Shown: positions 1 through 64,000 of the stretch, piece by piece | How the letters are laid out: each line of letters opens with the position of its first letter | Numbering within the stretch: position 1 is the stretch's first letter | Source: a virus | IMG/VR virus record: IMGVR_UViG_3300019776_000213 | Span: 15,767 to 79,766 of that record | Strand: one strand, 5' to 3' | DNA: 64,000 nt | Notes under the pieces: model-generated | Told to the model about the DNA's origin: nothing | What the model saw: the letters and a program-made list of their open reading frames with translations, nothing else | Database searches by the model: none | Position numbers and translations under genes: made by a program

Positions 1-383
1 CACTGTAGCGACAGCTTTAATAGAGTTCTCAGGACATGAAGATTCTGATAAGAATTGGAAATGGAATTTCACAGAAGCTATTGACAATGCTAGTAAATTT
101 GATGAGAATGTGAAAGCACTGATTACAATGAATCACCAGAACAATACTGGTCTTGTTATTGTTGAGAAATGAGGAGAAAACTAAATGATTAATGTCAAGA
201 TCAACTACGATGCTGCTCAAGAAATCACTACACACTTCTTGTTTGATATTCTCAATCCAAATGAACTAAAGCATAACATAGAAGACCCACAAGAGCTTGT
301 AAAGGCTTATGAGCGAGTATTGCGAGATATTACTACACATACTGATGAGCGGTTGAAAGTATTTGATACAATATATAAAGAGC

Positions 384-413
384 TTGACAATACATTGTAA
401 TTTGTTGTATAAT
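384..413 (+). promoter_or_regulatory. sigma70-type promoter
   Basis: TTGACA (384-389), 18 bp, TATAAT (408-413) upstream of the AAGGAG RBS of ORF 441. Confidence 0.75.
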
Positions 414-440
414 TATGTTTCACTAAATTAAGGAGAATGT

Positions 441-719
441 ATGCTATCAATTATTGTTTCACTAGTTTCAATGGCACTTGCAGTATTCACTATTACAAAC
501 TTATTCAATTGGTTTGTAGCAGCAACATTTCACATTACTGAGCTATCTTATGCAGCAGCTTTTGGTCTTAGTCTTGTTGTAGGGTATTTTACTAAAGTTA
601 GTGTCTTCGCAGCAATAAAAACAGATAAATATGATCCTGCTGAACGCATGGTATTCAACTTAACAGGTAATGTAATCTTGCTTACAGTAGGGTGTATTGT
701 AAAGACATTCTTTATTTGA
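441..719 (+). CDS. small membrane protein (about 3 TM)
   Basis: AAGGAG RBS; three hydrophobic segments. Confidence 0.75.
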   Translation: MLSIIVSLVSMALAVFTITNLFNWFVAATFHITELSYAAAFGLSLVVGYFTKVSVFAAIKTDKYDPAERMVFNLTGNVILLTVGCIVKTFFI

Positions 720-823
720 TTTGTAAATGTGACAACTTCATTTTAAGTTGTGGCTGGCATGGCAGTCTTAGCAAAAGCACCATGTATTAATCTAGAAACA
801 AAATCTATAAAGGAAACTAAACA

Positions 824-1471
824 ATGGCAACTAAACAATCACAATATGGTTCTGTCGAAGGTACTTTTGTATACGCTAAAGTTGGTCAACCAGATAATAA
901 GTATCAAAGCACAGAAAAGGAATGGAGTATTGAAGTAATTGTTGATGAAGATACTGCGGATGCTTGGAATGAGCAATTTAAAAAGCAACCTGCTAAGAAG
1001 ATTAAAACTTCTGAGTTTGAAACTAAATATAAAATTCCAGTACCTTTAGCGTTGAAGAATGAGAAGAATGTCTTTGGTATTAAACTAAAACGTCAAGCTA
1101 CGAATAATGGAATTGCAGTGGATGACCAATTCAGACCAAAAGTGTTCATAGATGACTCTGAAGGAAACCGTACAGAAATTGGGCAAAGTCGTTTAATTGC
1201 TAATGGCAGTTTTGGCAAAGTGTCTTACTATATCTCTACTAACGATTTTGGTACGTTTGCTAGGTTGCAAAATGTATTGATGGATGAAGACAACTTCAAG
1301 GAATATGAGGCGTCTAACGGTAAAGCAGGAGATGAATTTGGAGTAAAACCTGTAAAGACGGAAGCACCTCGAAAAGAAGTTCTTGAGGCTCGTCCTGAGA
1401 AGGTAACTGCTGCTAAGAAAGATAAAGTCACACGTGTGGAGGATGACTATAGCGAAGAATCTCCTTTTTAA
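824..1471 (+). CDS. single-stranded DNA-binding protein (T7 gp2.5-like)
   Basis: N-terminal GxFxYAKVxxPD motif, acidic tail ending in EESPF, replication-module context. Confidence 0.7.
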   Translation: MATKQSQYGSVEGTFVYAKVGQPDNKYQSTEKEWSIEVIVDEDTADAWNEQFKKQPAKKIKTSEFETKYKIPVPLALKNEKNVFGIKLKRQATNNGIAVDDQFRPKVFIDDSEGNRTEIGQSRLIANGSFGKVSYYISTNDFGTFARLQNVLMDEDNFKEYEASNGKAGDEFGVKPVKTEAPRKEVLEARPEKVTAAKKDKVTRVEDDYSEESPF

Positions 1472-1480
1472 TTTAACATT

Positions 1481-1517
1481 AGAACACACCCCAAAAATAA
1501 GCTGGGGTGTGTTCTTT
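1481..1517 (+). terminator. intrinsic terminator hairpin
   Basis: AGAACACACCCC...GGGGTGTGTTCT inverted repeat followed by T residues. Confidence 0.65.
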
Positions 1518-1527
1518 GGAGATATGC

Positions 1528-2130
1528 ATGAGTAATATTTTTCCAGATTTTAAATCTAGAGATGGTAGGTGGGTGAAATGCTTTAAATTAGAAAATTCAA
1601 CAGGATTTACAAAGGCAGGAAGGTTGTGGTCAGATGTTGCACACAGATGTAATCCAAAAGGGGCTTTTCAAAATAAGAAGCCTACCTATAAACAATGTGT
1701 AATGTCTGATAACTTCAAAAACTTTCAATATTTTGCAGAGTGGTGTCAAGACCAGATTGGCTACCTTGAAGAAGGATATCACTTAGATAAAGACATATTG
1801 TTTGAAGGAAATAAAGTATATTCTGAAGATACTTGTGTATTTATACCTAAAGATTTAAATGCCTTTTCAAAAAGATATGATAAGCCTAGAATAGGTATAC
1901 CCACAGGAGTGTACATAACAAAATCAGGTAAATTTATTGCCAAAGCAGGTGACAAAGCTTTGGGTAACGTAGTCGTCGGGTTATTTAATACCGCCAAAGA
2001 GGCTTCTGATGCATACATATTACAAAAAGAGATGTATGCTGAGATTTGGTATAAACGCCTTTTGTCCAGAGAATTTTATGTTGATCCTAGAGTAATAGAT
2101 AAGATGCGTGGTTGGAAATATACAGCATAA
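1528..2130 (+). CDS. free-standing HNH-like homing endonuclease with AP2-like C-terminus
   Basis: NFQYFAEW...LDKDIL..GNKVYSEDTCVFIP motif; paralogue of 40901..41659; start moved to the ATG after GGAG. Confidence 0.75.
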   Translation: MSNIFPDFKSRDGRWVKCFKLENSTGFTKAGRLWSDVAHRCNPKGAFQNKKPTYKQCVMSDNFKNFQYFAEWCQDQIGYLEEGYHLDKDILFEGNKVYSEDTCVFIPKDLNAFSKRYDKPRIGIPTGVYITKSGKFIAKAGDKALGNVVVGLFNTAKEASDAYILQKEMYAEIWYKRLLSREFYVDPRVIDKMRGWKYTA

Positions 2131-2187
2131 CACCACGTCCTGCATTTCTCGAAAGGGACTTGCAGGAATTTGTTTAAGGAGGATAAA

Positions 2188-3336
2188 ATGGAATATGCAG
2201 CAGAAATATGGTTTGGGAACGTTGTACTGAAAATTGATCTAGAAACTTATAACAGAGCAGACGAAGCAGAAGCTCTGGAAGTTGCTCAGAAGATAGCTAA
2301 AAAGCTTGGTGGTGAGGTGGATATGATTTATGCGCAGGAGTAATAATGACTGATGAAGAAGCTAAAAAGTTCATGTTAGAAGCAGCAAGTAAGTACGGCT
2401 TAGAGTATGAAGTAATGTTGTCTTTTAATGGTTATATAGAAGCTGGAGATAGTGTTGAAGCTGCTGCGGCATGTGCTCTTTATGACTGGGACATATAATG
2501 CAAACAGACTATACATGGCTAGACGGATGGGTGAGAGTGCCTTCAGGAGCATTTTATGAGGTGAATGATGAATAAGGAGGATAAACAGTTAATTCTATGG
2601 ATGGCAGCGAAAGAACTTACTAAAGATTTAATTACTCAGTATCCTATTTTCCAAAAAGCTTACAATGATATTAAGCGAAGCACATTAAATAAGCGACAAA
2701 GATTGAAAGTAGTAGCTATGAGGAAGGGAAGACGATGACAACAGCTAAACAAAAAGCTAGGCAAGAGATTAAAGAGCTTCTGCAAAAAGATTTAGAAGTT
2801 GCTAAATACAATGTTAGGCAGAATTTATGGGAGTTCAAAAGACTTGCAGCTAAACAAGAAGTATTGAAACGTAAAGTGGCAGAATCTCAGAGGATTATAT
2901 CTATGCTGGAGAAATTATGACTAAAGAAGAAGCTATTGCAAAGTTAAAAGGCGGATGTTATCTTAATTGTGAATGGGGAAATTGGACAGCGTACCAATTC
3001 ACATGTAGCTGTACAGACGAAGAATTTGAATGTTGTAGAGATGATTTTGATTCCATAGAAGCTACAGTAGAACATTTAGAAGACTTCTGCAAAGGGAGAT
3101 GGGAAAATGTTTATTAAAGGAGAGATGACATGGATATAGAACGTTACTATACATTTGAAGAATCGGCTATTAGGCAGATAAGTAAACTGCATAAGAAAAA
3201 TTACGAAATACGTGCTGCCTTGTCAAATTTATCAACTGCTACAAAGTCTTACTGTGGCAACTCAAGTCTACCTACTTATATGCATGAAGCTATGCGCGAG
3301 GCTAGAGAATGTTTGCAAAAGGTTGATGAGTTATGA
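2188..3336 (+). CDS. run of short hypothetical genes (incl. 2735..2920, 2917..3117, 3130..3336)
   Basis: tightly packed ORFs with RBS and ATGA overlaps. Confidence 0.65.
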
Positions 3337-4295
3337 CTAAACGAATCCTATTAGCCGATGGCGACATAATAGCATTCAGGTGTGCAGCAGCTAATGAATC
3401 ACGAAGCATTAAAGTCACTCACAAAGTTACTGGACAAGTTACTTCTCATGCACATAGAACAGCTTTCAAAGAGCATATCCGAGATGAATTTGAAGTGGAT
3501 GAGTTTGAAATAGAAGATGTAAGAGAAGCTGAAAATATTTCGTTTGCTTACAATGCTATCAACACAACAATAGAAGCTCTGAAGAAATCTTGCGAAGCCT
3601 CTGAAGTAGAAGTGTTTATGAGTGGCAAGACAAACTTCAGAGATAGTCTTCCGTTACCTTCTAAATACAAAGGAACTAGGGAAGGACTTGATAAGCCAGT
3701 GCAATTAGAACAGTGTCGAGAATATCTCAAAAATAAATACAAAGCTAAAATAGCTGTAAACAAAGAAGCTGACGATGACCTTACAATTCGCGCTCATGAG
3801 CTTCGCAAGCAAGGTGATATAGGAATTGTAGCTACAATTGATAAAGATGCATACGGCACTGACATATGGCTTTACAACTGGACTAAGATGGACAAGCCTA
3901 TCAGAATCAAAGGACTAGGATTTCTTGAGTTAGATGAGAAGAAAGTGTTGCGTGGACAAGGTAGGTTATGGTACTATGCTCAGTGGGTGAAGGGGGACAC
4001 CGTAGATGCCTTTAAGCCGTGCGAAGTAGCTGGAAAGAAGTTTGGGGATACAGGATGCTACAACTTATTAAAAGACTGCAAAACAGACAAAGAAGCTGTA
4101 CAAGCTGTTTACAACCAATATAAATCGTGGTATCCTTCTGAACCAATTGTATACAAAGATTGGCAAGGAAATGAACAGTCAAAGACGTTGATAGAGTTCC
4201 TAGACTTGTATGCATCTTGTTGTCATATGTTGAGAGGTGACGATGACAAGTTCGATACGAAATCATTGCTTGAAAAACTCGAAATAGAACTCTAA
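3333..4295 (+). CDS. 5'-3' exonuclease / RNase H (T7 gp6-like)
   Basis: DGD, YKGxR, EADD, TIDKD and GDTVD acidic motifs. Confidence 0.85.
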   Translation: MTKRILLADGDIIAFRCAAANESRSIKVTHKVTGQVTSHAHRTAFKEHIRDEFEVDEFEIEDVREAENISFAYNAINTTIEALKKSCEASEVEVFMSGKTNFRDSLPLPSKYKGTREGLDKPVQLEQCREYLKNKYKAKIAVNKEADDDLTIRAHELRKQGDIGIVATIDKDAYGTDIWLYNWTKMDKPIRIKGLGFLELDEKKVLRGQGRLWYYAQWVKGDTVDAFKPCEVAGKKFGDTGCYNLLKDCKTDKEAVQAVYNQYKSWYPSEPIVYKDWQGNEQSKTLIEFLDLYASCCHMLRGDDDKFDTKSLLEKLEIEL

Positions 4296-4305
4296 GGAGA
4301 AAATA

Positions 4306-4737
4306 ATGACCCCATGTGAAGAGCTTGGATATAAAGTAGGCGATAAGTTTAAAGTGGTTTGCTCAGATGATGGAAATTTTAGTAAAAATACGATAGTGTA
4401 TCTTGTACAGGATGATTGTACAGAGTGTCCTAGGTTTTCTAAGCTACCACTTACCAATGAAGCATATGACGAGGATGATTGGGGTTATTTGTTTTTATAT
4501 GATGTAGAAAAAGTAGATATTTTAGATTGTACTAAATCCTCCGCAACATCGACAAAAGATATGCTTTCAACCTTTCAACAATTTGAAAGCTCTCTTAGAA
4601 AAGCTAACGATGTGGGGCTGTCATTCCGAAAAGGGACTTATACAATCTATTTTGATAATTATGAGTTCAAAGGAGATGAAAGTAAGATTCGTAAGACTAT
4701 TGAATTGTTGACAGAGTTGTTTATTGAAGGAGAATAA
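4306..4737 (+). CDS. hypothetical protein
   Basis: AAGGAG RBS; N-terminal TPCEELGYKVGD motif. Confidence 0.7.
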   Translation: MTPCEELGYKVGDKFKVVCSDDGNFSKNTIVYLVQDDCTECPRFSKLPLTNEAYDEDDWGYLFLYDVEKVDILDCTKSSATSTKDMLSTFQQFESSLRKANDVGLSFRKGTYTIYFDNYEFKGDESKIRKTIELLTELFIEGE

Positions 4738-4738
4738 T

Positions 4739-5440
4739 ATGGATAATACTAATAGATTTAAAGTAGGTGACACTATAAAAGTAATTAATGAAGGAAGCAC
4801 TTACCCTATTTACGAGACTTGGGCAAAGGAATATTCACTTGAGTATTGGGTATATAACAACACGCCGGAAAATAATGATGTTGGTATAATTAAAGTGTTA
4901 GCCCCTTTAATTTCTCATCCAGACATAATGCTTGCTGGAGTTTGTATTGATGGAAAGCAATACATCATTGGATTAGATGGAATTGAGCTTGTAGAGGATA
5001 ACAATACAAAAGAGTTTAATATAGGAGATATGGTTGAGATAGTAGACCCAGATAATTCCTATTCATTTTATACACAATGGGCAAAGGAACGTGGTTTATC
5101 TGGGTTTGAATATGGCAAACGTCCTATTAAAAATATGATCGGACAAATTATTGCTAGAGGATTGCACACTGAGGATATTGATGTAGTATATGGTGTTAAA
5201 GTTGGAGACTCACATTTTGTTATGGACGGAGCTGGCTTGACATTGTTAACTTGTGGAAAAGCAACTCCAGAACAAGAAAAGCGTGTAAATGATTCTCTAG
5301 GACTTGGATCAATCACATTGAACATTTCAAAAGAAGTTCTTGATAAATACAAAATAAAAGCCTACGATAAACAGAGTAACCATGTGTATCTTATGCGTAA
5401 AGCTTTGGCAGAATATGTTGGAGTAGATATTGATGAGTAA
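4739..5440 (+). CDS. protein with two internal repeats and a C-terminal ribbon-helix-helix-like segment
   Basis: FKVGDTIKVI..YETWAKE / FNIGDMVEIV..YTQWAKE repeats; ITLNISKE...LMRKALAEY. Confidence 0.65.
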   Translation: MDNTNRFKVGDTIKVINEGSTYPIYETWAKEYSLEYWVYNNTPENNDVGIIKVLAPLISHPDIMLAGVCIDGKQYIIGLDGIELVEDNNTKEFNIGDMVEIVDPDNSYSFYTQWAKERGLSGFEYGKRPIKNMIGQIIARGLHTEDIDVVYGVKVGDSHFVMDGAGLTLLTCGKATPEQEKRVNDSLGLGSITLNISKEVLDKYKIKAYDKQSNHVYLMRKALAEYVGVDIDE

Positions 5441-5984
5441 CCTTCCTTGGATATCTCATCCGCATGTTTGGAAAACTGAAGCTGAGTTCATTCAATGGGT
5501 CAGAGGAGGTCTTCGCAAGCTATGGGCTAATCATCCAATCAGGATTGAGTTTAAGAAGAAGATGCAAGTGAAGATGAAGAATACAAATCCAAGAAGTATG
5601 AAAAGGTTTCCAGAAGTAAATGCTTGGGAGTGCAATATTTGTCATTGTTTGTCTCAATCTCCGCAGATCGACCACAAATCAGATACGGGAGGAACTTTCA
5701 GATCAATAGATGACATTCAAGCTTATGCTGAATATTTATACTTCGTTGATAACAATTCACTTCAGTGCTTATGCAAGCCATGTCATGATGTTGTTACATA
5801 TAGTCAAAGACTTGGAATATCCTTTGACGAAGCTGCCAATGAGAAGTACATCATCAAGATCACTAAAGAAGAACCTGTAAAAGATATTCTTTACTTTCTT
5901 GAATGTTATGGGTATAATGATTGTACGTCTGCTGCAAAGAGGAAGAAAGCTTTGCAAGAGGTATTGAAAGAATATTGTTTATAA
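5430..5984 (+). CDS. HNH endonuclease
   Basis: CxxC...IDH...LQCLCKPCH. Confidence 0.8.
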   Translation: MMSNLPWISHPHVWKTEAEFIQWVRGGLRKLWANHPIRIEFKKKMQVKMKNTNPRSMKRFPEVNAWECNICHCLSQSPQIDHKSDTGGTFRSIDDIQAYAEYLYFVDNNSLQCLCKPCHDVVTYSQRLGISFDEAANEKYIIKITKEEPVKDILYFLECYGYNDCTSAAKRKKALQEVLKEYCL

Positions 5985-6606
5985 GGAGAAGATTATGATA
6001 TTTGTTGATGGCACTATTGATGGTTCGTTTGTTTATTATAACAATAACAGAGAAATAGAGGGTGTTCACATAGTTTCTGATGAAATTTTCTTCTGGAGTG
6101 GCTCAACTTACACAAGTGTTGATAGAATTTACATAGGAGATATCCCTAACATGATTTTAGCTCTTCAAGCAGCTTATGATAACTATAAGAAAGATAACCC
6201 ATGATATTCTGCTACAAGAAACCCGATGGAACAATTGGTCAAGTGGAAGTGGAGCTAGACGAGAATTGTTCTTTTAAAGATGCTGTTGAGTTTATCAAAG
6301 ATGGGCTTAACTTAAATAAGAAGGCTGTGTTGCTAGGGCTTGTGCAAGGAGGAAAACTATGCCAATGACAGCAAGAAAGTTGATTCAAACACTCCTTAAA
6401 TTTGATAATCTTGATGATGAGGTTAAGATTGAGTACTGTAAAATAGATTATGTACAGAAAATATATGGTAATGGTGAAGGTATATTCTTGATTCAAACTA
6501 AACAGAAATTTTACACTTTTGATGAGATGAATATACTAGTAGGAGAAGCTTATCAAGATGGTATAAATCATGCACTTGCTGGAGTTATAACTAATAAGGA
6601 GAAAGT

Positions 6607-7518
6607 ATGAATAAACACGATTGGCATCATCAAGCTGTAGCTTTAGCAAATACTAAGACGTTGAGCTGGAGGGATATTGCTAAGATGGTAGGTAAGAGTA
6701 AATCTACAGTGTCAGATTACTTGCGGAAGTATTATAAGGAGTTGAGTGACGATACCGTTATGGATTGTTTGCAAATATTGAAAGAGAATATTCAAGATAC
6801 TGTAAAAGATTTAAAAGGTATTGGATTGGTAAAATATGAGAAAGTACCTGACAACTCTCGAATTCTATTTATCAGTGACATGCATATTCCATATCATCAT
6901 AAAAACTTGATTCCATTTTTAAGATCGTTGAAAGAACGCTACAATCCAACACGTATTATTTGCTTGGGTGATGATTTAGATAAGCACGCTTTATCTTTCC
7001 ATGACAGTGACCCAGATCTTATGAGTGCAGGTGACGAACTTCGTGCAGCACTCCCAGTTATTAAAGAACTACATACATTGTTTCCTGAAATGGACTTGAT
7101 TGACTCCAATCATGGAAGTATGGTATGGCGAAAAGCAAAGCATCACGGTATTCCTCGTCATTATATCAAAAGCTATAATGAAGTGCTTAACGTGGGCGAT
7201 GGTTGGGTATGGCACAATGACCTTGTGATTGATTTACCAAATGGACAACAAGTGTATGTGCATCATGGTAAAACTAAGGACGCATTGAAGGTGTCTCAAT
7301 CTATGGGAATGTCATTTGTGTGTGGGCACTTTCATGAGGATTTTAGTATTAAATATTGGGCAAACCCAAATGGATTGTATTTCGCAATGAATAGTGGATG
7401 TTTGATTGATGATGAAAGCTACGCATTTGCTTATAATAATGTGAACTTAAATCGCCCAATTATCGGCACAACATTGATTATTGACGGAGTACCAATCTTA
7501 GAGGCAATGCCTTTGTGA
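6607..7518 (+). CDS. calcineurin-like metallophosphoesterase with N-terminal HTH
   Basis: DMH, GDD, SNH, HG and GHFH motifs; SWRDIAKMVGKSKSTVSDYL helix-turn-helix. Confidence 0.85.
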   Translation: MNKHDWHHQAVALANTKTLSWRDIAKMVGKSKSTVSDYLRKYYKELSDDTVMDCLQILKENIQDTVKDLKGIGLVKYEKVPDNSRILFISDMHIPYHHKNLIPFLRSLKERYNPTRIICLGDDLDKHALSFHDSDPDLMSAGDELRAALPVIKELHTLFPEMDLIDSNHGSMVWRKAKHHGIPRHYIKSYNEVLNVGDGWVWHNDLVIDLPNGQQVYVHHGKTKDALKVSQSMGMSFVCGHFHEDFSIKYWANPNGLYFAMNSGCLIDDESYAFAYNNVNLNRPIIGTTLIIDGVPILEAMPL

Positions 7519-8006
7519 AAGGAAATAAAATGACTGCTGAAGTTACTTTTGTAAGACGATGGGATTATTTTTGGGAGGCTGTTTATGTCAATGGTGTCTG
7601 CAAAACTCAAGGAGAAGGATTAGATGCTGAAACCGTATTAGAAGAATTATCAAAACTTGGAATTATCAATTTAAAAACTTTGATATCTACTCCGTCAACA
7701 GCAGGCTTGTACCCAAATAATGTAGAAGATGTAATAGAGCATAAGTGGAAGTAATATGAACACCACTCAATTCCAGCATTACAGCCTTCCATTGATCATA
7801 GGCTTGAGAAGTAATGGTCAGGTAGGCTTAGTACCTACCAACCAATTTAAAACGATTATAGACGATTCTGGAGGCTTTACAAGCATGTTTGACATTGAAG
7901 GATTTACTATCAATAGTATTGATTATGAGTATCAAGTATGGTATAATTGCGATTCAGACTTGGAGACTTGGTTGAAGGCTCAGAATATTAGTTTAGGAGG
8001 ATTTAT

Positions 8007-8495
8007 ATGAGTAAAGTAGTGGGTTATGCAGAGAAAAGTATGTCACGAATTAAAATGTTTAATGAGCTTTGTGGCAACTTAGAGAATGTTGATCGTAATG
8101 TTATTGCTGGACAACTGGATCGTATTCAAGAAGAATATATCGAACTTGTTGAAGAACTTGACTTACTCAGAGATGAAGCAATGCTAAAAGAGACTATAGA
8201 TTTACATGTTGCTGTAGGAGGATTGTTAGTGATGTTTGAAGCGGCAGGGTTTAAAGTGGCAGAAGCTATGGAACGTGTAGATTTAAACAACCTAAGCAAG
8301 TACCCTAAGTTTGGTGACCCAACCCTTCCAATCATTGTAGCTGATGCAGAAAGTAAAGGATACACTGTAACAGCCCATAGTGGGTATGGTGTATATTCAT
8401 TAAAAGATAGCAATAATAAAGTACGCAAGCCAATCACATATAAATCAGTAGAAATTAGTGATTGTGCTGTAGCAGGATTCTTGGAGGCATCATGA
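8007..8495 (+). CDS. MazG-like / PRA-PH nucleotide pyrophosphohydrolase
   Basis: IQEEYIEL..KETIDL..NNLSK..KVRKP. Confidence 0.75.
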   Translation: MSKVVGYAEKSMSRIKMFNELCGNLENVDRNVIAGQLDRIQEEYIELVEELDLLRDEAMLKETIDLHVAVGGLLVMFEAAGFKVAEAMERVDLNNLSKYPKFGDPTLPIIVADAESKGYTVTAHSGYGVYSLKDSNNKVRKPITYKSVEISDCAVAGFLEAS

Positions 8496-8670
8496 ACCAT
8501 TATATTTATAAAGTATACATTCGAGCAGGTAAGTTTGAAGATCACAAAGCAGCTATGGCACACATTGAAGATGCCTTATCTCGACTAGTAGACGATGAAT
8601 GGATAGGAGATTATGAAGTATTAGCAATGTATGAAGATGAATATAAAGAATTTGATTAAGGAGACAATGT

Positions 8671-9204
8671 ATGATTAGTATTTCATTTTCAGATATGCTG
8701 TTAGTGGATGAGTTTAAAGGACTACGAGAGATTGATCTTTTACCAGTAGAGATAGATAGTAAAGTATTGCCATATTTATATGAAGTTGGTATGGATACTA
8801 ATAAAGGTTATCAAGTAGTAGTTAATAAGCATCGTAATAAGCAGAATAAGATTGTCATAGGATTCTTGTGGGCTGGAGAGATTCGTATTGACAGTGCTTT
8901 TAGAGAGAGTCCTTTCTGTTCAGCAACAGATAGAATCATTATGAGTAGTAAGAAAGACTTCTCATTAACACAAGAGCTATGTCAATTACAAGGTGGAGGG
9001 TTGAATTATTCTAAGTTTAGCTCAGAAGAAGATGAACGTGATGAGAAGGATTATTTAGAACTTGAATTGTATGAGAAGGACTATGTAGAAGTTAGCAGCT
9101 ATTTGAAGACTTTAGAAGATGTTATCTTTAATGTCCGAGGAAGCCCTTATAACGAGTGGGGAAGTTTGAAGACTTTAGAGCAATATTTAGAAAGCGTTAA
9201 ATAG
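8671..9204 (+). CDS. hypothetical protein
   Basis: 177-aa ORF with AAGGAG RBS. Confidence 0.7.
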   Translation: MISISFSDMLLVDEFKGLREIDLLPVEIDSKVLPYLYEVGMDTNKGYQVVVNKHRNKQNKIVIGFLWAGEIRIDSAFRESPFCSATDRIIMSSKKDFSLTQELCQLQGGGLNYSKFSSEEDERDEKDYLELELYEKDYVEVSSYLKTLEDVIFNVRGSPYNEWGSLKTLEQYLESVK

Positions 9205-9270
9205 TTATTGATTTATTTGGAAAAGGTGATATAATAGTTGCCTTTTCTAACTTATAATAAGAGAGGTAAT

Positions 9271-10263
9271 ATGGCAAAGTTACGAGAACCTACAGAAAGT
9301 TTTACAATTAAGTACCCTAAGCTGGTTGAGTATGCTGATCTACAACTAAATGAATTTTACTGGAAATGGGCTGAGATACAAGTACATAAAGATAAACACC
9401 AGTTTATGACAGAACTTACAGAAGCTGAGAAACATGCTATTCTTACAGCAGCTAAGTTATTTGTAAAGTATGAAAGCTTTGTTGGCAATGAATTCTGGAT
9501 GAATCGGGTGATGAAGATGTTTCCACGACCAGAAGTCGAGCGTTTATCAGCAACATTTGGTATGGTTGAATTGTCAATTCATAGTCCATTTTATCAAGCC
9601 TTGAATACACAACTTGGATTAGATACGGATGAGTTTTGGGAAAGCTATATTGATGACCCCGTATTGAAAGAACGTATGGAGTTTCTAAATAGCTTTGTTG
9701 ATAGTAATGATGACAGATTATCACTTGCTGTGTTTAGTATGATGGAAGGAGCTATTCTATTTTCAAGTTTTGCATTGTTTAAATCATTTAATAGCAATGG
9801 TCATAACTTGTTAGTAAACTTTGGTGCAGGGATTAATCAATCCGCCTTAGATGAGAATTTACATCATGAAGCTGGGGCATTTCTATTCCGTCAAGATTTG
9901 AAAGAGTCAAAGTTGAGTAAAGAGCAGAAAGATAGACTGTTTGCTAGAATTAAAGATGCTGCACTGATGTTATATAAGCATGAAGATGCAATCATTGAGA
10001 AGTTTCATGAGAAAGGCAATTTGCGAGGAATCACTAAAGAACAATTTAAAACATTCATTAAGTCACGTATCAATCTTTGTTTGAATAACTTTGGAATTGA
10101 AAGTATATTTGATATAGCTGGTGAAGATAATCCTGTTGAGAAATGGTTTGGTGACAAGATTAAGGGATATATTGCTAACGATTTCTTTGCGTCTCTTGGA
10201 AGAGAATACAGTACACGGTTTGCAGAAAATAAGTATGGCTGGACAGTAAAGGAGCAAGCATGA
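9271..10263 (+). CDS. nrdB: ribonucleotide reductase class I beta subunit
   Basis: ferritin-like ligands YE, ELSIH...Y, MEGAILFSSF, DENLH; ATG after GAGG. Confidence 0.9.
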   Translation: MAKLREPTESFTIKYPKLVEYADLQLNEFYWKWAEIQVHKDKHQFMTELTEAEKHAILTAAKLFVKYESFVGNEFWMNRVMKMFPRPEVERLSATFGMVELSIHSPFYQALNTQLGLDTDEFWESYIDDPVLKERMEFLNSFVDSNDDRLSLAVFSMMEGAILFSSFALFKSFNSNGHNLLVNFGAGINQSALDENLHHEAGAFLFRQDLKESKLSKEQKDRLFARIKDAALMLYKHEDAIIEKFHEKGNLRGITKEQFKTFIKSRINLCLNNFGIESIFDIAGEDNPVEKWFGDKIKGYIANDFFASLGREYSTRFAENKYGWTVKEQA

Positions 10264-12035
10264 GTAAAAAGAAAGAATTAGATTACGAAGACTATTCAGA
10301 ACTACGGAAGCAAGGTCATAAAGATGGAACAATCCCTGAATGGATGCAAAGTGCTGGAGTCCAAATGTTTATGAAGAAGTATTTGTATCAAGCTGGCACT
10401 CCTAAAGAGCAGTTTGAGCGTATTGCTAAAACATTGTCTAGTTATGCCCCTATCATGGCAAGTCCTAGTGATACAGTATGGTTAATGAAAGATAAACAAA
10501 GTTTTAAAGATTATTGGTACAGTAAATTCTTTGATGTATTGTGGAAAGGATATTTAGCTTGCTCTACACCATTACTTGCCAATACTGGAACAGATCGTGG
10601 ATTGCCTGTGTCATGCTCAGGCGGTATTCCTGTAGAAGACAGTGTGTTGGGATTTAGTAAGGCAGCGAAAGAAGTAGCAATGCTTACTAAACACGGATTT
10701 GGCTGTGCTGTTGATCTAAGTAACATTCGTCCTCGTGGAAGTGAATTTAAAGGTGGTGGTAAGGCTGGAGGTGTTCTTCCTGTTGCTGAGTGGATGGATT
10801 TTGTAACTACTAATGTTTCTCAGGGCGCAGCGCGCAGAGGCGCAGTAGCGGTGTATTTGGACATACATCATAAAGATTTCTACGAACTAGCCGAGTATTT
10901 ACAACATAACCCAGACAAGCTTAATGTTGGATGGAAGGTAAATGCAAAGTTCATTGAGAAGTTAGAAGCTGGTAACAAGGAAGCTAATAAACGGTTTGCT
11001 AAAGCCTTATATGTAAAATCTGTCACAGGTAAAGGTTATTTCAGCTTTACAGATAAAGCAGAGAAACTTAAACCTGAAGCATACGTAAAAAATAATTTAT
11101 CAGTGTCTGCTCCTCAGCTCTGCAATGAGGTTTTCCTACATTCAGATAAAGACCATACTTACACTTGCGTATTAGCTTGGATGAATTTGAGCAAGTACAA
11201 TGAATGGAAAGATACTGATGCTGTGTTTGTTGCAACAGTGTTATTAGATTGTGTTGTATCTTATTTCTTAGATCAAGCCAAGAATATTGAAGGGCTTGAA
11301 AAAGCTGTTAGAATGACTGAAAAAGGTCGTGCTATTGGCTTAGGTGCTGGAGGATTACACACTCTCTTTCAACAAGAAGGATTAGCGTTTGAGTCTCCTG
11401 AAGCTTACCTGTTGAATAAATATATTTTCGAGAAGATTGATAAAGAGTCTTTAGAAGCGTCTAAAGCATTAGCCGAAGTAGAAGGTGAACCAGAATGGTG
11501 TAAAGGTCTTGGTATTCGATTTACTCACCGTATGGCAATAGCACCAACAAAGAGTACAGCACTTATTTATGGAGGTATTTCTGAAGGTATCAATCCTGAT
11601 GTTGCTTATAGCTTCACACAAAGTACAGCAGCAGGAGAAGTAGCTCGTGTTATGCCAACATTACTAAGTTTAATTAAGAGTAAAGGTTTGAATGTTGAAG
11701 CTTGCATTGCTGATGTTGAGAAAGCTAAAGGGTCAGTTCAAGGAGTTTCTTGGTTGACTTCTGAAGAAAAGGTTGTATTTAAAACTGGCTTTGAAATTCC
11801 TCAAGAGGCTATTCTTCGTTTAGCAGGTAGCCGTCAGCGTTATATTGACCAAGGACAATCACTTAACTTGTTTATTGACAAGCGACATAATGAAGAGTAT
11901 ATTTCATATATTCATCAGATTGCTTTCAGAGACCCATATATCAAAGGATTGTACTATATGATTGGTAAGCGTGAAGGTGATGCAGAGGAATCCTCAGTAG
12001 TTGATGAACCAGTACAGTGCGACTCATGCCAGTAA
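10260..12035 (+). CDS. nrdA: ribonucleotide reductase class I alpha subunit
   Basis: STP, PVSC, SQGAARRG, QLCNE, IAPTKST, DQGQSLNL, LYY, C-terminal CxxC. Confidence 0.92.
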   Translation: MSKKKELDYEDYSELRKQGHKDGTIPEWMQSAGVQMFMKKYLYQAGTPKEQFERIAKTLSSYAPIMASPSDTVWLMKDKQSFKDYWYSKFFDVLWKGYLACSTPLLANTGTDRGLPVSCSGGIPVEDSVLGFSKAAKEVAMLTKHGFGCAVDLSNIRPRGSEFKGGGKAGGVLPVAEWMDFVTTNVSQGAARRGAVAVYLDIHHKDFYELAEYLQHNPDKLNVGWKVNAKFIEKLEAGNKEANKRFAKALYVKSVTGKGYFSFTDKAEKLKPEAYVKNNLSVSAPQLCNEVFLHSDKDHTYTCVLAWMNLSKYNEWKDTDAVFVATVLLDCVVSYFLDQAKNIEGLEKAVRMTEKGRAIGLGAGGLHTLFQQEGLAFESPEAYLLNKYIFEKIDKESLEASKALAEVEGEPEWCKGLGIRFTHRMAIAPTKSTALIYGGISEGINPDVAYSFTQSTAAGEVARVMPTLLSLIKSKGLNVEACIADVEKAKGSVQGVSWLTSEEKVVFKTGFEIPQEAILRLAGSRQRYIDQGQSLNLFIDKRHNEEYISYIHQIAFRDPYIKGLYYMIGKREGDAEESSVVDEPVQCDSCQ

Positions 12036-12049
12036 CTTAAAGGAGAATT

Positions 12050-12277
12050 ATGTTAACAGTATTCAGTAAGAACAATTGTAGTGCTTGTGAATCTGCAAAA
12101 GCTTTGTTAAAATCTAGAGGTATTGAGTTTGAAGTTCGTAATGTTGATGAAGACTTTGATGCTTTTGACTTCATTGTTGAACAAGGTCTAAGGTCATTTC
12201 CACAGATATTTGAAGGTAACAAACTGTATGTAATGGGTGGTTTTAAAGGACTACAAGAAAAGCTTAGTAATAATTAA
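12050..12277 (+). CDS. glutaredoxin / NrdH-like redoxin
   Basis: CSAC, RSFPQI, GG motifs; directly after nrdA. Confidence 0.88.
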   Translation: MLTVFSKNNCSACESAKALLKSRGIEFEVRNVDEDFDAFDFIVEQGLRSFPQIFEGNKLYVMGGFKGLQEKLSNN

Positions 12278-12280
12278 AGC

Positions 12281-12309
12281 TTGACAAACAAAGTGTAGAG
12301 GTCTAATAT
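12281..12309 (+). promoter_or_regulatory. sigma70-type promoter overlapped by an inverted repeat
   Basis: TTGACA-17-TAATAT; AGTGTAGAGG...CTTCTACACT spans the -10 box. Confidence 0.6.
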
Positions 12310-12340
12310 AGAGGCTTCTACACTATTTAAGGAGAGAACC

Positions 12341-12520
12341 ATGTGGACATTGGTATTTGTATTTGCTAATTCTGTGTCTAATGTAGCAGCACCTTCAACA
12401 ATCATTATTCCAGCTTTCAAGAGTAAAGAAGCTTGTATGTCAGCACAACAATCATTGATAGATCAAGCTAAGGTTCGACAGCATGTTATAAGAATGAACC
12501 TATGTGTAAAAGGCGACTAA
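12341..12520 (+). CDS. small exported protein (not in ORF track)
   Basis: AAGGAG RBS; MWTLVFVF...FKSKEACMSA...LC; same motif as 63232..63447. Confidence 0.7.
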   Translation: MWTLVFVFANSVSNVAAPSTIIIPAFKSKEACMSAQQSLIDQAKVRQHVIRMNLCVKGD

Positions 12521-13292
12521 CATGAAATGGCATGGACGCTTCATAAACACTAAAGAATACCGTAAAAGTAAGCATTCAAAGCGAACTATTTACAGGTGGG
12601 AATTGTCAGAGTGTGGACAATGGGTTATTATCTCTACAAATGATATTGACTCAGCTAAAGTAGTAATGCATCAAAGTGAGTTTGCAAGAAATGTAAACTT
12701 GAAGTTATTTAGGTACACTGATAAAGATATGCCTAGATATGTTTTTAAATAACAAGGAGAGAATTATGAAAACTTTACGAGAATTGTTAATTGAGTATAA
12801 CCAAGCTGAAGATTATGATATTGACGATGGTAGCCTAGAAGAAACACTGCGAGAGTGTTTTGATGTTGCATGGGAAGGAAGTGATAGAGAACATCGCTGG
12901 CGTATTGATTACGATGTTGTAGTGAAAATTCCAGACGGATGTTTATCACGCTTCTTTAAATTTACATCTTGTAAAGGTACTAATGATAATAGTTGGGAAG
13001 ATGCTGGGTATGTTTTTGAAGGAATTGATAATGTTGTAGAAGTTTACCCTAAGGCCGTAACAAAGATTATCTATACAACAGAGGAGGAATAGACATGAAA
13101 TACTATAAAATCAGTGAAGATGAATTGTTGAGTTTGCTTAAAGAATCTCGACAGTTGTACTCATTAGAGCGTGCTGGAGTAGATAATTGGGAAGGGTACG
13201 ATGAGAGATGGGAGTATCTTGAAGATTACGAAGAACCAAGTCTTGAAAGCATTGCAGAAGAATATGAAGAAATTAATCAATAAGGAGAAAGC

Positions 13293-13670
13293 ATGACAAC
13301 AAACATTAAATCAGCAGCAAATGAAATTGAATCTAAAGTACGAGTAATTAATCAGAAGCAAGAACTCTTGAAAGATTATATTGAGCAACTAGAAGCTGTG
13401 CAATCTATTGATGAACAAATTAAAGAGCTTCAAGAGAAACGTAAGGCAGTAGTAGCTGCTGATGTAGAATGTGCAGCTTTAGCAGAGGAGATTAAAGCTC
13501 TTGGTAAGGAGCTTACTCAAGCTGCTAAGTTTGCTGCTAAGAACACATCATTCAAACCTGCTGTAGTGAAGGCTTTCTTTAAAGCTAAAGTGGAGAGTGA
13601 TGATAAGGTGGAAGCTGTGAAGAAAAAAGGTGCAGATTTTGCATTCTTAGAATCAGAAGTACAATCTTAA
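13293..13670 (+). CDS. coiled-coil protein, possibly GapR/T4 DsbA-like DNA-binding
   Basis: long coiled coil then FKPAVVKAFFKAK. Confidence 0.45.
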   Translation: MTTNIKSAANEIESKVRVINQKQELLKDYIEQLEAVQSIDEQIKELQEKRKAVVAADVECAALAEEIKALGKELTQAAKFAAKNTSFKPAVVKAFFKAKVESDDKVEAVKKKGADFAFLESEVQS

Positions 13671-13694
13671 TTAACAACCCTGAAAGGAAACAAC

Positions 13695-13949
13695 ATGAAC
13701 TATCTTACAATTTTGAAACTTATCATTCAACTTCTCCCACTTGTATTAGATACCGTGAAAGCAGCAGAAGCTGCAATCCCCCAATCTGGTGCAGGAGCTG
13801 CTAAACTCTTGTTTGTTAAAGAGCTGTTGACAAGCACTGTAGAGATTAGCACAGACATTGACAAAGCAGCATATTCTTCAGCCATTGAGAAAGTTATCAG
13901 CCTTGCTGTAGCTTTGTTTAATAAGACTGGTGTGTTTGCCAAAGCATAG
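13695..13949 (+). CDS. small amphipathic membrane-associated protein
   Basis: hydrophobic N-terminus, VKAAEA..GxGxxK motif reminiscent of LL-H-type holin tails. Confidence 0.55.
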   Translation: MNYLTILKLIIQLLPLVLDTVKAAEAAIPQSGAGAAKLLFVKELLTSTVEISTDIDKAAYSSAIEKVISLAVALFNKTGVFAKA

Positions 13950-13970
13950 CATTCTATAAAGCATAATAAC

Positions 13971-14005
13971 AAAAAGAGGGAGACTACCATTAAAGTAGCT
14001 CCCTC
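13971..14005. terminator. terminator between convergent early and late units
   Basis: GAGGGAGACTAC...GTAGCTCCCTC hairpin with a T-tract on the minus strand. Confidence 0.7.
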
Positions 14006-14098
14006 ATAAAAGCGGATTATTCCGCTGCATGTCAGCTCTCTCAGAGCTAATTGATACAAGTGTATTGGTATTGTAATATCACTCGTGTTCTTAAATAC

Positions 14099-14524
14099 TC
14101 AATGGTCTGTAAATAGCTTACGTCTTGATTCCATGTCTGCCAAAGCTGATTCCAACTGTTCTTTTGTGTAGGCTGGAGCGTTAGGGTCTGTTTGCAAGCT
14201 TCCTTTTGCAGACTCATTGAGTAGTGTAGGTTGTATTGCTGGCAAAGCTTCTGATACGTCTGATTTTGCTGGCAATCCCACTTTCTTGCTTGTGGTGATA
14301 GTGAGGATGACATTGACAATGGTGATAAAACCACCGCCAATAGAAATAGCCATATCTTGATCAATTGGAAGGTCATAACCAAAAGCCTTTGCAAGAGCTA
14401 CAATGGAAAGGATAATACCTGCTAAGATGTTAGCTGTAATCTGCTTATTCTTCCAGCTATCAGGGTTAGCTACTTCTTGTCCTTTGCGGAATAAATCATA
14501 AAATAGTTTTAGTTTCTCAAACAT
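14099..14524 (-). CDS. holin-like protein (2 TM)
   Basis: two TM helices; directly downstream of the endolysin. Confidence 0.6.
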   Translation of the reverse strand: MFEKLKLFYDLFRKGQEVANPDSWKNKQITANILAGIILSIVALAKAFGYDLPIDQDMAISIGGGFITIVNVILTITTSKKVGLPAKSDVSEALPAIQPTLLNESAKGSLQTDPNAPAYTKEQLESALADMESRRKLFTDH

Positions 14525-14533
14525 AATAGTTCC

Positions 14534-14977
14534 TTATTTTAATCCTTTAGAGTATGAAGCAACTCCGTTAGTGAATGTTGCTGTCAATACTTCCCTTCTT
14601 TGAGGCTTATCTGTACACAAGCCTAAGTGAATCCAATTTCCTTCGTAGATTATTTGGTGGAATTGAATATCACTCTCCACAATAGCTTTTACAATATCTT
14701 TTAACTGTAACGATGGTATTGTAAAGTCTGCTGCCAATCCAAGCTTATGAGCGCTGTTTTCAGCCCCTCCAACAGCTTTATTCAACATAGGACATCTATA
14801 CCCACTAGAGATTACCAAAGGCTTGTTAAACAGCTTTCTGACGGCTTCTAGGGTATTTGCAAGAACATATAGATTACCAAGAACACTCGGACTTGGTGTG
14901 TTGTCAATGTTGTGACGTGTTGCATACTGAGATGCTGTAAGTTCTTCAAGTGTAAAGTGTTCTGATAATTTAGTCAT
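14534..14977 (-). CDS. endolysin, peptidase M15 family
   Basis: SSGYRC..LNKAVGG..SAH..GLAAD..WIH zinc motifs. Confidence 0.9.
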   Translation of the reverse strand: MTKLSEHFTLEELTASQYATRHNIDNTPSPSVLGNLYVLANTLEAVRKLFNKPLVISSGYRCPMLNKAVGGAENSAHKLGLAADFTIPSLQLKDIVKAIVESDIQFHQIIYEGNWIHLGLCTDKPQRREVLTATFTNGVASYSKGLK

Positions 14978-15321
14978 TTCTTTATATTCTCCAACATCTT
15001 AATAATGATAGTCATCTGCTGAGTAACATTCTGCTCAAGCTTCTCCATCTTGTCACTAAGACGCTTTTCCATTGTTTCTAATTCGTGTTGATGGCGAGCT
15101 TCTATCTTAGATACTAACTTCTCATTATCTGCTCGGAGATATGTGAGTTCGTTGCTCCAGCGTTGCTCAGTTTCTTTCACACGCTCCGTATCAGCTTTAA
15201 GCTTGATAGCGTCTGATTGAGCCTTGCTCTCTTCACGTAATAATTTCCACACTACTCCTAACAGCGAACCTAGTAGTCCTAAGAAGCCTGTTAGTAGCCA
15301 CATCCAAACTTCTGTAGGCAT
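14974..15321 (-). CDS. holin/antiholin-like protein (1 TM plus coiled coil)
   Basis: N-terminal TM after an AAGGAAAG RBS; adjacent to the endolysin. Confidence 0.55.
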   Translation of the reverse strand: MPTEVWMWLLTGFLGLLGSLLGVVWKLLREESKAQSDAIKLKADTERVKETEQRWSNELTYLRADNEKLVSKIEARHQHELETMEKRLSDKMEKLEQNVTQQMTIIIKMLENIKK

Positions 15322-15695
15322 AACTTTACTTTCCTTTTTAAATAGTTTATAATTATTGGTGATACGAGAACAAAGCAAATGATCTGCATGTATTCTAAAT
15401 ACTGTGCTACAATGTAATAGGAGTCAAATCTTGGATGTATTATATTTATTATGTGGCTTATTCCAAGCATAGATGTTATACATAATAATGGAATGCTGAC
15501 GATGCTAGTCTGGTATGCGCAAATTATAACCATTGTCAGTTCAGAAGATATGCAGACAAAATTCCATAAGTAATAATTAGTTATGTAGTCAGTGGGCAGA
15601 TACCGTGTTAATGCTATTAAGAGTGCTAACATTATTGTAACAGAATCTGCCCTATTTAGATACAATGCAGCTAGAAGGATAGCTGCATAAATCAT
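15291..15695 (-). CDS. multi-pass membrane protein in the lysis operon
   Basis: about four hydrophobic helices. Confidence 0.7.
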   Translation of the reverse strand: MIYAAILLAALYLNRADSVTIMLALLIALTRYLPTDYITNYYLWNFVCISSELTMVIICAYQTSIVSIPLLCITSMLGISHIINIIHPRFDSYYIVAQYLEYMQIICFVLVSPIIINYLKRKVKLCLQKFGCGY

Positions 15696-15696
15696 A

Positions 15697-16392
15697 TTAG
15701 TTAGCTACTGGAGTTGGCGGAGGCGATTTTCCTCCTCCTGTTTGTGGCGGAGTTGGGTTTGTGATCGGATCACCTTCCGGAGCAGACATATTAAGTTTCA
15801 GCATAATTTGATTTTCCTTCTCTATATAATCACTCTCTGAAAGAGTGTGGTTGACATCTTCGATATTAAAGATGTTTGATTTCCTGATGTTATCAACAGC
15901 AGGTAAAATTTGTAAATTAAACTCGTTGTGAAGTCCACAAACTAAGTCATTAGTAATAGGCACAATATGATCTACGTGATAAGAAACACCAAGCCAAGCT
16001 TCAAACCTTTTAGCTTTACCATATACGGAATTAATATGCTCTTGATTAGCCCAACAAACCGAAGCATTTCTTTTAAGTGCTTTTCTTCTGGCATGAGCAG
16101 CATTGCAAACGTGTCTATTCTGTTTCTTGTAAAGACTCTTCTTTAACTTTATAGACTCTTTATTCTTTTCTCGGTACTTCTTAGACCTTATCTTGACATC
16201 AGCTATATTTCTGTAGTATCTTTCTTTATCCTTTTGACGTATTGTTTCTGCATTTTCAGTACGTCTGTCTCGTTCTTTTTGAGCTAAACACTCTTTACAC
16301 TCAGACCGATGTTTTCCAGATTCTTTTCTTATGCGATATTCACTCAGTTCCTTAACCCTGTGACAAATCCTACACTCCTTACAATCCCTCAT
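15697..16392 (-). CDS. HNH homing endonuclease read in frame into a Pro-rich peptide
   Basis: CxxC..CxxC N-terminus, HVDHIVP..VCGLH..NLQIL..N; unrelated C-terminal 35 aa with its own RBS. Confidence 0.8.
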   Translation of the reverse strand: MRDCKECRICHRVKELSEYRIRKESGKHRSECKECLAQKERDRRTENAETIRQKDKERYYRNIADVKIRSKKYREKNKESIKLKKSLYKKQNRHVCNAAHARRKALKRNASVCWANQEHINSVYGKAKRFEAWLGVSYHVDHIVPITNDLVCGLHNEFNLQILPAVDNIRKSNIFNIEDVNHTLSESDYIEKENQIMLKLNMSAPEGDPITNPTPPQTGGGKSPPPTPVAN

Positions 16393-16826
16393 ACTCCACC
16401 ACTACCTTCATGCATAGTAGACAATGTAGCGTGTAAAGTATTAGGAGTAAATCTCCAAGGCTCTTTCATTCCCAAGGATGCTGCCACAGCTTCTGAGCAG
16501 AACCATTTCTTCTTGTTATCACCAATAAACCCAATAACAAAATGAAGATTGCCTTTCAGATCATAACCTTGTCCTTGGTGAGTTGTAAACCATTTTCTAG
16601 CAACTTCTTCATTGACATTTCCAACATCTACAAAATCCCAATTATCACTGGAATATGTGATATTCTTAAATCTTACCCCACCATCAATGAAGCTGGCAGA
16701 AGCTGATATGTTGTCGCTAAAAATAAGTTCACAGTGGGAATATGTACCTCTGTCCCATGCTCTTACAATAACATTGTACAATCCTGAAATACCTGTATGT
16801 GTTCCCTTATAGAAAGCGACAACCAT
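16389..16826 (-). CDS. permuted papain-like (NlpC/P60, YaeF/YiiX-type) amidase
   Basis: YSHCEL...GYD...WFCSE...TP motif order (His before Cys). Confidence 0.75.
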   Translation of the reverse strand: MVVAFYKGTHTGISGLYNVIVRAWDRGTYSHCELIFSDNISASASFIDGGVRFKNITYSSDNWDFVDVGNVNEEVARKWFTTHQGQGYDLKGNLHFVIGFIGDNKKKWFCSEAVAASLGMKEPWRFTPNTLHATLSTMHEGSGGV

Positions 16827-16827
16827 A

Positions 16828-17148
16828 TTAACCTCCGAAATAAAGTTTTCTTAAAGATAAGTTTTCTAGGTTACTAACAGGGCGATAAATAATCGCTTGT
16901 ATGAGTTCTAGAGTAACTAAGTTACAAACTGTTGCAATATAATTCAGAGCTGTTAGCACATCTGGTCTGCGCAGGTCTATCCATTTACGAACAGATACAT
17001 CTAACAATAGTGCCTTTACACCAGCATCTGTTGATGTAATCACTTGCATCTTAGCAGCACCAAATCTATCAAAGAATGCACCAACGTCTATAAGATTAGT
17101 GTATTCTGGTAGGTCTGAATTTACTTCGCATGAGATATATTCTTGCAT
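16828..17148 (-). CDS. tail fibre assembly/chaperone-like protein
   Basis: follows the fibre gene; AFFDRF..IDLRRPD motif. Confidence 0.55.
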   Translation of the reverse strand: MQEYISCEVNSDLPEYTNLIDVGAFFDRFGAAKMQVITSTDAGVKALLLDVSVRKWIDLRRPDVLTALNYIATVCNLVTLELIQAIIYRPVSNLENLSLRKLYFGG

Positions 17149-18422
17149 TATTTCACCCTTACATAGCCGAAGTTAGGTCTTGATGGGACATTGCTTAAAG
17201 CTGCCAATGGTTGTACAAATGGAGCAGAAGACCCCGTGTACTCACTCGAAGTGAACCAGTTGTTTGCATATATCATCCTGTTACCAGCCGTACCAGTACC
17301 ATTCTGAACGAATATCATCCCTGTTCCTGCTGGAATACATGCCAAGCCAACATTAGTATTTGGTATGGTATTAGGGATAATTTGCCGAGTAGTAAACTTT
17401 TGAAAGTCTGTGGTGTATGCGAACTGGAAGGCACTGCCAGTGGTAGCTTGCCCAGTTCCTGTCCCTATAATAAATCTTGTACCGTCAAAATGGATACTAA
17501 CTTCATTCAAGAATGCAAAACTTGCAGTACTTGTACTACTTGAAGCATATAATCCCGAAGGAGTAATATTTGTCCAGCTACCAGTTGCACCCGTAGTAGA
17601 TGTATAAATCTGTGATGTAGTAGTAGCTACAAACATACCAAGACCTACTGAAAAACTTGTACATATTGCTGGCATAGTCACTGATGTCCAAGCTGTACCT
17701 ACTGCATTAGTACTCTGCAAAGCAACTGTAGAGCCTGTGCAAGTTATTAGCCAGCGTGAAGCTCCTAATGATGGTAGGTTAAGAATAATTGGCAAACCTG
17801 TTAAAGTTGTTAAGGGAACTGTTTGGGCTGTTAAAGTAACACCATCGGATGTTGTAGCTATTTGAGTGAAACCAGAATTATATCCTGATACGATAACCGC
17901 AGTAGTGCCATCCCAAGCTATTCTTGCCAAGTTAGCAGTATTCTCTGCCAAAGTTACCGTACCACCAGCAGTAAATGATGTCCCTGTTGTTGAATATGAA
18001 CATCTAATTGTTGTAGACCCTGAACCTGCTGCAAGAATGAATCTGGAACCGTTCCAGATAACAGAATAACCATTTAAGCCAGAAAGATTATGTGCTACGG
18101 TGCTCCAACTTGCACCACTATTTGTTGATACTAACACATTAACAGAATCATTATAACAAAGAACAATAGTACCAGAGCCATTATTAGCACAGCCAGTAAT
18201 CTTAGCAAATGAGACTGGTAACGTCACTGTGCCAGCTCCATGCACCATAATTGTTTCAACCCCCGCTGTCAGTGGGTATGTACTAGTAAGTGCAACTACA
18301 CCACTTCGCAAGAATACACTACCATCTGCACGATTAATTGTCGTACCTGAATCTGGAAAATATGTGGCATCACCTATAAGAAATCCACCACCAGACATAA
18401 ATTGATTAATATTACTCATACT
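17148..18422 (-). CDS. tail fibre / receptor-binding protein with BNR-like beta-propeller repeats
   Basis: SxNxGxxW / SxxGxxF repeats, Ser/Thr/Gly rich; position. Confidence 0.75.
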   Translation of the reverse strand, partial: SMSNINQFMSGGGFLIGDATYFPDSGTTINRADGSVFLRSGVVALTSTYPLTAGVETIMVHGAGTVTLPVSFAKITGCANNGSGTIVLCYNDSVNVLVSTNSGASWSTVAHNLSGLNGYSVIWNGSRFILAAGSGSTTIRCSYSTTGTSFTAGGTVTLAENTANLARIAWDGTTAVIVSGYNSGFTQIATTSDGVTLTAQTVPLTTLTGLPIILNLPSLGASRWLITCTGSTVALQSTNAVGTAWTSVTMPAICTSFSVGLGMFVATTTSQIYTSTTGATGSWTNITPSGLYASSSTSTASFAFLNEVSIHFDGTRFIIGTGTGQATTGSAFQFAYTTDFQKFTTRQIIPNTIPNTNVGLACIPAGTGMIFVQNGTGTAGNRMIYANNWFTSSEYTGSSAPFVQPLAALSNVPSRPNFGYVRVK

Positions 18423-19096
18423 AAAGCCCACCCCCTTGTTCCACCAACATACAACAACTCAAAAGAGATGTTCTTATTTGGCACTAGCATATTTTCTAAA
18501 ACACCTTCGATTGGAATACCACCAGAAACATTTACTGTTAAATTGGCTGCACCGAAGTTCCCATATAAATCTTTGAAAGCAATCTTTGATTGATTCTGTA
18601 CCAAGAATGTACTTGGCAGTGTAATAACTACTGCAACTGAAGTTGTATCAATTAGTAGATTATCACCAGCAACTGCTGTATAATTATTATTCACTACAAA
18701 CCAAGCGGCATTTACTTGCAATAATGTCCAATTTGTAGGATCATTCTTAGGGTCAGTGGTAGATGAGCTTGATGCAGTAGTTTTGCGATAAGTTTGAAAA
18801 TTTATCAAGCTGATTGCATTTGAATATTGAGCATACACTTGCCCACTTACCCAAGGAGCTGCATTGGCTGTAGCTACTACAGTATTCTTAGAGTTTACTG
18901 CATCTGTAGCTGCTGCTTGAGCTATACTAGCATTTGTAGCGGTTGTTGCAGAAGCTGTGTTAATTTCTCCTGCCACTGTATTAATTTGTGTTACCATTGG
19001 TGGAAGAGCTGCTACAAATGTATCAGATGTTGTTACAAATGTAGGAGCATCCATCGTCCTAGCCGGAGCTGGAGGTAGAGCTGTAATTGTTGTCAT
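18416..19096 (-). CDS. tail fibre proximal/adaptor protein
   Basis: ITALPPAPAR N-terminus, Ala-rich linker, WVSG..Y..DPxxDPTNW module, T4-fibre-like C-terminal repeat. Confidence 0.7.
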   Translation of the reverse strand: MTTITALPPAPARTMDAPTFVTTSDTFVAALPPMVTQINTVAGEINTASATTATNASIAQAAATDAVNSKNTVVATANAAPWVSGQVYAQYSNAISLINFQTYRKTTASSSSTTDPKNDPTNWTLLQVNAAWFVVNNNYTAVAGDNLLIDTTSVAVVITLPSTFLVQNQSKIAFKDLYGNFGAANLTVNVSGGIPIEGVLENMLVPNKNISFELLYVGGTRGWALV

Positions 19097-19989
19097 GTAA
19101 GTCCTTCAACGTAGAGAGAGCACATAGAATATGTTGGGTATGGTATTGTTATTGAGAAATCTCTGTAGAACCCATAAATCTTTGTTGCTTCGATGTTATC
19201 ATCACCGATGTAGTAAATAGGTGTATCCCTGTACCCTGTTAATACTCCATGCAATTCATCAATGTAACTATTTGGTAACAAGAAAGTAAATTCACCTTTC
19301 TTGCGAAACGTTCTTGGAACAATAGACACATTACCAAAAGCATCAACAGTTTTAGTGGAAAAAGAATCTATACCTACTTTTGCTCCAACTTCTGTACTAC
19401 CCAAATCTTTAAAGTTGCCTAGTAACAATCCACCAATCTTGGCTGTTCCAGAAGGTGCAGCTACTGTTATAGTGATAGTAGCGTTATTGGTAATTGGTAA
19501 ATCTGTAAAGCTATCACCAGTATCTCGCTTAATTGGTTCAAAGAAGTAGCTATACCAATCTGTAATACCAGAATAAGATGTCAAACTTTGAGTTTTATTG
19601 TAAACAGTCCCATCCAAGGGGTCGTTCACAAGTATAGATATTGAGTTAGCATCAACATTCAAGAATGCAACTGAATTGCACCTTCCTGACATCTGGTATA
19701 CGTTAACAATTGAAGCTGCATTAGTAGTTTGAGACTGGACATATTGATCATGCAACTTCCAACGATTAGTAGCACTTACAAATAACCAATTAACAGTATC
19801 TGTAACAGGGTTGTGACCAACATTAGAAGCTGTTAAGCTTTTGTATATCTTATGTACCCCTGTTGTTACTATTACTTGGTCATTCAGGTTGTAAGTTGTA
19901 CCAGAGTTGTAGACTGGAAAATCATTCTCTGGTACATTTGACGATATTAACGTAGAGTCAGTAATTGTGTACGGTTGTATAAGCTTCAT
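19093..19989 (-). CDS. tail tip / distal tail protein with carbohydrate-binding-like insert
   Basis: directly after the tape measure; SSNVPE..YNSGTTY..TNRWK motif. Confidence 0.65.
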   Translation of the reverse strand: MKLIQPYTITDSTLISSNVPENDFPVYNSGTTYNLNDQVIVTTGVHKIYKSLTASNVGHNPVTDTVNWLFVSATNRWKLHDQYVQSQTTNAASIVNVYQMSGRCNSVAFLNVDANSISILVNDPLDGTVYNKTQSLTSYSGITDWYSYFFEPIKRDTGDSFTDLPITNNATITITVAAPSGTAKIGGLLLGNFKDLGSTEVGAKVGIDSFSTKTVDAFGNVSIVPRTFRKKGEFTFLLPNSYIDELHGVLTGYRDTPIYYIGDDNIEATKIYGFYRDFSITIPYPTYSMCSLYVEGLT

Positions 19990-20004
19990 AGTTTCCTTTC
20001 ACAA

Positions 20005-23000
20005 TTAAGCTGTTGGTAGAGATGTAGTAACCCAGATACCAGCTCCAAAATCATTTCTGGTAAGTACTTTAGCAGTCTTATCAGTAGAAGTGGCAATAGC
20101 TTGTTGCTGTGCATTACTTTCTGTACGCATTTTACTTACCTCCTCTTTCAATGATTTTATTTCTGTTATAAGTTCTGCATTATTTTTTCCAGTGTATGCT
20201 GCTGGAACAATCTCTTCACCTGCGTGAATCTGTGCTATCATGTCTTTAGGCACACTGTCTGTACCAACATCAAAGCTTGGTAAAGTTACGCCATAGTTTG
20301 TAGAGTAGCCAGTTGCAGTTTGAGCCAAGCTATTAGCTGTCATCGAGCGAATATAAGCTAATTCTTCTGCTGTTCTTGCATTCTTCTCTGCTAAAGTTAA
20401 CAATGCTTGAGATAATGAAGGAAGCAATTTAGCAGCTTCTTGGTCACCCGATCTGGCTTGAGCAGTTGCAATAGCAAACTTTGACTGAGCTTCTGCAAAC
20501 CCCATCCCAGATGCTTCATCTACTAATCCACGAATGCGTTTTACTTCGTCCATGATTGTGTTAGTGATAGACTGCCATGCATCTTTTACAGCTTTAGCAG
20601 CCTGAGCAGCTTGGTCAGCGGCTTGTTGTGCAGCCTGAGCAGCAGCTTGATCTGCTTGAGCTTTTGCAGCAGCCGCAGCTTGTTCATCTTGTAATGCCCA
20701 AATACGCTTTTGCAACTCTTGGTTAGAAGGGTCTAACTTATCAAGCTCGCGTTGACGGAGTTCATCAGTCTTACCTTGCAACTGTAACAACTGAGTCTCT
20801 AACCCATAACGTTCATCAGCAGCAGCTTTCAATCTTGCTGTAGAAGCATCCATTGCAGACTTCTCATCTTGCAAAGCATACAATCTTCTCAATAAGGCTT
20901 GTGTACTAGCATCAGCACCTTCAAGTTCTTTGGCGCGTATCTGTTCTGTTGTCATATCAGACTTCAGAAGTGCATCAATTTGATCTTGAATTCCTTTGTT
21001 AGTGGTTGCTAATGCTTCTGCAAGAGCTGTTGCACTATTAGCGCTAGAATTACTATAGTCTGCCACTTGTTTGAATGTAGGAGCTAATAGCATCAAAGCT
21101 GCATACATTGCTCTACCAGAGTCAGTAGAAAGATCAATACCTTGAACTAACTTCTTATAATCGTCAATTGTATTGATATTTGTGATATGATACTGGTCAA
21201 ATATTTTGGCAACTTGATCCTGTGAAGGTTTAATCTTCTCTGCTTCTGATAAGAAGTTTTGAGCAAAATAAGCTGACTGAGAGATGAAAGCCTCTAACCC
21301 ACCAGATGCTTGTACTAAGGCATCCTTCATCTGCACAAGTTGTTCAGTAGTATAATTAACAAACTGAGAAAAAGCCGCATCAGCAGTTTGAAATACTTGC
21401 ATCATACCAGTGCTGAAAGTTAATCCAAAATTCTTAACAGCAGCATCAACAGTAGTAACTTCAACAGCTAAACGTGTCAATGTTTCAGCAGCAGATTCAT
21501 TCTCTTTAGCCAACCCTGCATAAGAGCCAATAATAGATGTTGCCATCTTATTACCAATATCTTTAAACATATTTGAGATATTGGTATTAGTTTCATCAGC
21601 AGTTTTACCAATTGCAAATGACATTTCATCATTACGTTTTGAAATATCGTCAGCATTGATTCCAAGAATCTTAGCATAATCTTGTGTAGACGTTTTTAAA
21701 GCTGCATAACTATCGTTCAAAGCTTTCAACAAAGCTTTATCACTTGTAAGGCTTGCTGTGTCTGTATAACCAACACCATCAGCCATTGCAACAGAGTTTG
21801 CTAAGTTATAAGACCATGTACCAGACCGATCACTTCTGAACATACCACCTTGTTGACTCCAGTTAACATTTCTGTTAATATTTTCAGTACCAAGAGTGCC
21901 AGATACATTAGAGCCAGTAATTTGCTTCTCGCCCATGCTGAAACCAGATTTCAGTACACTATAAACAGCATAGGCTGCTGCAATGTACGGTACAGCTTGT
22001 AACACAGGGGCTAACGCACTACCTATTTGCATACCAACTGTTGATCCAAGCCCAGACCCTACACCAGCACCATTAATACCACCGCCAACAGATGCTAAGA
22101 AATCTGAGCCAATCTTTGTACCTATGCTACCTAATGAGGAACCAATCTGACCTGCAAAGTTAGTACCCAGATTCATAAAACTAGAGAACAAATTTCCAAC
22201 ACCACTAACCATACTAGAACCAGTACTAGCAGCATTTACACCAGATGCAGAAGCTGCTAATGGATTCAATAGACTAGCTCCCATAGCAGCAATAGGTTGA
22301 ATGATCGGACTAAGAACAAGTCTAGCAAACCATTCTTTCATGTCTTTGATAAGTTTCTTAACAAAGCTTGTACCATTGGAAGATAATGCTTCGTATAAGC
22401 CATCACCAATTTTCTTGTTAGCGGCTTGCCAATCTGCTTCGTACTTTTTAGCAGCTTTATCTGTCTCTGCTTGCTCATTCAGTTGCTGACGGAACTTTAC
22501 TGTACGTTGCAACTGTTCGATGAGTTGAGCATTTAATACTAACTCTTTTTCTTTGTTAGCTTGGACTGAAAGTAACTCTTGTTCTTCTAAAGCGTATTGA
22601 AGATTAACTTCTTCTTTAGATTTAGCTAACTTGCCATGATTCTTAATAGCTTGCTCTAATACGTCTGCTTCTTTTGTAGCAGTATCTAAAGCTTTCTCTC
22701 TTGAAGAAATATCTTCTTGAGTTGCTTTTAGTTCATCTTTCTTGGCATTATAAAGTTTTTCAATAGCAATTGTTTCTTGTGTAGTTGCTATTGCACTTCT
22801 AATAATAGCTTCTTCTTGCTTTAATTGAACAAGTGTTCCTTTTTTAGTTGATTCTGCTCTACGAGAGATATTTACTTCTAACTCTTGTTCAAGCTTAACA
22901 AGTTGCTTTTCACCAGCAGTGCGTTTATCATCTAAACCAGTTTTACTTATTTGCTCATAAGCTTGTTGAATCTCTTTAAGTGCTGCTAAAGCTTTCTGAT

Positions 23001-25323
23001 CGTAATCAAGAGAAGTTTTCTTGAAAGTATTAGTCTCAGTATATTTCTCTTTGATCTTTGCAACTGCTTTTTCATAATCTGTTGCACTCAGCTTTGCTTT
23101 GTCAAGACCTTCAATTTCATCTTTCATCAAAGCTGCATCATCAAACTTTAATTTCTTATTAAGCTCTGCACGATATTTAATGGACTCATTTTCTTTATTC
23201 TTTAAGTCAATTAATCCTTGTACTGCATTTGCTTGTGCTACTTGTTGTTCTAAAAATGCTTTATCTGTTTTATTTCTACTGATGCTTAATTCCATAGACT
23301 CGATAATAGCGGTCTTACCTTTCTTTTCAAGACCTTCTCGCATTTTACTTAATTCTTGTTCTCCGGCAATAATAGACTTATTCAATTCCTCTATTCTTGT
23401 CTTTTCTTTAGCATATTTTTCTTCACCTGAGTCCACGGCTTTAGCTTGATTTACTTTATAAATAGTTTCAAGTTGCTTTGTAAGTTCCCTGTTAACTCTG
23501 GCAATATTGCCTACTTCAGTTTCTGCATACTCAGTAGTTTTCTTAACTGCATCACCACCAGCTATTTTGTAGTCAATCCAAGCTGCCGTTGCATATCCAA
23601 TCGCACCACCAATAGCAAGTAAAGCTGGAATTACTGCTGCTAAAGATAAAGCTGTCAATGCTGTTCCTGCTACCGCTATAGCTGCTGCCAGCGCATCAAA
23701 AGCTATAGCTGATTTAACAAGCCACTCTGCTAAATTTATTGCAATCATAGAACCTATCAAAATTGATATTGGCTTTAAGTTGTCATAAATAGCTATGAAG
23801 GTTTTAATTAATATTTCTGCAATTCTTGGAAGGGATTGCTCAATGCTGGTTACTGTTTCTGCCAACTTCTCATTAAGTCCTGTACTCTTAGACATCTCAC
23901 CAATTGCTTTGTACCAAGCATTTTTAAGACGTTGCATAGCACCATCAACAGTGAGTGGGAGGCTTTCAAAATCCTGTCTCCACTTAGGAAGGGCATTAGC
24001 CATAGCATCAGATAATAACTGAGCACCAATCTTGCCTTCTGACCCCATTTTCTTCAGGGTTTTAGTAGTATTTTCACCCCACTTACCAGTTCTTCTCAGT
24101 TCATCTTCAATAGCTCGAAGAATCATTGGCGCGCCTTCGGCTACAGCATTAAACTCTTGACCTTGTAGCTTTCCAGAGTTCATAGACTGAGAGAATTGAA
24201 GCATAACAGAAGAAGCTTCTTGTGCAGTTGCACCAGAGAGTTTCAAGGCTAAGCCCATTCCTTCTACCATTCCCATAGTATCTTGAGATGACTTACCAAG
24301 CTGTTGCAAAGGAACCGACATCCTTATGTATAACTTGGATGCATCTTCAAGTGGAATACGAAGCTTTTGAGCTAAATCATATAATCCAGACTGAGTACGT
24401 ATAGCTTCTTGAGAAGACCCTGTAGCAATTTTTAATTTAGATTGCATCATCTGCCAAGCATCGCCTTGCTCAATGATGCCTTTAGCCATGTTCACACCAA
24501 TATAAGCGGATGCAGCTACAGCCATAGACTTCAGAGTATTATTCCAGATGGAACCATGACCATTCATATTCTTAATGGTCTCTGTAGCTTCTTGGTGAGC
24601 CTTATTAGCGTCTTTTACTTTTGCTGTATACTGCTCATAATCTCTCTTCTGCTGGATAAGATTTCTCTTATCTTCTTCTGCTTTCATTGCTTTATTCATA
24701 GCAATTGCTTCAGCTTGAGTTCTTGCATAGTCTTTTGCAGAGGCATTGTAAGAATCCATTTGCTGTTTCTGAGCATTGAGATTTCTTCTATTTTCTTCAG
24801 CTATGAGAGCTTTATTCATGGAGATAGCTTCAGCTTGAACACGAGCATATTCTTTCATAGCTGCGTTATAAGCTTCTTGTTTTTGCTTCTCTGCCAATAA
24901 ATTTCTTCTAGCTTCTTCTGCTATTAAAGCCTTATTTATAGCAAGTGCTTCTTGATGAGCCTTAGTATATTCTTTAGCAGAAGCATTATAAGCATCAATA
25001 TCTCGCTTTTGTTGCAGAAGGTTCCTTCGGTCTTCCTCAGCAATGAGTGCCTTATTAATGCTTATTGCTTCAGTATGAGCTTGTACATATTGTTTAACAG
25101 CTACGTTGTAAAGTTCTGTGTCACGCTTTTGTTGAATAATAGCTTGCTTATCGGCATCGTTAATAAGCTTTGTGTTACTAGCAGTATTAGCTGTAGCTAT
25201 AAAAGACTTAGTTTCTTTATCGACACTCTTAGCTGCTTCCGCTAAGTCTTTTAAGTCGCCAGTAGCTTTTGTAATACCTTCCGACTTAATTTGAATTGCC
25301 AAGCTGGAAATGTCGATTGCCAT
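20005..25323 (-). CDS. tail tape measure protein
   Basis: 1772 aa, Ala-rich helical, tape_meas motif (SGATAQEASSVMLQFSQ..GKLQGQEFNAVAE). Confidence 0.95.
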   Translation of the reverse strand: MAIDISSLAIQIKSEGITKATGDLKDLAEAAKSVDKETKSFIATANTASNTKLINDADKQAIIQQKRDTELYNVAVKQYVQAHTEAISINKALIAEEDRRNLLQQKRDIDAYNASAKEYTKAHQEALAINKALIAEEARRNLLAEKQKQEAYNAAMKEYARVQAEAISMNKALIAEENRRNLNAQKQQMDSYNASAKDYARTQAEAIAMNKAMKAEEDKRNLIQQKRDYEQYTAKVKDANKAHQEATETIKNMNGHGSIWNNTLKSMAVAASAYIGVNMAKGIIEQGDAWQMMQSKLKIATGSSQEAIRTQSGLYDLAQKLRIPLEDASKLYIRMSVPLQQLGKSSQDTMGMVEGMGLALKLSGATAQEASSVMLQFSQSMNSGKLQGQEFNAVAEGAPMILRAIEDELRRTGKWGENTTKTLKKMGSEGKIGAQLLSDAMANALPKWRQDFESLPLTVDGAMQRLKNAWYKAIGEMSKSTGLNEKLAETVTSIEQSLPRIAEILIKTFIAIYDNLKPISILIGSMIAINLAEWLVKSAIAFDALAAAIAVAGTALTALSLAAVIPALLAIGGAIGYATAAWIDYKIAGGDAVKKTTEYAETEVGNIARVNRELTKQLETIYKVNQAKAVDSGEEKYAKEKTRIEELNKSIIAGEQELSKMREGLEKKGKTAIIESMELSISRNKTDKAFLEQQVAQANAVQGLIDLKNKENESIKYRAELNKKLKFDDAALMKDEIEGLDKAKLSATDYEKAVAKIKEKYTETNTFKKTSLDYDQKALAALKEIQQAYEQISKTGLDDKRTAGEKQLVKLEQELEVNISRRAESTKKGTLVQLKQEEAIIRSAIATTQETIAIEKLYNAKKDELKATQEDISSREKALDTATKEADVLEQAIKNHGKLAKSKEEVNLQYALEEQELLSVQANKEKELVLNAQLIEQLQRTVKFRQQLNEQAETDKAAKKYEADWQAANKKIGDGLYEALSSNGTSFVKKLIKDMKEWFARLVLSPIIQPIAAMGASLLNPLAASASGVNAASTGSSMVSGVGNLFSSFMNLGTNFAGQIGSSLGSIGTKIGSDFLASVGGGINGAGVGSGLGSTVGMQIGSALAPVLQAVPYIAAAYAVYSVLKSGFSMGEKQITGSNVSGTLGTENINRNVNWSQQGGMFRSDRSGTWSYNLANSVAMADGVGYTDTASLTSDKALLKALNDSYAALKTSTQDYAKILGINADDISKRNDEMSFAIGKTADETNTNISNMFKDIGNKMATSIIGSYAGLAKENESAAETLTRLAVEVTTVDAAVKNFGLTFSTGMMQVFQTADAAFSQFVNYTTEQLVQMKDALVQASGGLEAFISQSAYFAQNFLSEAEKIKPSQDQVAKIFDQYHITNINTIDDYKKLVQGIDLSTDSGRAMYAALMLLAPTFKQVADYSNSSANSATALAEALATTNKGIQDQIDALLKSDMTTEQIRAKELEGADASTQALLRRLYALQDEKSAMDASTARLKAAADERYGLETQLLQLQGKTDELRQRELDKLDPSNQELQKRIWALQDEQAAAAAKAQADQAAAQAAQQAADQAAQAAKAVKDAWQSITNTIMDEVKRIRGLVDEASGMGFAEAQSKFAIATAQARSGDQEAAKLLPSLSQALLTLAEKNARTAEELAYIRSMTANSLAQTATGYSTNYGVTLPSFDVGTDSVPKDMIAQIHAGEEIVPAAYTGKNNAELITEIKSLKEEVSKMRTESNAQQQAIATSTDKTAKVLTRNDFGAGIWVTTSLPTA
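24565..25134 (-). repeat. about five tandem 40-aa (120-bp) repeats in the tape measure N-terminus
   Basis: QQKRD..YN..K.Y..AH.EA..INKALIAEE.RRNL units. Confidence 0.85.
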
Positions 25324-25335
25324 ATTATTCCTTTA

Positions 25336-26195
25336 TTAATCTTCTTCGCCAAGCTTATCAAAAAGCTTATTCATTTGTTCTTGTACTTTAAGGCGTTGCT
25401 GTTCTTTTTCATCAGCAATAGCTCTTGTGATTGGGTCAAGTACATTAACTTCTTCATTTGCACTTAATCTCTCATTAACATAAGCCTTGCTCATATTCAT
25501 TATCTGAGAAACTTCCCACACATCTAATTCTCTTTGTGTTGCTGTTGTCCAAGCGGTTATCTCGCTCCAAGACAACGGTATTACTCCATTCATATTACTT
25601 CCACAAATCCCTGCCTCATAAAACAAAAGAACTAGATACTCAGCAGTTACTTGTGGTAAATTGAGTTCTAGTTCTTGACCTTCTTTTTGTTTTAATTGTG
25701 CGAGCCTACTCTTCTTAGCATCTTTAGGAGTACTGTGATACCATCCTAATTGACTTGCAAATAGAGTAAGCTCTTGAGACAGGGTTAGAAAAAATTTGAA
25801 TCGTTTTCTACTGCTGCTTTTACTTGTTCAAACAACCAGTAAAAGTCTGGATCAGAATATAACTCAAACAGAGCTTCTGGAGTATTAACATCATTGCCTT
25901 CATAGACCATATCAATACGGTCTGTACAAGCAACTGCAAAATCAACATCATCTTTGCGAAGTTTTCCTACCGTCAATTCCGGAGGTGCAATCTTCTTTGA
26001 CAACTTCTGTTGATCAAGAACACTCTTCAAGCGACTATCATTGAAGTCGCGGTATTGCTTAGATGCCTTACCAAACAAATAAACATTAACTACTTTACCT
26101 TGATCATCTACCAAGTCTTCACCTGTTGTAGGGTGTTTAATAGCGACAGGTACTGAATTTGTTTTAGCTTTTAATTTTGAGATATCGAATGACAT
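25336..26195 (-). CDS. tail assembly chaperone pair (G/GT type) joined by a -1 programmed frameshift
   Basis: ORF 25785..26195 ends on T_TTT_TTC (25794-25788); the -1 frame is open and continuous with 25336..25626. Confidence 0.85.
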
Positions 26196-26290
26196 GTTAT
26201 TTCCTTTATGTTAGAATACCTATCTTTGTAGGTTATTTCTATTATTAAAATTAAGAGGGAGAATTAACTCCCTCCATAAGAACTACTTAG

Positions 26291-26743
26291 TTAAGGTGCA
26301 GGTACAAATACAATCTTGGAGTCAATTTCCAACTGGGCAGAACCAGCATGGATACTGTCAGAGTTGCCAATCTTGTCATGCAAGCTCATGATTTTGCATG
26401 TAAAATACTTAGTAGAGCCATTTTGATTGATGATGCGGAAAGCCCAAGAATCATCAGAAGCTGATGCTGTTGACAATTGAATCTGACCAGCAGAGGTATC
26501 AACAATAGCGAAATCCATAGAGATAGAACCTTGATCCAAGGAACCACGGAATTTCTTTTTAATACGTGTTGCCAAAGGCAAATGTTCAATTTTATTGTAA
26601 GTAGCACCAAAGTCACCAATGGATGTCACTTCATCAATGATAACGTAAGTTTTAGCGCTAAAACCAGCAGCATCTTCAGTTGCTACGCCGGATGTTGTTG
26701 CAATAGATATACTTGAACCAGCAGAAGAGTTAATAGTTGCCAT
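26291..26743 (-). CDS. major tail tube protein
   Basis: IDEVTSIGDFG..KKFRGSLDQG..GQIQL motif; position before the chaperones. Confidence 0.85.
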   Translation of the reverse strand: MATINSSAGSSISIATTSGVATEDAAGFSAKTYVIIDEVTSIGDFGATYNKIEHLPLATRIKKKFRGSLDQGSISMDFAIVDTSAGQIQLSTASASDDSWAFRIINQNGSTKYFTCKIMSLHDKIGNSDSIHAGSAQLEIDSKIVFVPAP

Positions 26744-26758
26744 TTCTTATTTCCTTTA

Positions 26759-27112
26759 TTATTTAAATACTGTAACTTTTAAACCTGCTGCGCCAGACAA
26801 TGTTACAGTGCCATTACCTGCCAAGTATGCAGAAATCTTATCTAAGTTTACAAACTTGCAAACACCTGCTGCCAGAGTCACTGACAAACCTGCTGACAAA
26901 TCCATAGTAGTGCCTGTAGCTGGAACAACATAAGCTGCACTAGGAGCAGAACCTTTGATAACTACTGTCAAGCTACCTGCTGTTTGATTATCCAATTCAA
27001 CAAACTGATTAGCACCTGATACATAAGTCAGCGTATCAGAAGCTGTAGCAACATTTACAGTTGCTGTACCAACACCATTAATAGTGGTGTCTGTAGATGT
27101 TAAGACTGCCAT
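26759..27112 (-). CDS. small beta-rich virion protein
   Basis: Thr/Ala/Val rich; between tail terminator and tail tube. Confidence 0.6.
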   Translation of the reverse strand: MAVLTSTDTTINGVGTATVNVATASDTLTYVSGANQFVELDNQTAGSLTVVIKGSAPSAAYVVPATGTTMDLSAGLSVTLAAGVCKFVNLDKISAYLAGNGTVTLSGAAGLKVTVFK

Positions 27113-27156
27113 TTATATTTCCTTTTAATTAATGCCTTACGGCTAGAATGGTAAAA

Positions 27157-27561
27157 TTATGATCCACTTTCATATCTATACCTGAAACGTATTGGAGTCA
27201 CACCCCATTGCGCATCAGAAAGCGGGCTTTGTATTGTTCCGGTGGATTCAATACTCACCTTCCCAGTTTTAGGAAATACTGGAAACCACTCAATCAAGCT
27301 TTGAGCAATCGTCTCAGCTTCTTTCGTACCGTTACCATCTTTGTTGTAGATGTTTATCTGCATCGTTCCGTACATAGCGTAACGAACACCATTGATATTT
27401 TTGTTGACACTCGCAGAAGGAATGAGATATATTTCTAAGAATGTATTGTTGGGTTTAGTGAAAGGAACACCTTCAAAAGCTATAGGATATTTATCTCCTT
27501 GTGTAGCATTCCAATCTCTTAGTTTTTGCTCTAGTTCAAGGCGTATAACTCGTTGACTCAT
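27157..27561 (-). CDS. tail terminator (DUF4128-like)
   Basis: IAFEGVPF..GTMQINIY..GxG motif; position. Confidence 0.75.
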   Translation of the reverse strand: MSQRVIRLELEQKLRDWNATQGDKYPIAFEGVPFTKPNNTFLEIYLIPSASVNKNINGVRYAMYGTMQINIYNKDGNGTKEAETIAQSLIEWFPVFPKTGKVSIESTGTIQSPLSDAQWGVTPIRFRYRYESGS

Positions 27562-27574
27562 GTATTATATTCCT

Positions 27575-28003
27575 TTATAATTTAGCTTTAGCATTTGTCA
27601 TTGCTTTTGCAACCATGCCGTAAGGAGCTGCATTTCTCCACCGAGGATCGTCAGTTGTTTTCCAACCAAGCATCTCAGCACGATAGGCATAAGATATATT
27701 ATTGGTTAGAGTGACATCACCATCTTTGCGGAAAAAGTATTTAGCATTGACAAGACTATTAATACGGTCTAAGCTGTTAAAGCCGTAGTCATCTTTAGAG
27801 TCACCAGACTCGGATGAAAAGCCATTATTAGATGGATACCAATTATTGACAAGAACACCATCTGCATAAGGGGAGCCTTTAGCAGGGCTAGGAGTTCCAT
27901 GCACAACATCTCTGAAAGTTTCAACTGCAAGTGTTGTTAACTTGGTATCAACTTCTGTAAGCAAGGCTTCTGTATTTTTTAATATTTGTTCGTAGAAGTC
28001 CAT
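27575..28003 (-). CDS. neck / tail-completion protein (HK97 gp10-like)
   Basis: TP..G.LVNNW..LTNNISYAYRAE.LGW..APYGMV. Confidence 0.7.
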   Translation of the reverse strand: MDFYEQILKNTEALLTEVDTKLTTLAVETFRDVVHGTPSPAKGSPYADGVLVNNWYPSNNGFSSESGDSKDDYGFNSLDRINSLVNAKYFFRKDGDVTLTNNISYAYRAEMLGWKTTDDPRWRNAAPYGMVAKAMTNAKAKL

Positions 28004-28068
28004 GCTTATTATCTTTCAATGCGTGATTATATCAGAAATTTCTTATATGTCAATATGTTTATGATGTT

Positions 28069-29244
28069 TTATGCTACTCGTTTATATAATGTTGTATATC
28101 CATAGCCACTATCAAGTTGTTTCCAGTTATCAATGATATAAACTGGTATAGATAATGTAGAAGTGGTTGAAGATACTGTCTCAGCATTTGTAACAAGATA
28201 ACCATTTGTTGATGTAAATGCTGGAGCACTTCCTACATTAACTGTTGCACCAAGGTTAAAGGTTGGTACGTTGTCAGTTCCTGTAAAGGTATATAGGCTT
28301 GCAGAAGTGTTGGTGTATAGAACACAAGAGCCATTAATGACAACTTTAGAACCTGTAGTATCTAATCCTGCAACTGGAAACGAAGCTCCATATTTCAATG
28401 TGACAGCTACACTAAAATTTACGGCATTATCTATGCTGACTTTATAACTAGTGCCATTTAAGCAATAGAGATTAGTACCATCAGAGTATATCCAATTCCC
28501 AAAGTTTGCAGAGCCATTTTGTAATGCCCAAGTAGCGCCATCAGACGTTACATAAATGAAACCATCAGTTCCTAGTGCGTAAAATGACGTTGTAGGAGCA
28601 TGATAAGTAATATCTTGGAAATGTATTGGAGTTGCTACTTCTACCCAACTATTCGCATTAGACGTTACATAAGCCACAGGAGAGTTTGATACAGTTGCCA
28701 TTGTGACAGCAATACCTTTACCATTTCCTTCTGTGTATTGCATTCTTGCTATACTACTTGGTTGTGTGGTGTGAGTACCAGATATGAACCATCCAATACC
28801 TGTATTAGATACCCATCTTCCATTTGTTCCAAAAGCTATGTATTTAGAAAATAGCTTAGAATAAAACATTGAATCTGGTTTAGACCAAGTACCACTGTTA
28901 GTAGCATTACCTGCTGCAACAATTGTTACACCGCCGTCATCTGAGTATGAGAATACATTACCAGTTGTTCCTACTATGCGACTTGCAAAGTTTCCAGTTT
29001 TCCAAATTGTGTCTGGGCTAGAGCTTAATACGCTAGTTGTAGGATAGCTTGCAATAGCTGTAGCAGAAGATGGATACACTGCTGCTAAAGTGACTACACC
29101 AGTTTTAAGATACTTGTACGTACCTTCTGTAAGCATTGGTTGACCGTACAATGACCCTATGATAAAAGAATCAATGGGTGTAGGAGCTGAGCCGGTGTTG
29201 CCAACTCCGCCAGAAGAAACTTGCTGCGGGTATACATTTATCAT
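28069..29244 (-). CDS. second fibre-like beta-propeller protein
   Basis: SDDGG, TSDGATW and SIDNA repeats; shares termini motifs with 17148..18422. Confidence 0.65.
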   Translation of the reverse strand: MINVYPQQVSSGGVGNTGSAPTPIDSFIIGSLYGQPMLTEGTYKYLKTGVVTLAAVYPSSATAIASYPTTSVLSSSPDTIWKTGNFASRIVGTTGNVFSYSDDGGVTIVAAGNATNSGTWSKPDSMFYSKLFSKYIAFGTNGRWVSNTGIGWFISGTHTTQPSSIARMQYTEGNGKGIAVTMATVSNSPVAYVTSNANSWVEVATPIHFQDITYHAPTTSFYALGTDGFIYVTSDGATWALQNGSANFGNWIYSDGTNLYCLNGTSYKVSIDNAVNFSVAVTLKYGASFPVAGLDTTGSKVVINGSCVLYTNTSASLYTFTGTDNVPTFNLGATVNVGSAPAFTSTNGYLVTNAETVSSTTSTLSIPVYIIDNWKQLDSGYGYTTLYKRVA

Positions 29245-29252
29245 GTTTATCC

Positions 29253-29522
29253 TTATTCTTGCACAAGCACAGAGCCATCTTTGTCATTTAAAGAGTGCGC
29301 CCATAATCCTGAAGCTCCTGCATCTACATATACGGTGGAGAGTGCAACTACTGGCATTCCAAAGGTAGAGTCTGTAGGAGTTGTAGCTTTGATAGCTAGT
29401 GTGATTGGCACAGTTCCTTTATTGGTTACTGCAACCTTAGTACCTACTACAATAGAGCTTGCAGCATATAAGTCGATCCAAGTTTGTTTAGGAAGTATGA
29501 TGTCGCTCTTTGTATCTGCCAT
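29253..29522 (-). CDS. small virion protein, probable anchor for the following fibre
   Basis: MADT..WIDLYAASSIVVGT..VTNKG; cotranscribed with 28069..29244. Confidence 0.55.
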   Translation of the reverse strand: MADTKSDIILPKQTWIDLYAASSIVVGTKVAVTNKGTVPITLAIKATTPTDSTFGMPVVALSTVYVDAGASGLWAHSLNDKDGSVLVQE

Positions 29523-29573
29523 GTATTTATCGCCTTAATTCTATTATTGTATAAACGTATAACTATTTGTAGA

Positions 29574-29966
29574 CTAGCGTCTGAGGTGCAACTCGTACAG
29601 TACGTTATTCGTACCAGAAGGATTAACTTCCTTCATGTTCATTATCTTATATTCTGTGTTGCCAACCTGAATCTTATCTATATTAGCTTTTACTTCTGGC
29701 GGAACTAAGCCTGAGCCAGTCTTCTCAATAGGCTGCATGAAACATTGCTTGTCACCAGCTAAGATAAGAGTGTTAAATTCTTGTTTCTCACCAGCACCCA
29801 TTTGTGGGTACTCTGTGAGCAATACTTTTACATCAAACAGGAACTCATCAACAATGTTTTCACCATCTATATAAGTTCCATCTGAGTAAGTCTTTAAAGT
29901 AGCTAGTCCACCAAACATGGACATCATATTAGCTACCACACCGTCAAAGGGAGATAGATAACTCAT
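29574..29966 (-). CDS. head-closure protein
   Basis: TLILAGDKQ..VNPSG..LYELHLRR; position. Confidence 0.7.
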   Translation of the reverse strand: MSYLSPFDGVVANMMSMFGGLATLKTYSDGTYIDGENIVDEFLFDVKVLLTEYPQMGAGEKQEFNTLILAGDKQCFMQPIEKTGSGLVPPEVKANIDKIQVGNTEYKIMNMKEVNPSGTNNVLYELHLRR

Positions 29967-29968
29967 TG

Positions 29969-30385
29969 TTATACTCCGTCAGTGCCAGCAATGATAGCAA
30001 GTACTTCATCAGCAGTAAGACCTGCCCATGCACCTTCCCAATTATCTTTGAATGTAACAATAGGATTGACAGTGTTAGTCCCAGCGCCGTAGGGGATTGG
30101 AGACACATCTGACATATTTGGATTCAACATTATATTTTTAATGTAATCCATGTAGTTCTTATAACCTTCACTGCCCCAAATTTCGATGAAAGAAAGGCGC
30201 TGGTGGGAGCGTTGAGATAAGATAGCTGCAATGTACCCTGCACAAACTTTAGCAGACCTATTGATATTATTGTCGTTATCTGTTAAAGTTTGGTTCAATA
30301 CAGCATCGGAAAGCAATGTTATGTCATTTACATCTCCAATTTTTAACCTAAGCTTACCTACGTTTGTTGTTGGATCAATGACCAT
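29969..30385 (-). CDS. head-tail adaptor
   Basis: DPTTNVGKLRLKIGD; first gene after the capsid; ATG after AAGGA. Confidence 0.7.
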   Translation of the reverse strand: MVIDPTTNVGKLRLKIGDVNDITLLSDAVLNQTLTDNDNNINRSAKVCAGYIAAILSQRSHQRLSFIEIWGSEGYKNYMDYIKNIMLNPNMSDVSPIPYGAGTNTVNPIVTFKDNWEGAWAGLTADEVLAIIAGTDGV

Positions 30386-30482
30386 TGTGTTATCCTTGTG
30401 ATTAATTATAAATCTCCTCATTAAAGTAACCTCTTACTTTATGTAAAAAGTTACTTTGTCAAGAGACTATTTTATATTACTT

Positions 30483-31511
30483 TTAGTTAGAAGTAGTCGC
30501 TGTAACTACCAAATTTGGTCTCAACAAGCATGAAACATGGTTACTTTCGCTCTCAATTTGTATAGCAGTACCATTCAAAGCAGGTTGCTCGAAGTAGTAC
30601 ACTTGCTCACCAAGAGTATTTACCAGACCGAAACGTTCTGCTGGTGCAAAGTAAGTCATGAATGCATCTGTACCAGTTGGCAAGAAGTAAGCTTCACCAG
30701 CATTCAACAAACGTACGCCGTTATAAGCATCACGCATTTCGATGAAACGTACACCCATATGGAAGAACTCACGATGGTAAGCTACAGCAGTGTTACCGTT
30801 TGCTGTCATACGTTGACGCAGAGGTTCTTGTGTAGATGTATAGTATTGGTAAGCCTGCTTGATTGTTGGATGGATAATCAGTTTAGAGAACCATTCTGGA
30901 GAGCACAAGCAAACAACACCAGTAATTGTAACCATACCAGAGTTATCTTGAATAGCTGCAATAGCTTGTTCAATTTTAGCAGTGATTTCAGTTGTTGGCG
31001 TACCGAACAAGAAGTCGATAGATGTACGAGTTGCACCGAATTCAGTGTTCCAGTCTTGTACCACTGTGCCGTTAGGCGCAAATACTGTACCAGAAACGAT
31101 AGCTTGGGCACGAGCTTTTTCAAGAGTAGCTGCATGAGACAAACGGATACGCTCCATTTTACGCATACGTACTGCTTCCATGCTATCGGCAGCAGACAAG
31201 TCTTCATACGCAGATTTACCTTGAATATCTTTTGGAAGAATTTGATCATCCAATGGGAAGTGAGGCACTGCGAATGTATGAATTTTACGAGAGTAATCTT
31301 TGTTTTGGTTAGAACGGTCGCCACGTACACGATCCAGAACGATACCAAAATCTTTATTGATCTCTTGGAAAGCAACTACTTGCTCTGCAACAGACTGTTC
31401 TTGGAAAATACCAAGTTGCCCAATAGTACCCCATGTATTAGGGATAATATTAATTGCTCTCGTGTAATCAATTACATTAAAGGGCGAGTTAAAGTCACGA
31501 ATGATAGACAT
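30483..31511 (-). CDS. major capsid protein (lambda E family)
   Basis: 342 aa, strongly biased codons, follows S49 protease/scaffold/decoration genes. Confidence 0.9.
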   Translation of the reverse strand: MSIIRDFNSPFNVIDYTRAINIIPNTWGTIGQLGIFQEQSVAEQVVAFQEINKDFGIVLDRVRGDRSNQNKDYSRKIHTFAVPHFPLDDQILPKDIQGKSAYEDLSAADSMEAVRMRKMERIRLSHAATLEKARAQAIVSGTVFAPNGTVVQDWNTEFGATRTSIDFLFGTPTTEITAKIEQAIAAIQDNSGMVTITGVVCLCSPEWFSKLIIHPTIKQAYQYYTSTQEPLRQRMTANGNTAVAYHREFFHMGVRFIEMRDAYNGVRLLNAGEAYFLPTGTDAFMTYFAPAERFGLVNTLGEQVYYFEQPALNGTAIQIESESNHVSCLLRPNLVVTATTSN

Positions 31512-31543
31512 TATATGTTTTCCTTTTTAATTGTTAGTTTATT

Positions 31544-31969
31544 TTAGTTTGTAGCTTCTACTAAAATCCCGACAGATTTCAAGGAAGCATAAGCTGCCAA
31601 CTTCTGTGCATTAGTACTGAAACTTGCATCCAACTTCAATGCCCCTAGACTGAGAACTACTTTACCGCGTGTCAGAGCCAGTACAGGAGTGTCTGTAGTA
31701 GCTGCGATAGCTGTATCTTGAGCCAGACCTGTTTTACCATCACCAATAAACACTGCTACTGGATTCTGAGAGCCATCTGCTGCTGCTTGTTTAGATACGA
31801 TATATTTACCAGATGCTGTAATCTTGCCCAACACTGTACCTACAGAGTATGTGACAGCAGAAGCTTCATTTACTGTCAGAACATCTGTAAATAGTTCTGG
31901 GTTATTAGGAGCATCATACTTTTTAACGAGATTAGATAAGCGGTTGCTATCTGTTGCAATAACTGCCAT
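31544..31969 (-). CDS. head decoration protein (lambda D-like)
   Basis: GTVLGKITASGKY..ADGSQ motif. Confidence 0.85.
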   Translation of the reverse strand: MAVIATDSNRLSNLVKKYDAPNNPELFTDVLTVNEASAVTYSVGTVLGKITASGKYIVSKQAAADGSQNPVAVFIGDGKTGLAQDTAIAATTDTPVLALTRGKVVLSLGALKLDASFSTNAQKLAAYASLKSVGILVEATN

Positions 31970-31989
31970 TTTATATTTTCCTTTAAAGA

Positions 31990-32484
31990 TTATTTAGAAT
32001 GATATTTTTCAGCGAGTTTTGCTTCAAGCGAACTCTGCGTATCTTCTACTTTGGACAAATCCACATCACCAGTGATACCAGCTTCTGTGAACATTGGAGA
32101 TGCTGCTTCTTTCTCCATCGAGACAGCCATTGCTCCAACAATAGCTTCAAACTGTGCATCAGCAAGACCTTCAGTAGCTTCCAATAGAGCATCTGCTTTA
32201 CCAGTGCCAACTGCTGCTACAATCTTTTCTTTACGTGCTGCCAACTCTTTTTCTTTTGCTTGTGTTGCAAGCAACTGCTTAGCTTCTTCAGATTTATCTA
32301 AAGCTGCTTTGATCACTTCATAATCAGCAGAAAGTTTTGTGTATTTATCAGAAAGTTCTTGGAAGATACCTACTTGGTCTTCTAAGGATTTCTTGGTAGC
32401 TACAAGTTGATCGGAGAGTTCTGCTGCTGACATCTCTACATCACCTTGGTTGCTTTTCATAAATTTTTGGATGCCTTTAAGCAT
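31990..32484 (-). CDS. scaffolding protein
   Basis: Ala/Glu/Lys coiled coil between protease and decoration genes. Confidence 0.7.
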   Translation of the reverse strand: MLKGIQKFMKSNQGDVEMSAAELSDQLVATKKSLEDQVGIFQELSDKYTKLSADYEVIKAALDKSEEAKQLLATQAKEKELAARKEKIVAAVGTGKADALLEATEGLADAQFEAIVGAMAVSMEKEAASPMFTEAGITGDVDLSKVEDTQSSLEAKLAEKYHSK

Positions 32485-33362
32485 TACATACTCCCTTTAT
32501 TTTGTGAAACTACATATTTTACAAACTCTCGATTAGTCATAACCCCACTAACCAATTCATTGCTGAGAGATTGATCAGCATCAAATGTTGCTGCTTCAAA
32601 ACCTCGAATGATCTTCGCATCAAGTCCAGTGTACTTAGCAACATGCTCTACAAAAGAATTGTTCATTTTATCAACACTATCTTGAATTTCTTGCAAGAAC
32701 TCTTTCTTGAAAGCTCCAGATTCATCGAATGGTACTTTGTTAGCGCCAGAGGTAATATAGATACGTTTATATCCTTCTTCTTTATCATGTTCGCTCGTAT
32801 CTAACAGAGCTACTACACAACCAATGCTTCCTGCACAAGCTGTAGGATTGATGTATAATTCGTCGCACACACATGCAATTGCATAAGCTGCTGAGCAGGC
32901 AATTTCATCAATGTAGCCAATTAGCTTTACTCCAGCTTCATCACACATTGCACGAATGTTATTGGCTGTCTCAAAACAGTGTGCCGCCGAGCCGCCGCCA
33001 GAACTGAAATTGAGAATGATAGTTGTGTTACCATCTTCAATAGCTTCTTCAACGTCTTCTTCAAGTTGCTGATAAGAAGTACCAACTAATCCGCACATCG
33101 TCATAACTGGTTTGTACGTCAGACTGCCACAAACTTCAATCACTGTAACTGGAAGTGGAGACTCATCAAAGTCATCCATATCATCAGGTTCTTCTTCCTC
33201 ATCCTCTTGTTCTTGTGGCATATCTGCTTGAGGAACTAGGAGTTGAAGTCCTTCATTCCTCTTTTGTAGATAGCTAAGAATAGTTTCAAAAGATTGTGTA
33301 TCAATCAGTTGTGGTGTGTTATACAAACTTGATGTAAGCCTTATTAGGCTATGATTTATCAT
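32484..33362 (-). CDS. prohead protease, peptidase S49
   Basis: SSGGGSA, ACSAAYAIA, GSIG motifs. Confidence 0.9.
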   Translation of the reverse strand: MINHSLIRLTSSLYNTPQLIDTQSFETILSYLQKRNEGLQLLVPQADMPQEQEDEEEEPDDMDDFDESPLPVTVIEVCGSLTYKPVMTMCGLVGTSYQQLEEDVEEAIEDGNTTIILNFSSGGGSAAHCFETANNIRAMCDEAGVKLIGYIDEIACSAAYAIACVCDELYINPTACAGSIGCVVALLDTSEHDKEEGYKRIYITSGANKVPFDESGAFKKEFLQEIQDSVDKMNNSFVEHVAKYTGLDAKIIRGFEAATFDADQSLSNELVSGVMTNREFVKYVVSQNKGSM

Positions 33363-33374
33363 ATTTAAGGCTCC

Positions 33375-34877
33375 TTATGGCGCATTAGATTTATTAGCAA
33401 CAGAGTTGTCTCGTGTGCTTGTTGAGTTAGAGCCACCATTAAGTCCTCCAACATCTGTATTGAAGCTCTTACCTGTCTTAGTTTCTACTTGACCTGTATT
33501 GATTGCTTCTAAGTCTGGAGGAGCATTTTTATCTTTTTCTGATGCACCAATAGATTTACGAACAATATTCAATACTTCACGATCTACTTCTAACAGACCA
33601 ACAGCTTTAACACGTTGCAGATAAGCTCCAAGAGAATCTAAATCTGGCTGCTCAATATCACTATAAACAAACTGAGCCATACGTTCGCAAGACCAACCGT
33701 TAGCTCTGTAGATATCCCGCATCAAGTCTTGATTCAAAGTTTCTTGTATTTCTTTTAACTTGGAGTCAATAGCAAGAGATAAGATAGATGTTTTGGATTC
33801 TGCAAGACTGTAACTACCACTACCAGAGCTACCAAGCTGCACAACGTCAACATTGAGAGCAGACAATATATACTGGCGTAATGTGTCGATTGCTTTTTGA
33901 GTGTCATATTTTGCTTTACCTTTGGCTTCCATTAGTTCATACTTGAACATAGGAAGTTTGGAATCAGGATCAATAAAGTTAGGGACTAACAAGCCTCGTT
34001 GAGTGCCAGCATTATAGTTATCAATAATTGTCTGGAAGGCTGCTGCTGTAGCTTTATCTTCAGGACTGGCATCTGGTGAAAGATATTTAGGAGGAATCTC
34101 AATTTTAAGAATACCTTGAACATCTTTGGTGATACCTAACAGAAGGGACTCTTGCAACAATGTCATCTGCTTATAAGCAAGATAAACATTCTTGTAAATA
34201 CTATTACCTTCTGGATTACCCTTTGTAGCATTTGTATTGAATAGAAGAATCTTTGATCTGTCCATTTCAATAAGACCACGATCATTCAATCTATCCATGA
34301 ACAAATATGCACGTTCCATGTATTGCAGAGATTGCTGAACATTTAAGATTTCAGAGCCATCTGGAGAAAATTGCCAACGGCGTATTGTCTCAGGGTTACG
34401 AGTAGGTAACTTTTTAAGTCCTATTAACCCATCGTTGAACTTAGAACCATTCTTTAACAAGCGTCTGCGAAAGACTTTCTCATTAATTGCAAAACCATAT
34501 TCTAAATAAGGAATAACTGATTCTATGAAATAGTTCCAACTATGTTCCATATCATGCATCATAGATTCTACGATATCTGCACGTTCTTTATCTCTTTCAT
34601 CTGACTCTGGATGAGCCTCTACTCTCCAATTTACCCTTGTCATCATAAACCTATAAACATTCATCGCTGTTCCAACCGTTGGGTTGTTTCGCATTTCGTT
34701 AATAGTTTTGATAAAGGCTGGATATCGAAAAGCTCGTTGCTGTTCTTCAAAGATATGACCATTTGTACTTCGTAGACCAATAAACCCTTGCTCTTTCATT
34801 TGGATTCGTGGTATAGTCACACCATCATCAGGACTAGCAGCACTGACTACGCCATCTGGCGTGTTAATATCTGGCAT
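33375..34877 (-). CDS. portal protein
   Basis: 500 aa between TerL and protease; YGFAINEK, NPEG, GSYSLAE motifs. Confidence 0.88.
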   Translation of the reverse strand: MPDINTPDGVVSAASPDDGVTIPRIQMKEQGFIGLRSTNGHIFEEQQRAFRYPAFIKTINEMRNNPTVGTAMNVYRFMMTRVNWRVEAHPESDERDKERADIVESMMHDMEHSWNYFIESVIPYLEYGFAINEKVFRRRLLKNGSKFNDGLIGLKKLPTRNPETIRRWQFSPDGSEILNVQQSLQYMERAYLFMDRLNDRGLIEMDRSKILLFNTNATKGNPEGNSIYKNVYLAYKQMTLLQESLLLGITKDVQGILKIEIPPKYLSPDASPEDKATAAAFQTIIDNYNAGTQRGLLVPNFIDPDSKLPMFKYELMEAKGKAKYDTQKAIDTLRQYILSALNVDVVQLGSSGSGSYSLAESKTSILSLAIDSKLKEIQETLNQDLMRDIYRANGWSCERMAQFVYSDIEQPDLDSLGAYLQRVKAVGLLEVDREVLNIVRKSIGASEKDKNAPPDLEAINTGQVETKTGKSFNTDVGGLNGGSNSTSTRDNSVANKSNAP

Positions 34878-34954
34878 TGTAGCTCCTTGTTGCTAGTGAA
34901 CATGAGATTGTTAATTAAAACAGAGTCTCATGTTACATTTAATTTATGCTGCGG

Positions 34955-34982
34955 ATTATATCACAACTTTTCCATTTGTCAA
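34955..34982 (-). promoter_or_regulatory. promoter upstream of portal
   Basis: TTGACA-16-TATAAT with TG extension; same layout at 28026-28053 and 38684-38711. Confidence 0.65.
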
Positions 34983-35000
34983 TAGTTTTGTTGTAAATAA

Positions 35001-36452
35001 TTAATAAACTGTTGGAATTGGAGAGGATTGTGATAGGTTTGGTATGGCGAATGTGGGGATTGTATAAGATTTTAGCAGTGCTTTCATGGCCGACGCGCAG
35101 GAGTCCCATAAATCGTCCTTTTGCTTTCTGTTACCATCAATGAAATTTTCAAGTTCTGTAAATAAAAACTCATTCCATTCAGGGTCAACCAATACTTTTA
35201 CAAACCCTGCTTCAGCTAGAGTAAGGAACGGTTGCATCCTTTGTAATTTGCTCTTGGTTCCACCTGTCCTATCAACCCTTGCATCTACTCCTGCGTCTAC
35301 TAGTGTCTTTAAGAAAAACATTGTTGCCGCTTTAGCTGCTACACCAACGTCCTCTGGTATATATACAGGGCAATTAATTCCCAAACCTTTATCTCTTTTA
35401 TCTGTTTCAATAATAGTATCAAGAACACCATTTATTAGTTTGCGATACTTTTCAGCGTGATGTATAATATAATAACCGTCTTTAGTTTTTGACATCATGA
35501 CAGATGCAGTCCAGTCTGGGTCTGGATAAGCCTCAGAAGGTAAACTGCCTGCCAAGTCCATTGCCCTTACCGTACTTACTATGTTATCAGGTAATTCTGT
35601 AATCATCTCACACCAAGCTCGTTTAAAGTAGCCTTGTGTTTCTTGAATAGCGTGCCAGCTTCCTAAGAAAAGACGTTCTCGTTCAGTTCTTTTAAGATTT
35701 TGTAAACGGTTCAGGTATGCTGGCTGCTCACGGCACAGCACAGGATTGTCAAGAATTGTCGCAGAGATATAAGTGTAGCTTTGAGCATGTATAGTGTCTC
35801 CATATAGTGTTTCAAGTTCCTCTTTTGAGTCTGCTGTTACAGTTTCGCCATTATACGTAGCATACCATCGTTCTTTTCCAGATAATTCAGGTCGTGGAAT
35901 ACCTGTATCCATGTCTAGGTATGCTTGTACAAACTTATATAAGTAAGAAGTTCTTGATGGGTTAGCTGTGCAAATTAACTGATGTGGTGCTTTAGCTTTA
36001 GACCTGATACGTGATTCAAGGTATTTAATTTGCACTTCACTATGCCATTGAGCTTCATCGAATATTACTAATGAGTATTGTCCACCGTCGAAGTTATTAA
36101 TATCCCTGTCTGCACCACATACTTTAAACTGTACTTGCGCGCCAGATGGAAAAGTTGCAGACATCGTAGGGTGAGACTTGAACTTAGCCCCATAATCCCT
36201 CCACATATCCTGAGCTTCCATGAACAGACCACCAGCTTGAGTAAGTTGTGTACTTGTCTCACGAATAAACACTGCCCTAAAAAAGGGGTCATTAACATAT
36301 TTTAATATTAACATCAGTGCTTGGTGTGACTTGCCTGATCCAGCACCGCCGCCGAAGATGACGAAGTTAGACTTACAGTTTAAAAACATCTTATGAGCTT
36401 CTGAGGAAGGAGCTAATACCTTCCTCTTATTCTCTTTAACCTCTTTACTCAT
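35001..36452 (-). CDS. terL: terminase large subunit
   Basis: Walker A GGGAGSGKS, Walker B VIFDE, TANP, nuclease DLA..DD.WD. Confidence 0.95.
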   Translation of the reverse strand: MSKEVKENKRKVLAPSSEAHKMFLNCKSNFVIFGGGAGSGKSHQALMLILKYVNDPFFRAVFIRETSTQLTQAGGLFMEAQDMWRDYGAKFKSHPTMSATFPSGAQVQFKVCGADRDINNFDGGQYSLVIFDEAQWHSEVQIKYLESRIRSKAKAPHQLICTANPSRTSYLYKFVQAYLDMDTGIPRPELSGKERWYATYNGETVTADSKEELETLYGDTIHAQSYTYISATILDNPVLCREQPAYLNRLQNLKRTERERLFLGSWHAIQETQGYFKRAWCEMITELPDNIVSTVRAMDLAGSLPSEAYPDPDWTASVMMSKTKDGYYIIHHAEKYRKLINGVLDTIIETDKRDKGLGINCPVYIPEDVGVAAKAATMFFLKTLVDAGVDARVDRTGGTKSKLQRMQPFLTLAEAGFVKVLVDPEWNEFLFTELENFIDGNRKQKDDLWDSCASAMKALLKSYTIPTFAIPNLSQSSPIPTVY

Positions 36453-37315
36453 TAATTACCTCCGTTTTATTGTTATCTATATTGACACGGAGGTTTATTT
36501 CATCTATAATTAACTGCCTAAGACTGTCAATATCTACGTCGTAGAAACACTCAGAATACCCATGAAAATATTTTACTGGTTGATCATAATTAGACTTTAG
36601 ATATTTCAATATTATTTGTTCTATATCCCTGCAATAGATACCATTCATGCAGAAGTTATCTATTATTTTAAAGTCTAACTTACTCTTTCTACGAATGTAG
36701 GCACAACGCGCACTTCTGACAGCCTAGACTTACAAGATGAATAGATGGCTTTTGTTTAAACACACCGTGCTTACTACATATAATTTTTACATAAGTAGCA
36801 GTATTTACATAATCTACCAAAGAGTAATCATACCTGTTACCGTGTCTGCTCTTTGCTTTTTCAATAAACTCTTCTGTCGTTAATAACTTGCTCTTGCATA
36901 AGTTATAGCAAAATTCTTTACCACATGAAGGACAACCTTGTTTCATATTTACATGCGCATAAGGCGACTGAGCGAACTCACCATGTTTTCCACAAATTAT
37001 CTTGACTTTAGAGTCGCAATCAGTATATTCTATTAGTGAGTAGTCATACTTATCTCCATGAATTGATTTTGCATTTGCTATAAAACCATCTTTACCTATC
37101 TTTTTGTGTTTACTTTTAAGACTATTTCCACACTTAGTGCAACCATAGCCATTTATATGCCAAGTAGGAGTTTGTAATACGTCACCATGTACAGGACAGC
37201 CTATTATTACCTTTTCAGTGCTGCATTTATACACTACTTTACTGTAGTTGTACTTAGTTCCATGTTTAGCAATAGCTTTCTTAATAAAATCTTCTGTTGT
37301 AACTTTTATTCCCAT
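36445..37315 (-). pseudogene. degenerate homing endonuclease (Zn-ribbon repeats, broken C-terminal nuclease)
   Basis: three HG.KYDYS..C..HG..H...GCxxC repeats; the C-terminal part (..IEQ..GYSECF) lies in another frame after about 36705. Confidence 0.7.
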
Positions 37316-37736
37316 ATAACCCTTCCAAGGTTGTTTTCAAATAGTATTATTTCTGACAACTCAACACGTATTGGAAGGGTTTGCCAAGCTGCCAGAAATA
37401 ATAACACTCAAAAGCAAAAAGCCACTACAGGAACCCCTATAGCAGCCTCTTGTATTACTCTATCACAGAAGACTCTCTGCAATATATCTGGCTCACACGC
37501 TTCCATTGTCCAGACTTGCTGCAACATTCCTTGCAGCTTCTCCACAAATATAGACCTACTTATAGGTCGCATTTAAAGCAGCACCCTCAATCGAGGTAAG
37601 GAGAGGAGGAGAAAAACCCTCAAAAGAAGATGCTAGTTTAAATGCACCTTATAATAGGGGAACTATAAATAGAGATACTATAAATAGTAACGATCCTGCT
37701 GATAAGATGACTTTAGCTTGATCAGAGCCTTATAAC

Positions 37737-37812
37737 TGGAGCGACGTGTCGGAGTCGAACCGACGACATATAGATTGGAAATCTATCGTTCTTCCAACTG
37801 AACTAACATCGC
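37737..37812 (-). tRNA. tRNA-Gly(TCC)
   Basis: 76-nt cloverleaf, GCGATGT/ACGTCGC acceptor stem, U73, encoded CCA, anticodon loop TTTCCAA, GTTCGAC T-loop. Confidence 0.93.
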
Positions 37813-37820
37813 TTTGAAAC

Positions 37821-37866
37821 TGGCAAACGTGGTAGGATTTGAACCTACGACTTTCGGTTTTGGAGA
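37821..37866 (-). pseudogene. 3' half of tRNA-Trp(CCA)
   Basis: TCTCCAAAACCG..GTAGGTTCAAATCCTAC CACGTTT G CCA; no D-arm or 5' acceptor strand upstream. Confidence 0.75.
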
Positions 37867-37869
37867 TCA

Positions 37870-38244
37870 CATAATATTCGCTATTCGCAAATACAGAATA
37901 ATTGCCCCGTATTACTCAGTGAGAAAGTGCCGAGGACTTTAGGAATCGTCATTCCATTTCTTTTATTACAAGGGACATTTCTACACACTTATTCGGATTT
38001 CATCATCACCGTATCAAGGCATGTGTCTTCGGTGAATCGTGTAGAGGGTTTAGTTGCAGTACATAGCGTCAATTCGCACACAGATGCCTACCTGTTTTAT
38101 CCCAATAACCCATTAGCACGTAAGTGCCACCTCGAACTGCATTTTACTACATCACTCGCATGGGTAACAACTTCTGTCCATCGCACCAGTGATACAAACT
38201 AAACGGTAAGAGCCTTTCTGTTAACAGGATACGATCTAGTTTGT
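37870..38244 (-). ncRNA. candidate large structured ncRNA
   Basis: consecutive long-range helices starting at the predicted +1 of a consensus promoter; no ORF on this strand. Confidence 0.6.
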
Positions 38245-38250
38245 TTTATA

Positions 38251-38280
38251 ATTATACTACATACACCTATGATTTGTCAA
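38251..38280 (-). promoter_or_regulatory. promoter of the RNA/tRNA cluster
   Basis: TTGACA-18-TATAAT. Confidence 0.75.
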
Positions 38281-38288
38281 GTGTTATT

Positions 38289-38654
38289 TTATTCCACGTC
38301 AACAATATTATCAAAATCAATCAAAGGAGTATTATCTTCATCTTCCTCAGTCTCAAACTCGCCATCTGGAACAGAATCTTTAAAGTATTGCAACTGTTTC
38401 TCTAGACGATAAATCTTATCCATATTCTCTTCTTTAAGAACATCAAGATATTTTGTAACAAGAATCTTAGCTGCTGTCACTTTCATACTAGTAGCTTCTT
38501 GAGGGTCATTAATAGTGCTTGCAAGAAACTCTACAGAATTATTAAAATACTTTGAAAGCTTACGTCTTGCTGAATCTCTGCTCTTATTCTTAGTGATGAA
38601 GCCTCGTGCTACTTGGGTTGTAGTCACTTTAGTTGGTTGATCTGGTAGTGCCAT
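38289..38654 (-). CDS. probable terminase small subunit
   Basis: first late gene upstream of TerL; helical, KVTAAKIL motif, acidic tail. Confidence 0.55.
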   Translation of the reverse strand: MALPDQPTKVTTTQVARGFITKNKSRDSARRKLSKYFNNSVEFLASTINDPQEATSMKVTAAKILVTKYLDVLKEENMDKIYRLEKQLQYFKDSVPDGEFETEEDEDNTPLIDFDNIVDVE

Positions 38655-38796
38655 TATGTTGCTCCTATTCCTTAATAAGTCGAATTGTATCAGAAAATTC
38701 TCATTTGTCAAGTATTATTTGCAATATAAATTAACACTTGCATTTTTCAGAAGTTGTGGTATTATTCGGATTATTGCAAGAAACAAGGAGAAAGTA

Positions 38797-40076
38797 ATGA
38801 ATATTGACACAGCAACACTTGACGAACTTACAGACTTCTTATATGATTGTGACTGCCCACTATTCACAGCACAAGCTCTAAAAGATATGTGCAAAGAAAG
38901 TGGCAACACTATTACAATGTATAAGGTACAAATAGCAGAACAGTCAGTAATTGCAAGATCAGCATTAGAACGTATGGAATATTTGATTTACCAATTAGAA
39001 CAGGAGCAACAATGATTGACGACACAATGCCAGAAGATAGTCTTGATAACTTTGATGTCAACAAATATTTAGATGAGTATTATTTACAAGAAGAACTAAA
39101 AGAGGAAGATGTTAATATTCCAAATTTAGATTGGTCAAATTACGATTGAAAGGGCTTACATGGTAAAAGTAACAACATGTACTGAAAATAAAGCCTTTGC
39201 TGTAGAGAATACAGAAACAGGCACAGGATACTATGGAGGGGAATTTGAATATAATTCAATCTCTTTCAAAGATGGAATTGTAGATTTTCTTCAAGAATAC
39301 TTAATGCTTGAAATTGAAGAAGCTACTTGCGCAGCCAAGCAGTTAGAGCTTTGGCACGAATTATTAATTTTACAAGGAGAAAACATTGTCTGATACAATT
39401 AACATTATTGAAAAAACGGTGGCTGGATTTGTAACTGAAGCTGAAAAACTTATTAAAGATGGTTATGTATTCTTTGAAGAAGGCTTGGAATATCCTACTC
39501 AAGGCTTCTTGTACGAAGCTGTTATGAAGAAAGGTAAAGCAGTTCCTGTAGAAGACAATTCTCCACATGTTACAATTGCATTTGCAAGCTTTGGTGACTT
39601 TGCTATGACTATTCAAAAGTATGTAGCTAATAACTATGATGTTGATCTTCGGGATGGATATGCGCCTGATCTTACACATCAGTTTATTGCTACTCTACAT
39701 AAGCGTCCTGAAGAAATTATTCCAACTTCTAAGTTCGAAGATGTTGAAAAGCAATTTGTGAAACCACGAGCTAAACCTAATAAAGCTAAGACAGGAGGTG
39801 ACAATGACGTATGAAGCACCGAAACGATTCACTGCTACGAATGACGTTACTGGAGCATTAATTAAGAGTAAAACTGATAACCATGAAGCTTACGCTAATG
39901 GGTATGAAATCTTGAAGAATGGTGTTGCACAAGTAAATAACTATCCTGAAACTAAGTTCCCTATCCGTGGAAGAGTTAGTAAGAAAGTGCTTGCTGACTT
40001 AGAACACTATGTTATTGACAACAACACAACTATTGAAGATGTAGTTGAACTTGCACTAATAGACTATTTTAAATAA
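38797..40076 (+). CDS. cluster of hypothetical genes; the last (39804..40076) ends in a ribbon-helix-helix-like domain
   Basis: RBS-preceded ORFs; FPIRGRVSKKV...VVELALIDYF. Confidence 0.6.
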
Positions 40077-40141
40077 TTAGCCTATACATAGCCAGTGAAG
40101 CAAGCTGGCTATAATAATAATATCTAATGGAGGAATAATCC

Positions 40142-40900
40142 ATGTCACGTAATGCACAGCGCAATACCCGTAAGACAAAAGAAGTATTAGGTGCAAAGCC
40201 TCAAACTAAAGAGAAGTTTTCTCATAATACTCAGACTGAGATAAACGATTTTACACCAACAGAGGCTCAGAAAGTATTAATCAATAAGATAAGAGAGAAT
40301 ACGTTAGTGTTTGTAGACGCTCCTGCTGGTAGTGGCAAGAGCTCGACTATCATGTGGCACTTTGCTAAAGAATACTTAGTCAATCGTTATAAACAAATCA
40401 TGGTTGTGAGGACTCCTGTCGAATTTTGTGATGATAAGATTGGATTCTTACCAAATGGTCTTGATGATAAACTAGAAGTCCATTTTGCATCTACAAAACA
40501 GATACTTGAGCAATTTCTAGGTACTGGTAGAGTAGCTGCTGATACAGGAAGTCGTATTCATTTTAAAATACCAAACTTCATGCTTGGGTGTACATTAAAA
40601 GATACTCTACTTCTTGTAGATGAAGCTCAACAGATATCTCCAAAAATCCTAAAGCTTATTCTTGAACGTATAGGTGAAGGATGTAAAGTAGTGGTTGCTG
40701 GGTCTTCTGAGCAATTGTTTGATGCTCATAATAAACGAGATGGTCTTGCCGATGCAGTAGCTCGATTCTTTGATTATGAAGAAGAAACTGATAGTCTATT
40801 ACCTCGTTTTAAGAATATCGCTTACCACGAGTTTGACGTTGAGGATTGTATGCGTGATGAGATTGTTAAAGATGTAATACGTGCCTATAGGGGGGAATAG
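40142..40900 (+). CDS. phoH: PhoH-like ATPase
   Basis: APAGSGKS, IGFLP, LLLVDEAQ, RIGEGCK, GL.DA, R..IVK motifs. Confidence 0.9.
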   Translation: MSRNAQRNTRKTKEVLGAKPQTKEKFSHNTQTEINDFTPTEAQKVLINKIRENTLVFVDAPAGSGKSSTIMWHFAKEYLVNRYKQIMVVRTPVEFCDDKIGFLPNGLDDKLEVHFASTKQILEQFLGTGRVAADTGSRIHFKIPNFMLGCTLKDTLLLVDEAQQISPKILKLILERIGEGCKVVVAGSSEQLFDAHNKRDGLADAVARFFDYEEETDSLLPRFKNIAYHEFDVEDCMRDEIVKDVIRAYRGE

Positions 40901-41659
40901 ATGACAAACAAAGAGAAATATGAAGGTGCACGATTTGAAAGTAAATCTTATGGATGGTACACTGTTATTGAATATAATAACTCTATCGATATAACAGTTA
41001 AATTTGATACAGGCTTTATAAAGAAATGTGCGTTAAAAGAAATGTTATCTGGTGGTATTAAAGACCCAACTGTCCCAAATGTTTATGGAGTTGGGTTTAT
41101 TGGAGCTGGTAAATATACTTCACAAATTGTTAGAGGAAACAATAATCCGTGTTATGACTCTTGGAAGGACATGTTAAAGAGGTGCTATTCAGAAGATACA
41201 AGATCAAGAAAGTATTACTTCGGATGTACTGTTGACAATGAGTGGTTAAATTATCAGAACTTTGCAGAATGGTATTACTCTAATATTAAATGTAGTGGTA
41301 GAGTAGAAGTAGATAAAGACCTATTAATAAAAGGAAATAAAATATATTCAGCAAAGACATGTTCTCTGGTTCCACAACAAATCAATACATTATTCTCAGG
41401 AGCTGGTAAAAAGTACAGAGGTAAGTATCCTTTAGGGGTACATTTTAGTAAAGAACGCAAACAATTTGCTGCGAGACTGGAGAGAAGAGGAGAAGCAAAA
41501 ACACATTTAGGGTGGTTCACTACTGCTGAGGATGCATTTCTGTGTTATAAACATCATAAAGAGATTCATGTAAAAGAAACTGCCAATAAGTTTAAGGATA
41601 TGATATCTGAAGAAGTTTATGATGCTCTGATGAAATATGAAGTTGACATAAATGACTAA
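40901..41659 (+). CDS. HNH-like homing endonuclease with AP2-like C-terminus
   Basis: W.DML.RCY..YQNFAEW..DKDLL.KGNKIYS..TC motif. Confidence 0.8.
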   Translation: MTNKEKYEGARFESKSYGWYTVIEYNNSIDITVKFDTGFIKKCALKEMLSGGIKDPTVPNVYGVGFIGAGKYTSQIVRGNNNPCYDSWKDMLKRCYSEDTRSRKYYFGCTVDNEWLNYQNFAEWYYSNIKCSGRVEVDKDLLIKGNKIYSAKTCSLVPQQINTLFSGAGKKYRGKYPLGVHFSKERKQFAARLERRGEAKTHLGWFTTAEDAFLCYKHHKEIHVKETANKFKDMISEEVYDALMKYEVDIND

Positions 41660-41672
41660 GAGGGAGACCAAT

Positions 41673-42308
41673 ATGAAGAAATACCACTCCGATGAAGAAA
41701 ACTTTAAAGATGAAAATCTATTTAAAGTTACTGCAAAGCCAATGACAACATTTTATGAGTGCAATATTGATGATGTTTTTGTTCACTCAAGTCAATTTGA
41801 TGATATTGTCTATATACTTGAAAATGCAGTAGATGGAGATATTATAAAGATGAACTTATCATCTGATGGTGGTTCATTGGTAGCAGTACTTCCTGTACTT
41901 GGTGCAATGGAGAAAACTAAAGCTCATGTACATTGTCATATTGTATCAGATATTGCTTCTGCTTGTACATTTCTACCAATGTATGCTGGTTCTGTAGATA
42001 TCAATAACTACGTATCAGTAATGTTCCACAATGTTCACTATGTTACTGCTGGAACAGGTCATACAGTGAAAGATTATGTAGACTACACTGATAAAGCTAC
42101 TTATAAACTTTTACATGATATGTATCACCACTTCTTTGATGAGGATGAAATAAGCAGAATTCTGCAAGGAAAGGAATACTGGATGGATTCTGAAGAGTTT
42201 ATGCTTCGTTACGAAATGATGATGGATGAACGTGAGAAGGAAATGGCAGAGTTTATGGAGGCTATTTCTGGAAAAGATAAGCCAGATGATGTAGATAAGG
42301 AAGTCTAA
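41673..42308 (+). CDS. ClpP-like protease
   Basis: SSDGGS, IASA (catalytic Ser), MFH (His), EYWM. Confidence 0.8.
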   Translation: MKKYHSDEENFKDENLFKVTAKPMTTFYECNIDDVFVHSSQFDDIVYILENAVDGDIIKMNLSSDGGSLVAVLPVLGAMEKTKAHVHCHIVSDIASACTFLPMYAGSVDINNYVSVMFHNVHYVTAGTGHTVKDYVDYTDKATYKLLHDMYHHFFDEDEISRILQGKEYWMDSEEFMLRYEMMMDEREKEMAEFMEAISGKDKPDDVDKEV

Positions 42309-42310
42309 TA

Positions 42311-42353
42311 GAAAAGCCCCTAGTCCAATTAAGGATTTAGGGGCTTTGTTTTT
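42311..42353. terminator. bidirectional terminator
   Basis: AAAAGCCCCTAG..TAGGGGCTTTGTTTTT. Confidence 0.8.
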
Positions 42354-42422
42354 ACATGTTGAAAAACCATACTTGTGATACGGTGAAACTTCTGCGCTTT
42401 CTATAGTGAGGCTGCTTCTGTT

Positions 42423-42698
42423 TTACAATCTTTCAGTGATTGTTTGCTGCTTATCTATCCACTCACTAAAACCATCTATTAGGAATTTGACATGTACTTT
42501 GCCATCTTCAGATGCTAGGAAATCATTAATTTTAGATATATTTTTAGAAAAGATTACTTGTTGTGATTCATTCATTGCACTCCCTAACAATGTGAAGGTT
42601 TTAAACTTCTGTAAAGTGTGCAACACAAGATATGGGTTATGCTTTACAACTTCCGATATGAACTCAGGAGTCATTTGTTGAAGGAGTGCGGGAATCAT
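42423..42698 (-). CDS. small helical partner protein
   Basis: starts 6 nt after the stop of 42705..43883. Confidence 0.7.
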   Translation of the reverse strand: MIPALLQQMTPEFISEVVKHNPYLVLHTLQKFKTFTLLGSAMNESQQVIFSKNISKINDFLASEDGKVHVKFLIDGFSEWIDKQQTITERL

Positions 42699-42704
42699 TA
42701 TCTA

Positions 42705-43883
42705 TCAACCATTTACGCGTGTATTAGCACTTGTAGGATTGCCAGAAGCTGTCATTGTACCCAAGTTAACAATACCATTGGAAATATGTTGGTTTTGAGA
42801 AAGCAATGTACTCAAGGCAGTTGCTAGAGTTTGGTACTGCTGCTGTTGCTGAGCTTGCAATTGGTTTTGGTTAACATTCTGCGTAACATTGACTTCAATA
42901 TCACGGCTACGCGAGATAGCACGTTGTTCCAATAATGCAGATTCAGCAGTTGCCAATTGTCGATTCAAAGTTGCTTCGTATTGAGATACGATCAATGCAC
43001 GAGTACGATCACCGTCATCACGGATTGTGTTAGCCAAGCTGTAAGTGTTTTGCAGACCTGCTGTTGCTAAGTTAGCAATACCAAGATTTACACTTGCTAT
43101 GCCATTCTGTACTACATCTTGTGTAGCATTCTCGGAAGCAATAATTGTAGCAGTGGTTGTCGCAATATCTCGTGCCAAACCAGTCTGGTTACTAAGGATA
43201 TTAGAAGTTGAAGCATTGATCTGAGCATTGATGTCATTCTGTGTAGCCGCCAAAGAAAGTTGTACTTGGCTTTCAGCCAGAGGAACGGCTGATTTAATAT
43301 CACCTAACGTCTGCATAATAGCATTGTTCTGCACTTGACTCGTAACAGCATCCAAGCCAGTTTGCAATTGAGTAGGAGTAACAAAGTTACCTACGCCATC
43401 ACCATTGCCAAGCAAACCGTTGCGGTTCAGCAGAGTGCCACCTAAGATACCACCTAACAAGCCAGCACCAAGACCTGCTCCAGCTCCTGCACCAACTCCA
43501 CCACCCATGCCATAAGCTGCTGGCATACCACTGAAAATATTTAAATCTTCTACTTTGTGCGTCATTTCTTTTTCCTTTAAGGATGTGTTATATTCAGGTA
43601 CAGCCGCATGAATTTGATCATTAGGTGTAGTGACATATAACGAGGAAGTATTGCCGTTGTAAGTTACTTCGACATTACTAGGGATAGATGATGTAGCACC
43701 ATCTAGTTTGAAATATAACCTATCGCCAGCTTTTACATGCAGATGATGTAATTCTGTTTTGGCATCGTTGATATATGCTGATAAAGTTATATGTTTTGGG
43801 TATTTTACTTCTACAATTCCATCCGTTGGGATGGATACGGTGTTTGTAATGCCACCAACATTTTCAATATTTGACCACATCAA
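42705..43883 (-). CDS. Gly-rich/heptad-repeat/Q-N-rich protein with two in-frame starts (43883/43880 and 43565)
   Basis: AAGGAG RBS before the first start, AAGGAAAAAGAA before the internal ATG. Confidence 0.8.
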   Translation of the reverse strand: MMWSNIENVGGITNTVSIPTDGIVEVKYPKHITLSAYINDAKTELHHLHVKAGDRLYFKLDGATSSIPSNVEVTYNGNTSSLYVTTPNDQIHAAVPEYNTSLKEKEMTHKVEDLNIFSGMPAAYGMGGGVGAGAGAGLGAGLLGGILGGTLLNRNGLLGNGDGVGNFVTPTQLQTGLDAVTSQVQNNAIMQTLGDIKSAVPLAESQVQLSLAATQNDINAQINASTSNILSNQTGLARDIATTTATIIASENATQDVVQNGIASVNLGIANLATAGLQNTYSLANTIRDDGDRTRALIVSQYEATLNRQLATAESALLEQRAISRSRDIEVNVTQNVNQNQLQAQQQQQYQTLATALSTLLSQNQHISNGIVNLGTMTASGNPTSANTRVNG

Positions 43884-44151
43884 ATACTCCTTGGCGTATA
43901 TTGTTGTGTTGCTCGATGAGCAGAATAGATATACATGAAATATATCTGAAGGATTATCAGAATAAGCTTCTATTTTGATAACGGCATTATACAGTAATTT
44001 ATCAGAAAAGCAATAGTATTTTAATAATATTTATGTAACATTGTGTGACAATTGGTATTGAGAAGTAAGATTGAAATATTTAAAGATATTACTTGCTTTA
44101 TTTAGAAATGTGTATATAATACGGACATTAGTAAATTTAAGGAGAAATAAA

Positions 44152-46244
44152 ATGGAACAATTGATTGCTAATATAGAAGAAGCTTTGAAAGATCATTCTC
44201 GTTGGGAGGAAGTATCAAGTAAAATAGGGGTTGTTATTAAGGATAATAATACAGGAGTTGAGTTCGGATTACATGTTGTAGGTGCTGTATCGTATAACCC
44301 TTACTTTAAATTTGTTTTAATGTACGGTGGAATAGTAATAGAAGTCAATAATCAATATGTGTCAGATTTGATGAAACATTTTAATAAGAAGAGAGATGAA
44401 AAGAGATTAGTACCACTTATGGAAATATATTGCCCTAAGGAATTTAAATAATGTACAGCATAGTGCTAATCTTATTATTGTTCATATTCCTAATCCCACC
44501 TCCATTGTCAGGATTGGTAGTACTATTTATGTTTCTTATAATAGCTCCATTCTACACATTAGGATTCCTATTTGGAGTGTGGGCTTTGTATTCATTGATG
44601 AAGAAGTGGATGGGGAGGTGATATGAATAAAGTAATTGTTATTAGGGAAGTTAGTGGAAAAGCTTGTGAAGGGTGTATTGTTAATGGTTGGAGTGATTGC
44701 GGAAAGTTTGTAGAGGGTATGGTTGATAATGGAGTTGGAGATTGTGTTAGTGTTATAGATGGTCAGTTTGTTAATTATATTTACACTGTTGTGAAAGAAG
44801 AATCATGATAATCTCAATAGACTACGACGACACATACACCAAAGACCCTATCTTGTGGAATAACTTTATTATTCAAGCTAGGAATAGAGGGCATACAGTA
44901 TACTGTATCACAGCAAGAGATGAAGAATACTCTGGAGAGGAAGTAAAAGAAGTTTTAAAAGGACTTGTTGATGGGATATTCTTTACGAACCAAGCACCTA
45001 AAGAGGCTTATATGCTGAAGTATCATGATATTGTTATTAATTGTTGGATTGATGATAATCCTAGAAGTATTATAAGTAGGAGTAAGAATAACAAAGATGT
45101 ATACTACTCTAACAAACTTGGCTACTACGAAGAGGAGAAATAAAATGTCATTAGAATTTATTGTTGGTTACTTAGTGGTATGCTTTATCTATTATTTGCT
45201 AATGCTCTTATTCAGCTATAAAACTAGAGATGAGATAACATTAGGGGATGTACTTGGTTGGCTTATTTTCTGCTACCTACCTATTGCAAATATATATATG
45301 TATTTCCACTATTAGTTGTGCTTGATAGACTTAGCGGTGACTGGACTGAAATTGTAGTGTTTTCTAAGGATAAGAAATGATGGAAATATTAATTTACATA
45401 GCAGTCTGTACAATAATTACTTTAACATCTTTATATTTCTGGGTAGAAGCTTTTGAGGAGTTATCTATAGGAGCTATTCTATTTTGTGCGATATTCTGCT
45501 TTATACCAGTACTGAACTACTTTATAGTAATATTGTGGCTACCATTAGTTTTTATTAAGTTGGATAAGATTGTTATTTTTAGGAAGGAGAAGAAATAATG
45601 TTATTAAGTAAAGAAACAGAGCAAGCTATTATTGATAGCTTTAAAGACTTAGACCGTTGGGAGCTTGTTAAAGGATATGAAGCTAGGGACGGAGGGTCAT
45701 TAGGTATAATGATGCGATATTGCTATTCTTCCTTATGGAGGGATAAGATTACTGGAACTATTATGGAATTTGAATCAGATAAGCTTGTATTTATTGATAC
45801 ATTGGAAATAAAACTAGGTGATAGTAGTATTCCTCTATACGCAAAGTATATGATTGAAGGTAAAGATTACTTGAAATTACAAGCCGTTGTAGATTCTATC
45901 AATAAGAAGTGGAGTATTTAATGATAAAAGAATTACAGCTGGGAGAAGGCCTAGAAGCTATCATTATTGAAAGTTTTAATGATATTAATAGATGGGATAA
46001 TATATCTAGCTACGAATCAAAAACAAGGAAAGATGTATTGTATGAGCCTTTCCATATGCTTTCTACTGTTTATGTTGACAGTGTTACAGGTTCTGTAATA
46101 GAGCTTCACCATAGTGGTGTTAAGGTGGATTATATAAGTGCTAGTAAGAAGCTTTCAGATGCATTCCATGAGATGATAAATAAGAAATCTATTAGTAAGC
46201 AAGAAGAGTTACTTAAGAATTTAAAGAGTAAATGGAATGCTTAA
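44152..46244 (+). CDS. cluster of small genes incl. three paralogues (44152, 45598, 45921), membrane proteins and a HAD-like phosphatase (44805..45143)
   Basis: I.ESF.D..RW..D..TG motif in the paralogues; DYDDT..TAR..K..IDD in the HAD protein. Confidence 0.7.
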
Positions 46245-47437
46245 ATTTTAATCAAATAGTGCTGTGGATAACTTTTATTATCTTCAGCTATTTGTAGTCA
46301 TCTTCAAACCTACTAAAAGCCATTATAATGTTTCTTTAAAGAATCTTTCTAGGAAATATTATGGTGGCTTATTCTTTATTACTTCTTCAAAATTCTGTTC
46401 TGAATTTTATCTTATTTCATATCTGAAACATTCTATTCTGTATTGATTTCAATACAGCTTATTAGGTGTTTCTGTCTCAAGATGGTAATATATAATTAAT
46501 TTTAAGGTCATACTTAGTGCTGTATTTGTTGTAAGGATATTGACAAAATATCTTAAATATGAGTGCTAATCGAGCCACTTTGGTACTCAATATAATATCA
46601 TAGTATTAACTATCATCAATTACTATTTCATAGCTATAATCTATTAAAATATTTCTTCTGAGTAATTTTATTGTAAATTTTAGTGCTGATAGCTGGCAAA
46701 TATCTATGGTGAAAATACCAGATATTGTGAGTTTTATTTGCAGAATTTTATTATAAAAATTTTTAGATTGTGACTATGTTTGTTACTATTTGGAAATTAT
46801 TTGGTTAGAATATCTATAGGATAATGTGCTAGATTTAGCTATGAGAGTGCTCGTTTTAGACATTTTAAGTTTGCTATTTGTGTGGCAGTGCTGAGACGTA
46901 TTGGTGGTTTAACAGGCACCGCCACCCTTCTTATCAAAATAATTATAATTTCAAAATATCCTTTAAAATCAAATAGTTAGATATCCTTTAGCACGTAATA
47001 AACAAATGTTTTGTTCGTGTTAGACCTACTGCTGCCTTGATAGTCTCTCCCTATCGCTGGATAGAGCCTCACTAGAACGCTGTATAAGGCGTTGATACTC
47101 ATCTGGCTACTACCCTATTACCTACCCTTAGAACTCGTCTCCTAGAGCCTATACGCAAGCCGCATATGCAGAGTAATGGCATCTGGTAGCTATAAACTGC
47201 TACTATCCTGCCAGCGCATAGCAGAATGTTGCTCACTCAATAACATTCATGATAGATAATTGCAATCGTGTTGCAGATAATGATAGATTCGCAGTGATAG
47301 GGATTCTCAGTTATGCGGGGAGGACCTCGATTGCCCTCTCGCATTATTATAAAGACTGCGTTTTATATTTTAGGTCACGTGACCTATTATTGCTAAGAAG
47401 CAATTTAACATCAAGGTAACCATGCAGGATGATAGAG

Positions 47438-47522
47438 TTATCCACAGGACACTATAAAGTTATCCACAGCTATCACATACTTATCCACAGATATTACTAA
47501 GTTATCCACATAGTTATGCACA
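47438..47522 (+). repeat. cluster of five DnaA boxes
   Basis: TTATCCACA at 47438, 47460, 47481, 47502; TTATGCACA at 47514. Confidence 0.85.
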
Positions 47523-47866
47523 GGCTACAACATAACATACCTGACAGGATACCTTGTCGGTGTCACTGCTATACTCACTTATACATTGCTATACTTTGAT
47601 ATACATCTGTACATATGACATGATAACACAATGCCTCGTATAAGCCTTTAAATACCCTTTACAGAAGACTTACACCATGCTGCTATGATTCCCTAGCCTA
47701 TGCTATTTAAATTGATTATAGGCTGTTCTGACAAGCCATATGATTGATATCCACCGTCATACTAAATGAATTGCATAGATGACTGGAACATTGAGAGATA
47801 TGCTAAAGCATAAAAGAAAAGCCCACCGATTAGGGCAGGCTTTATTATGAAGATTGTAGGACTGAA

Positions 47867-48400
47867 TTATTCAGGCAATTTAAAGAAGCATGATGCAGGG
47901 ATGTCTCGATACTTATCATTGAATATCACTTTATAATAAAGCTCCTCGCCATCACTTGATGGGTAATGGGTCTTATACAGCACAGTGTACTTCTTGCCAA
48001 GCTCCCCACCATACTTATTATCACATAACACCACTTGCAACACTGGCATTCCCATCTCTTCAGGGCTAGCAGGTCTAAACAATGTATGACTAAATGCATT
48101 GTGAGTATACCCTTTATCATTCTTGACCACATAATGACCAGAAGTTGCATTGACAAATACTTCTTGCATCACTTCATAACACTTACCCAGCGTGAGATAA
48201 TACCCTGAATCTTCAGTATTCATACACCCTACATATTTCTTTTCAGGTTCTTCTTTCTTAAAGCGGTGCTTGGAATACAGCATTAATTCGCCAGAATTAT
48301 TAATTATATTGTAATCAAAGTCATTTTCATGAACGGCTTCATAACTAACACCTTCAGTTATTTTCACCATACCTGTAGCATCAATACATTTCACCCTCAT
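47867..48400 (-). CDS. three-repeat SH3-like (DUF6501-like) protein
   Basis: VKC..T.G..YE..N..G....F unit three times. Confidence 0.65.
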   Translation of the reverse strand: MRVKCIDATGMVKITEGVSYEAVHENDFDYNIINNSGELMLYSKHRFKKEEPEKKYVGCMNTEDSGYYLTLGKCYEVMQEVFVNATSGHYVVKNDKGYTHNAFSHTLFRPASPEEMGMPVLQVVLCDNKYGGELGKKYTVLYKTHYPSSDGEELYYKVIFNDKYRDIPASCFFKLPE

Positions 48401-48434
48401 TTGTAAATCTCCTTATAAATTGATAATCAAACAA

Positions 48435-49022
48435 TCACACCCCTTCAGGACGTTTTACTAAGCTATCTTTCCAGTCGATGCCAGATGTGTCTATTTTAAG
48501 TTTTAATCTAAAACAATTACCAATATTAGTCCAGCAGTCTCCAGAACATCTTGGCTCGGTGGCATAACCAAACAGCTCACCATCTTTATCCATAGCCACA
48601 TATTGCACATCGTCTGGCAACATTTCCCACGGAATTACTAGCTGCTTCTTAATTTGTGGCTTTGTGCGATATACATGGTTGAATACAAGAGAATCATGTG
48701 CACCAGATATCCATTCATTAGAATTTGCATAGTATATATCACACTCCCCTTTCATCTTAGCCTTAATAACTGCCAACATCTCCTCATCTGACAAATCCTT
48801 AAATTGCTTCATGTCTTCGTTTAAGAACTCTTTCATAGCTCCCTGCTCCTTTTGGTTGTCGTCTTCGATGATTGTGAAACGTTCTTTCTCGTACCACCAT
48901 TTATCAGTGTCATTGTCTAAAATTTTATATTTACCGTCACTAGTATCTAATACTTCATATACATTACCTACAGTCAGACTTGTCCGGTATCCACCATTAC
49001 CAATACACTTTACTTTAAACAT
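48435..49022 (-). CDS. SH3-like domain fused to a YVAMDKDG-type C-terminal domain
   Basis: KVKCIGN..LTVGNVYEV; YVAMDKDG..DWKDSL. Confidence 0.65.
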   Translation of the reverse strand: MFKVKCIGNGGYRTSLTVGNVYEVLDTSDGKYKILDNDTDKWWYEKERFTIIEDDNQKEQGAMKEFLNEDMKQFKDLSDEEMLAVIKAKMKGECDIYYANSNEWISGAHDSLVFNHVYRTKPQIKKQLVIPWEMLPDDVQYVAMDKDGELFGYATEPRCSGDCWTNIGNCFRLKLKIDTSGIDWKDSLVKRPEGV

Positions 49023-49315
49023 TTTAATCTCCTTAATAATTAATCTCAGTCTTTCCACTTCACAAACATACTCCCCTGCACTATATCACTTTCTTTCAAT
49101 CCTAGCCAAGCAGCCATCTTTAAGGCTTCTTCATGGCTGTTATAATGCTTTGTAATGCCTTTGTAACTAATTGTAAATACTGACATGATATGTTCTCTGT
49201 TTGTGAGTGGTGGCTTGCACAATTGCTTGCCCGATGAAGATATAATACACTAAGCACAGAATAATGCAAGGAGTATTTTAAAGAAATGGAAGATATTTTG
49301 AGGGGTGTTGCAGAA

Positions 49316-50086
49316 TCACACAATTTGTTGTGCGTCTTGCTTCTTATTTCGTTTGATAGGGTACTTTCCATCCCTTTTACAAGGATTCTTTATAACTTTA
49401 TTATCAGCAACTGTCAACGACTTAAATAATTCTACAATGTTTTCTTTATCGCCTATTGCTTCTATAAAACTATAGACACCATTAAGTCGAGTGCCTACTG
49501 GAGCCATGAAACGAATAATACAACCGATAGATTCTAAGAACTTAGTTGCCCTATTTATCCTATCCACTGATATTTTACCTTTATTCCTCCAGAGATGCGA
49601 TGTACTTACTTTTCCATACCGTTTTATATTAGCAAGAACAACTTTAACGGACTCTTCATCACTTAGCGAAATTCTGTGCTTTACCTTCCATGAGTCTGTT
49701 TTACTTAATTTCAATTTACAGTCAAATGGTTGACATACTTCCGGTAATACTCGCTCTTCCCATACTTGTCTAATTCTTGCCCGTTCTTTTCTTGTCAGCT
49801 TATAACCGGATGTACCTTCGCCACCGTCTGTAAGATTTGTGAGTTTATGTCCGTTTTCACGGTAGAACTTGATTAACTCTACTTCAAGATCAAATGCCTC
49901 ATCTTCGCTTAGTTCTTTCTCCACTATCTCAATAGAATAACCATGTTTATTAACTATGTTAAGCCAATATTGATTCCTCCCAGCTTTGCTGTGTGAGCGC
50001 TTATCTTTACCTTTTCCAACATAGAAAACTTCATTGTTATCGTTTCTTCTGTGGATATACACATAAAATACATTATTCATTCTCAT
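49316..50086 (-). CDS. GIY-YIG-like endonuclease
   Basis: FYVYIH..FYVGKG..R..E..LTN.TDGGEG. Confidence 0.8.
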   Translation of the reverse strand: MRMNNVFYVYIHRRNDNNEVFYVGKGKDKRSHSKAGRNQYWLNIVNKHGYSIEIVEKELSEDEAFDLEVELIKFYRENGHKLTNLTDGGEGTSGYKLTRKERARIRQVWEERVLPEVCQPFDCKLKLSKTDSWKVKHRISLSDEESVKVVLANIKRYGKVSTSHLWRNKGKISVDRINRATKFLESIGCIIRFMAPVGTRLNGVYSFIEAIGDKENIVELFKSLTVADNKVIKNPCKRDGKYPIKRNKKQDAQQIV

Positions 50087-50091
50087 TCATC

Positions 50092-50562
50092 CTAAAATGG
50101 TGCTTCCTCATCATCCTCGCCAAGAATATTACCATGTTTATCAATAGTAACATTTGACTGTTTCTTGTATTGTGCCAAACCAGAAGTATTACGCTTATGA
50201 GTTTCTTTCGGCTTTGCAGGATCATGCTTAGGAATAGACCTACCAGAATAAGCTGTGCCAGATTCTTTTGCACTAGATATGATTTTATGTATATTGATGA
50301 AGTATTTATTACTGACACCTTTACCTGTGCCCATTTCTATAGTCATCCAACCACTAGAGACTAGTTCTTTCTTACAACGATCAATAGTTCTCTCGCTTAG
50401 ACCTGATCTAGTCACCAGTGTTTTTATACTCGGGAATGCAAACCCTTTTTCAGAATTGTAAAATGATATAATTGCAACCATCAACGCTCGGGTGGACGTG
50501 TCAAGTGGTAAGTTATCAATCTTTGAGAATAGTCCCAGAATTTCGTATTGTGATATGTTCAT
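50092..50562 (-). CDS. winged-helix (HTH_36) replication-initiator-like protein
   Basis: AFPSIKTL..SGLSERTI..L...GW..SNKY. Confidence 0.75.
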   Translation of the reverse strand: MNISQYEILGLFSKIDNLPLDTSTRALMVAIISFYNSEKGFAFPSIKTLVTRSGLSERTIDRCKKELVSSGWMTIEMGTGKGVSNKYFINIHKIISSAKESGTAYSGRSIPKHDPAKPKETHKRNTSGLAQYKKQSNVTIDKHGNILGEDDEEAPF

Positions 50563-50954
50563 GTTTGCCCTTATTCGTTAAGGAGGCATTAATTTTATGC
50601 CCGTTCGTGTAGTCCGTTTTATAATCTTGTAATATTGAAACTATAAAGGAAACTCTAGATCGCTCCCCCTTTACAGAATCAAGAAACTCAATTAAATCAT
50701 TATTTAACTTTAAAATCATATAGACCTTGTTTGTGTGATTAATCCTTACTGGATAACTCAATATTCAGAGAATCAAGCTTTGATTGTAATCGTCTTTGTT
50801 TCAGCAATTTGCGAGCATAGTCTATCTTTTCCACTATATCCCTATTTCCTACTTTAATGTGATATGCTTTAGCTACGCTTATTGTAACTGTTGGTGAATT
50901 TGCAATATGATCTAATATTTCTTGATCTGTTGCTGACTTATAATTGAATGCCAT
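50516..50954 (-). CDS. two small genes; 50516..50761 is RHH/CopG-like
   Basis: MILKLNNDLIEFLD..SRVSFIVSIL. Confidence 0.55.
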
Positions 50955-51501
50955 AGAATAACCCTTATGTTAAGAATAAAGAGTATATCACATTTTATCT
51001 GTTTGTCAATAGCAAATGTGCCGTATAAAGAAAATAATTCTTATACGCAAATTATGTAAGCTTATACGCAACCTCTGCCGTATACTCACCCCGCAATTCT
51101 CCCGTACTAATAGAATAGGCAATAGATTATTATTAATAGAAGAAACAAAGCTATTCTTTTAATTAAACAACCTATCCTTATTAATAGAATAGCTTTGTTT
51201 CGCTCACAACACCATAGAAACTAAACGCCTCTTACAGTATCACGTAAATACAAACTTTCTTTGTGCCGTACGCTGTACGTCAGTCGAAAGCTGCGCCTGT
51301 TGTCACAGGCTTGCAAATAATACCGCTTATTGTCATAAGCTTTGATTCCGCTACGCTACACCAATATTATTTGTTTGTGTGCGATCTACAGCTTATGGTG
51401 TTGACCTTAATTATTGTTTGGAAAAGCGAAGCATAAACATATTTGGTGCCGGACTTCACATGTCAATAGCTACATTGTGCACAACCTAATAATCCCTACC
51501 C

Positions 51502-51861
51502 CTACTCAATCCCAAATTTGTCTTTAACATCACGCATTGCCAACTCATAGCCTTTATACCATATCATATCTTTTATTCCATAAAATTCAGACTGGTTGTT
51601 AGCTTCATCAGACATCTTTTCAAGCTGTGCATCAACATACTCTTTCAACTCCCGCTTACTAATAGTCGCTTCTTGAACGTTATCAGGCTCTTCTAGTATT
51701 TCAAACCTATCAGAATTACACCAGCATTCCTTACCATCATCGTCAATTAACACAAAATAACTCACTGCTGAAGCAGGGTTAATCACATTACTTACTTTAT
51801 AAATATTGCCTTCTGTAATGTTTTGTTCGCAATACTCAGTGTCTACACATTTTACTCTCAT
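51502..51861 (-). CDS. SH3-like paralogue
   Basis: MRVKCVD..ITEGNIYKV..DDDG..RFE. Confidence 0.7.
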   Translation of the reverse strand: MRVKCVDTEYCEQNITEGNIYKVSNVINPASAVSYFVLIDDDGKECWCNSDRFEILEEPDNVQEATISKRELKEYVDAQLEKMSDEANNQSEFYGIKDMIWYKGYELAMRDVKDKFGIE

Positions 51862-51883
51862 ATCATCCTCTTTTCTATGTTAG

Positions 51884-52285
51884 TCAATAATGCCTAAAAA
51901 CAATCTCACTCCCGCCATCCCATTGCAAACTACCATGATCCTTAACACAATCCTCATAATTCACTCCAAACCCTTCCAGCTTACCCAGAACAGCTTCAGT
52001 GTGTTTTCTAGAAGTATCCACCACACTACCACCAATCGATGCTAAAGCACATGCAACAGCTTCCGCTTGTTCTTTTGTGAGTTCTAGCAGGATGCTCTCA
52101 GAGTTCTCTACAATCTCAAAACGCCTCTTACTGTATCCATACAATCTATTTGAGTTATCAATAACATAATAGTGCTCGTAAATATTTCCTTTTGTTTCAG
52201 TACTAGGAGGATTTTGTAATTCATATTCTTTACCGACTGTTAAGAGTGATTCCCAGTTAGAGTTATTAATACATCGTACTCTCAT
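51884..52285 (-). CDS. SH3-like paralogue
   Basis: MRVRCIN..LTVGKEYEL..RFE. Confidence 0.7.
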   Translation of the reverse strand: MRVRCINNSNWESLLTVGKEYELQNPPSTETKGNIYEHYYVIDNSNRLYGYSKRRFEIVENSESILLELTKEQAEAVACALASIGGSVVDTSRKHTEAVLGKLEGFGVNYEDCVKDHGSLQWDGGSEIVFRHY

Positions 52286-52336
52286 TTTCTATTCTCCATT
52301 CTATTCAAAACGTTATACAGCCCACATATCCGCTAT

Positions 52337-52513
52337 TCAATCCTCCACAAGTTCAAACATATCCTGATTACAATATGCTGGTGTGCCATCGTCAGCAATG
52401 ATTTTATAGAGGCTTATACAATACTTATGATTGATCGTCTCATATAGAGTATATTCTTTTCCCAGCGTCAGAAAGGCTTCACATTTGCTATTATCAATAC
52501 ATCTTACTAACAT
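52337..52513 (-). CDS. 58-aa stand-alone SH3-like paralogue (not in ORF track)
   Basis: GGAGGTG RBS; MLVRCIDNSKCEAFLTLGKEY..ADDG..MFE. Confidence 0.75.
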   Translation of the reverse strand: MLVRCIDNSKCEAFLTLGKEYTLYETINHKYCISLYKIIADDGTPAYCNQDMFELVED

Positions 52514-52873
52514 ATCACCTCCCCTTACTCTCAGAATAATTATAAACTCCTGCCATAATTCCCCAACCTAAGCTAAAGCCTATCCCTAGTAACATATTAA
52601 TGGCAAATAGCCAGATAATGAGTTTTAATAGCAGTTTAGTCATCTTGTTCCCCTTCCAAGCTATCTGTCATTGACATAGGGCTATTACCAGACGATTTTG
52701 AAATACTATCAAGATACTGCATAAACTCATTGCTAGGCATAAATGCCAGCTTATGCATCCCTGAAGAGTTTTGATGAAGATGGTGCAGGTTGCTGATTTG
52801 AAGGCTGTCAAACATGATATTCTCCGATCTGTTAATTTAATATGAAGCTTATACTAAATGAGCTAATAATCAA

Positions 52874-55800
52874 TTATACTTCTGTTACATAATAAGATAA
52901 CCAACTCTCGCGTTCTTCCGAATAGATTTCACAAGCCACTTCTTCATCTACGCCATCATCTTCTATGATATCATCTACACATCTGCTCCCTATTGCTCCG
53001 GAATAACTTTCATAAAGTTCACAAGCCATTGAGAATGCTTCTAAACATGCCTCATCTTCATCTTTAAACTCAAAAGTTCCTTGATAAGTTGCACCACCGA
53101 AGCTACCACCAAGACCAGCATATATTTTAAATTGTTTCATGATACTACTACCTTTCAAAATTTGTTTAAGAGATTACAGGGTAAAGCATAAAAGAGAAGA
53201 TTGCAAGCATTAAATTGTAACAATCAATTATATCAATCAGTTATAAACTTCCACAGGCTGCCGCTTAGTATCTTTCCTTTCCCACTTCTTACCCTTCTGA
53301 TCCTTTACTACTTGGTCAGAATACTTTTTAGTTTTCTTTACAATCTTCTCTTTGTCGTATGTTCCTTGCATGATGTTTTCCTTTAAAATTATCTATGGCT
53401 TGTTTATAGCCGTTTTAAGCTGTTTTTCTTTAAAGCATGTAGGTAATGTACCCTTAGCTATTTAAATTGATTATACGCTGTTTTGATGGCTAATAGAAGC
53501 ATGTTTAAGCGTAAGAATTAATATGTTGACCAAGTGAACTGTACAAATGTAAAGTTGGAAAGCTGTTTGCATGATGTTACCCTATTAATTTAGTTAATAC
53601 CGTCACTTTCAACCCAGTAATCATCACATGCAATAACAGGGATTCCATAATTAAACTCTTCTGCTTGAATACTAAATTTCATACCGTTAGCCAGTTCAAA
53701 ATGAACGACATTGATACTACTGGCATCAATCTTCTTAATAGTCTGACCAATTAAGGATTTAAAGCCACGAGTAGGTTTGTTTTTCATGATATTACCTTTC
53801 AATATTTATTTAAAAATTCAGTTACTATTGTAATTTATTCAATTACTATTCCACGTTCTAATAAAATCCACCACTCTCTGGCGAACCCCTGAAGCACAGA
53901 GTACTGTTCCGTTTGAAGTGACAGCTTTATATAAATACCCTGTGCGAATGATGCTTATTTGAATGTTGGATGGCATGATTATACAGCCTTTTTCAAACTT
54001 ACATAGTATCCTGTGTGAACATAACCATTACGTTTCTTATCTTTCTTACGCTCTACATCTAAGCCTAAAGCCTTTGCAATTTTAATAATACTATCTTCAC
54101 CACATCCACCATCAAGTGAGATGTTATTATTAGGGATATCGTATGTCATGCCGTACAAACTTATAGGATTATGAGGATAATTCAGTAGTTTACCATCATA
54201 AACAGAATGCGCACGTTCTTTAATAGCCAGCAATTCATCTTGGAAGTTAGCTTCTAACCACTTAGCCAGCACAGTGCCAATCATATCATACCCACCTCCC
54301 ATGCATTTAAATTGTTCACCTGTTGCAGTGTCTGACAGCTTCACAATGTTATAGCCATATGTGTCACGACCTCGGCTAGTGGAAAATGACAGATTAAGCA
54401 CAGCGAAAGAAAGAGAATTATTAGTTTTAAACATGATATTACCCTGTAATTAGTGGTTATTTAAATTTACAACTCATTGTTTGCGAGTTGTTAAAGCACA
54501 TTGTATAGACTGTTTTAGTGACTGTCAAGGATATTTAGGTTGTTGTGCAAAATAGCCACTTCATACCAGTATTTTTCAGCAATATCTTGATAGTATGATT
54601 CTGGGTAAACATTAACAGATACCTTGCCTCAAACGGTTTGTTCTCGCACTTAGTCGTAGCAATAGCACTCTTTAAGAATGTTTCTAAGTCCTGTTTCGAT
54701 CCTGCAAATATTACTTCCATGTTGTTCTCCTTTAATTTAAGACATTCATAAAACTAACTTTATACAGCATAACCCTCATTCTATAACAAGGCATTCTTAA
54801 AACAATCTCTCAACAATCAATGCCGCTGCATTTGCTAGCCCTATCAGAATAGCTCCTGAGCTTATGATGCCAATGGAGTAGATGCTATTTGTAACGAATT
54901 GTTTCATGATATTACCTCTTCAAAAGTAAAATTCCATCCATCTACACGAATCAACTCATTTTCATCTAAACAGAAGGCTGTAAATGAGTCGTCAAGGTCA
55001 ACATCAGGCTTGATGAGTATATCCAGCTCAATACTGCCAGCGGAGGCTGTAACGTGCTTTGTATATCCTGCTAATACAGCGCCATTGTGAGTTAAGTTTA
55101 ACATGGTAATTCCTAGTTTGTTTATGTTTGCTGGCATTTGATTCTATCAGGTTTCATACTAGCCCGTAACGTGTATTAAGAAGCGGCTAACATGCTTTAT
55201 AGTATTACTTACCGATATTATCCGAAGCTTCGTAAAGTTTCGTTTGCTGCCATGTGAAACATTATGTCAGAAGATTTTGAGATGTGCAAGGTGAGTATGT
55301 TAAGATTAGAATAAATACTCTAAACATATAATAAATCTTTCCGATAACTATTTTATAGTGTATATTCTTAGTTAACGGTAATGATTCATTGATCGTCTAA
55401 TCCAGCTCTGAGCGTTATATTTATAATCAAATACATAAAAGAAAACCCGCACTATGGCGGGCTATAGTCAAATATTAGCTATCTTATTTAATTCCTCTAT
55501 TACATATTCACTTGATCGGGATTGTTCTAATATTCTTTCCTCGATATCTTCTATTATCTTTTCTAATGCCTTTTGATTTGCTTTACTTCTGAGATTCCTT
55601 ACTAGTCCTCTAAGCTTCGATAATTGATCTGTCAAGAAGTCTTCCTGCATATAGCAAAGTGATGCTTCTTCAGCAGCAGACTTACAAGACTTTAATTTAT
55701 CCCCTAGGTTGCCAGAATCAATAAGTTTCTCTAGTCTATCCGCTGGCAATGTTCCTGTAAGCTTATAAATCTCTTTGTCAGTGTAATTTGAATAGCTCAT

Positions 55801-56709
55801 TCTGCACTAATCCCCCACTCAGTTACTTCACCGTTTAACATTTCAATATTAGCTGTCAAGCCCTGAATTTTAATGCTGTAGAACCGCTCGGAACCTCTTG
55901 TAGTCTCTGTTTTAATGTCGCTTAGTATTTCACCGTATGATAGGCAATAATCCTTGAAAGCCTCATTGTTTTGCATTGCATCGTATAATTTACCTGATTT
56001 TGGTATTGATGTATAAGTACGCATTTTATTACCTTTAATTATTTACAAGTATTCGCCTGTTTGCATGTTGAAAGTTTTTACGTGTTCGGCAATATCTGAA
56101 AACGATAATTCCGTGCGGTAGATATCATTTCTTCTATCATATTTGAAATATGCCTTAAATATTACCTTTGGTAATGATATATGAGTTTGCAATTTGTATT
56201 CACTGCTACGCTCATATCTTATAGTTGACACTCTGTGCTTTGAGAAAAGATAAACCTTCTTATCTGGTGAACGTTTCCCGCTGAGTATGAAATTAATAGT
56301 ATTCATTTTTATTTGCCTTTCAGTGTTGCTCAAATGTAAATAATTGGCTTATTTGTTCAAGTTGCAGATTATATCCTTGATTAAGTTTAGCTACTCTTTC
56401 TCTCATAACCTTTGCATTGTTAGTATTCATATATTCTGGACTGGTCACTAGAAATATATCACCTATCTTTACATTCAATTTGCGCTTACCCTCATATCCA
56501 AATGTAAAATCAACTTTTGCGATTAATTTAGTAAACTGCTTCATGATTATTTTCCTTCGTCATTAAGTAGGGTTTCTAATTCGTCTTCCAAACAATCAAA
56601 GCTTTTGCACTCCGCTTCACATTCTAGGCATAATTGCTTTTGCTTTGCATGGTCAGACCACAAGCGACTATCACATTCAGTGCAACGTATAGCTGGAATA
56701 TAAGACATA
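52874..56709 (-). CDS. series of small leftward hypothetical genes (pre-early-like)
   Basis: ORFs at 52874, 53590, 53979, 54535, 54904, 55468, 55797, 56043, 56320, several with their own promoters. Confidence 0.65.
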
Positions 56710-56855
56710 GACTTACCTTTCAAGTATCTTGGCTTGCAACATGCTCACCTGACAAACAGAATTCTACACGATAGAAAATAAAACGCAAGGAAAATAGATT
56801 AAAATATTTTCAAATAAAGCTTGCATGTTTTATTTAATCTGTTCTATAATTGCCG

Positions 56856-57048
56856 TACTTACTTCAAAACGCAAGTAATCTTCCTGAGCTAATAGGAAGG
56901 CATTATAGCCAAATATAATGCTAAATAATGAGCAATCAGCTTCACAGTGCCGTGCCACGCTTTCAGCGGTTTGCATATACGGAATAACACTGCAACAGAC
57001 ACATTGTCTTTAAGAAACATTAACAACTGCATCAGGCAGTTTGTTTTT
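56856..57048 (+). ncRNA. candidate structured small RNA
   Basis: TTGCAT-18-TATAAT promoter, run of hairpins, terminator-like end. Confidence 0.55.
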
Positions 57049-57632
57049 AAGGACTTCGGGTATTAATCCTCGCTCGAACTCAGAAATTAACTTACCAATC
57101 TGACAATGTTTCATTCAAGTAATCTTGCTTGTTTGTAATGTTATCTCTTTGTCTATATTATTAGATACTGTGAGATTCTTTGTTATAGAAGAAGTGGAAA
57201 TCCTCTATTATTGTATAAGTTTCCCCTAAAAAAGTAAAATATTTTTGAATTTCCATTTTATGAATTGGCTGGAACTCAAATTGAAAATGACGCTCAAATA
57301 GTAATGTTAATTTACATGTATTAATAAAAGTAAATACTAATATTCTGAAGTTATTTAGCAGTATATGCCAGTAACTATAAATAAAATGAAGTTACATGCT
57401 AATAATACTTCTTATTCTGCAATTTAATTCCACAATTACACATTAAAGCCGCATAATAAGCTATGTATACTCGACTGCATATACTACTATTCCTACATAA
57501 TTACCAACAACCTAACAAGTATTATGTAACTATTTATCCACTTAATAACTTATAACTAGTTATATACTCCTAAAAACAAATAAAGCCACATAGCACTCAC
57601 ATACCAAGCAGCTTTACAATAACTCCTACACA

Positions 57633-59002
57633 TCAAATAACACTATTTAATTCTTCTTCAGCTTCCTCTTTCTCACAATACTCTATCATCCAATCTATCC
57701 ATGCTAGACGGCATTGTTTTACAATAACATATTCCTCTTCTATATCATTACAATTAATAAACATATCTGGGTAATTATGAACAAGCCATGAATTTAATGT
57801 CCTACGTCCATCAAGTAATGTTATAGCCCAATCTTTTATATTTTCACATTTCCAGTAGCCTCCCATATCATACTTCCAGCTTAGATCATCTATAGCAAAG
57901 CATAAATAATACTGCTTATTACTTAATATTAATTTCTTAGCTTCCCTCAATATCTCAGAACGTTTCATAATCTCTCCTTATTATTCACTATTACCTTATA
58001 CTGCACCACTACAAAGCTTCTGTCAAGCTCTCCTACTATTACACAATCCTAATTTCCTGCTCAATTAAAATTGAAAATCCTAGCCAATTCAAATTTGAAA
58101 TTCCTGAGAAAATGAAATTTGAAAATATCTGATGAAATACTTTCAGAAATATCTGAGCAATGAAGCTTAGAAATATCTGTTGGTAGGATTTTCAAAATAT
58201 TTATACTAGTTTATTCTCCATTAGCTTTCAGCCATTCCATAAGCTTATCTTTGTTAACTTTGAAACCTTCTATGTTAATAGTTGTATCTACTGGAATTAT
58301 ATTATAAGAATTTACAAGTTTATGCTCAGGAGCTTCCGAGAATACTACATCTTCATTACACATCCAGCAGATTGCACCATCATCAAAAGTTTCTAACCAA
58401 ATCTTATCGGTAAACTTTACTGTACCTTTACAAGCCTGCAACTCCCAATCATACCCAAGCTTAAACAATTCCTTCTGCACAATCTCAGAATGCTGAGGAT
58501 TTTCAATACGAAATTTCATAGCTTTGAATTGTGGCTTTATATTTTCTTGCACAATGTTCTCCTGTTGTTTAGTTTGTGAATCAAGCTTATCTTTCATGAA
58601 AAGTTCTACGTAGGCTTTCTTGTAGAATCTATAATTCTGATCTACTACACCTATTAATGTACCTTCATCATCTTCTAATATATAACATAGATGATTGGTT
58701 GTAAAATTTTGTATTTGATACAGTTTTCCGTAAGTCCAATTATAAGCACCGTAACAGTTATTCCACTCAACATAATCCCCTACTTCCATATCTTCTATTG
58801 TGTTTGGAATTTGGGTCCACAGATTATTTTTTAAGTTTGCTTCTACATCTGACGTACGATACCAAGGGAATATGAAGGTATCACTCTCGCCTTCCCATTT
58901 TACAATAAATGTTTTACTACTACAATCACCTGAATACAAGTAGTAAACATTATCTCTAGAGAAGTGCTTAAACTTCATAATAAAATTCTTATCCATTGTC
59001 AT
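57633..59002 (-). CDS. two hypothetical genes (57633..57968, 58211..59002)
   Basis: AAGGAG RBS before each. Confidence 0.65.
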
Positions 59003-59206
59003 CTTATTCTCCTTTAAATTAAAACAAACATTCTTCAATTGTCTTTGTATCAAATACTACCACACGTTCTACTCTATATTCATAGCCAGAGTCCTTTGTA
59101 GGACGTTCTAATGTGATCCTAACAACATCTCCAAAGTCGTCTAATATGATGTACTTAGTTTGATAGCGTTTCATAAGATTCCCTGAGAGATTTAATGTAT
59201 GAACGT

Positions 59207-59309
59207 ATTCTAATGATATACACATAAATTGTCAATAGGTTTCTTGAAGAATTTATTATTGAAATATTTGAATATTGTGGTTGACAAATGGAAGATGAAT
59301 GAGTAGAAT
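59207..59309. promoter_or_regulatory. divergent sigma70 promoter pair
   Basis: TTGACA-17-TAGAAT on both strands (minus 59235-59207; plus 59281-59309). Confidence 0.75.
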
Positions 59310-59965
59310 ATGGTTTGTGATTGATTTTAAGGAGAATTAATATGGCTAAAAAGAATTGGGATTACGCAGATTCATCAACTGATAAATGTGGACGAATGAT
59401 TTGTAATGCGTGCGACAAGAAAATTGATACTGGAGAGTTTAGATATTATATGGCGCTGGATAAGTGGTATAATGAAGTCGGGTATGTTACACAACATCGA
59501 CATTGCTCTAATGATGATAAAAACTGGAGTAAACTAGATAATAAGAAAATTGCACAAATTAATCATTATAAGGAAATGTTAGAAGATTGTATAAAGTTTA
59601 AGAATAAGTGGGAAATAGATGATCTTGATGAATTGATTTCTTGGCTAAAGTCTGAATAAATTGTATACTACTCAATTTCAAAGGGATTACTATTAATAAT
59701 ACAAATTCTGAAAGAAAAGTAATGGTAATTGGAGGAGGATTGCGATCAGTAGGAAAGAGCCATGTTAGAGATTTACTTGTAGAAGCTGGATATGTTATAG
59801 AGTTTAGTGAAACTATGTTCAACAGAGGTAATGAAGTAGATATGTACTGGAAAGATGAACTACTAGAAGACAGCAAACAAGAGAACAAATACTTCACTCC
59901 AAAGCGTAGAGAGGTTCCTAGTACATTGTTTTCAAAGACGTTAGAAAATATTAAGGAGAATTGAT

Positions 59966-60277
59966 ATGGCGAAATTTAAAATCGGGAGCATATGCGTAAT
60001 TATTGGGTCTGATAATCATCCAGAATTGATTGGAACAGAAGTTACAATAACAGAAGTTACAATAACAGGAGCACCTGTAGATTGTTTTAACCTCATGCTT
60101 AATAAGCGTTGGACAGGATACCCAACTGATTTAGTTTATAGTGGTCAACCAATCTGTCCAAAATAGCATAACTTAAAACTAAAAACCTTCGATGGAGAGC
60201 AGAAAGTGATGGACTTATTTGCAAACTTAGGAGATAATGTGTTGGTTACTGAATTAATTGAAGAGGGAGTACAATGA
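59966..60277 (+). pseudogene. gene with an internal in-frame TAG at 60164
   Basis: frame stays open after TAG and ends in an ATGA overlap with the next gene. Confidence 0.6.
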
Positions 60278-61079
60278 AGAGCATGTTTGAAGAGTTTCGT
60301 GAGCAATGTATTGAAGCTGCTGAAAAATGGAAGGATGAATATGTTGCAATAACTTATCCTGAAACACAATCTTTACGTACATTTATTGAGGATATTGGTA
60401 TTCCTGAGATCAAGAAGGAGCCTGTAGCTTATGGTGTTACAGTAGGAAACAATGTAGCTAATGCCATTGGTTTTCATACTTCAGAAAATGAGGCAGAACT
60501 TGAGTTAAAAAAGTTACAACAGGTGGATATGAGTCAATATTTACGCTTCAACCATTATACACACTGCCACATCAGGAGGAAGAGCAAAAGCTAACACAGA
60601 AAATACACAGTCTTGAGCAAAAACAAGAACTATTAATAACTGCAATTCATGAAGTTGGTATCAGTGCTGGTGTTTTAAATTCAGACGTAAGGATCAATGG
60701 AGCCCAAGCGTTGCAATTTTCAATCGACATTCAGGAATCATTGACCACCCTGCGAAAAGAGAATGAGCAATTGCAAAAACGTATTGAAGAACTCGAACTA
60801 GACGCTAAACGTTACAAGTTCTTACGTGATAATATAAACAATCAGCTATACCTGACACGTAATCAACAAGCTGGAGGCTATCGTTCCGCCAAAGATGAGA
60901 TAGAAGCATTTCCAGAGGATTTTGAAGATATTAACAAGGATGAATTACAAGCAATGATAGACACAAATACTATCTGGACTCTACAAATTTATCCAAGAAA
61001 CCCTGTATCATTTTATTATTGGCACGGAGTTTCTTTAGACTCTGCTGTAGATGCTGCTATGAAAACTGACATAGTATAA
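60274..61079 (+). CDS. single gene split by a -1 frameshift at A_AAA_AAG (60507-60513)
   Basis: joined product restores the EPVAY...QPLYT motif and runs into DAKRYKFLRD. Confidence 0.65.
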
Positions 61080-61444
61080 GTAGATTAATATACCAACAAC
61101 TAAAGGAGAAATAACATGAAGAAACTAGAATATGCTGTGCAATTGGTTGAGAGCAATGACAAATATGATGGAAATATTTGTGGAAATTATACTGATAATG
61201 AGTATTGGTCAGAAAATATTGAGGATGTGGTGAGTTATATGAAAGAACTTAGTGCCCGCACTGGTTCCACTTACACAATCATTCACAGAGAAAAGAAAGA
61301 ACAAGAGTTTCCAGAGACTTCTTTGACGGATGAGCAGTTGTGGGATATTTGGTATAATGAGTTATCAAATAGTTCTACTGTAGCTCTTAGAGTACTCGCA
61401 AATGAAGCTATTAAGCGTTATATTGAAGACTTGGAGAAACAATA

Positions 61445-61939
61445 ATGTCAACTAAAGAACTACCAAATATTATTTTCCTTGACATAGATGGCGTTCTGGT
61501 CAATCCAGAGACGTGTATTGCAATGGATGATCACGGAGGATATTCATACATTGACCCTGTATCAGCAGGGCTTGTACGTCGATTATGCGAAGATTATAAC
61601 TGCCGTATTGTGATTAGTAGTTCGTGGCGAAAGTTGTTCGATGCCGAGTCTATGAAAGCGATTCTGGGAGCTGCATGTCCACGGCTAGGGAATTACATGT
61701 ACACTGATGAAAGATGGCGTACAGTATCTTTAAATGGCGTTCCTATCAATGAGCATGGCAGAGGTAAAGAAATCAAGCAGTGGATTGATAAATATTCATC
61801 TACATTCAATAAATTTGTGATTCTTGATGATGACTCAGACATGGAACCATTGATGGATAGCTTTGTTAAGACAGATGCATATCAAGGTTTCAGATTGAGA
61901 GATTTTATTAATGCTACTAAAATATTAGGAGAAGACTAA
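61445..61939 (+). CDS. HAD-family protein (Swiss Army Knife RNA-repair-like)
   Basis: FLDIDGVL, ISSSWR, RG.EI..W, ILDDD. Confidence 0.85.
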   Translation: MSTKELPNIIFLDIDGVLVNPETCIAMDDHGGYSYIDPVSAGLVRRLCEDYNCRIVISSSWRKLFDAESMKAILGAACPRLGNYMYTDERWRTVSLNGVPINEHGRGKEIKQWIDKYSSTFNKFVILDDDSDMEPLMDSFVKTDAYQGFRLRDFINATKILGED

Positions 61940-62184
61940 TTATGTCAGCAAGTCCTTTCATATACCCTAAGCAACGAGTGAAAGCTATTGAGAACTACAT
62001 CTATTCTCACAAAGAAGATTTCATTAAGAAATTTATAAATAAAGATAATGTTGTCATTGACTTAATTGGCTTTGGATCATCAAATATTATTATCTATTTC
62101 ACAGACCTAGATAGGTTGTGGCAAATTCACACTACAATATCTGTGAAGGAATTTATAGAGTGGAGAGATTCTTAAAATTAAGCC

Positions 62185-62213
62185 TTGACACTCCCTTCTT
62201 ATTGCTATACAAT
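62185..62213 (+). promoter_or_regulatory. promoter of the resolvase operon
   Basis: TTGACA-17-TACAAT. Confidence 0.7.
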
Positions 62214-62244
62214 CTCCTCATTCGTTAAATAATAGGAGTAATAA

Positions 62245-62883
62245 ATGATCTATGGCTATGGTAGGGTAAGTACAAATTTACAAACTTCCGAGAATCAGAA
62301 ACTTGATATTGAGAAATCTTTAGGAATGCCTGTAGACTTCTGGTACGAGGATCATGCTACAAGTGGTACTGTGCGAGCTGAAGATCGTTCACAATTCTCT
62401 GAAATGATGTCTAAGCTTACTTCTGGAGATACTGTAGTATTCTCTCGTGTAGATCGAGTAGGGAGACGTGCAAGCAATATTCTTACCACTGTTGAAGATT
62501 TAATCTCAAAAGGTATTATTGTGTACATTCTTCAAATAGGACGTGAACCTTTGAATTCTCCTATGGGTAAGGTTATGCTCGGTATGATGAGCATATTTGC
62601 AGAGCTTGACAGAGATAACATTGTTGAGCGTGTAAACTCAGGACTTCGCAGAGCAAAAGCTGAAGGAGTACGCCTCGGCAGACCAACTGTATGCCCTCAA
62701 GTAATAGAAAAGATGAAAGCTGATAAAAAGAATGGAATGACAAATTTAAACATTTCTAAGAAATACTCTTTAAGCTTAAAATCTGTGGCAAAATATCTTG
62801 ACTTTTCAGAAGATGATATTGTAAAATATAAAGAGCAGTGGAAATCTCACCAAGAGCAAATTAAACGGAATAAGGAGAAATAA
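62245..62883 (+). CDS. small serine recombinase (resolvase/invertase)
   Basis: YGRVST..Q, DRVGR, ERVNSGL..A..GRP, C-terminal HTH. Confidence 0.92.
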   Translation: MIYGYGRVSTNLQTSENQKLDIEKSLGMPVDFWYEDHATSGTVRAEDRSQFSEMMSKLTSGDTVVFSRVDRVGRRASNILTTVEDLISKGIIVYILQIGREPLNSPMGKVMLGMMSIFAELDRDNIVERVNSGLRRAKAEGVRLGRPTVCPQVIEKMKADKKNGMTNLNISKKYSLSLKSVAKYLDFSEDDIVKYKEQWKSHQEQIKRNKEK

Positions 62884-62884
62884 A

Positions 62885-63447
62885 ATGAGTATTGTATGGA
62901 TAGTATATTTTGCAGGAATTGCTAACAAATTTTCAACTATGATTGGAGTGATTGGATGTATTTTACTACTTGCCTCATCAGTTCTTCTTGCAAGTCAGTA
63001 CATTGACGAAAAGAAAACAAAGTGGGGAGCAACCTCTTCATTAGCTATTACATGTTTCATATTATCAGCCCTCATTCCATCAGAACGAACAATTTATATG
63101 ATGTGCGGAGCTTCAATTGCTCAGGATATTGCAAATAATCCTAAGACAATTGCCACAATGGATAAGGTGTATAAGCTGATTGATAGTAAGCTGGATGAGC
63201 AACTTAAAAGTGTTAATAAGGAGGGTAAATAATGATTACAGGAGCATATATTCTAGTGTTATCTTGGAAAGTACTGTTTGTATACTCAAGTACAAGATAC
63301 TTTAATGACACTATTACAGTGGCATATTTTGAAGATAAAGAAGCTTGTCTTAGTGCTGGTAACAAGTTATTAAAAGATATAGCAGCAATAAACATGAAAG
63401 CTACGTGCTTTCCAGCTGCTTCTAAACTTATTAAGGAGGGTAAATGA
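62885..63447 (+). CDS. two membrane/exported proteins
   Basis: TM segments; F.DKEAC.SA..C motif in 63232..63447. Confidence 0.65.
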
Positions 63448-63878
63448 CGATTAAAGAATTTCAAGGTGAATTCAGGTGGCTCAGTAATTTTACTAAGTGT
63501 CATATACATCTCGATGGAAGAGATTTCTGTAGTGTTGAACACGCTTACATGTCAGCAAAAAGTGATGACAACAATTGGAAAGATTTTTGTGAAACTACAG
63601 AATCAGCAGGACTAGTTAAGAAAGCTAGTAGAAATATAGAATTGATAGACAATTGGGATGACATCAAAGTAGAAATAATGAAGGACTGCATCAATCAAAA
63701 GTTTAATCATCCACTTCTAAAAGAGAAATTACTAGCAACAGGAGATCAACACATTCAAGAAGGTAATATGTGGGGAGATAAATTCTGGGGAGTTTGCCTT
63801 AAAACTAATAAAGGTAAGAACATGCTAGGTAAGTTGATAATGGAGAAGAGGGATGAACTAAGAGTAGGGAGTAAATGA
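63444..63878 (+). CDS. NADAR (YbiA/DUF1768) family protein
   Basis: WLSNF, SVEHAYM.AK, KF..L...LLATG, EGN.WGD.FWG, N.LGKLIM. Confidence 0.9.
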   Translation: MTIKEFQGEFRWLSNFTKCHIHLDGRDFCSVEHAYMSAKSDDNNWKDFCETTESAGLVKKASRNIELIDNWDDIKVEIMKDCINQKFNHPLLKEKLLATGDQHIQEGNMWGDKFWGVCLKTNKGKNMLGKLIMEKRDELRVGSK

Positions 63879-64000
63879 TGAGTACAAAAGAGCTATCAAA
63901 AATAGTCTATAAAAACTTTCAAGGCTCTATAGAATGGTGTAGTGAAGATAACTGCTTTTATGGCAAGATTCTGCATATAGAAGACTTGATAACCTATGAA
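63875..64000 (+). CDS. HicB-like protein (truncated by window end)
   Basis: YKNFQGSIEWCSEDNCFYGKIL.I.DLITYE. Confidence 0.7.
   Translation, partial: MMSTKELSKIVYKNFQGSIEWCSEDNCFYGKILHIEDLITYE

Follow-up and report, generated by a model that had tools for sequence, protein, structure and literature searches.

The locus described here lies on the minus strand of a phage genome represented by a complete IMG/VR virus record of 79,766 bp with direct terminal repeats. The part of the record that was analyzed, a stretch of 64,000 nt, is referred to as the window. Its large terminase shares 38% identity with those of PAK_P1- and JG004-type Pseudomonas myoviruses and 54-77% identity with those of many uncultivated phages of 80-90 kb. 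Scanning with 25 aligned TerL proteins yielded 65 related loci (denoted by L-numbers); these loci and five complete related genomes were the set against which the interval of interest and its leader were compared. No TerL relatives were found among 185,579 GTDB genomes. Closer relatives were detected neither by a TerL peptide scan, nor in IMG/VR (by junction and hairpin patterns), nor in JGI metagenomes (with the acceptor pattern of tRNA-Trp and the small ORF as queries), and blastn against 50,697 phage records gave matches to tRNA alone.

In this phage group, the region between a small ORF (possibly terS) and terL is kept as a site for tRNA arrays. The related loci carry arrays of 1-14 tRNA genes in this slot, often including tRNA-Thr, tRNA-Trp and tRNA-Gly, and HNH genes are also present at the locus in relatives. 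Among the homologues of the small ORF, that of L005 alone matched a terS PHROG, and only weakly (E = 7.6e-4). The features found in the slot of the window are listed in Table 1. The two HNH/DUF723 ORFs (208 and 67 aa) match successive parts of phrog_681, and the second overlaps the start of terL at 36452. Because the gene is split and its second ORF lies over the start region of terL, it is probably frameshifted or decaying. The terL gene of the window has no intron, but that of L003, L004 and L005, which are among the closest relatives, carries a group I intron in its 5′ part (RF00028, 62-79 bits; L003:7077-7278, L004:7088-7352, and L005:1304-1521).

Table 1. Features between the small ORF and terL, with positions in the window.
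Feature	Position	Strand	Basis or remark
Small ORF, 121 aa, possibly terS	38654-38289	minus	ORF of 123-135 aa kept at the same site in relatives
Sigma-70 type promoter, TTGACA-18-TATAAT	38280-38251	minus	12/12 consensus positions
Orphan leader (domains 1-4), ~270 nt, ORF-free, lineage-specific	38244-37975	minus	No homologue
RNAD-like module Y, 83 nt	37974-37892	minus	nhmmer profile, covariance model R1, family covariation
Palindromic box, 25 nt	37900-37876	minus	At the site of tRNA-Trp positions 1-30
tRNA-Trp(CCA) relic, tRNA positions 31-76	37866-37821	minus	Read from sequence; partial tRNA model match
tRNA-Gly(UCC), intact	37812-37737	minus	ARAGORN; Rfam tRNA, 67.5 bits
Hairpin with CU-rich loop (UCUCCUCCUCUCC)	37658-37555	minus	Read from sequence; anti-Shine-Dalgarno candidate
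Intrinsic terminator, 17-bp stem and U run	37452-37415	minus	Likely end of the ~840-nt non-coding unit
HNH/DUF723-type endonuclease, two ORFs	37315-36689 and 36648-36445	minus	phrog_681, phrog_559, Pfam DUF723
terL	36452-35001	minus	Layout

The original prediction placed a multi-domain non-coding RNA of about 375 nt at 38244-37870, transcribed ahead of the tRNAs and possibly representing a new class. Several of the features on which it drew were borne out. The TTGACA/TATAAT promoter on the minus strand is indeed perfect, and the transcribed strand contains no ORF longer than 35 aa between 38288 and 37870. A 91-aa GTG ORF on the plus strand was rejected as a gene, having no family match. The interval is richer in G+C (0.42-0.455) than its immediate flanks (0.32-0.34), as had been stated, although terL is equally G+C-rich. 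The recommended comparison with Rfam 15 returned no family in 38244-37870 even at E ≤ 10, only tRNA reached the threshold in the stretch, and ARAGORN reported no tmRNA; the reported absence of tmRNA, RNase P and intron motifs was thus confirmed. With respect to the tRNAs themselves, the claim held for one intact gene, tRNA-Gly(UCC), which is the sole functional tRNA gene of the genome, but not for tRNA-Trp(CCA), of which only a 3′ part is present.

L033 (5435-5465), L025 (4919-4947), and L007 likewise have a TTGACA promoter immediately behind the small ORF. In the window, transcription would begin near 38245-38243, and the consensus promoter suggests that the unit would be transcribed by the host sigma-70 RNA polymerase. 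Between the promoter and the terminator of Table 1, there are no other strong terminators. About 420 nt of non-coding DNA follow tRNA-Gly and hold the CU-loop hairpin and the terminator. As is general for tRNAs, tRNA-Gly would be excised by host tRNA-processing nucleases. Both the ends of the transcript and its processing are predictions from the sequence.

Module Y and its family

The 3′ part of the interval coincides with the fifth of the predicted domains (about 37977-37904) and belongs to a family of elements that we call module Y. At least nine related uncultivated phages (L006, L020, L025, L029, L031, L033, L053, L062, and others) carry the module in their tRNA arrays, on the strand of the tRNAs. 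In relatives, it is preceded by tRNA-Thr and followed by tRNA-Trp, Gly, Pro or Asn. The next tRNA begins 10-12 nt after the module in L006, L020, L025, L029 and L031, and in L062 the module exactly fills the 93-nt gap between tRNA-Met and tRNA-Asn. In the window, the tRNA-Trp relic and tRNA-Gly follow the module after 25 and 80 nt, respectively, again on the same strand.

An nhmmer profile of five relatives matched the window at 37962-37930 (E = 1.8e-4). A covariance model built from six relatives and containing no T-even sequence (R1) matched 37974-37892 with 41.8 bits (E = 1.3e-7). This score is far below the 72-114 bits of the relatives; L053 and L062 scored 30.8 and 26.7 bits, respectively.

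From its 5′ end, module Y comprises AGAAAUG, hairpin a (5 bp, loop GACG), CUNAA, and helix b, in which G and CUUCG, with a bulged U between them, pair with CGGAGC in the relatives. Next in order are GAG, helix c, a variable hairpin d, UCAA and ACA, and the module ends in an unpaired A and often CC(A). The sequence of helix c differs in every member but is always complementary. In the window copy, AGAAAUG precedes hairpin a (37955-37951 with 37946-37942, loop GACG) and CUAAA; helix b is formed by GUCCUCG (37937-37931) and CGGGGC (37909-37904) with the bulged U at 37936, and the unpaired A is at 37903. Its interior measures only about 21 nt, with helices c and d reduced, compared to 50-75 nt in relatives. 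The likeness can also be read by eye: L033 shows AAAGAAAUG, a hairpin, and then CUAAAGUCUUCGG, and the window has the same flanks around another hairpin. The arms of hairpin a are GGAAU/AUUCC in the window and GAAGG/CCUUC in L033, both complementary, so that AAAGAAAUG followed by GGAAU-GACG-AUUCC displays three compensatory pairs with respect to L033 and L025.

Covariation supports these helices throughout the family. Applied to the six relatives, RNAalifold independently gave three helices, with compensatory changes in 9 of 18 pairs. In an alignment of 12 members, 91.5% of the cells pair (39-53% with slid partners), 13 of the 18 pairs show double changes, and the covariation score was reached by none of 500 shuffles. 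All 12 members pair at all six positions of helix b. The covariation proposed as a check on the original prediction was therefore present for 37974-37892; for the 270 nt on the 5′ side, no homologues were found. The minimum free energy (MFE) fold of the window copy by itself favours another pairing for CGGGG. Judged by this comparative evidence, module Y is a real structured RNA family, and one that has no family in Rfam.

Leader, palindromic box and tRNA relic

For the other four domains, the comparison gave a different result. No similarity to the leader was found in the 65 related loci or the five whole related genomes by blastn, nhmmer, or local alignment, and the local alignment scores, those for module-bearing loci included, equaled the scores of shuffled queries. 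A decayed protein gene was rejected, as tblastn with 7,149 stop-to-stop frames of relatives returned noise only, and so was a decayed tRNA array, as the tRNA model gave no partial match in 38244-37870. Two words of 9 and 10 nt also occur in tRNA-Thr of L033, with their order exchanged, and were taken to be near chance.

The complementary arms listed for the domains are present in the sequence. The multi-domain fold that they were thought to form did not exceed chance expectation: the MFE of the 375 nt is −91.6 kcal/mol, compared to −91.0 ± 5.3 kcal/mol in dinucleotide shuffles (z = −0.11). Extending the sequence to 434 nt, so as to take in the tRNA relic, gave z = −0.84. Single domains reached z-values from −0.3 to −2.75, their borders having been chosen at complementary arms. 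RNAs that show no MFE signal can still have a functional fold. The best-supported reading of the leader is nevertheless that it is unconserved and without demonstrable conserved structure; of the predicted domains, only the fifth gained support from the comparison with relatives.

No RNA run was listed among the public sequencing runs that contain the stretch, and the contigs of such runs gave no cover over most of 37939-38262. One contig of run X1, 1,227 nt long, comes from a relative with the same layout. It matches the window at 38712-38659 and 38349-38302, where the small ORF ends, and at 37870-37757 in the tRNA part (three differences in 114 nt). Between these matches, across promoter, leader, and module, the contig measures 436 nt and the window 432 nt, with less than 80% likeness. 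A length so nearly equal despite more than 20% divergence could indicate some constraint on the leader. Promoter and leader are bracketed by an imperfect 13-nt direct repeat (38284-38296 and 37958-37970; 11 of 13 positions identical), which reads TGGAATAAAATAA and TGTAATAAAAGAA on the minus strand and may be a recombination footprint or a chance occurrence in A/T-rich DNA.

Relatives carry another leader at the corresponding site. Leader W (L025:4948-5232, with homologues in L007, L016, L018, L020, and L029) is an ORF-free segment of about 280 nt between the promoter and tRNA-Thr, with compensatory changes in 22 of its 57 predicted pairs. It displays the invariant sequence CGGCC.ACGACUUAACCG.GUGC and a long terminal covarying hairpin that exposes CCCCUCCUC; no Rfam family corresponds to it. 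Both leaders occupy the same place, i.e. a promoter after the small ORF is followed by some 270-280 nt without ORF and then by tRNAs and module Y. In contrast to leader W, which is conserved and covarying, the leader of the window gave no match to a profile of W, and sharing of 8-mers was at background level. The CU-loop hairpin of the window weakly matches L015 (1165-1240) by nhmmer, and its segment 37587-37653 is identical in a second strain present in run X1. Its homologue in relatives stands at the end of leader W, before the first tRNA, and the window has it after tRNA-Gly. The window thus has the modules of its relatives, but rearranged and joined by an orphan leader that is about as long as theirs.

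The tRNA-Trp relic retains the anticodon loop (CUCCAAA), the 3′ anticodon strand (ACCGA), the T arm, G73, and CCA, but no 5′ half; the match to the tRNA model covers the T arm only. It is 80% identical to tRNA-Trp of L015. Runs X1 and X2 contain an intact tRNA-Trp of bacterial type that agrees with 37832-37866; the divergence sets in exactly at position 31, beyond which this tRNA reads TCGG...GAGC and the window reads GTGA. A split or permuted tRNA-Trp was ruled out, since no 5′ half (neither acceptor nor anticodon 5′ strand) was found anywhere in the 79.8-kb genome.

The site of the missing half is taken by the palindromic box (TATTCTGTATTTGCGAATAGCGAAT). This box is 96% identical to L004 5967-5991, where it is embedded in otherwise unalignable non-coding DNA, and occurs also in L002 (about 6950-6975) and in L005 (about 1125-1148), there as a perfect 11-bp palindrome. 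In relatives, it is located upstream of terL or of an HNH gene. In blastn, nhmmer, and whole-genome searches of relatives with the 375 nt, the box was the sole match. It may serve as an operator or as the target of an endonuclease. The distance between helix b and tRNA position 31 is 36 nt in the window and about 40 nt in L029; the 40 nt of relatives consist of a spacer of 10-12 nt and 30 nt of tRNA. As the box lies within an interval of nearly the length seen in relatives, the missing half of tRNA-Trp was overwritten and not simply deleted. The adjacent module may itself be decaying, as it is a shortened copy without CC tail beside a destroyed tRNA.

Additional elements were noted in the tRNA slots of relatives. 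These comprise (i) a conserved inter-tRNA module X (GCACGAGUAAACCGCAUCCGGUCUUCAGAGACGG...GAAAGUGCAC), found before tRNA-Trp or before module Y (L009:4029-4090, L028:5709-5787, L029 about 400-460, and L031 about 5230-5290); (ii) some 280 nt without ORF inserted between module Y and tRNA-Gly (L033:6205-6485), with a perfect 20-bp closing helix (GAAGTAGTATTTAGCAGGAG and its exact reverse complement) and no Rfam match at E ≤ 10, an insert that could represent either another structured RNA or a mobile element of small size; and (iii) a tRNA-Trp missed by ARAGORN (L009:4090-4170; AGGCCCG...CGGGCCUGCCA, anticodon loop CUCCAAA).

Readings of the unit

In our view, the 375-nt interval is quite probably the first part of a mosaic non-coding tRNA operon of about 840 nt and not one RNA. 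The unit is best explained as an assembly of seven pieces, namely (i) the orphan leader, (ii) the RNAD-like module, (iii) the palindromic box, (iv) the tRNA-Trp relic, (v) tRNA-Gly, (vi) the CU-loop hairpin, and (vii) the terminator. As to the slot itself, the best-supported reading is that of a recombination-prone site beside homing endonuclease genes.

The recombination could have gone further. Possibly, though we think it rather unlikely, promoter and orphan leader are a recently inserted cassette or a recombination scar without any RNA function, accompanied by local damage driven by homing endonucleases. Such damage would account for the loss of tRNA-Thr and leader W and for the overwriting of tRNA-Trp. 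An HNH endonuclease adjoins the unit, relatives carry group I introns and other HNH genes here, the homology breaks off sharply at tRNA position 31, and the order of modules is shuffled with respect to relatives. The direct repeat around promoter and leader would fit the same events, but 13 nt of A/T-rich sequence may recur by chance. Moreover, the relative in run X1 keeps the layout despite its divergence, and 270 nt of useless DNA are seldom retained by phage genomes.

A further question is what module Y does among the tRNAs. A cis-acting role, in which the module is a spacer that insulates or guides the folding and nuclease processing of neighbouring tRNAs, appears doubtful to us. Its constant location inside tRNA arrays, the short and uniform distance to the next tRNA in five loci, and the exact fit into the tRNA-tRNA gap of L062 agree with such a role, but no tRNA follows the module directly in L033, L053, and L140, and the invariant GACG and AAGUC in loop and junction suggest a specific ligand. 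A comparison with phage T4 also speaks against a mere spacer. The tRNA region of T4 encodes RNAC and RNAD, which are real RNAs without an assigned role (PMC3014915, PMC9697503), and RNAD, to which module Y is probably related (see below), accumulates as a discrete RNA that is detectable late in infection (PMC9697503). Because the following tRNA starts 10-12 nt after the module in relatives, the host tRNA nucleases would there set free module Y along with the tRNAs.

Module Y, T-even RNAD and other known RNAs

The link between module Y and RNAD was found by whole-genome searches with model R1, in which T-even sequences had no part. RNAC and RNAD of T4 have been on record since the 1970s; a comparative structure model is not known for them, and neither RNA has an Rfam family. 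In the genome of T2, R1 gave a single match (25.0 bits, E = 7.2e-4), which falls exactly on rnaD (species-2 RNA). The single match in the genome of Sfk20 (21.4 bits, E = 6.6e-3) likewise is exactly rnaD. Both matches span the full length of the model, and both genomes are 164 kb in size. In the 8-kb tRNA region of T4, searched with filters off, the best match of R1 was also rnaD, with just 12.1 bits. In the reverse direction, model R2, which derives from T-even rnaD sequences that are nearly identical and was too narrow (effective sequence number 1.19), found no member of module Y but only T-arm look-alikes. A combined model R3 detected no copy in JG004, Felix O1, T5, and KVP40; its matches in T4, RB69, and others are not independent, since T-even sequences were in its training set.

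T-even RNAD and module Y share a core of AGAAA, a hairpin, and U.AAGUC-N-UCGGA ... ACGG-N′-GCAC(C). The shared strands of 12 and 8 nt carry a covarying pair, N:N′ in helix b: eight members have U:A at this place, the window and L053 have C:G, and T2 and Sfk20 have G:C. Single-sequence MFE folds of module Y from L033 and of T4 RNAD have the same topology. The genomic niche is similar as well. Like module Y, rnaD of T4 lies within a phage tRNA cluster and on the tRNA strand; it is located between tRNA-Arg and rnaC, beside a homing endonuclease gene. A separate observation concerns its neighbour, as rnaC of T4 (L147:2909-3047) ends in a T-arm and an acceptor-like strand (17.5 bits with the tRNA-Sec model). 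With RNAC ending in this way, the order RNAD-RNAC in T4 parallels that of module Y and the tRNA 3′ half in the window.

Differences between the two groups are also evident. The loop of hairpin a is GACG in module Y and the T-loop-like GUCGCUA in T-even phages. The interior measures about 75 nt in T4, within the range of the relatives and far above that of the window, and the interiors of the two groups are unalignable. Since, in addition, R2 recovered no module Y, we consider homology between module Y and T-even RNAD to be probable but not proven. That the resemblance arose by chance or convergence, leaving module Y as a clade-specific element without known relative, seems improbable to us: the low score of T4 with R1, the null result of R2, and the differences in loop and interior would be in line with it, but the sole genome-wide matches lie exactly on rnaD in two 164-kb genomes, niche and topology agree, and the shared core strands contain a covarying pair.

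In both groups, the closing helix is followed by an unpaired A, which is present in all members, and often by CC(A). The CC occurs in T4, T2, L006, L029, L031, and L033; the corresponding tail is CGA in L025, UGA in L020, and AUU in the window, whose copy therefore has no CC tail. A closing helix of 6 bp with such a 3′ end resembles the acceptor end of a tRNA and may mimic it. An acceptor-like end of this type would halt 3′ trimming and leave a stable small RNA, as described for T4 RNAD. It is conceivable, albeit quite speculative, that module Y and RNAD are one old and scattered family of tRNA-acceptor mimics acting in trans on a tRNA-handling factor. During infection, such RNAs might serve, for example, as decoys or titrators of a host tRNA-directed nuclease, or of a repair or CCA-adding enzyme, and the unit of the window would then be a minimal version under its own strong promoter.

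A reading of the entire 375 nt as one new multi-domain RNA, perhaps with the 3′ half of tRNA-Trp as a tRNA-like tail, is very improbable: it would suit an ORF-free, G+C-rich stretch directly after a perfect promoter whose length is kept in run X1, and the structured leader W at the same site in relatives implies that this phage group habitually carries long leader RNAs, but the fold is no better than that of shuffled sequence, homologues are lacking for the 5′ 270 nt, relatives carry the 3′ 83 nt by themselves among tRNAs as a separable module, and the tRNA half forms no acceptor stem with anything in the transcript.

GOLLD and ROOL, the precedents named in the original prediction, are non-coding RNAs of phages and prophages that are often found beside tRNA genes. 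These RNAs have 500-800 nt, whereas the conserved part here amounts to 83-120 nt with the rest unconserved, and neither model matched at E ≤ 10. A single large RNA of the GOLLD/ROOL kind is not supported, because the 5′ 270 nt lack both a homologue and a folding signal. The suggestion of a new class likewise has to be revised, as the structured 83-nt RNA belongs to a family that is present in the tRNA arrays of relatives and related to T-even RNAD.

Other known classes were compared and rejected. tmRNA has no match by ARAGORN or Rfam, and the 5′ end cannot pair with CACGUUUG. A group I intron within a tRNA is contradicted by the lack of any RF00028 match at E ≤ 10, although the same model finds the introns in terL of L003-L005, by the lack of a 5′ exon in the genome, and by the location of the break at position 30/31, outside the anticodon loop. 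Module Y bears a local likeness to RNase P RNA (hairpin, AAAGUC, bulged U), but the model matched neither the window nor L033, and no P2/P1 strands or ACAGAA...GGCUUA partner could be placed. HEARO/omega RNA and the HDV-like, pistol, hatchet, and twister-sister ribozymes had no Rfam match, and their anatomy does not fit. Like module Y, the theta ribozymes, minimal HDV-like ribozymes, are small structured RNAs adjoining phage tRNAs (PMC10879173). No Rfam ribozyme matched at E ≤ 10 in the window or the full-length copy of L033, in searches that used no theta-specific model. The nested double pseudoknot of HDV-like ribozymes cannot be drawn from the conserved bases of module Y, and its 5-bp hairpin with a 4-nt loop does not agree with their P3/L3.

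For phage genomes in general, these results suggest that long ORF-free stretches in tRNA slots may be mosaics of shuffled small modules, relic tRNAs, and endonuclease scars, and that such stretches should be dissected before giant RNAs are called. For RNAD, the gain is one of variation. The phages carrying RNAD and module Y are only distantly related. Diverged relatives of RNAD in unrelated uncultivated phages of about 80-90 kb supply the variation needed to define a conserved core, i.e. three covarying helices, the invariant AAGUC and ACGG.GCA, and the GACG loop. This core points to bases for mutation in T4, where genetics is easy.

What the first reader, a model, noticed from the sequence alone, without database searches (positions are those of the whole stretch)
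42423..44013. Inverted two-gene cassette encoding a fusogen- or amyloid-like protein and a partner
The cassette has its own promoter (TTGCTT-16-TATAAT, 44013-43986) and terminator and runs opposite to its neighbours. The main 286-aa product has a hydrophobic Gly zipper (GGGVGAGAGAGLGAGLLGGILGGTLL), long Asn/Gln/Thr heptads, IRDDGDRTRALI, and a Q/N-rich tail (VNVTQNVNQNQLQAQQQQQ). This order resembles class I fusion proteins or pore-forming/self-assembling fibres. A 91-aa helical gene follows, a possible chaperone or immunity protein. Function is unknown; candidate roles are a membrane-active system, superinfection exclusion, or a spanin substitute.
Basis: partly seen in the sequence, partly recalled or inferred. 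Interest (0 to 1): 0.76.

Follow-up and report, generated by a model that had tools for sequence, protein, structure and literature searches.

The report
Mobile phage glycine-zipper rod gene pair
A phage carries a movable two-gene module of unknown family: one gene makes two nested versions of a protein with a glycine-rich hydrophobic segment and a very long helix, and a small partner gene travels with the longer version; it probably acts at the host cell envelope, but this is unproven.

Summary
The cassette is real, but the main ORF is 391 aa, not 286. That Met is conserved in at least 90% of relatives. A Shine-Dalgarno-like motif precedes it in 8 of 8 N-extended lineages, against 5% of internal ATGs.

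AlphaFold layout:
- Ig-like beta-sandwich, residues 1-87.
- Low-confidence linker plus glycine zipper, about 123-158.
- One continuous helix, 169-362.
- Q-run and conserved tail.

The family has 351 representatives at 50% clustering and matches no Pfam, PHROG, NCBIfam, PADLOC or PDB family. Motif scans of 185,579 prokaryote genomes found none. The 91-aa partner is also a real family. It lies 3' of the main gene in 28 of 63 loci and tracks the N-terminal extension (Ig type 8/8, no extension 2/18).

In two syntenic relatives the pair sits directly after the lysis cassette. Here it has moved 28 kb away, inverted, with a convincing terminator and a candidate promoter no better than chance.

Best reading (0.38): an accessory protein anchored by the glycine zipper that spans the envelope late in infection, with the long isoform and partner as modulators. 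Main rival (0.27): a virion accessory fibre with a chaperone. Other first-stage readers of the same DNA also noted the two starts.

The parts
43986..44013 (-).
   Evidence: Read. The -10 hexamer is perfect; the -35 matches 3 of 6. It falls below the scan threshold, and such sites are not enriched here.
44024..44051 (-). Alternative promoter-like site TTGTCA-N16-TATTAT
   Evidence: 10 of 12 matches.
43887..43892 (-). Shine-Dalgarno AAGGAG for the long isoform
   Evidence: It lies 6 nt before ATG 43880.
42705..43880 (-). Long isoform CDS, 391 aa (P0001), stop codon included
   Evidence: Homologues align over residues 1-390. 72 of 264 collected relatives carry the same N-domain.
43620..43880 (-). 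N-terminal Ig-like beta-sandwich, residues 1-87
   Evidence: pLDDT is 87-98 in the full model. Modelled alone it gives pTM 0.73. VIA-align gives Z 6-8.7 to PapD/MSP/ASH-like and S-layer Ig domains. BFVD matches to Hoc-like and tail-collar proteins give TMq 0.5-0.69.
43573..43577 (-). Internal Shine-Dalgarno-like AAGGA
   Evidence: An SD-like motif lies in the 15 nt before the conserved in-frame ATG in 8 of 8 extended lineages, against a 5% background.
42705..43565 (-). Short isoform CDS from M106, 286 aa: the family core
   Evidence: This column is Met in 130 of about 138 aligned relatives. It is the true start, with a stop codon just upstream, in L002, L006-L013 and L024.
43428..43505 (-). 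Glycine zipper, residues 126-151; the hydrophobic G/A/L/I run spans about 123-158
   Evidence: Best 19-residue Kyte-Doolittle mean is 1.52; the family median is 1.59. It is the most conserved part of the protein, up to about 4 bits per column at the conserved Gly and Leu positions. AlphaFold gives pLDDT below 50 and no helix here.
42795..43376 (-). Long helix, residues 169-362 (about 29 nm if straight)
   Evidence: one DSSP helix, pLDDT above 90 for residues 180-329. Composition is 27% N+Q+R and 12% charged.
42999..43016 (-). Conserved DGD(K/R)TR motif, residues 289-294, inside the helix; possible hinge
   Evidence: Conservation. The hinge role is inference.
42831..42896 (-). E-V-N-V-T-Q-N-V-N-Q then Q-run, residues 329-350, with conservation at every second residue
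   Evidence: Q342, Q344, Q346 and Q348 are nearly invariant. pLDDT falls to 57-74.
42708..42794 (-). Conserved C-terminal tail, residues 363-391 (N-x-G ... A-N-T-R-V)
   Evidence: pLDDT is below 50.
42423..42698 (-). Partner CDS, 91 aa (P0002); no Cys, no hydrophobic segment
   Evidence: The family was detected by an iterated profile in 28 of 63 loci, always 3' of the main gene.
42307..42347 (.). Hairpin plus U-run between the convergent genes; probable bidirectional intrinsic terminator
   Evidence: z -2.9; sequence.

Best explanation
Shown:
- This is a movable, virus-only two-gene accessory module.
- Gene 1 is nested. The full frame gives a 391-aa protein: Ig-like domain, linker, glycine zipper, helix of about 190 residues, Q-run and tail.
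- A conserved internal ribosome-binding site and ATG give the 286-aa core. That core is the whole protein in many relatives.
- Gene 2 is a small, presumably soluble protein that co-occurs with the N-terminal extension, not with the core.

Inferred:
- Late in infection the core oligomerises through its highly conserved glycine zipper in the host inner membrane.
- It projects a low-charge, N/Q/T-rich rod of about 25-30 nm into or across the periplasm. The conserved C-terminal tail contacts the wall or outer membrane.
- The long isoform keeps a folded domain on the cytoplasmic side. With the partner, it modulates assembly of the core, following the logic of holin/antiholin pairs.
- The envelope event it serves is unresolved: lysis timing or completion, or exclusion of superinfecting phage.
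For: Architecture:
- AlphaFold model.
- The zipper is the best-conserved element.
- It is as hydrophobic as the accepted N-terminal zipper of phiX174 H (Kyte-Doolittle 1.52 against 1.40).

Nested starts:
-.

Partner and N-extension:
- Partner present in 8/8 Ig-type lineages, 8/9 with the helical HE-motif extension, 5/12 with other extensions and 2/18 with none. Fisher p = 6e-5, not corrected for phylogeny.
- Partner length also differs by type: 83-119 aa with the Ig type, mostly 50-73 aa with the helical type.

Accessory and mobile:
- L026 and L033 are collinear with this genome from tape measure to lysis cassette. They carry the gene directly after holin/endolysin (L026) or after the spanins (L033). 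Here that slot is empty and the pair lies at 42.4-43.9 kb, inverted.
- Lysis genes lie within 1-4 kb in L002, L019, L042/L045 and L044.
- The family occurs in phages of different tail types and sizes, on contigs up to 219 kb.
- None was found in 185,579 prokaryote genomes by motif scan.
- HNH endonuclease genes are frequent neighbours.
Against: - No topology, localisation or expression data exist.
- AlphaFold gives no helix and pLDDT below 50 for the zipper.
- 9-10 of its 19 core residues are Gly.
- The flanks do not obey the positive-inside rule for an N-in orientation: the N flank is acidic and an Arg follows the zipper.
- Low charge (12.8%) and 55% N/Q/S/T/G/A put the protein among this phage's tail-fibre-like proteins, not typical periplasmic coiled coils.
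- Tail-fibre families are the commonest neighbours.
- In one clade the gene and partner sit inside an operon of collagen-like fibre genes.
- Rod length varies, with 20-residue repeats in some members.
- This genome already has a lysis cassette.
Confidence: 0.38

Rival explanations
1. A virion accessory fibre, like fibritin whiskers or phi29 head fibres. The rod is a fibre shaft and the conserved C-terminus is an oligomerisation cap. The N-terminal peptide, or the Ig/helical extension, docks it to the particle. Only some chains carry the Ig-like domain, as with Ig domains added to phage structural proteins by frameshifting. The partner is a downstream fibre chaperone or docking adaptor.
For: - Composition clusters with this phage's tail-fibre-like proteins.
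- Tail-fibre PHROGs are the top neighbours.
- The gene is embedded among collagen-like and fibre-like genes in L004-L019, L023 and L045.
- PhiPLPE gp38 is annotated as a putative tail fibre next to gp36.
- The N-domain's best viral fold matches are Hoc-like and tail-collar proteins.
- The centre varies in length and has repeats, while both ends are conserved.
- A small gene immediately 3' fits the chaperone pattern.
Against: - A conserved hydrophobic run of 25-35 residues would be solvent-exposed on a particle.
- No hit to any tail-fibre or structural family.
- The gene moves between genome positions and between phage morphotypes, and is absent from the other PhiPLPE-like phages held in the phage collection.
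- In L033 and L026 it is separated from the fibre genes by the whole lysis cassette.
- The PhiPLPE record marks gp34 and gp35, but not gp38, as confirmed by MS.
Confidence: 0.27
2. A virion-borne ejection or pilot protein that works like phiX174 protein H. It would be stored inside the particle. On infection the glycine zipper would insert in the membrane and the N/Q/R-rich helices would assemble into a tube across the envelope.
For: - Same order of parts as H (N-terminal Gly zipper, G/N-rich linker, long amide-rich helix).
- Zipper Kyte-Doolittle 1.52 against 1.40; helix N+Q+R 27% against 30%.
- The H tube is a decamer of helices, 170 A long, lined by N, Q and R (PMC7354561).
Against: - No homology: hhalign probability 0.2%, and no Pfam hit.
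- This phage has a 1772-aa tape measure protein, which normally does this job.
- An Ig-like domain on an internal protein would be odd.
- The gene is accessory and mobile.
Confidence: 0.1
3. A one-piece spanin substitute. It would be anchored in the inner membrane, span the periplasm, and use its C-terminus on the outer membrane to complete lysis.
For: - No convincing lipobox o-spanin ORF in the 79.8-kb genome.
- In L026 the gene follows endolysin and holin, the usual spanin position.
- The rod is long enough to cross the periplasm.
Against: - L033 has an i-spanin and a candidate embedded Pro-rich o-spanin (judged by eye, with an atypical lipobox), and still carries the gene just downstream.
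- At2 has an i-spanin-like gene as well.
- The partner has no Cys and so is not a lipoprotein.
- Here the gene lies 28 kb from the endolysin.
Confidence: 0.07
4. A class I-type fusogen or a functional amyloid.
For: - A hydrophobic Gly-rich segment is followed by long helices.
- The Q/N-rich stretch has conservation at every second residue, 342-348.
Against: - There is only one hydrophobic segment and no C-terminal anchor.
- Tailed phages have no envelope.
- Fusion-protein fold hits fall on the Ig-like domain only.
- There is no signal peptide and no curli-type repeats.
- The region is modelled as a helix.
Confidence: 0.03

Closest known systems
phiX174 DNA pilot protein H (Microviridae; PDB 4JPP tube)
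   Same: - A glycine zipper near the N-terminus, then a G/N-rich linker, then a long helix.
- About 27-30% N+Q+R in the helix.
- Similar zipper hydrophobicity (PMC7354561).
   Different: - No sequence or profile similarity.
- The host virus is a tailed dsDNA phage with a tape measure protein.
- Half the charge density of H.
- A nested second isoform and a partner gene.
- No evidence that it is in virions.
Dual-start holin/antiholin pairs (lambda S105/S107) and T4 holin T with its cytoplasmic antiholin RIII
   Same: - Two in-frame starts in a gene for a protein with a hydrophobic segment.
- A position next to lysis genes in relatives.
- A small soluble partner that could bind the cytoplasmic end. 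The comparison with T and RIII rests on general knowledge.
   Different: - The starts are 105 codons apart, not 2-3.
- The extra piece is a folded domain.
- There is no homology.
- The extramembrane part is a 190-residue rod.
- The window has other holin candidates beside its endolysin.
Two-component spanins (Rz/Rz1)
   Same: An N-terminal hydrophobic anchor followed by a long helical region that could span the periplasm. The slot after holin and endolysin in L026.
   Different: - The partner is not a lipoprotein.
- The gene coexists with an i-spanin and a candidate o-spanin in L033.
- Low charge.
- No spanin family hit.
T4 fibritin / phi29 head fibres; Ig-like domains on phage structural proteins
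   Same: - An elongated helical shaft with conserved ends and a variable middle.
- An Ig-like domain carried by only some of the chains.
- Neighbourhood of fibre genes.
   Different: - A hydrophobic glycine zipper.
- No homology.
- Not in a fixed structural position.
- The Ig domain is added by an upstream start, not by a frameshift.

Membership tests
Class I viral fusion proteins | Fusion peptide plus a separate C-terminal membrane anchor, in an enveloped virus | tested here: not met
   There is only one hydrophobic segment, residues 123-158. The virus is a tailed phage.
Class I viral fusion proteins | Two heptad-repeat regions that form a six-helix bundle | tested here: inconclusive
   No 3.5-residue periodicity. 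The test also fails on a solved coiled-coil tube.
Spanins (i-spanin with o-spanin) | The partner is an outer-membrane lipoprotein with a lipobox Cys | tested here: not met
   The partner has no Cys and no signal-like segment.
Spanins (i-spanin with o-spanin) | N-terminal transmembrane domain plus a periplasmic coiled coil | tested here: inconclusive
   Kyte-Doolittle 1.52 and a long helix, but the zipper has pLDDT below 50 and topology is unknown.
Spanins (i-spanin with o-spanin) | Serves as the phage's spanin, so it should not coexist with another pair | tested here: not met
   L033 carries an i-spanin and a candidate embedded o-spanin just upstream of its copy.
Holins with dual start | Two in-frame starts giving holin and antiholin | tested here: met
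   A conserved internal SD and ATG. The spacing, 105 codons, is unlike known cases.
Holins with dual start | Membership of a described holin family, or adjacency to the endolysin | tested here: inconclusive
   No PHROG or Pfam holin hit. Here the gene is 28 kb from the endolysin, but it is adjacent to lysis genes in L026 and L033.
Microvirus pilot protein H | Sequence or profile homology | tested here: not met
   hhalign probability 0.2%. No Pfam match at E up to 1.
Microvirus pilot protein H | N-terminal glycine zipper followed by an amide-rich long helix | tested here: met
   Kyte-Doolittle 1.52 against 1.40; N+Q+R 27% against 30%.
Microvirus pilot protein H | Packaged in the virion and ejected; forms a hollow decameric tube | not testable with these tools
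   No multimer modelling or proteomics was available.
Phage tail fibre / fibritin-like proteins | Match to a fibre family or fold | tested here: inconclusive
   No PHROG, Pfam or PDB hit for the core. Composition and neighbours are fibre-like.
Tail fibre assembly chaperones (for the partner) | Match to a Tfa/gp38/gp57-type family | tested here: inconclusive
   No PHROG or PDB match for the partner alignment. Its position 3' of the main gene fits.
Ig-like (PapD/MSP/ASH-type) beta-sandwich (N-domain) | Seven-stranded sandwich superposable on members | tested here: met
   Z 8.7-6 over 76-97 residues, rmsd 2.1-5. This is a fold-level match only and implies no function.

The most novel reading that the evidence does not exclude
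Tailed phages carry a previously unrecognised class of envelope-spanning device. It would be a helical rod or tube, oligomerised by a glycine zipper and rich in amide side chains, evolved convergently with the phiX174 H tube. It would be made as two nested isoforms whose N-terminal module co-evolves with a small cytoplasmic partner. It could act as a periplasm-to-cytoplasm sensor or gate, for example coupling superinfection or envelope state to lysis timing. That would be neither a holin, a spanin nor a fibre.
Probability: 0.18. Interest if true: 0.85.

Novelty: new variant of a known kind. Interest (0 to 1): 0.6.

Why it matters
The family is large: 351 clusters at 50% identity. It was seen only in viral sequences and is entirely unannotated. 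Its design is unusual and conserved, with nested isoforms and a partner that tracks one isoform.

If it acts at the envelope, it adds a new component to phage lysis or exclusion biology in environmental, probably aquatic, phages. It would also be a second, independent example of the glycine-zipper-plus-amide-rich-helix layout known from phiX174 H. If it is a fibre, it is a new way of displaying an Ig-like domain on only some subunits. Either way, two profiles (core and partner) can now annotate hundreds of 'hypothetical' phage genes.

Tried and rejected
Family, sequence and fold searches of the main protein:
- Pfam, PHROG, NCBIfam and PADLOC scans of the main protein, its relatives and the partner gave nothing above noise.
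- PDB sequence search with profiles gave nothing.
- Foldseek with the full model matched only the Ig-like N-domain. The alphavirus E1 hits are its Ig-like domain III and are no evidence for a fusogen.
- The ESM Atlas returned only unnamed viral clusters.
- hhalign against phiX174 H found no homology.

Periodicity and fused forms:
- Heptad and hendecad periodicity showed no signal, but the positive control fails too, so I dropped it as evidence.
- A search for longer fused forms found none, which is weak evidence.

Partner search:
- The word-index search for the partner found only one relative. That proved to be a sensitivity limit: local profile iteration found 28.

Searches of genomes and sequencing runs:
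- Motif scans of prokaryote genomes found none. The first alignment was too diverse to scan.
- The metagenome scan added two loci.
- No sequencing run was listed, so no RNA holder is known.

Promoter and lipobox checks:
- A search for a promoter motif shared with other genes of this genome found none.
- A lipobox scan found no credible o-spanin.

Literature:
- Nothing is held on KLER1-1.
- Comeau 2012 does not discuss gp38.
- No paper links a glycine zipper and coiled coil to phage exclusion.

Full report
**What is there**

The window is 15767-79766 of a complete 79,766-bp virus record with terminal repeats. The phage has:
- a large terminase, a portal, a prohead protease and a major head protein;
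- a major tail protein and a 1772-aa tape measure protein.

On the minus strand, between plus-strand blocks, lie two ORFs 6 nt apart: 42705-43880 and 42423-42698. A GC-rich hairpin with a U-run lies about 75 nt after the second ORF (z -2.9).

Promoter-like sites are no commoner here than in shuffles.

**The main gene is nested**

The frame opens at ATG 43880, behind AAGGAG, and gives 391 aa.

Evidence that the long form is real:
- Many relatives align from residue 1.
- 72 of 264 collected members carry the same N-domain.

Evidence that M106 is also a start:
- The column is Met in at least 90% of relatives.
- It is the first codon after a stop in the short forms (L002, L006-L013, L024).
- In 8 of 8 extended lineages examined first, an SD-like motif precedes it. 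Only 5% of internal in-frame ATGs in these loci have one.
- The pattern holds for most of 63 loci.

Three N-terminal designs exist:
- the Ig-like domain;
- a helical extension with an H-E-x-x-S-x-x-R motif;
- none.

**Structure**

AlphaFold2 with 142 sequences gives:
- residues 1-87, a beta-sandwich (block-mean pLDDT 87-98);
- residues 88-165, low confidence, including the zipper;
- residues 169-362, one helix (pLDDT above 90 for 180-329);
- residues 363-391, disordered.

The N-domain alone (pTM 0.73) is a generic Ig-like sandwich. It is nearest to PapD/MSP/ASH and S-layer domains (Z 6-8.7), and to domains of Hoc-like and tail-collar phage proteins.

The zipper is the most conserved element. 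Its Kyte-Doolittle mean is 1.52, against a family median of 1.59. The flanks do not favour an N-in orientation.

Residues 329-350 show conservation at every second position and lower confidence. They may not be helical. Some relatives expand the middle with repeats of about 20 residues.

**Family**

- There are 351 representatives at E up to 1e-3 among 1.84 billion.
- No family library or PDB match was found.
- Only three cultured phages carry it: PhiPLPE gp38 ('putative tail-fiber'), At2 and KLER1-1.
- Motif scans of 185,579 prokaryote genomes found none.

**Partner**

The word-index search found one relative. Local profile iteration then found the family in 28 of 63 loci. It always lies 3' of the main gene, 0-1.5 kb away, on the same strand or convergent.

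By lineage the partner is present with:

| N-terminal design | Lineages with partner |
|---|---|
| Ig type | 8/8 |
| HE-motif helical extension | 8/9 |
| Other extension | 5/12 |
| No extension | 2/18 |

Fisher p = 6e-5, uncorrected for relatedness. Partners are longer with the Ig type. So the partner goes with the long isoform's extra module, not with the core.

**Context**

- The commonest neighbours are tail-fibre families, then RNR, PhoH, HNH endonucleases and large terminase.
- In one clade the gene and partner sit within an operon of small collagen-like and fibre-like genes.
- L026 and L033 are collinear relatives of this phage. There the gene follows the lysis cassette directly.
  - In L026 the order is endolysin, two-TM holin, then the gene.
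  - In L033 the order is a 4-TM protein, a TM-plus-coiled-coil protein, a GH24 lysozyme, a holin, an i-spanin with a candidate embedded o-spanin, then the gene.
- In the window that slot is empty. The pair lies 28 kb away, inverted. The pair therefore moves as a unit.
- Lysis genes lie within 1-4 kb in four more lineages.

**Weighing the readings**

For an envelope-inserted accessory device:
- the conserved zipper;
- mobility of the pair across positions and phage types;
- the slot at the end of the lysis cassette;
- nested isoforms;
- a soluble partner tied to the N-terminal module.

For a virion fibre:
- composition like this phage's fibre proteins (12.8% charged and 55% NQSTGA, against medians of 26% and 33%);
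- fibre-gene neighbours;
- the Ig-like domain;
- variable rod length.

phiX174 H shares the layout and gross composition but shows no homology. A pure spanin role is unlikely because L033 has its own i-spanin and candidate o-spanin. I put the envelope reading at 0.38, the fibre at 0.27, an H-like pilot at 0.10 and a spanin substitute at 0.07.

**Limits**

- No expression, topology or proteomic data were available.
- Multimer modelling was not available.
- Contigs of most relatives could not be fetched.
- The lineage counts are not phylogenetically corrected.

Other first-stage readers of this same DNA also flagged the two starts. I tested that claim here and it holds.

Noticed in passing
window 14099-15695 (-): Lysis cassette: a 4-TM protein, a TM-plus-coiled-coil protein (14974-15378), an M15-type endolysin (14534-14977) and a two-TM holin-like protein (14099-14524). 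No credible lipobox o-spanin exists anywhere in the genome. An ORF overlapping the holin's 3' end in another frame (14047-14394) is also open in L026 (7530-7871), with a shared R-K-W-D-C-Q-Q motif.
   Followed up: partly
window 41652-42308 (+): A second, ClpP-like protease (phrog_1827) lies convergent with the cassette, although the head module has its own prohead protease (32484-33362). A homologue also lies next to the family member in L050.
   Followed up: partly
window 40901-41659 (+) and 15697-16392 (-): HNH/endonuclease VII-type genes are inserted between PhoH and the ClpP-like gene, and ahead of the lysis cassette. HNH genes are frequent neighbours of the family elsewhere. In L033 one sits between the main gene and its partner.
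   Followed up: partly
L004-L019, L023, L045 (e.g. L018:4073-5949): There are clusters of small (100-190 aa) collagen-like and fibre-like proteins that share a C-terminal domain. The same domain is found in window 18416-19096.
   Followed up: partly
P0165, P0216, P0102 (relatives): The middle of the rod contains tandem repeats of about 20 residues (A-L-G-V-x-V-x-K-G-x-G-D-x-x-T-Q-x-A-L), which lengthen the protein.
   Followed up: no
L061:6816-8561 / P0223: This 575-581-aa relative has a long Gly/Ser/Arg/Tyr-rich low-complexity N-terminus. It also has a duplicated A-A-L-I-A-A-L-G-N-R-N unit before the zipper.
   Followed up: no
window 28069-29244 (-): A 391-aa protein in the tail module has no PHROG match and a fibre-like composition (8.7% charged). 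It may be a sheath or a large tail tube protein, so the morphotype is not settled.
   Followed up: no
window 37737-37812 (-): A single tRNA-Gly (TCC) gene lies in the phage genome.
   Followed up: no
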